55,860 nt of DNA, filler included, from Sphacelaria rigidula (GCA_964200075.2; 6 parts of 6 records of this genome joined end to end with filler, not necessarily neighbours in it), one strand, 5' to 3'. Counted from the whole stretch's first letter, positions 1 through 55,860 are shown. The notes: generated by a model from the sequence alone, not told the origin. Numbers and translations are program-made.

Positions 1-48
1 TCTGAGTGGTGTGTGTTTTGGGTCGGGGTGGGGGGGGGGTGCGTGTGG

Positions 49-110
49 GCGTACTCATTTGTTGCTTGCCTTAGTCATTTGACCATCGACCACGCATCCC
101 TTTCGAGACG
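49..110 (-). mobile_element. Extreme 3' end fragment of LINE family B
   Basis: gcgtactcatttgttgcttgccttagtc...gaccacgcatccctttcgagacg matches the 3' end of the LINE copies at 19545-19590, 25955-26020, 42217-42286 and 45001-45066. Confidence 0.75.
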
Positions 111-685
111 ATCATGGGGGAGGGCGCAAATTATGTATTGGACATAGATCGCATACGTAGATTCTCGGGCGTGCAATCAACCAGCCTGGTAGGAGCCAGT
201 ACGGTTCAGAACCATGAATCGGCGGGAACGGTCCAAGAACCAGAGCCAGTACGGTTCAGTACGAGGTACCAATAGAAACGGTTCGGGAACCAGTGCTGTA
301 GCCAGTGTGATCCAGCCGAGCTAGAACGGCTCCGTGACTCCATATCGTAAGCTCTATAGTTGGCGTTCAGGGCTGAGGCTCAGAGACAAGATTAAGATAG
401 AGCTGTACACCAAGCCAGCGAATGACCTCTGAGGAAACAGTAAACCGACGGCGATGCAGAGCTCCATACGGGTCAGTCGTCTGCTCAAATCATGACATGT
501 CTCGCTATAAACGGTGCACTGCGAAGCAGCGCCCCACGGCCACATAACAGACCTCATAAGTGCACCGTGACGATCGACAACAATTAATTACATCTGCTTG
601 AAAAAATGGACACTTGTCAGAACAACGGTTACTATTCTTGGCTCCTTGCAGTGTTTGCGGGGCAACTGTGCTTATTAGGGGAGGA

Positions 686-858
686 AGAGATAGATGGAGA
701 TATAGCTCTATAGATATATAAAGAGATGGATAGAGATGAAGAGAGACAGACAGAGACAGACAGAGACAGAGACAGACAGAGAAGACAGCCAGAGAAGACA
801 GCCAGACAGGCAGGCAGGTAGGCAGGCAGAGAGAGAGAGCAAGAGAGATAGAGACAGA
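686..858. repeat. Compound GA/GACA/GGCA/GATA microsatellite
   Basis: Simple repeats seen directly; the tract resumes at about 1307-1386 on the other side of the foldback element. Confidence 0.9.
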
Positions 859-1306
859 ACAGCCGATCATGGAAATTGAGGACGGAGCTTTTCATTGAGG
901 GTGAGAACCCGGAGGATTAAAATATTCGTATCTGCACCAAATCTTCGAAATGTGGTTCCACTTCTTCACCTACTGGTAGCTGTTGATAAGTATTACTCGT
1001 AAACGGCATACAATTTCGGATTTCGATAACCGAAATTTTAGGGTCCTAGATGAAAAAACAGTTCCGGGGAATTTCGGCGATCCGACCGGATCACCTGTAT
1101 ACCCCAAAATTGTTTCTTCGTGTAGGACCCCAACACTTCGGCTATCGAAATGCAAATTTGTAGGGCGTGTAGCACTTGTCAATAGCTGCCAGCAGGTGAA
1201 GGATTGGAACCATATTTCGAAGATTTGGTGTAGATACGAAGATTTTAATCCTCCAGGTTCTCATCCTTAATGTAAAGCTCCATCCTCAATTTCGATGATC
1301 GGCTGT
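859..1306. mobile_element. Foldback/MITE-like element, ~448-bp imperfect palindrome
   Basis: Left end acagccgatcatggaaattgaggacggagcttttcattgagggtgagaacccggaggattaaaat pairs with the reverse complement of the right end. Pairing continues to the centre near 1085. The same terminus recurs at 35576-35655. Confidence 0.85.
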
Positions 1307-1583
1307 CACAGAAAAAGAGACAGAGAGAGAGACAGACACAGACACAGACAGAGAGGCAGGCAGGCAGACAGACAGACAGACAGACAAAGGGAAGGACGCG
1401 GTGTGCGATGGGCAAGCCGAGAGAAAATGAGGCCCGCCTTGAACGAGGTCATCAATAAGGCATTTTGGTGCGCAATCTTTTGCGGTTACTGACGCTGTGT
1501 ATGATTTCGGCATTGATTGATGGTGAAGGGGCGTTGAAAACACGGGGGGTACCACTCGAAAACAACACAGAAAAGCATCGCAC

Positions 1584-1730
1584 CTGTTGCTTGGACGCGG
1601 AGTTGGTGATCAGCTTGACACGACTGGCGTACGTGAGGGCGGTCGCCGTTTCGTCTTGGTTGTAGTCCGCGGGCGAGATGTTGACGAACATGAGGGTCTT
1701 CGCGTTTCCACCGAGCGAGTCTTGCATCAG
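1584..1730 (-). CDS. Kinesin motor domain exon (end of motor; kinesin-14/KCBP-like)
   Basis: [49 protein letters not shown]; cag| acceptor and |gtg donor; 147 nt, phase 0-0. Confidence 0.95.
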
Positions 1731-2867
1731 CTGCAAAGTGGTAGAATACACCCAGCAGTAAGTATACACGTGCCCCACGGAGCCTCTGAGATTAGAAAAC
1801 CATTATCGTTTTTAGTCAAGCTCAGGAGCGGCGTGTGGCGGGAAAGACGAAAAAGAAAGCGTTTATCTAGAAATGCTTGTTTATTTGTTGGTCGTCTTTG
1901 AACGCGAACAACGTCGTGGAAAGGTCAAAATAGGGGCGTAGAAGCAACAGTGTTTTTTGTTGCCGCTGGAGGCGGTTCTCTGAGTACGACACCAAGGAAC
2001 AATGAACAACGTTCACTTTGACGTCTGGAAAATCGTATTTAATTGCCAACTCAACGTGCCAGCAAAAAACGTGAGGACATTCTGCTACCATCTGTGAACC
2101 GCAAACTGATTGCGGGCATTTGTTGTGTTCGGAAATCACGATTCTGGAGTATTTAAATGATAAAAGTCGTGTATGGATGAACCGGAAATAATCGCTGCTG
2201 CTGGCCTGCTGGCCGTATTTGCAAAAAAATGGTAATTGGGAAGAACAAGTATATAATCGGGCATTTATCGGATTTATTCGTCAGGTTCGTTGTGCTGGCA
2301 TGACCTAGCAGATGACCCTGACCTCGTGACGATGCCACAACATTAAACGATACGAAATATCTGAAAAGAACCAGTCCCTACCAGAACGCGATAAATGCGC
2401 GCCGCCACCTGGACGGAGGAGATAAGCTACACGAGAGGTCCCGGCCGTGCGCTTGACGTCGTAGGTATCACGTGCTGTATCTGCACTCTAGCCCCGGTGT
2501 ACCCCCGAGGTGTACGGCCGCAGGGTATGCGCGAACGGACGCTTGGAGCGGATCGCATTGCAACAACTCATGGACCAGCTAGGGCAGCGAACTCGAAGAT
2601 GGCAACAATTTCACAACTTTAAACTCCAACAGTCATATAACGTTCATATTCTAGAGAAATATCGTATATATACATTGAGTGTCGTACATTGACTGGTCCC
2701 CTACGAATGCAGCCGTGGTTAGTGGTCTGAAACCCCCCATCCCCCCTGAGAGATCCAAAAATTAGAAAGTGGGTTCATAGCTGTCGAATATATATATATA
2801 CATATATCGTGCACCCTTGTTATATATATACACATAGATGTATACATCCCACGCACAAGTTTTTCAC

Positions 2868-3080
2868 CTGAGTGAGTTTGTTGTTACGGTAAGGGACGAA
2901 CTTCTCCGCCGTCGATAGCGCAGAAATAACGTCCCCTAGAGCCGACAGAGATTTGTTGATACTCTGAGCCTCCTTGAGACGATCGGCTGTGGCGCCCGTC
3001 TTGTCAGCTCTCTCCGATCCCGCCAGATCGACCAGGGAAAGCTTGCCGTTGCTCGTTTTGCGTGTCGCGCTGCTCGTCAC
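2868..3080 (-). CDS. Kinesin motor domain exon (switch II)
   Basis: [13 protein letters not shown]...[15 protein letters not shown]...[14 protein letters not shown] boundaries; 213 nt, phase 0-0. Confidence 0.97.
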
Positions 3081-4541
3081 CTGTTGCGGGGTGACGGAAG
3101 AAACGTCGCCGTACGCGTACAGTCAAATGTTTTGCGCGAGTGATGCGCGGGTGGTTCACGAGTGATGCCTGAGTAAAGGTGAAGACACAGGGGAAGACAG
3201 GAGACGCGCCTACCCTTCCCGGGACAAGTGATCGGCTCCGCCTCGATCTATCTGCCTCGGGTCAGGTCGAATCGGCCTATCGCATCGTTACACTGCTCGA
3301 CGCATGTATTCCGAGACAATCGTCACTGCACAACCCGCGAAGAACGTAGCCCGTGGGCTGGAGGGACAGCCAACAGTAGATCTGCCTGCATACGGTCCCT
3401 CAACATGTGAGGTACTATTTTGCAACACATTGTGTTTCTTCGGGCGCAGAAACTTAGATTTCTCCGCCACAGAGCGACAATGTTCAAGAGGGGCGGGACC
3501 ACCCTCTCAACGGACCAAACGAGTGTTTTCGCTTATTACTGACGAAGGAATTTCGGCGGATTCTGTCCTCAAATATATATAAAACACTTTTTCGCCCGCT
3601 CTGCGGAAAAACGCAATGAAAAGGGCCTGTTTTTTTACGTCAAGCGAAAGATTGCCACAATTTCGGACCGTTTTTTCTGCTTCAAAGGGCAGAAAACGGC
3701 AAGAGTTGAGCATAGTTTCTCGCCATGTTTTAGGACAAACATCGCCTGGACGAGAGCGGAAATACGAAACTAATGCCTACGGTGACGGCCTCCACTAATT
3801 GCTAGTGGGTATATACTTTCCGCAAGTGCTTCCCCGATTCAAACCCCAACCTCGTGATACCAAGCATAAGGAGCGAACCCTATAATGATATTTGAACGTG
3901 GAATGAATTGATTTCACTGCAGAACATGGAAGTCGATCTACCGTCGACGGATCGGTACCCTTAGTCGAATATATAGCCGCGCTAAGTACACGCATACACA
4001 TGCATATATATACTTCGAAGAATATACATAATATACGAAGTATATTCATATAGGCCACAAGTAGGAAAAGGTGAAGGTGGAAATATCCACGCATGCATCA
4101 TGCCTTTTATCGAGTACTAGCTTGTCTTGTGTGCCTAGAAATGGGTTAAATGTGACGGAAGGATTTCCACGCTTTCTGACGCAAGTATCACACAACATTC
4201 CTGCGTTCCCCGATGATCTTAGGCAACGGATACGTTCGCGGTGCCGTATATTCCAAGGTTCGGACGGATAATGATTGACCTGAGAATAACTAGTTTGCAG
4301 TGCAATTGGTACGTCCCGCATGAATCGACCCTTAGGGGGCGATCGTCGGCGTTACACCCCAGGTAAGGGCAACCCAATCACGTGGGATAGCGCAAAAATT
4401 GTCTAGAGACTTTTTGGACGCGTGGTCAGCTTCCCCCCTTCCCTCCTCTTCCAGCAATCAAGCTTCGTATATGGTAGATTTAGTTATTCGAATCAGCGAT
4501 GGTTCGTCCGACTGTCGGTATATTCGATATCGTCACAGTAC

Positions 4542-4667
4542 CTCCAGTATGATGCCGAAGATGGAGTGCGACCGGCTCGACTCCGCGTTCATCTTTGTTC
4601 CGCTGACCTTGCGTTGGATGTTGCCTTGGGTGAACAATGTCGACAGCTCTTGAGCGCTGTCGGCTTC
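4542..4667 (-). CDS. Kinesin motor domain exon (switch I)
   Basis: EADSAQELSTLFTQGNIQRKVSGTKMNAESSRSHSIFGIILE with NxxSSRSH; 126 nt, phase 0-0; splices in frame to 3080. Confidence 0.96.
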
Positions 4668-4755
4668 CTGATTCAAGCGATTAGTGCGGGCGCTCGAATG
4701 AGACTCGCGATAGTACGGTCGTGCATATATATATATATATAATATGTATACGTAC

Positions 4756-4845
4756 TGTGACGGTTTGAGAGACAACCAACTAGACTACTGACGAGTCAGC
4801 GCTGACTGATCAGTAGTCTAGTTGGTAGTCTCTTAAACCGTCACA
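4756..4845. repeat. 90-bp near-perfect inverted repeat (hairpin) in kinesin intron
   Basis: Arms tgtgacggtttgagagacaaccaactagactactgacgagtcagc and gctgactgatcagtagtctagttggtagtctcttaaaccgtcaca: 45 bp each, 4 mismatches, no spacer. Confidence 0.92.
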
Positions 4846-5774
4846 AGCCGCTTCATAGCGCGGTACGGAGACGATGTCAAACATGTTGCAGTGGATCGTG
4901 CTTGAATCTCATATCTATCCATGAACGTGGCTTCTCACGGCGGGGAATTGCTCTTCAATTACCCATTATACTGCAAAATACACATATAAAGCACAGCTTT
5001 CACAGCTGCAGCCCAAACATCAAACTCAGTCGGTTAGCACTAATCGCTGCGCTAACGCTGTGGACTCGCATCTTCAGGTGGCGTAGGATAAGCACGGCAG
5101 GCAGCGATTTCAAGCACACACGGGAATGACCGAGGACCAGTTCGTTCCGATTCACATTCTCAGACAGCAAAATGCGTCATCACATCCGGGGTTATTAATT
5201 GGGGCGAATCGACAATTTTTCGCATGTGGGGACCGAAACATCATACTGGCTGATGCTCCCTTGGACACTTTCTGCGATAGCCCCCCCCAAAAAACCAGCT
5301 CGAAAGTGTCACGAAAAAAATGGCCATACAGCGCCTGANNNNNNNTTGTGCTCGGCTTCTCCCATTTCGATTTACGTGAAGATTTTGCCTCCCAAAATCA
5401 TGCACTTTTGGGGGGGGGGGGGTATCGTAGAAAGCGTCCTTGGGAAAAGCGCATTTCGGAGAATCGCAAGAGGAGTTCCAATTTTACAAAGTGAAGATGG
5501 TTTCTGCTGCCGGTCAAAATTCGACTCAGAGGTATTTTGCGACTCCGACTTTGCGTCGTGATTTTCGCGTCGTAATATACTTGCGATCGAATCCTTGCGA
5601 TATTTTTTTGCGTCGTGATTCTTGCGATCGGATCCTTGCGATAGTTTTTTTGCTAGACGTTCCCAGTCTAAAACCCTCATCGATTTCGTTTTTTGGGGAT
5701 AACTTCGTCAAACGGACACCACGCGCATCCTGCCCCAAGGGGCACCTGGACACACAGAAGTTGCTGCTGCCTAC

Positions 5775-8700
5775 TTAGTATCATCCTCCAAATCGAAGTC
5801 TTGCTGTTGGTGATGAACTTGTCACCCTGCATGATGTCGGTTGCCTTGCAGAAAAGCTTGAGGAGTTCGACGACGGCGCGCGTGTTCGCCCAGTCCGCGT
5901 CGGTGTAGAAGATATTGAGCTTTCGCTCCGTGGTGAGGGTGTCGCAGAGTTGCTGGATGCAGAGCTTGTATTCGTTGATTACGCGCGCTTGCTCGTAGTT
6001 GGAGTTCCAGCGTGTGTTGCACAGTGGGTGGGGATCTCCTTCTGTGGCTTGGATGCCGCCTGAAATAGTCAGAAGGCCAGGAGCGGGAACACAGGACAGC
6101 ACCATCAGCACCATCATGGAAGGTCAAGCAATGTAAGGGAGCGTAAGATGCGACGAAACATAGTGATCAGCAGCGTGCAGCACGACACCTGTCTTCCAAC
6201 CCCTGGCGTTCGCATCACGCACAAAAATACTTCTAGTTGTATGAATGTAAAATGTTGGAATGCTTGGGGTAAATGCAGACGACAAAGCTTGTTTGTAGTT
6301 CAGGGTGTCCATTACAATGCGTGGTGCGCCTGCTCGGCAGAAAATGTGCAAGTGGTGGTAGTTCATCTTTCCCTCGGGTGTCTACGAGACAAAAACACTA
6401 ACACGTACCTGTCGAATCGCGGCCAACTTCTCCGAAGACGACGTAGACGAGTTGAGGTGGTTGGTTGGTCAGCTTGTTGTGCTTGGCAAAGGTCGCCTTG
6501 ACGCTCGGCTGGTTGAGTATCTTGAGGGTGCACAACTGAAGCAGGTGGCAAGTGGACGGAATCCACTCCTGGGCGAGGAGCTTCGTGGCGGCCTTCTCAA
6601 TGTTCGCCGCAGTGTCCGTCGTCAAGGCGACGGCGGTATCCATGATGCCGTACGCCTCCACCACCTCGGTGACTTTCTCGGCGAGGCGCTCGGCTGTGTG
6701 GCTACCCCGGAACTCGACGTATGGAAGGGTCGTCGACACGAGCTCGGGGTGATCCTCAGGAATCCAGTGTCCCGTCACGGCCATGAACGGAACCTATCAG
6801 TAGGAGGGTTCAGAGCGAGAGTTGCGGGCGGGAACATCATACAGCAGACGGAGTGGAAGAGAGGGCGTTGGGTCACACAGGAGCACGATATTGAAGTATG
6901 AAGGGAAACAGCCCGAGTGGGAGGGGAGCAGACGTCTGTATCTACGGATGGTGGACCCTAAACATGCGCGAGGCCAGAGGTTCGCACCGAAAAAGGAATA
7001 AAAAGTCATGTACAAGTGTTCTGCATACATGAATGGACAAGCACTTGGGAAACATCGTCAGTGAAATTTCCACACGTCGGACGAGTGATTACTCGTCGAA
7101 ACGATTGCACTCGTGGACGTGTTTTCGAACACACAACGAGTATGACTCGTGTGCTCGAGTCATTACACTTTTTTACAACAAACAACGACTCGAGTGCTCA
7201 CCCCATTAATTTTATCCACAAGGCGCAATGAACGACTCGAGTTCTCGCCTCATTAATTTCATCCACAAGGCGCAATGACTCGAGTACTCCCCCTACTGAT
7301 ATTTTCCACAAGGAGCAACGAACGACTCGAGTGCTCGCCCCATTAAATGTTTCCACAAAGAGCAATGACTCGAGTACTCCCCCTGCTGATTTTCTCCACA
7401 ACGAGCAATGACTCCAGTGCTCGCCCTAGTATTTTTTTCCACAGCGAGCGATGACTCGAGTATTCGCTCTATTGATTTTACGCCCAACGAGCAGCCAAAC
7501 GAGTGCGGGTGCCACGAGTCACAATTGTGCTCGTCCGACGAGTGGCAATTTCCCGATGTCGGCTTGGCTGGGGTGAGGTGGGCACATGACAGATGCAGCC
7601 TAAGCGTTCCGATAAAAGAAACAGGGACACAGGCCAGCCGCCGACCTGCCCCTTCAGGCTGGATGCACATCAGAATCATAGCTGTGGATACGTTCGGTCC
7701 TGGCCGACATGACTTACCCCGCTGTTGGAAGTCCAGATGTCCGTCGTGAGAGCCGGGTGTTTCCCCCGCAGCTGGTCCCGGAGATCCTCGTCCGCAGATG
7801 TCGCCATTGTGCACACGCGTTTCTAAACGGTGTTGCGAGAAGGGAGCTTGAGACTGGCGTCGTTGGCAGCAACTCGAACCAAGTTCTCGAGAGAGGGCGC
7901 GTCTTGTTGGGTCAGAGATGTCGGCCTGAAACGGGTACAAACATGAGGGAAAACGAGATCGCAAGTAGGGTCAACTATTTGGTGGGAGGTTGGAAAGAAA
8001 ATATGCAGTGCACGAACCAACGACAAAACCGCCGGGAAGTTTGTTTCGCCCTTTCTTAACATGTGTACACCTCCTTTGCACAAGAAAAAACATTTCGGCA
8101 CGGTTCACTATTAAAAAAATTAAAAGCAAAGTAGGCGCCATGCGCCGCAAAGGCAGGCAAACCACAAAAATCCACGCACTCGCTCAACAATGCCCGTCGG
8201 TGCTCATTTCGAAACAAAGCAAAACAAGTAAGTATTTCAAAACCACACTGAGACGCCGATAAAACAAAAATGATGATTGCAACAAGCTCAAGGGTACGTA
8301 CCGTGCCCCATACCATGCATCATGCACACAATCACGAGAACAACACACCTGCTCAACAGCAACATTATGTTGCTTGGCGCTCCCAATTAAAAAAATTACG
8401 AAGACAATGCTACTCTGTTCGTATAAAACCATTGGTGCGTTTGGTGTTTAATTTGGAGTAGATGGAATGATCGTTTGAGGTGTGGCTGTCTTTACTTTTC
8501 CTTTCATTTCCGGTGTGGATCGAAGGTCACAGAATAGGCACGTACATCTCTCTCGCACGCCCTCACACGCACACACGACTGCCCACCTGTTCAACACTCA
8601 ACACCCAGCACACCAGTACACAGCACGCAGCACAACACAGCACGTCTGCAAGTTTTTCAAAAACACACACTTGAATTCATAGGGGGAACACCCGTTGCTT

Positions 8701-9160
8701 CCAATTTTGAAATTTGAAAAAATAATGAGGTTCCAGACAGGAACAGCCACTGCAACGAGTGAAAACAAAACTCACTCGAACTTGAGCTGCGTCCCCGCCT
8801 TTGGGTTTTCCAGTGACGCCTTGCGCCGCTGCTGTTCTTCGAATAGGTCATTGTGATGCTTCCGCGTGTGCCAGTCGAGGTTGGTCGTATTTCCTGAGCA
8901 AGGGACGACCATCCGGCAGCTTGCGACCGGGCAAAGAGCCGACCTCTTGTCGAGGGAGCGCCTCCAATTCCCGTACTTGAGGACATAGGCTTTGAGTAAA
9001 GGGTTGAGTGGGAAGTTTGCGGGATCCCCTCGCTCCCTGGATATACCCTCTTCTTCATGTTGGTTTCCTCTAATCGGAAATGCGGACACTGGGGAACCCG
9101 CTGGAGCAGCGGCAGCAGCAGCAGGCTCACATGCGGGTACAGTGGCGACCGCTGGAGATA

Positions 9161-9194
<34 letters not shown>

Positions 9195-9228
9195 CTAAGC
9201 AGAAACATCAACTGCAGAGTCTGCACTG
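5775..9228 (-). pseudogene. Degenerate intron-containing hAT transposase with BED zinc finger
   Basis: Exon ~8776-9228: poly-Ala plus BED finger (CPVASC...GNTTNLDWHTRKHH). Exon 7718-7925: RPTS...LPSRNTV*...LTTDIWTSNSG. Exon 6409-6793: VPFMAVTGHW...FRGSHTAERL...LTTDTAANI...TCHLLQL. Exon from 6059: CATRWNSNY...FCKATDIMQGDKF. GT-AG junctions, in-frame stops and frameshifts near 6015 and 6465. Confidence 0.9.
7052..7559. mobile_element. MITE-like insertion with internal 43/47-bp tandem array
   Basis: Imperfect TIRs acatcg...gaaatt(t/g)ccac(a/t)cgtcggacgag. About 8 gactcgagt-headed units start at 7144, 7187, 7234, 7277, 7324, 7367, 7410 and 7453. Confidence 0.7.
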
Positions 9229-9328
9229 NNNNNNNNNNNNNNNNNNNNNNNNNNNNNNNNNNNNNNNNNNNNTTAATTAATTAANNNNNNNNNNNNNNNN
9301 NNNNNNNNNNNNNNNNNNNNNNNNNNNN
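9229..9328. other. Artificial contig-joining spacer
   Basis: 44 N + TTAATTAATTAA (stops in all six frames) + 44 N, exactly 100 bp. Confidence 0.98.
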
Positions 9329-9349
9329 CCCCCCCCCCCCCCCCCGCGG

Positions 9350-9850
9350 GATTGGTATCGGTTGGTAAAGGCGCTGTGAATCGTGCCACTTACTGCGTAA
9401 GCTAGGCAACCAGGTTACCGATTTTCTTGCGCGCTTGCGTTTTTTTGGCGATAACTGGCGTGGGAGAACCTCAACTCCGCACAATGAGAATGGTCGTGCT
9501 GCGTGGTGTTCAAATGGTGAGACACCCATGAGGCAGTTCATATCCCGTGGCTGTCTCTGGAAGTGGCGATACCAGAAAATGAAGCAACTCATTGTAGGCT
9601 ATCATCTAAATGCAGGATAATCAGTACGCTTCGGGCCGAACGATCTTAGCAGGAGGCAGCTCACCCGTCATGCGACTCCCCGATCACACCACCGCGCTTC
9701 GCGCTTGGTGACTGAGTGCGAGCCTGGTCCGGCGAAAACCNNNNNNNNNNTCCCGGCTTTGTAGGGATGCGAGGTCAACGTTCATAAGACTATGGCATGC
9801 AAGATCATCAGTACACCCGAGGGGCCGCAAAGAATCGGTGAGGAGCACAC
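9350..9850. repeat. Dispersed non-coding repeat (SINE-like or unclassified)
   Basis: 9350-9690 is homologous to 18190-18555 (ggcgtgggagaacctcaactccgcac...ctctggaagtggcgataccagaaaatgaagc). 9715-9850 is homologous to 45085-45215 and 18118-18170. Confidence 0.8.
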
Positions 9851-10015
9851 ACACACACTTCCGGCGCAACTGAGTTTACTTCACGACTTTCTCATACCTT
9901 CGATGGGGGTCGTTTGCCGAGGTACAGTCAATTTGATTCTCTGCAATCTCTTGCATACCTTCTCTCTGCCGCGCTCTTGAAGTACAGGGTTTAGGGTTGG
10001 GGTTGGGGTACTTAC

Positions 10016-10101
10016 CTGACTCTTCGAAGGACTTCGTCGAGCACGTCCAGGGGGAAGTGCCACGCCTTCACGGAGAAGTCGAATACCGCGTCCGCCATAC
10101 T
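10016..10101 (-). CDS. Isolated exon, probable HARP-domain segment (SMARCAL1-like)
   Basis: cag| acceptor and |gtaagt donor. SMADAVFDFSVKAWHFPLDVLDEVLRRV resembles the HARP pattern (Y/F)D...K.W.F.L..Y..L, judged by eye only. Confidence 0.45.
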
Positions 10102-11979
10102 CTGAGCGTGCACGATAACAACACACACGCCGAAAAAGAGAAACGAAAAAAATGGGCCTTGAAGCAAAAACTGTGCAGAGCAAGAGCTGTATGTGCGAGA
10201 GGGTTTTCAAGAATCGTCATCCCAGCTTCGTTGTCCAAGCCCGGGGCATCTTCTTGACGCTGCTGCGACCACGAAATCACCGGTTTGCACGACATCGTGG
10301 GCCACCCCACCAACCTCACATCCCGTTGTGGAACAGGGTGTTGTTAGTATGCCTCCTGTAAATGTCTTTCAGAGCTTCCAAACCTCCAAGTATAGTGGGT
10401 ACGAGAACAGGGATCCGGTGCTTGTTCTGTTGAAACGCTAATGGGCTGTGGTTCACTCTCTCAAACCTAGTATATGATGAAGTACAATACCCTACTGTAT
10501 TTCCCAACATGCTGATTCTCGGTGAGATGAAAAACTTTGCGTCTCCGGTCAAAGGACGGCGAAGGCTGCTACCCCAATCTGCCGCAGCGCTTAGTGACGT
10601 GAGCGATAGTGCCATGCCAACGGCTTAGGGCTTACGGGAGTTCGGAAGATCGTACGGTGGAATGCCACCGCCTTCCTGTGAAGTTCCACAAGCTAACGCA
10701 TGACGTATGTGGTCGTTCATGACGTGCATGCGCTCGATAGCTTCACTTGCTCCAATTCATGATTGGCGCATTTTAGTCTCACTTTGGAGTATAAACAGAA
10801 ACACTGACTTCGAAGCGTAAACCACGCTCATTGGTGCCGTTCACACTTTTACTGCACTACGTGCATCTTGATTCACTTCCCGGCCTGACGATATCTACTG
10901 ACTTGGTCGCAGCTGCGGAGGTGGGCGGTTAATCCTCACTACCCTGTTAACCGGCACTGTACTTGTACGGTCCGTTTCCCTGCTTTTCAACGCTGTCTAC
11001 TGTATTGCACATCGAGACTTCACCGTACGGCGCAACTTTGCGTCATGGTCAACACTTCGTATCGCGTTTTTCCGTCATACTTTCAAACGTTGCACACGTA
11101 GGACTACTCAACCCACCTTATTCGACTTGACTCATATCAGTATGCGATTAAGTTCTACCCGTACACCTTTGTGGTACCTTCTTGCACTGGATGAGGTAAT
11201 ACGGCATAACTCAGCGGTACTAATTTCCACTGGCTGAGTCTAATGGTGGATATCAGCAGGGCCTATTGGCACTGGATTGTGGAGACCACATATGTATGAG
11301 CGTAATGAACATCCAAAAACGCATGTATGCCGGAGAAACAGTCCCGGGAACGGACTCCGCTAGTGACACACATGGGCGGGCTCGAAACGTTCAAACCTGT
11401 AAAACTGGATCTTTGGCAAACCTAGGCAACAAGGTCTCGGGTATAAAGAGCTCAGAACAACAAGAGTCAGTGCAAGAATCCTGGTTGAACGGGACCGGCA
11501 CAGCCGCACCTACCCGTTCACTCGTTCTTCTAGCCTACCCTAGGCCACGGCCGCATCCTTGCCTGAACGTCAAGGAGAAAATCACGCCTCGCTTTGGAGA
11601 TCCTTCGGCAGCAGGGCACGACAACACTCTACTGCCTCACCCCGAGCGAAGCTTGTTTCACGGGATGAGTTATACGGTACACTGATTTTCACTTGCTGAG
11701 TTACATGGTAGATATCAGCAGTACCTCTTCTCACTGACTGAGGCACATGCTAAACCTTAGCGATAGTGAAATCTTAGGTTTCACGTACAACTACTTCAAG
11801 GTACGTAAACTGTAGGTTTGTTCACTCACGTGTGTGGGCAGACAGTCACGTTGTTCCACTCGAAGTAGCTAATATTGACCTCTGTCATCTGCATGCTTCC
11901 GCTTCGAGTGAGGTATGAATGTACCTCATGAACTTGACTACCGGGTGAGTTACGCTCTGTCTATGGATTGTACTTTCAG

Positions 11980-12500
11980 CGGATGAGCTCCAGTGGACAA
12001 GTCAGCGATACCCTTTTCCATTGGATGAGTATACGTTTACGGTATAACTCTGCGGCGGTGTTGACGGTATAACACAGCGGTACTCCTTTCGATTGGATGA
12101 GTTATACCGTACAACTCAGCGGTACCTATTTCCACTCGATAAGTCATTCGATGTAACTCAGCGATACATTTTCCCACTGTATGAGTTATACTCCGTATGG
12201 TCTGACTCAGCCGTACGTATTTCCACCGGATGAACTGTACGAAATAGCTCAGCGGTAAGATTTTTCCACCGAATGAGTTATACGGAATACCTCAGCGATA
12301 CCGATTTCTCACTGGATGAAATATATGGTATAACTCAGCGATGCCTGTTTCAACTGGCTAAGCTACACGGTATAACGCATCGGTATATACTTCCACTGAA
12401 TGAGCAATATGGTATAGCTCAGCGCTCCCTCTATTCATTGGCTGAGTCAAAAAGTATACCCCATGGGCACCTGTTTCCACCGGATGAGTTATACCATATA
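11980..12500. repeat. Diverged 42-bp tandem minisatellite with internal palindrome
   Basis: Consensus ~ggatgagttatacggtataactcagcggtacctatttccact, about 11-12 units, with extra units at 11189-11280 and 11663-11765. Confidence 0.88.
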
Positions 12501-13329
12501 ATGGAGTCAATGCATGAATTGTCCGACGTATGAAAAGTTTCGATCAACACATCCGACAGGAATAACCCATATCACCTCGCCAGCACCCGGATAATTTGGT
12601 CGCAAGAAGCGTACTATCCTTAATAGTCTACGTCGTATGCCAGGCTAGATTTTCGTACAAGACCTCTGCCAATGCTCACGTCCGAAAAATTCAACTGATG
12701 ACCATAAATTTTGTACATTTCTTCTTCTGGTATACTTCCAACTTTCATAACTCGACATGGACTGTGCCGTCGCAGGTTGTTCATCATTTCGCCGACATAT
12801 GATACAAGAACACGAACGGTGCTTTCGCACACCATCGCACATGCTCCGAAGTGTCTCCCCGGCTTTCACCGTTGACACCGCTGCCCCTCGCCTCCGGCCG
12901 TCGCCCGATTGGGGATTTTTACACTGTAGAAGCCAAAACCCCACCAAAGAACGAATGACTCAACCACACATCTAAAGAAGGGTGACATGACCCACGGGCT
13001 AGTTTGCCTACGGCGTCAGCGGCGATGAAAAACGCAGACTAGCCGGTGGGTCATGTAGACAGTATTAGGCTACACGGTCATCATGCAAATGCGGAGTTTT
13101 ACCCCATGCTGGCACCTAAACTCAACCTCGCGGCTATGGACTTGCACCTCAAGTTCAAACACTGTCACGCAAAACACATCGATGGAAATGAGGAATATGA
13201 CATCATGTGCTCGATTCGGCGGACCGAAGCGTAGCAGCCGATGCATTCCAGGACGACTGCACAATCCCCTTGAAACAGAGAGCCCAGCGTGTGAATACAG
13301 AGCTAATGCTAGGTCGCGTTCAGGAAAGC

Positions 13330-16300
13330 TGAAAGTGGCGACCAACGTCCGTACTCTGACTCGTCCTTCAAGGGAAAGAACCGAGCCGGCCATGCTGAGG
13401 TGGTTTTGCAAAAGTGCAAAGCGATAGGGTGTAGCGTCAATCGACTGAAGAAGGGCCAGATGGACGAATAGAAATGAACTCTCTGCCGCGGGATACCGCG
13501 TCTTCGGCTGCGGGGTCGAGGGGTTGCAAGGGGGGGACTGGACAGCATAGGGTTCGCTTTCGTCAAGGAATCGGTCATCAGCAAGCCCAGGTGAATACGA
13601 GTGCTGATCGCCGAACGCCTCATATCGATGACTGTCAACCTGGCAGGCAAATGAAATGGTGCCACATTTGTCCTTGCCTAGCCCTCACAGATGTATTAAA
13701 CTCAAGAGAAGGGGTAGATGCCCTCGACGGAGTTGGAGAGAGCTGCGAACCGAGCTTCTAAGAATGACCACCGTTAGTTCTGATAGGCGCTGGCGCTAGG
13801 ACGGGGGAAGTATCAGGAGGGGGGAACCGTGATACGGTGGGGGCGCACCGTCGGGACTTCCGAGGTGGCGACAGCAATGGCATTGCATTGCTATACCGTA
13901 GCTTACAGATGACGAAAGGTTTCCCCTGAAAATAACGTTTCTCGCCATTCCCAAGGCAGGCACCCCCGCGTACGTCCAACGTGACTGCAAACCGTCCCGC
14001 GGACAAGAAGTATATTTACTACATAGTTACATAGTCAGCCCACCGCAACCTCGTCCGCAATGCCACTGTTCACCTTCAACCGACCACCTTCCCGGAATGT
14101 GATCACAACATCATGTTTGCCTCGGTGCGGCTCCTTGGTCGTTTCGTGCGCAACAGACCCCTGCGGATGCCCCACCGGGTGCAAATCCATCGGCAGGCGA
14201 GCGATAACGTCGGGCCCCAGCAGCCGTGAACAGCTCACCTAGCTCATAATCAGCGAGCTCAAGCAGGTGAATCCAGCGACACAGTCGGCGGATTGGCTAC
14301 GAACTTTGCCGATGTGCTCCTGAGCTTCGCTGAAACGGTGATGCCGCTATCTACCCGATTGCCACGCTCACAGGCGTGAATTGAGGATTCTGCAATTCGA
14401 TCCGAGTTCAAATAGGTCCGGCATGAGGGGGAGAAAGCGAGGTCGGCGATGCGAGTACTGCCAGCAGGAATCCCCGCATGCTGCACCTTGCGAGCAGAGT
14501 GGAAGAGGCTCAAAGAGATTATCGAAGTCGAGACGGGCAGGTTCCTCGATGTATATGCGGAGAGACCGGGGAGGTACGTGAGAACGTGGAACATGAGAGG
14601 GTGGTGCGGGTATCTGAAAGTATCGTGGAAATTAGCGGAAATATCGTAGCGAGCGAGCAGTTTACTGAGGACGAGGACCGAGAACTCTTGCGGGCACGAA
14701 AGGGCCACTCTGTAAACTATGGGAACGATAATTCTCCACCTCGCTGAGTGACACACCTCCAATAATCGATCAAGTCGTCATTGAAAACATAGCCAAGCGG
14801 CCGACATATCAGGGTGATTCCATGTCTGCCAGGGACTCACGCAAGGATTCGTGCCGTCGTCGCTACGGTTCAACATCTTCGGCGAATGATCAGTCGACGT
14901 GATTGTTCATCTTTCCGCAGCAGACCTGGTCATCGTGTCAGACTTGTATATCTACATGATGCGCCGAAAAGTGAGGGTGGTGTTGCCCTGAAAAGAGACG
15001 CCGCTGGAATGGGTGTGGCGAACGATATCGGGAAATGCTATGCGCCGATGACGGCGGCGGCACCAGATCCTCCCAGCTGTCCGTCAAACTTTACCCGCTC
15101 ATAGGTGAACGATCAGAGGTAATGCAGCCTACAAGCACGTCGTAGGCTTCACCATGCCACCAAGGTTGTTGGGGGTATTTGCTCCTGCGCCATCTCGCGC
15201 GAGAGCGGACAGAGTAGTAGCTGTTTTTGGTGCGAACTGTGCCTTCAACGAAGGACCCCTGCTCAGCCACCTGGGAAGGGAGCAAGGTCTCCCTACAGGC
15301 ATCTCCAGATCTTACGAAGGAAGCTTCACAGTAGTCTGAAAGGCAACAAGGTGGTTGCGCTTGTGTTTTTTCACCAGCATAAACTCTCAGTCAGGTTGTC
15401 TGAGGCTTTCACCTCAAGATTTCGGTGGTCCGCCAACTTTGACTTTGCCGAGGTTTTTCAGGGAATTCCTCTACAGTGTCGCACCCGATTTAGTGTCACG
15501 TTCTTCACAACCACCCCCCGAAAAAACGCGATGGAGTCGAAGAAGTGAACAGAGCACAGGATCACAGTAATGGTGATACAAAGCTGTAGTACCCATCTGA
15601 AGCTAATTCCCATGATCCGGCTCCACCTAGTACAGCACGGAAGCCAGCGATGGATATCCCTCCACAAACAGCTCAGACGGACAGCAAAATCTGTACAAGC
15701 CAAACAGGCATTTTCTGATATGCCCGTCCGACACGCGATCGGATATCACGAAGGCTGCACGAATGTCAACAAGCCAAAACTCTAGAGGCAGGTACACTAG
15801 CTCCTAGCCTATGTTCAACACCGAGAGTGAACCCATCCACTATCGGGAAAGTGCAATATTTGCAGGAGACCATCTTCAGATTTTCTAGATACCTTCCTCT
15901 TCGGCAAGGGTATACGCAGTCAGAAGGTGGAGGGCTGGTGGGAATACGTCCGAGCTAAACATAGCGGCCTCATTTGTGCCTGCAGCTGCTGCGTGTATCG
16001 AGATAGTGTCATCCCGGTGGGGGGTGTTGAGACATGTGAGATGCGGCGCAAAATCGCATCAGACCATAGCTGGTATCCAAAATGAGCGGGCGATAATTGC
16101 ACCACGCTGAGGCGTGTTCATTATGGGGGATATCGTCTCTCGTAATCATGGGCGCATACATCAATCCACTGGTAGGAAAGACGGTAGAAGCAAGTGTATG
16201 CCGTTGTCGCTATGGTGGCGCGTGAAGCGTGCTAGCGGGATCGATGCGGAAGGTATAACGCACACACGTACCGTCGACTCCCGGTGTCGTCAGCAAGACC

Positions 16301-16360
16301 GTAAACCTCTTGCCATCAAACGTCTGATACTGCGGGAACGGCACCGACTCGCGAGATTCT
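13330..16360 (+). mobile_element. Highly decayed APE-type LINE (family A, RTE-like)
   Basis: KLKVATNVRTL (APE start) ~13330; YIYYIVT..HRNLVRNATVH..DHNIM (APE end) ~14010-14115; SEQFTEDEDRELLR linker ~14655; faint RT remnants after that; many stops and frameshifts; ends approximate. Confidence 0.65.
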
Positions 16361-17245
16361 AAGGACAGGTGGTCACCTCGGCCGTCCAGTTCGATGCAGA
16401 TGGTTCAGCGTGAAGCATGTCGAAGAGATAGCGATCAAGAGCATCACCCAAGCTTTTTCCCGATCTTTCAGCGCTTTGGTCATACCTACGATTCCCGGTA
16501 GTTCGCTCGCTGTCAGAACGCAATCGATACCGCCCAGTGAACAGAGTCGATGCGCGTGAGCTAGAAGTTCTGCACGGTACATGAAAAAGTCGAGTCAGGG
16601 TACCATGGTTTGGTTCAGTGCGTCGATACACTCCCTCGACTGACATGAATATTCAGCCTCGCGCACATCCCGCGATTCGCACAAGGGCGTCGCTACATCA
16701 CGTCCCATACGCTTGTGCACCCAAAAGCGCACCGACATGCACGAATCATCCATCACTATGTACACGAGGCACGGTTGATGACCACCTCCTGGAGGAGGAG
16801 AAGGCAACGTTGAGTTGTACAGATATATGGTGAAATTCATCTACAGAAAGGAGTACTCTAAATTTCTTAGCAAGCTGAATCAAAACGCGAAATTCTCATC
16901 ATGGTCACTGTCAGGTTTTCAGCGCCGAGTCCTCTCTCTCCGACGCGCTGCATTTGGAAATCTGAAATTCCAACGCAGATCTCGGCTGAATAGTTCGACT
17001 CTCGGCCCACGAGCCCATCTGTTCCACCGTCGCAACAATTACGACAGATCGGATTTGGTCCCGGACCCGCTCCCCTTACCACCTCCCTTCCGCCGTGGCT
17101 CCAGCACAGCTCCCCATGACTCATATGGGCAGCTGCCCCCGACGAGGTACCCGCTACACTCGCCTCGCCTCTCCCATGGTTCGCGGTGGACCCGCCCCTC
17201 CCATAGAGAGATCGGCCTGGTGCGCCGCTATTTCCGCCGTCGGTA

Positions 17246-18058
17246 TCACCAGTGGGAGTCGCGCCGGTCGCTCGCGAAGGGGGCGGAGGAAAGAAGCAGT
17301 GTGACCCCGCTAACCGCAACTCGGTGTGCAGTTCCACGAGCACCTACACCCTCGGCATCTCTGATCTCTTTGTGCCGATTTTGCCGGCGCGCATGAACAT
17401 CAGAGGGTTCGCAGGTCCCTCGATGTACAAAGCGTTTTCGTACTGGGAAAAAAAGTATCGTGGCCGGCAGCTTCATGCCCTCGTCGGCGTGCACCCTCAG
17501 CGTACCATCTTTGACCGCCAGTATCGGTGTTGTGAACAGATCTGGTCTTCTCATGGCCTTCAGAACGAAATCCCACATCTCAAGGGAAGGAGTCCTGGAC
17601 ACACGTGGTGAGAGGTCGCATCCAGCCAACATATTTGTAGATTCGAACAGTGCCACCTCCCTCGATTGCGTTAGCCAAGGATAATGTCCCTCGAGTGGCC
17701 AAGCACTCTCGCCCTCGTGTCCCAGATCTTCGATCGCGCTGTATACCCTGTTCATTAGCATATACCGGGGGCCACCATTCACAATGCATTTGACGGTGAC
17801 TCTCGCCGCGTCTGAGCCCTGCGGCGTGATACACCCGGAGGACACAGCCAGGAGTACAATCAGCCACTGGTCAGTATCGATGGAAGTCACGACCCACTTC
17901 TTCAAGTTCTCTTCCAACGATGTGGACTGAGGACATCTCTCCCTCGTCGATGCCGAGTCCAACTGCACTGTGGATCCTCCGATCAGGCCCACCCCCATGG
18001 CGCCACCACGAAGGATGATGCTGTGAGCCACGACTAGAAGGGTGGGGGAGCGCCGCAC
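17246..18058. mobile_element. Possible decayed retroelement (gag-like) sequence; the 270-aa minus-strand ORF has no recognisable domain
   Basis: GC-rich coding-like composition and weak gag-like fragments on the + strand (KAFSYWEKKY); no diagnostic motif. Confidence 0.2.
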
Positions 18059-18117
18059 TCGGCAGATGCACTTCTTCTGCTAATGTTCCCTCCCTCTTGC
18101 TGCTTGTGGCTGCTTCT

Positions 18118-18555
18118 CTCAGCCTGGTCTGGCGAGAACCCGGCGTGCTCCGCCCCGGCGTTGTAGGGGCGGACCCCCGATGGGGTTAGCGCCGGTTGGC
18201 GATGACGCTGTAAAATACGCCACTCTCTGCGTAACCAGGTCAACGATGTTTTTTGCGCGCTTGTGCTTAATGTGCGGTAATCATTATGATAGTCGAGCTA
18301 GATCATGTTGTGCGGCGTGGGAGAACCTCAACTCCGCACAAAGGGGATGATCGTACCACGTAGTCACGTAGTGTTTAAATGTTGAGACATCCATGAGGCA
18401 GTGTATAAGACGTGACTGTCTCTGGAAGTGGCGATACCAGAAAATGAAGCAAATCATTGCAGGCTGCCATCCAAATGCAGGGTAATCAGTACGCTTCGGG
18501 CCGCACAATCTTAGCAGAATGCAGCTCACCCTTCATGCGACTCGCCGAACACATC
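18118..18555. repeat. Dispersed repeat, same family as 9350-9850
   Basis: Direct sequence similarity to 9350-9850. Confidence 0.8.
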
Positions 18556-18655
18556 NNNNNNNNNNNNNNNNNNNNNNNNNNNNNNNNNNNNNNNNNNNNT
18601 TAATTAATTAANNNNNNNNNNNNNNNNNNNNNNNNNNNNNNNNNNNNNNNNNNNN
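18556..18655. other. Artificial contig-joining spacer
   Basis: Identical 100-bp N/TTAATTAATTAA/N linker. Confidence 0.98.
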
Positions 18656-18889
18656 TGGGTCCATCTCTTGGTGTGCGTCGTGCCGGGATCCGTCACGAAT
18701 CACCTGCCGCGGGATAGGGTTGGACGTGCGGTGGGGGCGGCGGTCGCGATCACCGGTGGAGCCGCCTACCCTTTCTTCCGTCTCTGCTGATCGTAGCGAC
18801 GAAGAATGGTACATTTTTATTCGCACTCTTCGTGTGCGGCGAGTCGTGTAGTCACTGGTTTGGTGGGATTATTCCGGCATTTCGTTATT

Positions 18890-19160
18890 TCAAGATCAAC
18901 CCAAACGCTTGGACATACCCGTCACAGTGGATGCTTTGGGGGCGATGGCACAGTTGAGTCTTCAGCCGTACCGCGCCTACTTTTCCGGAGAGAGATGCCA
19001 TTATTATTGTTATCATTGTTTTGTTTTTTGTTGTTTCTGTTTTTCCCGGACATCAGCCCGATCTCTCGAACCCGTGGTCACAGTCGTGGGCTCGCCTCTC
19101 CAGTACCCTCTCTACCATCCCTTACATGAGGCTCCAAAAGAAACAAGAACGAAATACGAA
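18890..19160 (+). mobile_element. Possible decayed REL-endonuclease 3' fragment of a non-LTR element
   Basis: KRLDIPVTVDAL...DIS...KETRTKY resembles the R.D...D....K..KY REL layout. Confidence 0.3.
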
Positions 19161-19544
19161 GAGATAGACGTCAACAAAGCAGAGGGAAAAGCAAAGAACC
19201 TTCGAGTTGGTCTGGGGGGGTACTCATATGTTGCTTGCCTTGAACAACATTTTCGTGAGATTGAGAATACAGCGCTGATTGAGAGTGGCTTTGATAATTC
19301 GCTGAAACTTAGCGAATTTCTCATCCCGTGTGTGCTCTTCTTCGCCTCCATTACTGGCGTGTGCGTACAGCTACACGTCGATATCCTACTCAGGGATATC
19401 AAAGGCCTCAGTGGCAAGCTACCACGGAAAGCATACTGGGCCTCGGGGAGGGGCATTTCGGAGCTGGAACGATTCATTCACTCATTGACCGCTTTCCACT
19501 CTCAATCGTATCCTCTACTCTCAATCTCATTAAAAGACTGTTGT

Positions 19545-21177
19545 TCTCAGTCGTTTGACCATTGACCGCGCATCCCTTGCGAAACGGAGCACAGTCCCTA
19601 CTCCTAATGAAAACGCCTCCAACATTTGGGCGCTCATAACGTTCCATCCATACATTACGCAAAACCTTCTACCCGTACATATATTATCCCCGTCCCGTTT
19701 CGACGTCTGTGGCCACCATCTGTCTCCTAGTGTGACAATCGTTTCTTCGCTGCTTTCTAGTGCATCGAACGATTTCATGCCACCTTCGTTCACGTCCCGC
19801 ATTTCCTCCTCTAGCACGTCCCGTTCCTCCTTGAATAGTTCAGACTCTGGCACTAGATGACCTCTACTCTCAATTGCTTTGCTACAGGGGCAATTCTGTA
19901 CATCTACTTCCTTCTTCTCTCGACTACTAGTATCTATCTTTCTTCATTTTGGCAGGTCCAGGTCCCCCACTCGAAATCGCAGTTTCAGTTTCTCGCGCAG
20001 TCCGTTGGACCATGCCAATATGTGTTCATACCTACCCCCTGTCCCAACCCCCCGTATAACTTCAGGTGTTCTTCCTCGTCTACTTTTGCGTCTGAGCGTT
20101 TTTTTTCCCCTTGTTTCTGTCATGTCTCTTACTTTCGTCTTGTACCCCCCGCACCTTCATCCATGGACAGTATTTCGTCTTTGTTTCCTCCTATCTCCTT
20201 CCATGCTTTCTCGATTACTCTATCCCACCTTATTCCAGTCCTTTCGTCATTTTCTTCCATACAGCCAGCCCTATCAAGTGTGAATGGCAATCTCTTACTC
20301 GGCATGTTCTTTGCGTTATGTTGCCACCCCAATGTTCTCATATATCTGTTCGTTTGAAGTGGGTACATTGCCAACTCTGCTCTCAATGCTGAATTACTCG
20401 TCGTTTCTGAGCATCTAAGTATGTATGTTATTAGCTGCGGCCATCTGTACTGTTTCCAATTTCTTAAGTAATTTCACGTTCCCCTCCCATACTTCTCCTG
20501 CACATTCCAGCCTTGGTACGATCGCGTTCATCAGGGTGCATCTCTTGATCATAGTATCTATGCGCAAGTCTTCGAGTATCATGTCCATCCTGCCTATCTG
20601 TGCCTTACCCTTATCTGCTACTTTATTTATGTGTGCATCCCAAGAACGGTATCTCGAAATCTCTGCATCAAGATATGTGTACTGGTCTACGATCGGCCAT
20701 TCCTCTTATCTCCATGCCCATGGGAACTCTACCGAGTTCTTCTTACCATCGTTACATACAAGTACCGTTAATTTGGTGACGTTCGCTGTCGCTCTCTGTT
20801 TTCTAGTGTATTCAAGCGCCTCCTCTCTTCGTTTCCGCAATCCTTCGGGTGTTTCTGGTATCCCCACGAAATCATCCGCGAACATTAACCCTGATACCGT
20901 ATCTTCCCCCACATTGACTTCTTGCTTTGCTGTTTCTATTGCTCGTATGTGGTATACAATAGATACTGCGAATGAAGTGGGCTATAGCGTACATCTCCGT
21001 GCAACTCCTTGTAAAATATCGACATATTTTGATATTTCCTCATCTAGCACCACAGCACCTTTCGTACATTTTGTCATCTTCTTCACTACTCTCCACACTT
21101 TCCCTCTAATGGAAGTTTCCCACATCTTTTTCCACAGCCCATGTCTCCATACTTTGTCATAGGCCTTTTGTACGTCG
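19545..21177 (-). mobile_element. 5'-truncated LINE (family B), RT domain and 3' region, pseudogenised
   Basis: DVQKAYDKVWRHGLW (~21132-21176), GVA.RCTL.PT, VSGLMFADDFVGI (~20865-20898), and a C-terminal region homologous to 25240-26020. Confidence 0.9.
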
Positions 21178-21299
21178 GCCGGGATGTGATAAATGCAAAC
21201 AAGTCAGATCTACGAATAAAGTAAAGTCATTCGAGTGATGGCGCGCGTTGGTCGCATTCACCTGCGTGGTGGTTCACGTTGTCATGTACACCTTAGCCC

Positions 21300-23700
21300 C
21301 TTCCTCCACAACGTGGTACCACTTGGAAGCATCTCGGGCGATCTGCGTCTTATGGTGTCGCACCTATTCTCAAGTCGGAGCGGTCCTCGGTGACGTTATG
21401 TTGTAGACATCTCACGGGTCGGCCTACCTTCTCCTTGCCTCCGACTATTTATCCGCGCAAGACTATGCTTAATGGGGGGGGGGGTTCTTCGTGCCTGCGC
21501 GCGACGTGGCCGGCGTGTAGGAGGATTTGTTTCATCACGGCAGCCTCTATGAACTTACAGCCAATTGTTTCGAGGACCTCGCGGTATGCCATCATGTGGT
21601 AGTCGGGATCGCTGCGGGTTGAGATATGCTCGTTGAGGCACCTCAGCAGGAACCCCGATGGGCTTCCCGCAACGTGCCGAACTTAGTGTTGGGCGAGAGC
21701 GTCAAAGCCACCCAGCCGTACAGCATGGCCTTGATCACTTCTGCCTTCAGGAAACAAACCATTTCGGGCAGGGCAATGCACGAGTTGCCGTATACCGCTC
21801 TGTTGCACTTGGCGAAGCACTTCCAGGCGTGGTCAATGCGGCTGTTGAACTCAGGAGTGACACCACAGATGCTGTTGATGGTGTCGCCGAAATATACGAA
21901 AGACTCTGCTTGCTTGTACTTTTGATATGTCGCCTCCACCTCGACCACATCCACTCTCTTGTTTGGATACCGCATGTGCATCGTCTTCTTTCCGTCACGA
22001 CGAGATAGAACGCCGCACAGCTTCGACGATGGCCGTCATCATCGTTTCCAGGCTTACTTGAGACCGCGAAGCGATGCCAGAGTCGTCTGCGTACGGCATG
22101 GCCCAGAGAATCTTACCAAATTTGTCTCTGTTCCTCCCGCTCCTTGCAATGATGCGAATGATGCCATCCATCAGCGCTACATCGATCGAGGAACGGTCGG
22201 ACGTCACCGTCAGCACCGCTACAGCACCGCCAAAGCACCGCCACGATGATGCTGAACAAATCGGGAGCAATCACACAGACTTGGCGGAGACCCTGGTTAA
22301 CTTCAAACCCCTCAGATATCTCTCGCCGCTGTCAAAGCGCACGCACGCGCGAAAAGATATTGAACCGGCGGAAAATGGATATCATCTTGGCGGGGACGTC
22401 GTATCGTGCTAGCATCTAACACGTAAGAGAGCAGTCGACCGAGTCGTACGCCTTCTGGAGGTTGATGAAGCACAAATGCAGCGCGGAATATGTTTCTCTC
22501 TGGCCAGTTTTTGGAGTCTGCGCACGTCGTATGTCATGTCAACTGTCGACCTGCCAGATCGGAAACCGCACTGAGCTTCCGGATGGATTCCCTTCCAGTT
22601 GCAGGGGGCGGTGAGACGTACGCAACTACTACGAAAGATACCTTGCCCACGTGGGCCCCTAGCGAAATACCGCGGTAGTTTGTGTACAGGTGCTGTTCTC
22701 TGAATAGCACCTTAGTGACGCCGTCTTTCCATCCCTCAGGCACTACTTCCTGACGCCACACTGTGAGCACGATGCTTTGGAAGCACTTCAGCATGACGGA
22801 GCACACGGGAGGTCCTCGCCGTTCGTCAGAGTGCTCACTGCTTTCTGCACTTCTCCCATCAAGGGCTTGGCCGCAAGCGGGGCGTGCTCCAGCACCTCTT
22901 CAAAGAGATCGATAACAGAAGGATCGAGCGTATGCGAAATTGCGTTCAAGAGCTTTGCAAACCACCCTTTCCAAAGGTGCATCGTGCCGTGCAATCATTT
23001 CCCGTAAGAATGTGACTGACCGGGGATAGCTCTGCTGCGATTCGCCGGTCATTTTTCTCTTCTTTCTTTGCATTTCCAAACGCCCGCGTATTATCGTAGA
23101 TGATGACGAAAATCGCGAGTTCTCGTGTCGGACGCTGTAAACTTAACCCCTGTTTCGTCACGGCAAGCTACTGCACACGGTATGACCGTTTTTGAGAAGT
23201 GATGGCGATGTATTATATATGTGAGGGTCAAAGCACAACCGGCACTTTTGAGCATTACAGGGTGGCGCGAAACGAGGGAAGGCACTTTTTTCCCCTCTCT
23301 TGGTGTTGGCCACCAGCGTACGCTGCTTCTCTCGAAAAACATTGCTTCGCACCTCACCAAGGCAACGCCCATAATATTGCGGTCATCAGCGTTATATTGC
23401 AAGACGTTTGACGGGTTCATATAAATCTTGCCGACTGCAGATTTTGGTATATGTCCGATAATGTGTCGAAGGAGTCAGCTCAAAACACACACCTTAGCTG
23501 ACTTTACTACGAACGATTCGTGGGCAGCTACGTTCGGGATAACGCTGTGCTGGCACCAAATGCGGAAGTCTCCTGCGCTACGTCGTCTTTTGGGGTAATA
23601 TATATATATATATATATATACGCACGTGATGCAGGGACCCGTGACAGCTAATTGGAAAAGGTGAGGCAGCTGCTTGTAGCTGATTTGCCTCCGGTTGGTC
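21300..23700 (-). mobile_element. Decayed LINE (family A, RTE-like) with RT
   Basis: WFAKLLNAISHTLDPS; VVPEGWKDG..KVL...NYRGISL.AHVGKV; CFINLQKAYDSVD (~22435-22473); WAMPYADDSGIASRS (~22082-22093); FVYFGDTI; AMLYGWVA; ends approximate. Confidence 0.88.
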
Positions 23701-23869
23701 GACCACGAGGCCCGAATGACCCTTTTGTCGGCAGTGAACCCGCTCCACAGGCAACAACCAGGTATCGCAGCATGACTGGAAACGGAGCGCTGGCGGCCCT
23801 GAAAGGTTAATCTCACGACACCCCCGACATTATCCCACCACAAGAGTACGTCCTAGTTCAGAGGGTGTT

Positions 23870-24330
23870 CCTTAGAAACGAGCCCTGCGTTGCCACATTG
23901 GTGTCCGACATGCGGCGCAGCAGACGTCACCATCCATCGTGCGCGCATCTGTCACAGATCAAAAGCCAAGGTGAACCAACACCACCCACTGGTCCACGCA
24001 ATGGCGACACTCCTCAAGCGGCTGGGGGTGGAGGATGGTACCACGTTTACTGAAAATCGATATTCCAGTATGGGCATCCTCATCCCGGCCGAGAAACTCC
24101 GTGACCTCACCCGCACCAATATCGGGAGTAGAGCCTCCTGATCGACATCACACACGTCGATCCCCAGTCGGCGGAACACCTCCGACGGGAAAGCGCTACC
24201 GTCGACGGCTCTGTAGTCGCGACATCCAAGGCGCGCAGAAGCACACACTAGCGGTTGAATCTTGGGCGCCACGGGACCTATGGGGACGGAATGATCGCCC
24301 AGATGGCTACTGGTGTCGAGGGGGGTGAAG
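23870..24330 (+). mobile_element. 3' fragment of REL-type (CRE-like) non-LTR retrotransposon
   Basis: CCHC knuckle CPTCGAADVTIHRARICH, then HPLVHAM..LKRLGVE...SMGILI...LIDITHVDP...KARRSTH, the knuckle plus restriction-like endonuclease arrangement. Confidence 0.6.
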
Positions 24331-24954
24331 AGGGAGAAGGTCTGCCCGGCAAGGGAGCTTCTAGATAAGATCGGGCAGGTGATCTCGGTGACGTTTTGCT
24401 GACGTTTTTTTTGTTGGTGTTCCTTCCTGCTGACGTTGGTTTTGGGTCTGTTTGCTCTCGTCCCGAGATAAAAGTATTTCCACTCGACCTCGGTTTGTCT
24501 GTTTCATGGCCACCGTGTTGATTTGTTCTTGTTGGGCTGCTATCGGAGTTGGGTCATTCCAGTGTTTCCTTCGTTGTTGAGCGATGGAGGTTTATCGTGC
24601 TTTTCCAACCTGAGGATTCTGTCTGTCGATCCTGTGATACTTCTTATAAGGTGATCATATCTCCCCAACGGAGGTGCCTAGGATGCTTCAGTTAGGTTCA
24701 GTGAAAAGATACACTTATGGATGAATCCATTGGGGGGGGGGGGAATCGGAGCCATCGTTGTCGAGAATATTTCGGGCGAAATCGTCCGTATTTCGAGAAT
24801 AAATTGGGTTTTTTAAAGCTTTTTTCACGTGTTGTTTTCGAATTACCCGCCTTTATTCAAATTTTTGACGTACCACAACCACGATGGACGCTCCCGTACA
24901 CACATACCCCACATCGTAAATGGAGTGCCGAAGGATCATCGAGCCACCGATACA

Positions 24955-25170
24955 CCATGGCGGTGGTAATAGCGCTGGTCACTCCGCTGGGCAACTCAAG
25001 AGTGTCGCGAGGTATTATTCTAGGTCTACTCTCCGAGTGCTCCGGTGTTGGTCCAGAGTTTCTGACGAAAGTGTGGAAAACCACACAACTCAGATGAGCG
25101 ACACGAGGGAGCTCGATCTCTCAAACAAACGTTGGAGTGGGCGGCCGTCGCTTCTTCAAAGGCCGCAGCG
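24955..25170 (+). mobile_element. Possible Tc1/mariner transposase N-terminal remnant
   Basis: VSRGIILGLLSECSGVGPEFLTKVWK...GGRR resembles HTH plus GRK/GRP starts of mariner-like transposases; in-frame stop. Confidence 0.25.
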
Positions 25171-25239
25171 CTACGGACGGCCGACGAGATATTTTTGACG
25201 TATTTTCGACATCCTCTCACCCCCACCCCCCCTCCCCCA

Positions 25240-26020
25240 TATAGCGTAAGGAGAATGCCAGGAACGAGATTGCCAGCCTTACTTGATAGGGATAGTGATG
25301 TATGGAAGAAAATGACGAAGGGGCAGGCTGGAATAAGAAGATGATAGGGTAGTCGAGTAAGTACGGAAGGACGGGAGAGGAAACCAAGACGAGATAGTGC
25401 CTATAAGTGAATGCGCGGGGTACAAAACAAAAGAGAGATACATGAAAGAAACAAGGGGGGAAGGCGCTGAGACGGAAAGTAGACGAGAAAAAGCACCTGA
25501 AGATAAACGGGAGGCTGAGAGAGGGGATAGGGATGATACATATCTGCGTGGCGCAATGGATCCCGCGAAAAAGTTGAATCTGCGATTTCGGGTGGGGGAC
25601 CTGGACCTGCGAGAAAGATAGTCGAGTGGAGGACGAAGTAGATGCACATAATTATCCCTGTGGCAAAGCAATAGAGAGTAGAACTCATATAGTGGGAAAA
25701 TGTAAACTATACAAGGAGAAAGGGAACGTGCTTCAGGGGGACATGTGGGAAGTAAACGAAGGTGGGATAAGATCGTTTGATGCAGTAGACAGTGGGGAAA
25801 AAACGATGGCTATGCGAGGAGATAGATAGTGGCCACAGACGGCGAAATTGGAAGGAGAAGACATACGTCAAAGGTTTCGTGCTATGTATGGAAGAAACGC
25901 AATAATGATTTCCCAAATGTTGGAGGCGTTTCTATCAGGAGTGGGAACAGTGCTCCGTCTCGAGAGGGGTGCGTGGTCAATGGTCAAACAACTAAGGCAA
26001 GCAACAAATGAGTACGCTCC
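25240..26020 (+). mobile_element. 5'-truncated LINE family B 3' fragment
   Basis: Collinear with the reverse complement of 19545-20310 (KLNLRFRVGDLDL, CGKAIESRTHIVGKC, WSMVKQLRQATNEY); C-rich flanks. Confidence 0.9.
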
Positions 26021-26243
26021 GCCCCCCCAAAAGAGAAGGACGAGAAACGGCGATTTTCGGTCCGACTGATTCTTTGTCAGCAGTTTGCCCATTTAGGGTA
26101 TGCGCGAACGAAAACTAGAACCAACCAATAACAAACACCAAAATATAAAAAATAAAATCTTCAATCACCCAACGCATAGGCCACAGTCATGGGCCCGTGT
26201 AAACACAACCGACTCATATATGGGACAGAAAAAGCCCATTTAC

Positions 26244-26504
26244 GAGCAATGCTACGGTAGGGGGGTGCACGTTTTTCGCGAAATTCTGTCTGGTTCAGGG
26301 GCTCCTCACAATTCTTGACGCACAACAATATGTGTCAGGGCATCCCCGATTGCAGATTCACTAGGGGATATCCCCAGCACAATGGAATAATAATTCTGGC
26401 GTACTCTCGCATACTTTCGTAAGTCGTGTTTTGGATGAGATAACAGACTCCTAACACTTCTATGCTCAGAAAAAAAATTGTCCACCCCTACCGTAGCATC
26501 ACTC
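26244..26504. mobile_element. MITE with GAG-initiated TIRs (Sola-like?)
   Basis: Left gagcaatgctacggtagggg and right cccctaccgtagcatcactc. The same terminus gagtgatgctacg(g/a)tagggg occurs at 27827 and 46511, both cut by contig ends. Confidence 0.7.
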
Positions 26505-27826
26505 TCACATAACCCTCTCCTGCTCCCGACCGCTGTCGGACTGGGGATAGCGTTTGTTTGCTTTCAGAATATACATCCAGCGACCACCTGGTCAGAATAT
26601 AAACCCCTTGGCCGCCAGGGTAAGGAATCAGGGTCACGCCGTAACTTCTCAAGTGAACATGAAAAAACTGACTCTCAATTGAAATGCTACCCTCTCTATC
26701 TCACGAAAAACCTGTTCCTGTTTGTCTGTTCTAACTTTCTGCTCTCCTTTCCCCACTTTCTTGAGCGCGTGCTTCCGTTTTGATTCATCTCGGGTGCACC
26801 TATCATGTGAACACGGCTGAATCCCGCGAAGATCAATCAATGCGCGGCAATTAATCAAAATCAAATCAATCGAGCAATGGAGATACACAGCATGCTGTTG
26901 TATGCATATGTGAGGGGGACAAGGTGTTTTTATGACGGAGAGAAGATTTTTCAGCTGATCCGAGTATTGGCGCACAAATCATTATTCTTTGTCTGCCATT
27001 TGGGCCGATTCTTTATAGAAGTCCATATTATCTTGCAAGTCTACGAAGTTGATTCTGAGTCTCTACTTAACGAGTTCCTGAGAAAGTACCCAATTGCGAA
27101 TGACGTGATATATTCCTCACGCGCAGCATAGAGCAACAGAAGAGCACACCATGAGAAGTGTAGTACGAGGCCCGGAAGGTTGGAATCGTCGCGGATCGGT
27201 GCGAGGCGGTTGCCTGGTCTGAAGGTAGCTTTGTGTTATTCTCCAATTTCTAGGAGTAGCGATATGCCTTGATCCGGGTTCGTGTGTTGGGTTGTATTGA
27301 GCCCTCTTAGCTCACTCACTTCGACTTTCACTTCCCGTTCTGGTTTTCGACTTTTGGTGGTGGTCCTCAAGCACCAAAGTGTAGTGTTTACCAGCACTTA
27401 ACACAACGACACGGCGATTTTACAATCTCGGGACTTGTCTTACACTGCTGCTGTCATGTTAGCACCGAGCATCGGCTTCCTCCAATCCTAGCACGAATGT
27501 CGGGTTGAAGTTCTGCTTCGCATAAGTCAACCAACTGTTCGCATAGTTTCCCGAGCTTGTCCAGCGTGGGGTAAAACGGGCCATCGGTACATGCAAGAAG
27601 CTGTCCCACCGCATGAAGGCTTGTCGTCCCCCCAAAGTATATGTTGCCAGACCATTTCAAAATTGTTATTTCACAGGGCCGCGTCTCGTCGAGGGAGGAG
27701 TTTTTATCAGACTTTTGTCCGTTGAGCATGGTTGTGGCTGTTCAGAACCTCATAAGAGTGGTGTGCTACGGAAGAGATGCACAAATATTTTCTGAGGTTC
27801 GAATTGATAGGAACCCTTTTTCTCGT

Positions 27827-27882
27827 GAGTGATGCTACGGTAGGGGTACAGAAATAATGTCTGAGATTAGAATTGTTAGGAG
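27827..27882 (+). mobile_element. Left end of another copy of the GAG-TIR element
   Basis: gagtgatgctacggtaggggtacagaaataatgtctgagattagaattgttaggag matches the reverse complement of 26448-26504. Confidence 0.7.
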
Positions 27883-27982
27883 NNNNNNNNNNNNNNNNNN
27901 NNNNNNNNNNNNNNNNNNNNNNNNNNTTAATTAATTAANNNNNNNNNNNNNNNNNNNNNNNNNNNNNNNNNNNNNNNNNNNN
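27883..27982. other. Artificial contig-joining spacer
   Basis: Identical 100-bp linker. Confidence 0.98.
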
Positions 27983-29158
27983 CAATCAGGCAGGAGAAAT
28001 CGTGAATTTGGTGATTTTGAGTCGTGATGATTTGTCCTAACCGTGATATCTTTCGAGGCTTTCATATGGGCTTTGGTATGGACCGTAGGTTGATAAGGTA
28101 CAGGGATTACCAGACATGGCGTTAAATCAACGAGAAGAAATTCGGCCGATTTGCCTTGATTAGACGATTAATACAATATGCGGGTCACACCCCTACTCGT
28201 CTGCGCATGAGATTGCTTCGAGAGCTCCAACGCTTGCCTAGGCTGAACCAGCTCGTAAAAGTATCTCAGACTCGAGATTCCCGGTACGGAGTGTTTTACG
28301 GCCAATTATGTCGAGAATCTTGAGCTTGAAATTCCTTCGATGAGAGCGTTTTGCTGCTCAGCGACCGAGAAACGCCTCGTGCCAACGCTTGCATCGAAGC
28401 TCGTTGCACGTGAATGAATGATTCCTTGCGAAAGTGAATCTCGAATATCATGCATCCCACCTGGGAGGAAACTCTTGGCCGTTCAGGGAGACACGTCCAA
28501 AATAAACCTTTTTGTTGTCTGCTGATTTGTATAGTTCGCGTAGGCGGTGCACCCTCTGCGTCGTTTGCTTGACAATCACTCGGATGAAGCGAAGCCATTT
28601 TTGAATCACTTGAATACAGTGTGATGATTTCAAAGTCGGAATATGAGCGACAATTGCTTGGAGTTGCTTGCAAGGACATCATCACCTCGGTTTAGCACAC
28701 TTGAGTTCGCCCATACTTGACGTGAGTACAGGTCAAGTACTTGCTCGGGTCAAGTATTACTGCCGATCATGACTACTACTTGAAGGCCGTATGGTCAGCC
28801 TACACCCCAATCTTGCACAGAGACGATTCAGATGTACCGGATAATGACTCCGTGAGTATTCGTGAAAAGCAAACGAGTTCCCCCGGACAAAACCACTCAA
28901 CATCACGTGAGGTGGTTGTGGTATCAGCACCAACCCCACGTGCGCTTTGGGTACACCATTGGAAAACTTTGAGGTATGCGTCTCCTCTGGAGCAGGTACG
29001 ATACCAGGTAGCTTGATGTACTTGATTTTTCGCACTGGATGCTGCCTCGAAAGCAGACCGGAAAGAAAGCGACCGCCCTTTGGTGTCAACAGGAGCAACC
29101 TGAACAATCAAACCTCGGATACACCATTTTCCTCGTAGCTCCAAATGGATCAAGCTTG

Positions 29159-29375
29159 TGTAATGCGTGAGAGGACCGCGTGCTTGGAGGACCGCATTGG
29201 AATCTGAACATCCCTATGGTTAGGGTTAGGGTTAGTGTTAGTGTTGGTGTTGGTGCTATGGTCAGGGGCGTGGTACCTCCAGGGACTGACCCGATTGGTT
29301 TTGAAAAACGTCGATCCTGAGGTGGTTTGAACTACGGCGCGGTCCTCTGAGCACGCGGCCCTCTCACGCATTACA
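29159..29375. mobile_element. MITE with ~36-bp TIRs and internal telomere-like repeats
   Basis: tgtaatgcgtgagaggaccgcgtgct...agcacgcggccctctcacgcattaca; internal ttagggttagggttagtg. Confidence 0.88.
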
Positions 29376-29538
29376 CTCGAGCCCATCGTACCCCTTGTCA
29401 CTCGCGAAAACGGATGCCCGTAGCTACACAGCACACATGAAACAACCTCAAGCCTATCGTCATCGACCGGTGCTTGCCCCTGACCGATATGTCTCATTTC
29501 TTGCTCCCGTTTGCCGCTGACAGAACCACGCGGATAGC

Positions 29539-29620
29539 ATGTGGTCGGCCAGAAATCTGGGCTTGTGCCTTTTGGGAATCACCTTCTGCTTGACCCTGTC
29601 GGCGAGTCCCGTGATCGGAG
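29539..29620 (+). CDS. Exon 1 (signal peptide) of secreted Lys/Asp/Tyr/Thr-Pro block protein
   Basis: MWSARNLGLCLLGITFCLTLSASPVIG; phase-1 donor ggag|gtgagg; upstream acceptor cag| at 29521-29523 suggests a 5' UTR intron. Confidence 0.72.
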
Positions 29621-30009
29621 GTGAGGTTTGGGTTGATTGTTGCGTTCTAACTGATCTCGAAGGGATCCAGCCGTGGTCACGTGATACGCGTGCTCGAGAC
29701 AACAAGTGAGGGCGCGGCGTTGCTGTAACGCGGGCGTGTCGCGTCTGTGGGTCTAGTGTTATCTTGCTTTGATGAACGTACAGGGAGGGTACTCGGTAGC
29801 GGTCCAAGACCACAGGAAAATGTGGGCGAAACAACCTGTAAGTAAGTACTGTCTACCCGGTATTGTGGAGAAGCTGGCTCACCTGTCTTCCTAGGTGCCA
29901 CGAGAAGGATTTTCGGCCAAGAGCATGAACAAGACACACTCGACCTCCAGATGCAGTGATAATTTCGGCATGGAGGAACGTCAACACAGCGATGTGCTTC
30001 TGTTATTTA

Positions 30010-30168
30010 TTCAATGGACATCCCCGTGGTTGAGGTTTGTGTTGGGGCTGGGGTCAGTGGTGTGGTTCCTACAGGGCGACTTGTCCGATTCATTGTGAAA
30101 AACGTCCATCCTGGGGTGTTTTTTAATACGATGCGGTCCTCTAAGCACGCGGCCCTTCCACGCATTAC
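30010..30168. mobile_element. Partial copy of the telomere-like MITE (intron 1)
   Basis: Ends gcggtcctctaagcacgcggcccttccacgcattaca. Confidence 0.75.
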
Positions 30169-30618
30169 AGCGTCGTCCGGGCAGGCGTTATTCGCGTCGA
30201 GCACAGGGCATCATTCTGCAGTCGGAAGTCCGCGGTGGTCATCATGTCTGCGTGTCTCGAAACATGTATGTGCTGTCTTGCTCCAATTCCTGCAAACAAA
30301 ACCGAGCACTTTTGAACGCGCTGTACAACAACCAAGCAGTCTTTCCCTTTTCCGTGAGACTCAAATCAAGCATACTCAAGTTGAGGAGTTTTCTGGTAGT
30401 AGGCCAGACCCACGTGAGTTGCTGTTACCACACCAGATTCGGGAAGTTGCCCAGGTCCTCCCCTACCGAGGCTCTCGCTGCCCCCACCCTCCCCACTCCG
30501 GGGGCACGTGTTCCTTGCAAGCAGGTACATGCTGGTCGTAGGCGCCGTCGCTGTATTCATTGAAATGTACGTCCAGTGTTTTCGATGCCGCCCTCATGTT
30601 CTCCAACACGCCGGTCAG

Positions 30619-30714
30619 AGTCATCCGTTACGACCCTTGCGCGCTTGGACACCGCGGAGTATGATGAGGGAGCTCTCGCCTTGACGGATGCCTTGACTCC
30701 CGCATCGACGCATG
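30619..30714 (+). CDS. Exon 2 (acidic propeptide-like segment) of the secreted protein
   Basis: tcag| acceptor and catg|gtaggt donor; 96 nt, phase 1-1; (E)SSVTTLARLDTAEYDEGALALTDALTPASTH. Confidence 0.55.
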
Positions 30715-30894
30715 GTAGGTACATCCCGTCGGTGGGGAAGGCTGAGTGCTGAAAAGTAACACAAGCGCCCATGTTCCATCTCCTGAAGTGTAGATGCTGG
30801 ACTTTAGCGATTCGTTGCACCCTCTGAAATGTAGATGTTGGACTTGAGCAATTTTCACGTGCTGTACAACGTAGGCTGGTTGGTCTCGGCACTC

Positions 30895-31249
30895 TGTGGG
30901 GGTTGGGGTTAGTGTCGGAGACTTGCTCGAGCGATTTTGAAGAACATGGGTCCTCGCGTTTTTTAATTCCGATGCGGTCGGAAACGCAGGCGGTTCTCCC
31001 TCGCATTACACTCTTTCGGGCGATTTCCCCCGCCCATGTTTGTATTTCTGCAATGCGTGGGAGGACCACGGGCTTAGGAGAGAGCACCGGAGCTTGGACA
31101 TCCTTATGGTTGGGCTTGAGGATGGGGTTGGGGTGACGGCCAGGGGCGTGGTCCCTGCAGACGGGCTGGCCCGATTGTTCAACGTCCATCCTGGGGTGTT
31201 TTGAACTATGGTACGGTCCTCTGAGTACGCGGTCCTCCCACGCGTCACA
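30895..31249. mobile_element. Two diverged copies of the telomere-like MITE (intron 2)
   Basis: Partial copy ending ...cgcattaca at ~31010 and a full-length diverged copy at 31049-31249. Confidence 0.72.
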
Positions 31250-31759
31250 ATCGTCAGAGCGAGTCCGTTCCATGCGCATCGCGTGAAAATCACTGTACGT
31301 ACACCAGTGTGAAAATACCTAGGTTTCTACTAATTATGCCAGCGCGGTTTTACAAAATAGCGACCCAAATACTATTTTCACAAGAAACGAGTTCTTCGAA
31401 ACCCGTGCTAGCATAATGAGTGAAGCGTAAAGATAGCTGCCCGTGGTGCTCGACCTTTTTCGTCCGCGGCAACAGTTACTGCGAAGCGCGCGTGCACAAT
31501 TCGTATTGGAAAGCTCAGTACGATGCATCTGCAAAATCGAGGAATAAATCGCGTCGAATTGACCGAAAAGTGAAGAACCACGACAGAACACCGGGCGATG
31601 TGCCCATTGCACCACCAATGAATATACACTTGAGGTGGTGCGTACAGCAGTAATTTTCGGGGTAGACCCCCATTCGAAGATCCCGAGTGTTTTTCTTCAC
31701 GATGGTGACCTTAACGTTGCTGCACCGTTGTTCCTTGGATACGACCGCAAATCCTCCAG

Positions 31760-32293
31760 ACGACTTGAGCAGAAGTCTCGGCGACAAGAAGCGTAAGCCA
31801 GTGCGCGGAAAGGGAAAAAAATCGAGGAAGAAGAGGAAGGGGAGAAAGAAGGGGAGTAAGAGAAAGGGAAAGAAGAAGGGGAAGAAGGGAAATAAGAAGA
31901 AGGTGAAGAAGAGCAAGAAGAGCAAGAAGGGCAGAAAGACCAAGAGAAGCAAAAAGACCAAAAAGACCAAAAAGAGCAAGAAGCACAAGAGGGACAATGA
32001 CAGCAGTGACAGCAGCGACAGCAGCGACGACAACAAGGGAAGGAGAAGGAAGAGGAGCAAGAGGAGCAACAAGAAAAACAAGAGAGACAATGATAGGAAT
32101 GACAGCAGCGACAGCAGTGACGATAACAAGGGGAGGAGGAGACGGAAGAACAGCAGGAGGAATCGGTCCGATTCCTTCGACGACGACGGCCACGACTTCG
32201 ACGACGACCGCTTCGACTTCGACGACGACCGCTTCGACTTCGATGACGACCGTCTCTACTACGACGACGACTACTACTACTTCTACGACGACG
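31760..32293 (+). CDS. Exon 3: RSL motif, Lys/Arg-rich block, DSSDSSDD linkers, DDDRFDF/DDDYYY block
   Basis: ctccag| acceptor and gacg|gtgaga donor; 534 nt, phase 1-1; open frame with codon-level repeats. Confidence 0.85.
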
Positions 32294-33269
32294 GTGAGAT
32301 GCTTGTGAATACAGGGTGACTGAATGCTGTAAGGCCGCGTCGTTGAGGTGGATTGTCTGGACTGCCGCATGCTGGAAGTGGGAATCGGATCTCGGATTTT
32401 TATGAGTTGACCGCATTTCTACTGTGGTCTGATGTTTTTCGTGAGGTGTCATGGGCGTACATGCGCTGGACATAAATACGCTCATTCTCGTGGACATCGC
32501 CGCTTGCGTGTTCCTTGAATCGTCGCTACGTGCCAGGGCATCGAATCTTGTTGGCTTGTTCACGGTTTTTGGAGGCTTGGTTTACTTTTCGCTCCTCGAA
32601 TAGCAATTGTTGTCACCAAATGTCTTGGTGATCATGCATTGCCTCACTTGAGAGGTGTACAGCCTACTGCTGCGATTCGCTCGGCTGCGACGATTCGAAA
32701 GCGACCTTGGAAGAACAACTTAACAACTAGAGAAAAGCAAGATGTGGTATTGAGTGATCTTCCGCGGACCTTCACACCCGGAGATTTGTCCAGACAACTC
32801 TTATCGACATAGCGGAGCCGATCAAATCGGACAAGTGAGCTAGACGCCCCTCCGAGAAGTAGTGCATGGTGCCCAAGGAACGTGGTGGTGGTGTCTCGTA
32901 CAGCCCTCCGAGGCAAAGGAGAAAATTCCACAATTAAGTATCCAAACATGGCAAGTTGATGCAACCAAGACTTGACCTCGTAGCACCTTGGAATTCGGAC
33001 AGAACTTACATCGTTCATGACACTCAGCGGTGGTTGCTCCATAGAATCATCACGGGGTGGTGTGAAAATACATGGTTTTGGCAAAAAACAGTGCGCATAG
33101 GATCACGATACCATCGGCATGTGGCAAAACACACACTACACACTCTGCATGCAGCGAGGTGTCTTCGGCTTCATGAACGTGCGGCCATGCCAATCAAACC
33201 TTCAACTCGATAGTCACTGCATGGCTCGATATATCTTGCTTCGGGAATCTCACGTCTTTGCGTTTACAG

Positions 33270-33562
33270 GCAAGGTACGAGGACCTGTCAGGAGAACTAT
33301 GGCGCCCACGGCGACGCCCACAGCAGCGCCGACGACGGCCGCACCCACTACAGCCGCGCCTACGACGGCAGCTCCGACGACGGCCGCACCCACTACGGCC
33401 GCCCCGACGACGGCCGCGCCTACTACGGCAGCCCCGACGACCGCTGCACCCACTACGGCAGCCCCGACGACCGCTGCACCTACTACGACAGCCCCGACGA
33501 CCGCTGCACCAACTACGGCAGCCCCGACGACCGCTGCACCAACTACGGCAGCCCCGGTGTAA
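33270..33562 (+). CDS. Exon 4: mucin-like (PTTAA)15 tail, stop at 33560-33562
   Basis: tttacag| acceptor in phase 1 joins exon 3 in frame (G-KVRGPVRRTMAPTATPTAA(PTTAA)n PV*); variation between repeat units is mostly synonymous. Confidence 0.85.
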
Positions 33563-35575
33563 CATGTAGCAATTTTCTGGACCCGGTTGTTGTATACAGT
33601 TGCAGAGTCTTCGTTTGGTACGTAGTTGAGCCAACCGGCCGGTTTCATATGTATGTGACAAGATCCACGATACGTCCCATCGGCGTGAGTGAGTGATGGC
33701 TACCTCGTGGGAACTTGGTTCGGACGAGTCGTCCCGCGCGAGTACCCGTAACTTATTTACGTGGCATCTTCAGTCTTTCAGGGTGGACATCATCGCTTTC
33801 GTCGTGTACTGTAATTTTTGCGGACAAGTTGTTGGTTCGTTTAGTCCCCGTTGACGTATGGGATGTTAGTGGTGACACGGTAAGGGTGCACATTTCAGGT
33901 CAAGATTTGTTTGAACTTCCACACTGGGCCTAGATGTTTTTCATCGAGTAGCTGCCCGAGTGAAGAGTCCCGGAACGTTTTCGTGCATCTCAGCTTGTAT
34001 CGTGGCACACTCATGTCATCGTCTTCGGCTTCACAGGGGGACCATGAGCAGGTGTAGCAGCGTTTCATCGTGGCGAGACTCGTGAGCATTTCGGCCCGCC
34101 GATTCGTGCCAACGAACGCTCCACCACTTTCCCCATTTCGAGAGCCGGCTGCCTGAGCCCTGCTGTGTTGGTGGAGGATGTACACATGGCATGATGGCGC
34201 ACCCGCTGATGGAGTGGATGTAATTCGTAGTAAAATACGTGTACTGTAGTCAGATGGCTTGAACCAAACGATTGTTGGAATGCTGCGATGTCGACAACGC
34301 TATATCCTCATGTGTGGATATCGGTGCAAAAGAAATAGTATAGTACAACTTTTGCCGGTTCATTGAGGTCAGTAAACATGTAACATTTTTCATTTACTGT
34401 GTTGTAGGTAGCGCGCTACTAGGGATAATAGAGTAGGCGACGTGCCGCCATCTTTGTCGCGGTAAGATTTGTAGCAAAATGCACACGACACGATTTTTTT
34501 GTAACAGCTGACAAGACCAACACGTCGGCAGCAAGTTGAACCAGAAGCTCCCAACTCACCTTGTTCTCTCCTTTGAGAGGAGACCGTGCGTTGTTATACA
34601 TCTTGGCCAAATAAGGGCCGGTGATTACCATCGACGTTTTTTTTTTACGATGTTGCAGGACGCGAGTGAGCTTCACGGCTTCCGTGCATCCTGTGTGCGT
34701 CCATGTTGTGAGATGGCAAGTTCGATTACCGAGAAAGCCCCCACACGACACCATTCTTACAATGGCGATCATGTCTCAACTGCCCTCCACGGACACCCCT
34801 GCTGAAGTACACGAGGCCATAGAAGAGTCGAGATGTATCGCGTCGATCACCTACGGCTTTGATGCCTACAGGCGAAAGCGAGAAAAATGAAGTATGAAAA
34901 CGAAGTTAGGCTGTACACATATGGTTGCTGTACATGTCGCGGGACGCTTCCCGGACATGAATTTGATCAGCTTTATGGCCTTCAGGTTGACGGACCCCAC
35001 GATACTCACTGTCCGTTGTCCAAACGGTCGCAGGGGATATCCTCGACACTGACCGATGTTGACCTCGCGCCTGACAAACTGGGGAGACGTTGATACCGTT
35101 GAAGCCAGGCGAAACTTGGATTGTCGTTGCTTCTCCGCATCGACAAGTCGGTTGCTTGTTGTTCTTTTGTACTTGACACGTTTGTGACGTCTGAATGAAC
35201 GTCACGAACGTTTAATGTGACGTCTGATTGAACGTCACAGACGTCACACGCTTAGCGTGTACTATAATGTGACGTGACCTACCGTATTGAAAATAATGAA
35301 AATTGTGACGAGACGTGACGTATTTTGTTTCGAACTTCGAACTTGTTTTTTTTGGGGGGTATAGCTATTCCCAAGTCGCGGCTTGGACATACTCATGTCC
35401 AAAGCTAGCCGCGATTTGTGTATACTGCCCGCGTTCGTCCCATGTGCCTTGCATGGACACCACAACACCGGAAATACACTCAAAGTCCGCAGTCATCATT
35501 TAACCCATCGCGCGGTGCAAACGACCTCTCAGCGGACGAGAAACGCGCCTGCTGCACATGGTACAAATAAATATA

Positions 35576-35655
35576 ACAGCCGATCACGGAAATTGAGGAT
35601 TGAGCTTTGTATTGAGCACGAGAACCCGGAGGATCAAAAACTTCGTATCCACCAA
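35576..35655 (+). mobile_element. Terminus of the foldback family seen at 859-1306
   Basis: acagccgatcacggaaattgaggattgagctttgtattgagcacgagaacccggaggatcaaaaacttcgtatc. Confidence 0.8.
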
Positions 35656-35769
35656 GGGTCTGTCGAGAGATTTGTTTTCGGACACAGAGCCCCCCCTCCC
35701 GGAAAGCAATTTCTCGAAAATCGCCATGGTTTTTTACCTTTATTTTTGTGATTCTTTTCCGGGAATTTT

Positions 35770-36195
35770 CTGATTTTGTTTTGTTAAAAATGTTGAAATA
35801 AATTGATTAACGAACACTGGCAAAAACCGATACGTCTGGCGGGCTTTGCGAGGTTCGTATATTTGCTTCTTCTGCTCCTTGACCGCCCTGTCTCGATTAC
35901 CTCGAAGGGCGGTAACCCTTACACACATCTGTTTACAATAATACACGAGCGCGAGGTAGCGACAGTCTATAGCCAGCCAAAGTAGCAACATTATATCACG
36001 CCTCGTCATATTTAAACGGACAGCTAGTTGTAGGTAGTCGAGGTACCCGACCCGAAACATCATCCCCTAAATATAATCGCGGCAGGTGATGAGCTTGGAC
36101 GGGCGATGTGTCCGTCATCTCAGCGGTCTCCATGCCAAGAATCCCTGTACACGGCAGCTGACCGCATTCGCCAACGCCTCGACAATAAACTAGGG
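35770..36195. repeat. Dispersed repeat, homologous to 39520-39905
   Basis: Shared blocks aaaaaccga...ggttcgtatatttgcttct and gtgtccg.catctca..gtctccatgccaag.at...tgtac...aacgcctcgacaat.aactaggg. Confidence 0.75.
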
Positions 36196-36579
36196 AGAAC
36201 AGCGGGCTGGGTGTCCCCCCCTTGCCCCCACACATCTAGACTCTTGGGTTGGCGTCGAGTGGAAACGGCGCTGTTAAACAAGCCACCAAAACCAAGACAA
36301 ATGTACAAACTTTCACCGTACAGAGACCGGGGACCACTACTAGACGAATAAAGTCCCGGACCGACAGACACAACACTCAAAAACCTAAACAACCCAATGG
36401 TTTCCCCCCTGAAACAGAAGAAATGAATATAGATATGATGTACCAAAGCTGGTCGTTTTCCCCCTATCTTTACCACACTAGACTACTTTCTTTTCCTCAA
36501 CCGCTTTGTTTCCCCCCCCTTTCTCATATTTTCCTTCCTCACTTTCTCTACATTCCTACCTTTTCCTTCTTTTTTTTAT

Positions 36580-37120
36580 AACCCACCATAACACAGCCCA
36601 GATACTGACATGAAATAAAGAAGCTAACCCTCCTTTTCCTTCAACCTACCACAATACAGCCCGGACATGGACATGAAATAAAGAACTTACCTTTTTGTTT
36701 TCTTTCACCTCCTCCTGTTGTTGTAATGCGTGAGAGGACCGCGTGCTTAGAAGAGGACCGCGCCGTAGTTAAAAACACTTCAGGGTCGACGTTTTTCAAA
36801 ACCAATCGGATCAGTCCCTGGAGGTACCACGGCCCTGACCATAACCCTAACCCTAACACTAACCCTAACCCTAACCGTAGGGGTGTTCAAATTCCGATGC
36901 GGTCCTCTAAGCACGCGGTCCTCTCACGCATTACACCACCATACCACAGCCCGGACAAATACATGAAATAGATAAGCTAACTGCCCTTTCCTTCAAACTG
37001 CCATAATTCAACCCGGACATAGACATGAAATAAATGAACTGACCCTCCTTTATTTAACCCACGACAGCACAACCCGGACATGACATGAAATAGAGGAGCT
37101 GACCCTCCTTTTTGTTTAAC
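36580..37120. repeat. ~60-65-bp tandem repeat interrupted by a MITE
   Basis: Units ...cacagcccggaca(tg)acatgaaataaagaagctaaccctcctttt. Confidence 0.8.
36722..36935. mobile_element. Telomere-like MITE, opposite orientation to the 29159 copy
   Basis: TIRs tgtaatgcgtgagaggaccgcgtgcttaga...; internal (ccctaa)n. Confidence 0.88.
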
Positions 37121-37208
37121 CCTTAGACCGCGAGGTTAGTCTTCTGTTGAATCGGCATCAATTTCAAGGGGAAAAAGTATGCATGATCCAGAAAGACTAC
37201 TCTCGCGG

Positions 37209-37308
37209 NNNNNNNNNNNNNNNNNNNNNNNNNNNNNNNNNNNNNNNNNNNNTTAATTAATTAANNNNNNNNNNNNNNNNNNNNNNNNNNNNNNNNNNNN
37301 NNNNNNNN
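37209..37308. other. Artificial contig-joining spacer
   Basis: Identical 100-bp linker. Confidence 0.98.
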
Positions 37309-37940
37309 GGGGGTTGGTTTGGGGTGGGGTGGTTTGGAGGGTGTGTTTTTGTGTTGTTTGTTTTTACGTACTCGTTTTGTTCCGTTTCGAGTTTTTGAAA
37401 TGACGTCGATTCCGCCGCAAAAGCACCGTGGTCTCGTTGTCTCATGAACGCTAGCTGGAACATATGCGCAGTCGGCGTGTGGCTGCACGGTGAATACTGG
37501 TTTCGTATGGACCACCCATCGTGCTACGGGTGCTTTCCATAGAGCGAAGGCGGCCATTTTGCCAGTCACCCTGTTCCTTGCGCACTACTGTGCAGACAGC
37601 ATTGCACAACGACCGTGGAGTACATTTGCGGAGTACTGTAGTACAGAAGCTCCGTCTGTACTCTGTGTACTGCGCCATATCCCGCTTCTGTGTGCTTGAA
37701 CGTCCTGTTAACTGCGGAGAGTAGTGCAGCCGTCGAAGTACCTTCCGGTGGCGCATATCTTGCCACAAGCTCTCTCTGTCTCTCTCTCTGTCACTCTCTC
37801 GCTGTGTGTCGAGCTTATGTGCATTCCATCACTGTCGGTCTCCTTTGGGGGCACCTAGAATACATGTACTGTACTGACTCTTGTAGGACCTCGCAAAACA
37901 TCATCGGCGACCTCTTCTGAGGCGAACAAGCGGGAAAGAC

Positions 37941-38132
37941 ATGACGACCGCTGCCGCTTCCCTCTCTGTCTACAAGACGGGTGAAAAGTCTGCCTTGCTA
38001 AAGGATGACCTGCCAGATTTCAGTGCGCTCAGTAAGCCCACTACCATAGTCGACGTCACCCGCCTCCAGAACGAGCTGCAAGCCCTACACAGTCGTCTGG
38101 CGATCCTGGAGCACGCCGCCCTCAACCCTCCG
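37941..38132 (+). CDS. First coding exon of an unknown coiled-coil protein
   Basis: MTTAAASLSVY...VDVTRLQNELQALHSRLAILEHAALNPP; donor ccg|gtgggt, phase 0; upstream acceptor tgtag| near 37886. Confidence 0.65.
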
Positions 38133-38300
38133 GTGGGTTTCATCAGGACTACTGTGCGCGGCACATGGCACGATGCTTGCACCTTTTACCATGGCGTTAT
38201 GGGTTGTAATTTTTTGCCGGTTTTTCTCGTCAAAACCGAATCAACCGTCTTCATCATTGTTGACTTGCTTCTTTGATTGATCATCCGTGGTATCCACCAG

Positions 38301-38503
38301 GCACCCCAGGAGTGCGCGGATAACAACAGCGAAGACCCTTCGGCTGGATCATCGTCCATTCATGAAATACCTGTCAGGCACAAGGAGGGGGGTGATTCCC
38401 CAGCAGTGGCGAAATATGGTAGTGACGCTACCTCTGCTGCTGCTGGTGGTACTGCAACTGCAACTACTGCCCCTGGGCTGGAGTCAGCTGGCTCCTACAA
38501 GAG
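38301..38503 (+). CDS. Second exon (low-complexity linker) of the same gene
   Basis: ccaccag| acceptor in frame with the previous exon; aagag|gtatta donor. Confidence 0.55.
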
Positions 38504-38871
38504 GTATTACGGTTGGCATATACATGGATATATTTCCCTACAGGCTTTTTCGCGTATGGTGGAGCGTGGAAGAGTTGTCACTAGACTCTTGTTTCTTATG
38601 CGGTTTTTTTCAAAACGATTGTGCGTCTTGTTCAAAATGGGGTCATTTTGAAGCGGAAACCCCGCCGACGGGTTATAATCACTTAGTTTTAGTGTCGAAG
38701 ACCGAGAAACAAGAACGCACAATTAGTTATGCGAATTATGCGAAAGCGTAATAAACAAGAGCCTAGTCGTATCCTAGACTTTTCTTGATGGTATTTTAAA
38801 GCGTCAGGAGGCCGCTTGCCATAGTGAACGAAATACAAATCTGGAAAAGCACCTATTTGGAGCTTCTACGG

Positions 38872-39154
38872 CGTTTGACGCCATAAAAGAAGGCTACTAT
38901 TAGGCGGATTATGATGCTATGGAATGCCTTGCTATAGTTGTTGAGACGGTTCCAGGACATTCGGAAATTTGTCATGGCTTGACCGGTCTCCGAGAAAAAT
39001 GAGCGATCTCCGAGATAAATGTGAGGTTGGCCATTAAAAACTGCCACCACTGGAAAAACGCACAGGTGTGCTGGAACCGTCTCAACGACTACGGCAAGGC
39101 ATTCCAAGGTGTCAAAACCCGCCTAATAATAACTTTATTTCAGGGCGTAAAACG
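38872..39154. repeat. Inverted repeat with ~87-bp arms (MITE-like)
   Basis: ...tattaggcgg...tggaatgccttgctatagttgttgagacggttccaggaca pairs with tgtgctggaaccgtctcaacgactacggcaaggcattcca...ccgcctaata. Confidence 0.8.
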
Positions 39155-39519
39155 TCGTATATGCAAAGAAGCACTTTTCCAGCAGATATTTTTGTTTGTT
39201 TGCCACAATAAGCGGCCTGACCCTGAAATGTTTGAACACCTCAAGAGTGTGCGCAGAATGAGAAAGCACCGTCTTGAGTGGGAAAAATCCACTCTTAGAT
39301 GAAGAAATTACAGTAATCGTCATGTCATTTTGAAGTAGGAAGACCACAAATGACCGAGAGTAGAGAAGAAGCACGACCATTGTTTTGTGACTGTGCACGT
39401 GTAGAAGTTATGTTCTTCACTCGTCAAAACCATGGGCGGAAACAGGGAGCTACGGGGAGAAGATTTTCGGACACGGAGGCCCCGCTCCCCCCTTCCGGAG
39501 GGCATTTTTTTTAACCTTG

Positions 39520-39905
39520 TCATTCTTTTTGTTGAATATTGTTGCAAGAAATTGATCAACAAATGCTGACAAAAACCGAGAAGTCTGGTGGGTTTCGCGG
39601 GGTTCGTATATTTGCTTCTGCTCCTTGCCCGCTCTGGCCTGATGACCTCAGATACCGGCCAGACTCACACATGTATATACACGAGGGCACGGTAGCGACA
39701 GCCTGTAGCCAAAGTGGTGACAATACTTCACGCTTCGCCGAACTTGCCCGAACTACTGGTAAGTACTCGAGGCAAACGACACAGAACATGATCCCATAAA
39801 TGTAATAATGGTGAGCAATAAGCTCAGGGAGGGCGGCGTGTCCGCCATCTCAACCGTCTCCATGCCAAGGATTTCTGTACAACGCCTCGACAATGAACTA
39901 GGGGG
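39520..39905. repeat. Dispersed repeat, homologous to 35770-36195
   Basis: Direct sequence similarity to 35770-36195. Confidence 0.75.
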
Positions 39906-42216
39906 CAGGAGGCTGGATGCCCCCCCCCCCCCCCCCCCCCCAACACAACACTCAAAATATATGCGTTCCCTCCTCCGCACACTTTCCCCCCCCCCCCCTC
40001 TGCTGGCCGATAAGCAAAACANNNNNNNNNNCGAGCTCACACCCCCCCGCCCCTCCGGTTTCTGGGGCAGAAACAGGGAGCGCCGGGGGGGAGAGTGCCG
40101 GGCACGCCCCCCCCCCCCCCCCCCCTCTAAAAAACTCAAAATTTCGAATTTGGGCGTTACGTGTCCCGAAATCTTTCCCCCGTAGCTCCTTGGCGGAAAG
40201 TTAGAAACGAAAACAAGTTTGTAATTTCGAGGAAAAACGCTTTGGTGATTTGACGACATCTACTGGTACGAGTTGTGACGTAAAAGTTGCTGGCACATGC
40301 GGATTTGAATTCCCAGCATATGGTGTTATTTTGAGCTTGAATCAAGATGTTCGGGTAATTATTCTCGGAGCAATTTGATCTTTGAATGCCAGAGTAGCTC
40401 GATTTGAAGTTGAAAAAAGGAATGAGCAACAGCCACGGTCTTTGACTGTGCAGTGACGTGCTTATAACTCGCAAAAATCAGGAAGGAATGGAGAAATGAG
40501 TGTCATGGAGTAAATTCCACTCAGTGTATCAAGCCCATTTTTCAAACTTTGGCCGCGTGATTTTGATGGGTTAGGATAACAACTCACGCTGCCTGATATG
40601 AACATGGCAAAACTTTTAAAAAGGGAAATGACACGACTGAATGTGATCCAAACGGGTTTGCATTTCCTCATGAACGGACCTCGCAACGTGAAATACAAAA
40701 TACAAGAGGCCACCCTGAAAAATGGGGACGATATTTTCCCACGAGCTGGGCCAGCTGACAGTGATTTGCGAATGTATCCCGGCCGGGCGGTGGGTAATCC
40801 GAAGCGTTGGGCGCTGAAATTTTTACACATGTTGATCATCACTACGCACAAGCTTCCCGCGAATGCCAAGAAATAAACCCCGGAAAGTTCGAGCGATTTG
40901 AAGTCTTTGCAAAAACTAGAAAAATGTTATAACTCCGTGAAAATAAGAAATACGGGAGCATCCCCTGTGTAGTTGTTCGTCCTTGTGTGGAGGAGATCCT
41001 GGTGCAGCTTCGGCCAAATATTTCAGAAATTTGGCGCAGCATCAAATTTTTCGTGTGGCACGGCTGCGTTCCTTTAATTCAAGTGATGCAGTTGACTCCA
41101 GTTATGGAGGTCACGGATTTGAATCCCACGGATTCCTTTTTTTTTGTCCCGTCGGCGAGGTGTTACACTATGAAGTACATTTTCCCTCCATTTTTCTTCA
41201 CTCAGCGGTGGTTCCGTGCGTTACCACGTTGGTCTGCAGGTCACACCGATATACTCAAGTCGGGCTGATTTGGTGAACTTGATAAGTTATGGTGTGACAT
41301 GCAAATGCGGGATTTACTGCTGGCCCAGCTCGTATGGGAACGATTTGAGATCGAAATCGTATATGATTTCGAACCCAGTACCCGTCAAACGCGCCTTGAA
41401 AGCGACCTTTGGTGCGTACTAGATTCAATATCATACATGATTTCAGCCTCTGTTTGTTACCACAAGAAATTCCCGTTCCTTTTTTCAGGATCGCCTGTTG
41501 TGCGGCCACGGCGTTGCAGTCGTCTTTTTGCCAGCGCCAAGCAGATATGTCCTAGTTCATGTATCCGTGCTGCTCGAAGGTCTCCGAAAAGGTCTAGGAA
41601 ACGATTTCTCATCATTTCCGGTAAAGGCTCTATACGTCGAGCCCAGCCTTACACTGCTCGCCACGATAACTCTGGCCAAACCGTGGGTGACCAACCCGGG
41701 CCTTTACTTCTCTCCCGCACCCGTGAAGTGCGTTAACTCGAAAATTGCATGGGACACTGTCTACGATAGCCCCTTCCCCCCGACAAAGTGCCTGGTTTGG
41801 GGAGACAAAACCTTCACGTTAATCGAACAGGAAACAGCCGAGCACAACGAGCAGCCGGGAATTCCCACGGTCGGGTTCGTTCTCGCCAATGTCGCCCATG
41901 TAAGGCGCTTCATGCAGCCTGAACCCAAACATCAGGCGCTGTATCATCGTTTTTTCGTGACACTTTTGTCGACTTTACGGTCGACGAGGGAAAGGGACTG
42001 CTGAACCCCTCTCGCGAACAAAAATTAAGGTAAGCACCGCAGAAGGAAGGTGGAGTATTAAAAAAAGCAAAAGCAAAAAAACTCCTGTGTTGGCCTTCCT
42101 CCTGTGTGACCCCGGCTGGTGCGCCCACATATACCGCAAGGTGTAGACCGGCGTCCAGGATAGATGGGGCGACAACACACACATACACACACATGTTTTT
42201 GGGCTGGTTAGGGGGG

Positions 42217-42286
42217 CGTACTCATTTGTTGCTTGCCTTAGTCGTTTGACCATTGACCACGCATCCCTTTCGAGACGGAGCAAAAC
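42217..42286 (-). mobile_element. 70-bp 5'-truncated LINE-B insertion with 15-bp target-site duplication
   Basis: Flanked by the direct repeat ggctggttagggggg at 42202-42216 and 42287-42301. Confidence 0.85.
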
Positions 42287-43013
42287 GGCTGGTTAGGGGG
42301 GGGGGCTATCGTAGAAAATGTCATGCAAACCTTACAAGAGCAGGGTCGACATTTCTGGTTCTTCTCCCACTTTCAGCGCCGGGAAACGGCAACCTCGTCC
42401 TGAAACAGGAGATTCTCTGGATACTCATAGAGACCATTGGACCTCTTTCTCGGGGTCGTTGTTGACAGTAAAAGCCAGGATCATTTTTCTCCCCTTGATT
42501 TTTGCATGCTTTTCCATGTTCATAGTCCGAGTTTCTGCTCTTCATATCTGGGAAATTGCACGACTTCTTTTCCGTCGCGATGTCCGTTTCCGCTTCCAGC
42601 CTTGGAAAGTGGGCAGGGCATAGCCGAAACTTTGCACTTCTGCTTGTGTCATACAGTTTCAGCGGACACACAGCCCCGACACTACACACACCACGACCGC
42701 ACTGCATAGTAGATACGGTTCAGCTGTTCGACGGGGATGGGGATGATGATATCCGGCGTTTGCACTGCTGGCACACGCCCGGTGGTGGCACGCGGAACAA
42801 ACGTAACACATGATGGACCCCAATCGTTTCGCATGAAACTGTCGTTTCCCATTTGTTGAGGTTGGAAAATGGAAATGACGATGCCACGTCTCCGAGCATA
42901 CCGCCACCCCGTAACATCGGCTCATAGTGACTACTGTCATCAAAGTTTGCTGTACAAATGCGAGGAGACTTTCCTTTATAGTTGCCTTCCGGTCGTAACG
43001 CTTTGCCCCGGAG

Positions 43014-43210
43014 GAAGTGAGGCGCCGAGATTGGGTGGAAAGTCGAAGAAAGCGGCGGCGCTAGCGGCGGAAGCGATGAAAGCACAGATTGGGGAGATAT
43101 CAGAGCGGGTTGAAGCGCTCGCTGCGTCGGCAAGGCATCGTGAAAAGGCGCAGGGGGCAAAGGAGAAATCGATCACGCTGGCGAGGACGATGGAGACTAA
43201 TGGAATACGG
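43014..43210 (+). CDS. Coiled-coil exon of the 37941 gene (acceptor uncertain)
   Basis: SEAPRLGGKSKKAAALAAEAMKAQIGEISERVEALAASARHREK...NGIR; donor cgg|gtgcgt, phase 0. Confidence 0.55.
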
Positions 43211-45000
43211 GTGCGTTTGCGCGTAGCTAAGGAGTAAGGAAGGGCAGCCTGACATGATATCGGCAGTGCAGTGCCTTAGCGTGAGCTTTTTTGAACCGAA
43301 ATAGAACCCTCTAGTAGCGGTGACACGAGTCACTGGTACCTGCGGCAGGCTGGCCTAATCTTGCAATAGAGTACCTTTTCTTTGGGAGGATGGGGCGTGC
43401 GTTTTTATTATCCATCAGAGCGGTATAGCTGCACACGGAGAGCGGTGCGGAAAACTAGTGTTACACCGACATCATCGTGTGCCCAAAGGTGCCGATCCTT
43501 AGTTGTTGCCAAACGTTGAACCTACATATGCGTAATCCATGCGTGGCGTAAGAAGCTGCAGAGTTGCCTGTGATTTAGTCTCGCTCGAAGTTAGCACTGT
43601 ACTACCCCTTCGATTATGCATACTTCACGACAGTTTCCCCATGTTTCGCGATAGACACAGCAGTGCCCAGACCCTGGTCCTAGAATGTTGTGATAGCATC
43701 AAGCACGATTCTACACTTGGTGCATAGGTCCATGGAAGGTTCGGCTACGACAATGGTCGCCACATCCCCACCGGTTTGCTGGCATTCGAGTCTACCGCTC
43801 TTATCGCTGAAAAAAACAGTCACCCCAAAACCAAGCCGGAAAGGTAACCTATCAAACACACAGCAGGGTTGTTTCAAGAATCTCGCCGAGTGGTGAAGAG
43901 TTTGTCAATCTTCCAAGGAGCGGACGAATGAATGATTGATTCTTGAGCTTTGTGTTCAGCGTTGCAACCCAGGTACACGCGGCCCAGGCACGCGGAACGG
44001 CGCAAATATTGCGTGGAGACCTTTTTTGACCAGCGGTCGACTTTTTTTTTTCTCTCTCTTTCGAGCAATCAGGCCTGGAAAAAATCGTGGATTTGGTAAT
44101 TCGAACCGGCGATGATTCATCCCAACCGCGAAATCTTCGATTTGGCCGCGATTCATCCCAAGGTGATTTGCGGGGGTAAATGAAGGCGTATATTGCAGCA
44201 GTCCACGCTCTGACGGGGTGGTCGACGCGTACACGGCGTCCCAGGATGTTGTTAGGTTGTCCGATGTTGTGTACAATGTATCGACACCTTGAATATTTGC
44301 CATTTTAATCCCACCAGATCGTGGAATTTTGCCATGTCCGCCTGAAAGTACCCCTGTGGCCACTCGTGTACAAGAGGCGAATCACCCCGCTTTGCTCGGG
44401 TTTTCCCCTCATGACGGCATCGTCAAAGAATCATCCACGTCCATCAATCCCGTCCGAATATTCGTCCAGACGAAATAAATCCTACAATCCGTGGCATCAT
44501 CTTTCCGCTAACGACCGGTTGGTATCACCAACGGCGTGTCACGTTCGCGTACATTCTCACATGGCTGAAGAAGCGCCAATCTCCACGTTTGTTTTTATCG
44601 TTTTCCTTTCCACGCTTTAGTCCGCTGGCTATGCGTGCCGTCAATCAACTGAAGGGCACAACAAATGGCGCAATGCACGTACACTGAGCCAAAGTTTGGC
44701 CTGCTACCCTGCCAGTATTGTCAGCCGCGCCTTACTCCAACGATACGACGTCCACCCCAGCTTTTCACGTAAAGTTGAATAATTTCTCAGCCCACGCCGC
44801 CGCTGGAACCGTTGTGTATATTCCTCACGACACCCTGCAAAACTGTGATCGGTGGATCTAAATAACAACGTACTCGTGTGCATCCCCTAGATGCCACATG
44901 TGATTGGACGCTGGTGTCTGCGCTCACTGTGCTTCTCGCGCTCTTTCAGCTGCGAGCACTCGTGAATATGTCATGTTTATTTCTTGTCCATCCCTCGAGG

Positions 45001-45215
45001 TGCTCCGTCTCGAAAGGGATGCGTGGTCAACGGTCAAACGACTGAGGCAAGCAAAAAATGAGTACCCCCCCTCCCCCCCCCGTCGAGTCTGGTCCGGCGA
45101 AAACCCGGCGTGCTCCGTCGCGGCTTTGTAGGGCTGCGAGGTCAATGGTCTTATGACGACGGCATGCAAGATCATGAGTACCCACCCCTGTGAACCTGCA
45201 AGGTTGGGCAGCAAA
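45001..45215 (+). mobile_element. LINE-B 3' tip, then a C-run, then the dispersed repeat of 9715-9850
   Basis: tgctccgtctcgaaagggatgcgtggtcaacggtcaaacgactgaggcaagcaaaaaatgagtacccccc, then ctggtccggcgaaaacccggcg...ggcatgcaagatcat. Confidence 0.75.
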
Positions 45216-45814
45216 TACGCACGTGTCTGCCCTGTTTGTTCGTTCTACGTCCGCGTTTCTTCTTCACTTTTCATGAGCGAGTTTTCTGTCTTGTTCACCT
45301 CGGGCAAGTCTACTTTGTGACCACGGCTAAGTCCCCCGGGGATTAGTTATGGTAGTGCGACTATCAATCGATCAAGTCGATCTACCACGCCGTGCTTATC
45401 CGGTCTTCGTTCCTTTTGCAGTGTGTTGCGAACTTTCCGCTGCGCGCTGGCCCGTTCCAACTCGCTGGTGGGATCAACAATCTCCTTTTTTTCACCCTTG
45501 ATTTATTCGTGTCCAATGATCGTGTAATGCCGAGCGAAAGTCCACATTCCAGAGGCCCTGAATTTCACGCTGGGTTTCTGGTCTTCTCCGCTTCACCGCG
45601 CGTTGCTAAATCGCCATCCCGCTCGATCCAAATTTGGCTTTCCCATACGAGGTTTTCGTACGTCCATACTGAGACGCGATATTTATGCGGTGGAATATTC
45701 TCCGCACCTTCTCCGCACCCTCCTTGTATTTGTGTGTATGTCTACGTTGCCACTTCGCTACTGTTGCCATCAACCTGCACTACTGACTCTTGTGCGTGTC
45801 TGCCCCCCCCCCAG

Positions 45815-45958
45815 TTGGCCATCGCGTCGCGCGTGACGTCCGACGAGCTACAGCAAGCGACGAAGGCGAACACCGACAAAATCGTGGCCTTGGAATCTCA
45901 CGTAGAGTCTGAACTCAGTGATCGCTTCCGGAGGATACAGGACATGGTTCACGATCAG
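45815..45958 (+). CDS. Coiled-coil exon of the 37941 gene
   Basis: ccccag| acceptor and cag|gtgtgc donor; 144 nt, phase 0-0; LAIASRVTSDELQQATKANTDKIVALESHVESELSDRFRRIQDMVHDQ. Confidence 0.7.
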
Positions 45959-46534
45959 GTGTGCTTCGTTTGTAGGGGACTAATAATCTGGGAAAGAAAG
46001 AAAAAAGCTCGTACTGGGATAATCTTACTTCAATAACGTCATTTTTTCGTGAGTCGCGGTGGTTGCTGACTACGCGTGAGCATTTTCTTTCAGTCCATTT
46101 ATGCCGCCGCGCACGCTGATCATATTTATTTTTGATTTCGCGACTACTTCTACAGCGAGGATCCTCGAACCTGTCGTTGTCAAAGGGCTTACTGCGTAAC
46201 GTGTAAAACCACCAATCGAAATCGGTTCTCCTCTTGTGTGTCAGTACTCTTGCGGTGAATCAGCATAAACATATGTTTGCGCACAGCACGGGACGGCACA
46301 ACAGGACCGTAGGGAGTGGAGCAAGCTGACATGTGGTGAACTGGTTTTGTTTGTACGAGGTGGTAGTGCAGGTGGCCGCGGTGGGGTAGTCATTTTTCAT
46401 CGATGAGCTCGCAGCCAAGCACAGCCGAAGCGCGATACGCGAGTTTATAACATACTGGCCGAGGACAGACTGTAGACTACTGCAGCACACTTGCGAAGCG
46501 GTATACTTACGAGTGATGCTACGATAGGGGAGGG

Positions 46535-46634
46535 NNNNNNNNNNNNNNNNNNNNNNNNNNNNNNNNNNNNNNNNNNNNTTAATTAATTAANNNNNNNNNN
46601 NNNNNNNNNNNNNNNNNNNNNNNNNNNNNNNNNN
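46535..46634. other. Artificial contig-joining spacer
   Basis: Identical 100-bp linker. Confidence 0.98.
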
Positions 46635-48387
46635 CACGTGTGCGGGCTGCGTGTACCTGGGTTTTAACGCTCAAATGAGTTGTTGTGGGGATTCATTCAT
46701 CACGAGTCAACTTATCATACTAAAACCAAGTATTCTCCTGACGAATCATTATTTGTCCTAACCGTGGAAACAACGTATAATTTTGCCGACACGTCCACAC
46801 ACAAAAAAGTGAAAAAACTTGAAAAACTGGTGAAACACTTGGCACGGCCGGGTTTATTATAATATGGTAAAAATTGATGGGAAATGACAAGAAATGAAGC
46901 GAAAACGCCCCAATTTTCTGCCTCCGGCGGCGGCTCCAGCGGGGTCCCCTCACCAGCCGGGGGCGGCCGAAGGGGCTCGCCGATAATTTTCGGCTCTGCC
47001 GACATTTATCGATATCGTGTCGAACTGATTGATGGAATGATATCCAACACTAAATATTACTATCTTGAGAACTAAGGTAGAACAAAAAAAATTGGGACTG
47101 ACCCCGAAAAAGTAGTCGTAGTAGTAGTAGTAGTCCATTCCGTACACGAGAAGAAGTAATTTCACCCAGTGTCCCTTTTGTTGGCTCGATGTCCCTCGAT
47201 CGCGTGGAAAGTTTCAGCGCCTTCTATCGACGATGTATGATCGCAGCGCCGAGCGAACGCGTCAGTTAGCACCTTTTCGCCTCGATGTCGGGGCGAAAAA
47301 GGGGACGTTTTTAGCCCGAATTTGGTGCTTTCGCATATTCACTTTGAGGGCACGGAAGACGGGCAACCCCCGAAAATAGTTCCAAGGAGGTCGGGGGGCA
47401 TGAGGTTGTCGATATGAAATTCATTGGTCATGACTTCAGGTCAGGGAAAGCACTGCTTTCCAGTTGAAATTTATTAAAACGTTGAACCTCAAAAACGGAT
47501 TCAGGCCCTTTTTCTGTAAGAGTAGTGTTGAGTGACGTGGTTCACCTAAACTCAGCTCAAGTGATATGCCTCCATTTAGTAAAGGAATTGGTGTGGAAGA
47601 AGTTTTATATAGGGTTTGTTATCCCCCCCTCGGGCGCCGAGAATCGAAAAGGTGGGCGGCCGGGGCTTGTTTTTGTATACCATGGCTTCGTTTCTCTGTG
47701 CATCGTGTCCGCAATAACATCATCATTAATTATATAATAATTATATAACAGCTCCAGATCGTTTGTCCTGCTTCCTTCAAAGCGGGTGGTATTTTTGGGG
47801 GACACTTGTTTACACGTGGTGTACATTCCCCGAACAAGAAATATATCGCCATGACATGCCTCAAACACTTTGCATCGCTTCACCGGGAGAAGTCCGTAGT
47901 ACATTTTCCCGATCCCCTTGGCTCCTAGGTTTCGAAAACGGTATCTTGAAAAAAATACGGCTGAAAAAGTGCCATGTCCACAGGTGTCATAAAAAATACC
48001 TGTTGACACCGCCACAGCAGTTTTTTTTTCCGGCCATGTTTTGCCCAGAGGCCATTGTCGAAATTTCAGGTCGTGTCTTAGCCCTCAGACGACGAGCGTC
48101 GCCTCGAAACAGTTGTACACAGAGGCTGACAGCTCCGAGACATCCAGGGGCTTCTAGGGCTTGGGGGGGTGGTTTCTGGAAGGGGGAGGGTGTATCTCCG
48201 CGGAGCATTGGAGAAGCTCACGGAGTTAACCACGTGTATTTGAAAATTTCTCGCAGAAAATTATGAGCCGCGTGCACGAGGCCCGAGTGGCGCGGGATGA
48301 CCATTCTGACCTATCACGCTCGTCAAATGAGCACTTTTGTTCCGGTAGAGGTAGACAGCTGGTAGACACATATTCGCCGTCTACCCT

Positions 48388-48622
48388 CAAAACTCATTTT
48401 GATCATGCCAAATCAACAATAGATTATATAACCAAAAAACAGATGGTTTAGAATCTTCGACACACTGTCTGTGTTTGTCGAAACTCAAAACAGATGGTTT
48501 AGAATCTTCGATACACTGTCTGTGTTTGTCAAAACTCATTTTGATCATGCCCAATCAACCATAAATTATATAACCAAAAAACAGATGGTTTAGCATCTTC
48601 GATACACTGTGTCTGTCTGTCT
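48388..48622. repeat. Local tandem duplication (A-B-B-A-B, ~45-50-bp blocks)
   Basis: aaaacagatggtttagaatcttcga.acactgt x3; aaaactcattttgatcatgcc.aatcaac x2. Confidence 0.85.
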
Positions 48623-48658
48623 GTTTAGTACTGCCTGGGCGTCCTAGTAGCTCCATAC

Positions 48659-48784
48659 CTCCATCTGGTACAGCGTCGACGTCATGGCGCAATACGCGAG
48701 CGGCGGCCACGAGTATCCTACGCACGTAGATGTAGACAAGTACTCCGATGATGGTGAGGCGACTGCCATCGCCGAGCAATTACT
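48659..48784 (-). CDS. Candidate isolated exon, unknown protein
   Basis: ccgcag| ... gag|gtatgg; 126 nt, open only in phase 0 (SNCSAMAVASPSSEYLSTSTCVGYSWPPLAYCAMTSTLYQME). Confidence 0.3.
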
Positions 48785-50460
48785 CTGCGGTAGTCGGGGA
48801 CGTTCGCGGCGGTAGTCATGGTGCGATATCCAAACGCACGCTGCGTACACTCGGCACGTTCAAGACTGTAAGATCCAGTACGCCGCAGACCGCACGTACG
48901 TGCAGTCGCGGCACGATACACTACAAACTGCACAGCAAAATATGAGGCGTAATAAGTAGGTGATCGACATCCACACCACCGTCTGTGTTATGACTCTCAC
49001 AACTATGTGCCTCTAATGCACTCCCTGTCCCTTCCGCCGTAGATTAGGCGTTTTGAGTTGTGAGAAAGGGATAATCCTGAACCCCAAAAGTGTAGTGTCT
49101 ACCTCAGTCTATCTACCAGCGGGGGCGTCGCCGTCGAAGGGTCAACACATTATTTTCGATCGAAGAGGTGCTGCGGAAAGGGAAAAGTTCGCTCTGGCAG
49201 GTCACGATAGGTCGCCGTTTGTGCCCACGTCATCATTATGAGTTCCTTATCTTGGAATGACGACCCACGACCTGTACGGATATAAAAATCATTATCACCG
49301 GATCGTATTATCTCTTTTTTTCCGCCGCAGACGTTTCTATCGAAAAGTAAGTGATGTGCGAAGACACCCCCTGAGAGCTATATGATAAGTGGAGCGGGAA
49401 AATGGGCTACATTCCCCTCGGTCGGTGTATCCCTGTATTGCTTGTATCGCGTTTTGTGAGTTTTCATCTAGTTTTTTTTTGGTTTTGTTCGATCAAACCC
49501 GGTACCTTATTATAGGTAGCTAGCCTGTAACCACGGAAGGCGTCCGCGTCAGATGCGCAGCACGAAAATATCGCTCAGATATCGGAACGGTTTCTATTGC
49601 GAAGACAACAACCATAATGTGTAACCTGAGATATTGCATCGGCAAACACCCCTGCCCACGGAATGGGTGAGATATGGCTGACGCCGTGCTGTTTTTCGAC
49701 GACCTCTTTGAATATATTTTGTGTAGGGCACGGCTCGTTTCCCCCTCCAACGAGACAGCTGGTAGTATGTTGGGTCCAGGTAGGCCAGACGCGCATTTTT
49801 TCGAGATCGAAACTAACCGCCGCATCGTACAGTAGGTAGGTGGTGATACTGTAGGAATATTATAGCACCCCCGTACATTTTTGCGGAGACAGGGCACGCG
49901 TGAGCTCCCGTATAAGACCCCCATTTGAACCGCCCGAAGATGTTGGCGGTAGATTCCAGCGATGTTAAATTTGACGGGTGTGCATGTCATTGTGAAATTG
50001 GCGCCAAAAGTCGCCGCAGTGAACAAGGTAGCATACACTCTTGGACAGCCAAATTCTGGCCATCCCTGGGCACACAGCACAGCTTTTCGGTTCAAGCTAC
50101 TAACGTTATGATTGATACAGGTACTGTCTGTTGCGAACAGAGGAGAACGCACTACAATGCACAGTACTACGCAACCCACGTAAATGCACTCTCCTCTGTG
50201 GTACATGGCCAGCCTAAGCAGAGTATGGCGTGCATGCTGCACTCTACAGCAACCCATGGGTAAATAACAACTGGTGAGGGAAGCAATATATCCAGATCCA
50301 GGCTAAAATGATCCCAAAGATCTCAGATCCCGGAGAACGGTTTTCATTGACTGCTGGAATTTTGGTCGCTGTACACCATGGGCTATGACTCTTGTATTCT
50401 GTCTTAGAGGTATTCTCTCGAAGCTATACCAAGTGTTCCGGTAAAATAGCAGGTGTCTAG

Positions 50461-50572
50461 GATTCAACGCAACACAGGGGTTTGAGTGACAAGCACAAGG
50501 ACCTGAGGGAATCTAACAGCACAGAGGAGGGACAGAAGGAGGAAAGCAAAGACTCATCACAAATGCAAAATG
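50461..50572 (+). CDS. Candidate exon (charged, low complexity)
   Basis: tctag| ... aatg|gtgaga; DSTQHRGLSDKHKDLRESNSTEEGQKEESKDSSQMQN; the phase-1 donor would be compatible with the 55063 exon. Confidence 0.25.
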
Positions 50573-53500
50573 GTGAGACTCCGTCCCTGTTTGATTCTGG
50601 CTGCTTACATGGCGTGCTGGCGGGGACGGGGGGCGGGGTATTTAAATTTTCAACCCAACCGAAAACCTCGAAAACCAAAATGGCTGGCCTGTGTGTGCGT
50701 GGTTTTCAATGCTGCTCAAAATTGCCTCAAGCTGGCAACTTGATTTGAAAGCTCGTGGAATTTCAAGCACAGAGTCTTTAGCAGCAGTACGGGCCACCCG
50801 TTTGCCTCTGTTGTCGTTGATGAGGCATTACCCTCGACTGAACCCCACTGTTGTACGCAAGTAGCATATTGAAGGGCAGCTGTTTTGATCAAAAGGTACC
50901 ACGCTGTTGTGAGATCGATGTCTGGCCGGATAAGAATGTTTCGTTTTTCTTTCTGGCAGGTACTGTCTGTAAAGCAAATGCCAGATATTTAATACTGTTC
51001 TGTGTTCAAAGCATCTCTGCATCGTTGTTCTTGCACACAGAGACGTACACCAGAAACCAATACAAGCAACGCGTTCGTGGTGGATTTTTCTTGAGCCAGG
51101 ACTTTTTTGTGTTATCTTGGCACGTCGCTGACTCTTGTTCAGTTCCTAGCCGCCCAAGCTGTGTTCTACAGTTGCTGTTGCCACGTGGGAGGGGGGGGAA
51201 ATAGGCTGGGGCACGCAAAAATAATCAGTACAAAAAAGCTTGGTAAGATGGGGTTGCGATTTTGCAGCCGAGAAAGGTTTGATACATTTTCGCTTCAGTT
51301 GTTACTAAAAACAGATGATAAACAAGTTCTCCCAGACAGCCTAGCAGCAGGAAGAGGCCTCTGATGATAGCATCATTGTTGGCATGTAGAGGGCCCGGCC
51401 AGCGGCTACGATCATTGGTCTGCATCGTCGTCATTGCTCACGTTGCTAGTGCTGTGAGGTGCGTCGTGTATTCGGGATGGGCCTGTTATCAATATACTGC
51501 CCATCAGGATCGCAACTGGAAAAGTGCAGCGTGTCCACTTTGTCCAGCGGTGTGCTTGTTTGCACCTTGGCCCTTAGAGACAGGCAGTGCGCGTGGAATG
51601 GTTGATAGTGTCGACTTGACTTCTCAGATCGCACACACAGCGCGGACAGCGCAGACAGCAGCTTATGTGAAGTGCACAGAGCAACACGTCTTGTATCGAA
51701 GTCCGGCAGCTTGCACGCTACTTCCTGCAGTAGCCGCATGCCCGCACGGAGAGTTAGATCAAGAAGCTTCAGGGTCGATCTAACCCTGTTGCGATTCGTT
51801 TGAGAGAGTGCGATCATCCGCAAATCAAATTTAGTCTTGGATGAGCCCCTCAGAGAAATGACAGCGAATGCCTGGCTTCCTCCGTGCACGCCTTCTTTCT
51901 CTTTACATTATTCTTCTGTAGTATCTCTGTCATATGTACTCTTTCCTCGCGTGTATGGAGTACCTTAGCTGGCCTCCACAGCTCCCCAAAGATGCCTCTC
52001 CATGGCGCTCTTACTGTAGTGTCGACAGTGACTGGTAGGTGTAGGAGTACACACTGTCGGGAAATGTGCCCCAAACGTGGTTTGCTCGGCCTAGAACAGG
52101 CCGTGGTCTCTCTGCATCCGTCTGGACGTTATTTCTCGTGTCTTGAGACTATCAGCAGCAATCTCATTGAAAAGTTGATGGACCAATTACGCCTGCCCCT
52201 GTCTCTGACAGCGCGCCACGTGCATCTGCAACTCTTAGTGTCGACAGTGTACAACGAGCGTAGGCAGTATGCCCTTTTGTACAAAAGTACTCCCTGTACA
52301 GTTCGGTCGTGCGATGTAGTGGTGTGTAACGCGACAATTCAGTGGATTTGTCTGGAAGAAACAACGCACGCGTGTGCATGCTTTTTACCTCTGGAGAACT
52401 GCACAGCACGGCCGACAAACAAGCACAAGGCTCTGCAGCAGCAAGGCTACTTGCCGTAATGATGACAATGCGCCACGTATATCCGGGGTTTCCGGTCTCT
52501 GTACCATCATTGTGCGTGCTGTTGCATCGATGTACGGTACCCGACCACACACCACTAACGTGGTCCATCAGCCCATCTTCACAAACGGGAAAAGGTCTTG
52601 TGTTGTCTGAACTGCTGGCAGTCACTACCGGTGTCTCTCATCACCACGCCATACTACTGCACGTATCGAAACACGTGCTGACGAAGTAGGAGAGTGCTCG
52701 TCCCACCATGTTGGTCACACAGTACATGTTGGTCACACAGTACAACAGTGAGCGGTAGCTCGCAAACTGTGTAGTGTACATGGTCGGTATTTCCAAGTGG
52801 TTTCCGCCACTCTGTTTAAAAATGAACCCCCTGAAGACGCAGATGGCTCCTGTTTTGTGTGATTCGTGGTCGCGATGGCCGTAAGATGCCTGGCAGGACT
52901 TCCAATATTCGAATTGTGCGCAATGTATGTGGACTCTGCACTACACAAATTAGACAGGTGCACATGAGTTGCCCATCAAGGTGACCAGCACTTCACTCTG
53001 GTGTGCCACAACTCCGGTGCCCAGGGCCAACACTACCCAATCTCGGCAGTGGTACTCCGAAAGGGTACAGCTGCTCTACGTATGTACCTCATATTGGGCT
53101 GGGGGTAGGTACAACAGTACAGTAGTAGTAGTACAACAAAAACAATACCTACTTTTTCTCGGGAATGTCTCTTGCAACGGAAGCTCTCTCTTGGGGAGAT
53201 ATCTCTCACCACCTTTCACAAGAAACCTCGCCTCGGGACAACTGGAAACATTCATCATGTGCTATTCGTCTCGGGCGTCTTGCTGTTCCTGTTCTCCTAT
53301 ATCCTCTGCCTCTTTGTACGGATTGAGAAGGGCGTGATATTTTTGTGTTTGTATGCGATCTTTGACCCCTGAGTACCCCTCAACGCCTGGCCGCTGGCAT
53401 CGCTGACGTTAGATCGTGAGGTCATGACCGCGTGCATTAAAGATTTTTTCTCGTGTGGTGCTCATTGTCCGGTGCCCTTGTCTGTGCATAACTGTCTCAC

Positions 53501-55062
53501 CTTACGCTGTAAAGCGTAGTATTCGGCGGGTGTCGGAGCTGTCATCGCGGGAATATAACTCCCTCAAAGTATATTTTGTTCCTCTTTATTTTTACTGTTG
53601 TGATCTCCGTCTTGTCCGCCAGACGGTAAAGATAGGTAAAGCTTGAAGCTTAGTCCAGCCCGTCACTGGAATCTAATGGTTGTGACCAGATTGAAACATG
53701 CTTCCATTTTTTCACTGTTCAATCGAGAAAGTAGTGCAATACATGTACTACATGCAGATGTCGTTATCCAAGTGTATGTGTGGCTTGTTTCAAGTGAACT
53801 CAGGAGCCCATATTAATTTTATTTTAGGTCTGGATTTAGCGTCCAGCTAATCGCTCGAATCTGCAGGGAATCGTCAGCTCTGGTTGCTCGCCGTTCGTAT
53901 GCAGTTTGGTCTACCAGCTCACCAGATTTTTTTCTTCCCCTCTCCTCGCCTCTCCCCCCTCCCCCCTCCTCGGGAGATGTGAACTCTTGACCTCCAAGGT
54001 GATTCATCGGGGTCTCGATATAATTTTCGAAGTGATGATGTCGATTCATCATGTGATCCACCCTGGTGGTCGGAGGGTTAAGTAGACTGCTGAGGTTAAA
54101 CGTCTGGATGAGATTCAGAGAAACTTTGTACCATGTAGTTGGTTCGGAAACACTCAACAGTCCTGTGCTGTGTATATCTAGCGACCAAGCAAAATTAATC
54201 TATACGGCAGCACGTGAGAGAACTTGGTATCTTCATGCGTCGCCTGCAATGCGCAGAGGCGCAATTCTGAAACAACGACGCCGTTTGAGGAATCTGTAGC
54301 AATTGCGACTAAGGCTGATGAACTCGGTAACACATGGAGAGCTCAAGTTTGATTACCCATGTGCCAACGGGTCTCTCTTGGTTTCACCTACTTGGAACAG
54401 CACTAAAAGTGGTTTTATACCGTAACATGTGCAATTCCTCTCCTGCCCTCCCCTCCCTCTCTCCCCCGGCGTTTTTTGGGCAGAATACGCTCTATTGGGC
54501 AACGTTTCCGACTTGCGTACCCGAAAACCCTGGGCTTTTTCGCTCTGAATTCGCTCGCTAATGGGCGCCCGAGTCTAAGGCATCATCCACGATCTTGATT
54601 GAGCAGATGGGACGATGGGACATATCTGGGCGGTCAAAACTTCGGGCGTTTTTCTACAAATACACAGCTATGGGAAACTGAGAGGGATAGAAAGGGGGAG
54701 GGGTGGTACACAGTGTAAACGGCCTTTCCCTCCCCTCATCGCTATCCTCTGTAGTGCCGTTCAGTATCCATAACCAGCTTTCCGATTTGCGTGCATCATC
54801 AACACCACTTTTTGCATGCCGAGAGCGAAATAACGCTATTAGATATGAAGGGGTATATCCACTGGACGGGACTTTTTGCGTACCTGCTTGCCCTTTTCCC
54901 CTGCCATCACCCAGTCGGCATCTTGTATCATCATCCGTCGCCCGAGATATCACTTTTGAGTTTTTTATTTTATTTTATCGGTTACCTAGAAACCCAAGAA
55001 TATCGAACATGACCCTCCGTCCCCATCGCCTGTTCACACCACCGCCTACTCCAAATTTTCAG

Positions 55063-55453
55063 GCTCCAAGTACGTCCCGCCGCACCTAAGGGGTGGTGGG
55101 GGCGAACCGGGACCTGGTCCGGCTGTCGTTGACCCGCGCGGACCTCCTCCTAGAGAGGGACCTGCACCCACTGGAGCGTGGGCCCCGCGACCAGGCCGCG
55201 GAGGCTACGATCAAGGAGGCGGCGGTGGTTTCCCGGCAGGAGGGGGAGGATACGGGGGAGGATCAGGGTACCCTCAACAAGGGAGTGGGGGGGGATATGG
55301 TGGCGGGGGGGGTTACCAGGGTGGTGGGGGGTATGGTGGCGGGGGAGGGGGTGGGTACCAGGGGAGGGGAGGGGGATTCAGCGGTGGAGGGGGGTACCAG
55401 GGGGGGGGGGGAACCGGATACGGCGGTGGGGGTGGTAGTCATGGCGGCCGAAA
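55063..55453 (+). CDS. N-terminal low-complexity exon of a probable DDX3/Ded1-like DEAD-box helicase
   Basis: ttttcag| acceptor and cgaaa|gtgagt donor. The frame is not in the ORF track: SKYVPPHLRGGGG...RPGRGGYDQGGGGGF...(GGGGYQ)n...SHGGR. Y(I/V)PPHLR is the Ded1/DDX3 N-terminal motif. Confidence 0.65.
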
Positions 55454-55860
55454 GTGAGTGCCATGTACGACGTGTTTTTCCGAGGGGGATATTGGCCGCT
55501 GTGTGTGGAGGCGTTGATCAAGTGTGTGGTCGTTTACTGTGCATGACGCAGTGTAACAGCGTACCGTGAAAAGCTGAGATATCGGACTTGTGGCAAGTAT
55601 TGCAAGATACCGTATAACTTCATACAGTCGTGTTATTCTGATCCGTGCAAATGTCCATCTTGATCTTGATTGCCGGAATCTTCACCCGTCTTGCAGAGTT
55701 TTGTGCCTTCTTCTTGTGTTTGGTGAATTCCAAGGGCCCGACACATCAATGATTCGTCTGGAAATTACTTGGTTTCAGTGTATTTGATTCGAATCGTACG
55801 AATCAATACCTAGGCTTTGTTTTCAGCGTTGCAAGCCAAGTGCACGCAGCCCAGACACGT

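Follow-up and report, generated by a model that had tools for sequence, protein, structure and literature searches.

The silaffin-like proteins, cingulins and silacidins of the diatom Thalassiosira pseudonana combine a signal peptide with Lys/Ser-rich low-complexity domains and dense Lys clusters, and show an RXL site after a pro-segment, PT repeats, acidic Ser/Asp stretches and an aromatic-rich block. In excerpts of PMC3478156 and PMC3820600, the composition screen devised by Scheffel et al. (2011) selects proteins that have an ER signal peptide and, per 100 amino acids, no less than 18% Ser and 10% Lys. A stricter screen, described in excerpts of PMC5501833, looks for repeated KXXK motifs (X = S or G) spaced 1–6 residues apart, a pentalysine cluster and an RXL site. 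Silaffins, cingulins and silacidins are further defined by being physically associated with biosilica or by expression that responds to silicon in an organism that silicifies. It was to these diatom proteins that the product of the gene described here was originally likened.

Arabinogalactan proteins (AGPs) form a second point of reference. The classical and Lys-rich subclasses carry a C-terminal hydrophobic GPI-anchor signal, and the plant Lys-rich layout includes a short Lys-rich insert. Sequence criteria for AGPs (PMC5266747) comprise a signal peptide, at least three glycomodules (AP, PA, SP, PS, TP or PT) no more than 10 amino acids apart, and a high partial Pro/Ala/Ser/Thr (PAST) percentage. 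Biochemically, AGPs are recognised by hydroxyproline that carries type II arabinogalactan and by reactivity with Yariv reagent or antibodies. Epitopes of AGPs have been reported from brown algae, together with core proteins that are chimeric and AGP-like (excerpts of PMC8307928).

Alginate and sulfated fucans, both polyanionic, dominate the extracellular matrix of brown algae, and little is known of its structural proteins. Further afield, dentin phosphophoryn and other acidic biomineral proteins are marked by DSS repeats, phosphorylation and Asp-rich Ca2+ binding. The cements of the sandcastle worm and the mussel foot contain secreted polybasic and polyacidic (phospho-Ser) proteins, with complex coacervation and DOPA. 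Nuclear and nucleolar proteins, too, typically show an alternation of Lys/Arg with acidic Ser blocks, and those of the Nopp140/nucleolin type have neither an N-terminal signal peptide nor a Pro/Thr/Ala glycoprotein tail.

The gene described here lies in a window (the whole stretch of DNA analysed) of 55,860 nucleotides, filler included, and is real, spliced and transcribed. Its product is perhaps an orphan secreted polyampholyte glycoprotein of the extracellular matrix of a probable brown alga, acting as a scaffold; we give this reading about an even chance.

Gene structure and transcription

The gene consists of four coding exons (Table 1), which join into a single frame of 82 + 96 + 534 + 293 = 1005 nt, or 334 codons followed by TAA. 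All three introns are GT..AG and in phase 1. On rechecking of coordinates, splice sites and arithmetic, the four-exon model of the original prediction proved exact at every joint. Intron 1 contains a partial MITE copy (30035–30169) and intron 2 a further MITE copy (31046–31253), and the DNA surrounding the gene is rich in transposons. No paralogue of the gene occurs within the window.

Table 1. Features of the gene in window coordinates
Feature	Position	Strand	Remarks
5'-UTR part of first coding exon	29524..29538	+	probable acceptor AG at 29522-23
Coding exon 1: Met and signal-peptide-like segment, residues 1-27	29539..29620	+	joint 29620^30619 in X1 and X2 contigs
Intron 1, 998 nt, GT..AG, phase 1	29621..30618	+	contig skip of 998
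Coding exon 2 (residues 28-59): acidic pro-segment free of repeats	30619..30714	+	flanking joints in spliced contigs; net charge of -6 over residues 24-66
Intron 2, 1045 nt, GT..AG, phase 1	30715..31759	+	contig skip of 1045, two forms
Coding exon 3: charge blocks, residues 60-237	31760..32293	+	order: DLSRSL, 71-aa Lys/Arg block, DSS linker, basic run, DSS linker, basic run, Asp/Phe/Tyr block
Intron 3, 976 nt, GT..AG, phase 1	32294..33269	+	contig skip of 976
Coding exon 4: residues 238-334 and TAA	33270..33562	+	short basic linker, then 85-aa Pro/Thr/Ala tail of 15 five-residue units
3' UTR	33563..33900, at least	+	X1 and X2 contigs cover 33527-33900 and extend past 33900

The predicted junctions were looked for in sequencing runs. 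All three (29620^30619, 30714^31760 and 32293^33270) are present in assembled contigs of X1 and X2, two runs of one study whose RNA nature is presumed; they are taken as spliced RNA because their contigs carry exact GT..AG joints. In X2 the middle joint was seen solely as a variant with G at 31760. None of the joints was found in the DNA-like run X6, nor in run X5, where coverage reached just 6 of 30 bins. The word depth of X1 contigs bearing a joint was 595–2467 as against 7–37 for those spanning an intron, contig word depth being a poor measure of expression. In the spliced transcript the sole frame open from the ATG is the 334-aa frame. The other frames of exon 3, open in the genomic DNA, were rejected, since none of them is continuous from an ATG once the exons are spliced.

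The start codon has A at −3 and G at +4, and no upstream ATG is present in the 5'-UTR part of the first coding exon. One X2 contig diverges from the window just before 29524, where it carries 27 other letters. Neither these letters nor their last 16 occur in the window with up to 3 mismatches, and the sole 16-mer match, at 48802, is at the chance level. Because the divergence falls just upstream of the AG at 29522–23, an additional upstream 5'-UTR exon, not found in the window, is likely on what is weak evidence, and the gene would then probably have more than four exons.

The 15 five-residue units of the tail (14 PTTAA and one PTTTA) contain 1, 0 and 38 non-consensus bases at codon positions 1, 2 and 3, respectively. 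That 38 of 39 differences are in the third position and synonymous shows that the frame is under constraint at the protein level. Between contig and window, 10 of the 12 differences listed for exon 4 are synonymous. An expressed variant carries R5K and C10G and keeps the signal-peptide layout. An orphan built of tandem repeats in transposon-rich DNA could in principle be a young low-complexity gene without function, transcribed and with microsatellite-like repeats open by chance. However, near-exclusively synonymous differences are unexpected of neutral repeats, and all three introns are correctly spliced, with spliced contigs far deeper than unspliced ones; such an origin is extremely improbable.

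Block architecture of the predicted protein

The N-terminus has one positive residue, a hydrophobic core of 14–15 residues and then the small residues S-A-S. Judged by rule of thumb, this is the classical n/h/c layout, in agreement with the signal peptide proposed originally, and it suggests that the protein is secreted. It is also the only hydrophobic stretch (15-residue Kyte–Doolittle windows starting at residues 6–12); V, I, L, M, F, W and C together make up merely 7.7% of residues 24–334. Plastid targeting, in which an aromatic residue or Leu follows the cleavage site, was rejected, as neither follows the predicted site here.

If the N-terminal stretch were not a cleaved signal, the product could be a nuclear, nucleolar or membrane-anchored Lys-rich acidic-Ser protein. 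Its alternating acidic Ser/Asp and Lys/Arg clusters, its disorder and its dense K/R tracts do resemble Nopp140/nucleolin-type proteins and nuclear localization signals as generally known. However, a core of this length, with a positive n-region and small residues, has the layout of a signal peptide and not of an anchor, and the Pro/Thr/Ala tail fits secretory glycoproteins. No similarity to the Nopp140/nucleolin type was detected in any search, and neither the word-index search nor phmmer found a nuclear homologue. A non-secreted protein is very improbable.

The order of the remaining blocks matches that claimed from the DNA, and every motif listed there (DLSRSL, the K-rich block, the DSS linkers, DDDRFDF, YYDDDYYYFYDD and the 15 PTTAA units) can be found in the joined translation. 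Residues 24–66 form an acidic pro-segment with a net charge of −6. The 71-aa basic block that follows contains 38 K (54% Lys), mostly as KK doublets, and 9 R, and includes KKSKKSKK and KKTKKTKKSKK. The Asp/Phe/Tyr block (residues 196–237) sits after three basic blocks and has 6 Tyr, 7 Phe and no Trp, with two copies of DDDRFDF, two variants of it and YYDDDYYYFYDD. In order, the blocks carry charges of −6, +46, −6, +12, −5, +9, −18, +4 and 0. Charge segregation is 0.216 compared with 0.082 ± 0.014 in shuffled sequences (z 9.6), and none of 2000 shuffles reaches the observed value. The precursor is ~36 kDa, or ~34 kDa without the signal peptide, and the mature protein has a net charge of about +37 and a pI of about 10.2. 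It is most likely an intrinsically disordered block polyampholyte. The AlphaFold2 model of exon 3 has a mean pLDDT of 51.5 and no secondary structure, weak evidence of disorder because the model was built from a single sequence.

The succession of signal peptide, acidic pro-piece and cationic block is also that of a polyprotein precursor, in which the pro-segment and DSS spacers would neutralise the cationic blocks in transport, and cleavage at RSL and/or dibasic sites would free polycationic peptides for, e.g., antimicrobial surface defence. R-S-L lies right at the junction of the pro-segment with the basic block, and there are 40 dibasic sites; as these would be open to Golgi convertases, an intact scaffold may not exist. 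However, the frequency of RXL is that expected by chance (2 motifs compared with 1.3 expected, a count reached by 792 of 2000 shuffles), one motif being inside the signal peptide and the other at residues 64–66. The basic blocks are almost devoid of hydrophobic residues, unlike amphipathic antimicrobial peptides, and processing of this kind gives the constrained glycoprotein tail no role. A polyprotein is decidedly unlikely.

A putative scaffold of the extracellular matrix

By the sequence criteria of PMC5266747 the tail is AGP-like. Its 85 amino acids contain 34 glycomodules (16 AP, 17 PT and 1 TP), with Pro every 4–5 residues, and PAST reaches 98.8% in the tail and 41.3% overall. The signal peptide and PAST-rich domain with non-contiguous Pro (GlycoIndex 0.40) are shared with plant Lys-rich and brown-algal chimeric AGPs, as is the combination of a basic subdomain with an AGP-like domain. 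Unlike the plant Lys-rich AGPs, the protein has a basic region of ~130 aa with acidic interruptions and a total PAST of only 41%; no homology was found, and hydroxyproline and arabinogalactan in its tail are putative. The C-terminus consists of the PTTAA repeat followed by PV. A GPI-anchored AGP was therefore rejected, because the hydrophobic C-terminal signal is absent. An extensin was likewise rejected, the Extensin_1 profile (PF02095) scoring 20.4 bits against a cut-off of 105 and the PP dipeptide being absent throughout, where extensins have Ser-Pro(3-5) motifs.

As to wall location, modifications and binding partners of the putative scaffold, we infer the following. The ~36-kDa precursor would enter the secretory pathway, and its polycationic blocks would bind the polyanionic wall polysaccharides (alginate and sulfated fucans) electrostatically. 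The acidic blocks, with DSS serines that are possibly phosphorylated, could associate with Ca2+ or with basic blocks on adjacent molecules, so that the protein would self-associate or form coacervates. Oxidative cross-linking might take place at the Tyr cluster. The Pro/Thr/Ala tail, of arabinogalactan-protein or mucin type, would be O-glycosylated and serve as a hydrated spacer. The protein is a testable candidate for an electrostatic cross-linker of the matrix, an adhesive, a core protein of AGP epitopes in brown algae, or a partner for the silicon deposition reported in kelp.

Some of these properties recur in animal proteins. Runs of the DSSDSSDSSDD type, possibly heavily phosphorylated, and Asp-rich stretches that may bind Ca2+ are like those of dentin phosphophoryn. 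However, the DSS runs here span just ~14 aa within a strongly basic protein from an unrelated kingdom, and the likeness is one of composition only. Marine cements similarly pair polybasic with polyacidic sequences and Tyr clusters, and the electrostatic condensation proposed for the protein here would work in the same way; there the opposite charges belong to different proteins and DOPA is formed from Tyr, whereas here both charges are on one chain. By analogy with such invertebrate cements, as generally known, the protein could be an adhesive or coacervate stored in vesicles of spores, gametes, zygotes or rhizoids, which condenses on release with Ca2+/Mg2+ and wall polyanions and is hardened through Tyr. 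The strong segregation of polycation, polyanion and aromatic blocks within one chain is consistent with this, as are the signal-peptide layout and DSS runs that could carry phosphate. However, a DOPA-type or Gly/Tyr-rich context is absent, and the Asp/Phe/Tyr block offers just 6 Tyr. An adhesive role is unlikely, and would in any case be a special case of the scaffold explanation rather than a true alternative.

Silicon, host and relatives

The likeness to silaffins and cingulins claimed in the original prediction holds for loose composition and fails on the strict KXXK screen and the cingulin layout. With the ER signal peptide judged by its layout (rule of thumb), the loose silaffin-like screen accepts 21 of 235 100-aa windows, their Ser content (maximum 19) being just at the threshold and Lys ranging from 31 to 39. 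Under the strict KXXK screen (X = S or G), only one K[SG][SG]K motif is present (KGSK at residue 90); there are 27 loose KxxK motifs, in which the X positions are mostly K, R or T. At least five Lys are found in 70 windows of 14 aa, but most are in KK doublets, where the published criterion asks for five non-consecutive Lys within 12–14 residues. RXL, as noted, occurs at the chance level. The cingulin layout is also missing. In cingulins there is repeated alternation with Tyr or Trp domains; here there is a single Asp/Phe/Tyr block, and the basic blocks are spaced by DSS runs. The protein does resemble the T. pseudonana set in the features listed at the outset, from the signal-peptide layout and dense Lys clusters to the PT repeats and, at chance frequency, an RXL after the pro-segment. 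It differs in its 54%-Lys block, made up for the most part of KK doublets, and no sequence similarity was found. Unlike the diatom systems, moreover, it comes from what is probably a brown alga, and a link to silica is hypothetical.

This identification of the host is based on a kinesin exon elsewhere in the window, whose best named matches are to the brown algae Hapterophycus (89%) and Ectocarpus (80%); this exon belongs to a different one of the window's six pieces and is assumed to stem from the same genome. The description of the host as an apparently non-silicifying alga needs a qualifier, since PMC3434887 reports that in the kelp Saccharina japonica silicon is deposited at wounds and in sori.

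These deposits count in favour of a silaffin/silacidin-type protein, whether convergent or of a design common to stramenopiles, that templates or regulates silica or a calcium mineral on the surface of the alga. So do the loose screen, the PT repeats of 14 diatom silaffin-like proteins (excerpts of PMC5501833) and the resemblance of the DSS/Asp blocks to silacidin composition (excerpts of PMC3820600). However, the single strict KXXK motif, a Lys content far above the 10% floor of the screen and the absence of homology to anything argue against it, as does Ectocarpus, which according to excerpts of PMC5100055 is without SIT and SIT-L transporters. Such a mineral protein is very unlikely. It is a long shot, too, that a highly transcribed, secreted protein with silaffin-like polylysine, silacidin- or phosphophoryn-like DSS/Asp and aromatic blocks directs the deposition of silicon (as in the poorly understood deposits of kelp wounds and sori) or of a calcium phase. 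If it did, it would give the first molecular access to how Phaeophyceae deal with silicon or biominerals, and the silaffin design principle would either predate diatoms within the stramenopiles or have arisen twice. The shared stramenopile wall-scaffold design, suggested originally as an alternative to convergence, is unsupported: no homologue of any kind was found, so shared descent with the diatom proteins lacks support and convergence, the more economical account, appears to be the best reading of the resemblance.

None of the four exon translations reaches the cut-off of any Pfam family. With exon 3, a word-index search among proteins of 119–380 aa gave 4036 candidates (none at E ≤ 0.01), and phmmer against 1.84 billion representatives of all lengths gave no match at E ≤ 0.001. 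With the 32-aa exon 2, the ORF gave 70 candidates among longer proteins (none at E ≤ 10). An Atlas search returned no usable match, and none of 592 pattern matches in metagenome contigs was confirmed. These blank results are weak evidence, because compositional bias is corrected for in HMMER, exon 2 is short and the queries were single exons. The best reading is that the gene is probably a lineage-restricted orphan, and its role, most likely in the cell wall, is putative.

No printed description of such a protein was found in the literature searched, where supplementary tables of silaffin-like screens and brown-algal genomes may list comparable cases. Searches on the brown-algal secretome and wall proteins returned nothing relevant, and in those on lysine-rich extracellular-matrix proteins of Phaeophyceae the term 'lysine-rich' was met solely for histone H1. 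Excerpts of the Phaeoexplorer preprint (10.1101/2024.02.19.579948) state that gene prediction was run only after tandem repeats had been masked. Such masking may explain the missing relatives in protein databases, and the case illustrates how genes of this kind can go unannotated. Both exon 3 and exon 4 consist of tandem repeats, exon 3 containing a 93-nt duplication (81% identity) and a 21-nt repeat present 5.6 times.

Gene model and transcripts

The gene under study has four coding exons on the plus strand, which were joined by their coordinates and read within positions 29300-33900 of the window. The joined exons (82+96+534+293 nt) give 1005 nt, or 334 codons and a TAA, and all three introns start with GT, end with AG and lie in phase 1, as calculated from cumulative exon lengths. 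The lengths, splice ends and phases of the original prediction therefore all agree. Nine sequencing runs match the gene region, none of them on record as RNA. Contigs were compared from X1 and X2 (runs of one study, whose 'RNA?' status is a guess), X5 (labelled as a different organism) and X6 (larger, and from a third study). In the X1 and X2 contigs, stretches of exactly 998, 1045 and 976 nt, each bounded by GT and AG, are skipped. After shifts of the cut, these skips correspond to 29620^30619, 30714^31760 and 32293^33270, i.e. all three of the joints that had been predicted. Because the joints are exact and canonical, these contigs derive from spliced RNA, and the gene is real; since X1 and X2 come from one study, they count as a single independent source. 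The middle joint occurs in X2 only in a form with G for A at 31760 (Asp60 to Gly), and X1 has both forms. The X6 contigs contain none of the three joints and cover the introns at ordinary depth, as expected of DNA. No joint is found in the X5 contigs, which cover only 6 of 30 bins. In X1, word depth is 595–2467 for joint-bearing contigs versus 37 and 7 for contigs crossing introns 1 and 2. As expression is poorly measured by contig depth, these figures serve solely to compare spliced with unspliced forms at this locus, where the spliced form predominates.

The proposed frame is the only one open from the ATG in the spliced transcript, and a reading of exon 3 in another frame is rejected on this ground. 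The start codon has A at -3 and G at +4, with no upstream ATG within the exon. One X2 contig departs from the window directly upstream of 29524, beside an AG at 29522-23, so that an additional upstream 5'-UTR exon is likely; the 27 departing letters were searched for across the window and not found. At the other end, transcript contigs run to 33900 and past it, giving a 3' UTR of at least 338 nt. The contigs also include a second expressed copy, either an allele or a close paralogue, with the substitutions R5K, C10G, T39A and D60G and with 13 of 153 letters differing from the window in the 3' UTR (33527-33679).

The contigs suggest length variants both in the DDDRFDF repeats, where 32187 is a loose end, and in the Lys/Arg stretch of exon 3, the Lys block, where 181 nt are skipped between 31852 and 32034. 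In one contig the Lys block is joined at 31825 to other sequence. X5 (labelled as organism B) contains, at a depth of 2–5, short stretches identical or nearly identical to parts of exon 3, exon 4 and the 3' UTR, which could stem from a closely related organism, from mislabelling or from carry-over.

In exon 4, the 15 repeat units depart from their consensus at 1, 0 and 38 bases of codon positions 1, 2 and 3, respectively. Divergence of the DNA with the peptide retained is the mark of selection at the protein level, not of a neutral microsatellite. Between the copies of a 93-nt internal duplication in exon 3, there are 2, 5 and 11 differences at codon positions 1, 2 and 3. For coding exon 4, 12 differences of the contigs from the window are listed, 10 of them synonymous, and there are 65 further differences beyond these; some may be repeat-register effects. 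That this is a young gene without function is hardly credible.

Layout and composition of the protein

After the hydrophobic N-terminus comes an acidic segment free of repeats, with DLSRSL at its end. The Lys block (71 aa, of which 38 are Lys, 9 Arg and 9 Gly) contains KKSKKSKK and KKTKKTKKSKK. Beyond it lie two DSS linkers with Arg/Lys runs between, and an Asp/Phe/Tyr block in which two copies of DDDRFDF and variants of it are followed by YYDDDYYYFYDD. The 15 five-residue Pro/Thr/Ala units (14 PTTAA and one PTTTA) come after a short basic linker. Every element of the motif order originally described is present. Residues 1-23 have the layout of a signal peptide, with one Arg, a hydrophobic core of 14–15 residues and S-A-S ahead of Pro, and the second copy retains the positive n-region and hydrophobic core. 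This segment is the sole hydrophobic stretch of the protein; VILMFWC make up 7.7% of residues 24-334, and Cys is confined to the signal peptide. Judged by sequence, the product looks secreted, and a nuclear protein that is not secreted is highly improbable.

The protein has a net charge of +37 and a pI of 10.2. Its charges are strongly segregated (0.216 versus 0.082 ± 0.014 in shuffles, with 0 of 2000 reaching the observed value), the successive blocks carrying -6, +46, -6, +12, -5, +9, -18, +4 and 0. An AlphaFold2 model of exon 3 alone shows no secondary structure (mean pLDDT 51.5, pTM 0.16) and, as a single-sequence model, is weak evidence in agreement with a disordered exon 3.

The tail, the 85-aa repeat stretch in exon 4, contains 34 AGP-type dipeptide modules with Pro every five residues, and has neither Pro-Pro nor a hydrophobic C-terminus. 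By published sequence criteria (PMC5266747) it qualifies as an AGP-like region. For brown algae, PMC8307928, citing Hervé et al. 2016, reports epitopes of AGPs as well as core proteins that are chimeric and AGP-like. An extensin was also considered and rejected: on Extensin_1 the tail reaches 20.4 bits, where the cut-off is 105. The product may be called a chimeric protein of the AGP-like type whose charge-block domain is unusually large.

Resemblances, relatives and possible roles

The original prediction likened the protein to the silaffins and cingulins of diatoms. A loose silaffin-like screen, as given in parts of PMC3478156 and PMC3820600, combines an ER signal peptide with contents of 18% or more Ser and 10% or more Lys per 100 aa; 21 of the protein's 235 windows pass it, their Ser content lying barely at the threshold. 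A stricter screen, as outlined in a portion of PMC5501833, uses repeated KXXK (X = S or G) spaced 1–6, pentalysine clusters, RXL and frequent PT repeats. Lys density is well beyond any threshold, and the pentalysine test therefore says little. The count of RXL is at chance level (792 of 2000 shuffles reach it). KxxK spacing is enriched in the whole protein (27 versus 6.5 ± 2.2 expected), and modestly so within the Lys block (25 versus 19.3 ± 2.2; 16 of 2000 shuffles). The strict KXXK screen is failed, with a single motif. The alternation of cingulins is not present in this protein. It does have PT-type repeats, as in the silaffin group, and silacidin-like Ser/Asp stretches. With the strict KXXK screen failed, RXL at chance and no cingulin alternation, the protein is not classed as a silaffin or cingulin. 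Its design follows a principle like that of the silaffin group: a polycation that is secreted and disordered and whose acidic parts could be phosphorylated. The original interpretation holds in part: the gene is real and its product secreted-looking and block-charged, but kinship with diatom biosilica proteins finds no support. A mineral-associated role is very unlikely; in its favour, silicon deposition is reported in wounds and sori of Saccharina japonica (PMC3434887), and against it, Ectocarpus is described as being without SIT-type transporters (PMC5100055).

No exon translation (0 of 4) matched Pfam at the curated cut-off. Exon 3 returned no match at E <= 0.01 in a word-index search of proteins of 119–380 aa, and none at E <= 0.001 with phmmer against 1.84 billion representatives. 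The Atlas search gave no usable match, the protein search with the exon-2 ORF gave none at E <= 10, and none of 592 pattern matches in metagenome contigs was confirmed. These were single-exon queries, and the biased composition makes such blank results weak evidence. The window's own protein was likewise not returned, so the gene model is not in the searched collections.

The product is rated a putative secreted low-complexity wall glycoprotein. The reading we prefer, at roughly even odds, is an extracellular-matrix polyampholyte acting on wall polyanions: the cationic blocks would bind alginate and sulfated fucans, the acidic blocks would bind Ca2+ or the cationic blocks of neighbours, and the tail would be glycosylated. 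An adhesive stored in vesicles, a special case of this matrix polyampholyte, is unlikely, and a precursor releasing free polycationic peptides is distinctly so. The protein is a rare concrete candidate for a component of the brown-algal matrix. In our view, the gene also illustrates how genes built from repeats may be masked by annotation pipelines.

Surroundings of the gene

The window is made up of six pieces of ~9.2 kb, with identical 100-nt spacers (44 N, TTAATTAATTAA, 44 N) recurring every ~9327 nt. So even a spacing resembles a device for artificial joining or masking. The gene lies entirely within the piece at 27983-37208, and features of different pieces cannot be assumed to be neighbours.

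Positions of the gene, contig pieces and surrounding features in the window
Feature	Position	Strand	Basis
Coding exons	29539-29620, 30619-30714, 31760-32293, 33270-33562	plus	
X5 pieces	31887-32057, 33497-33556, 33665-33885		contig comparison
MITE-like copies	29158-29376, 30035-30169, 31046-31253		
MITE-like copy	36722-36936	minus	
Kinesin motor gene exons	1452-4784	minus	Pfam, protein matches
Kinesin switch I	4533-4784	minus	
Kinesin switch II	2820-3122	minus	
Kinesin motor end	1452-1802	minus	
Spacers	9229-9328, 18556-18655, 27883-27982, 37209-37308, 46535-46634		

Copies of a dispersed MITE-like element of ~220 nt, with terminal inverted repeats of ~38 nt, lie in the 5' flank of the gene and within its first two introns. 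In X6 the word depth of the element reaches ~364,000 versus 30–100 for unique sequence, and the element must therefore be extremely abundant in the genome. One copy contains a run of GTTAGG/GTTAGT hexamers at 29219-29255.

A Pfam scan covered 113 of the 133 ORFs that are 105 aa or longer, the 20 that overlap the gene region being excluded, and gave a kinesin motor fragment as its only match. The top named matches of a neighbouring kinesin exon at 2823-3122 (minus strand) are from Hapterophycus canaliculatus (89% identity) and Ectocarpus sp. (80%), followed by Chrysoparadoxa (78%), Discosporangium (77%) and then oomycetes and pelagophytes, with none at 100%. The window is therefore of stramenopile origin, most probably brown-algal or from a close sister lineage, on the assumption that its six pieces share one genome. 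At the very end of the window, a 155-aa open frame (54990-55457, plus strand) with no Pfam match is rich in Gly and Tyr, with GGGY-type runs. By resemblance, it may be the low-complexity N-terminus of an RNA-binding or helicase-type gene.
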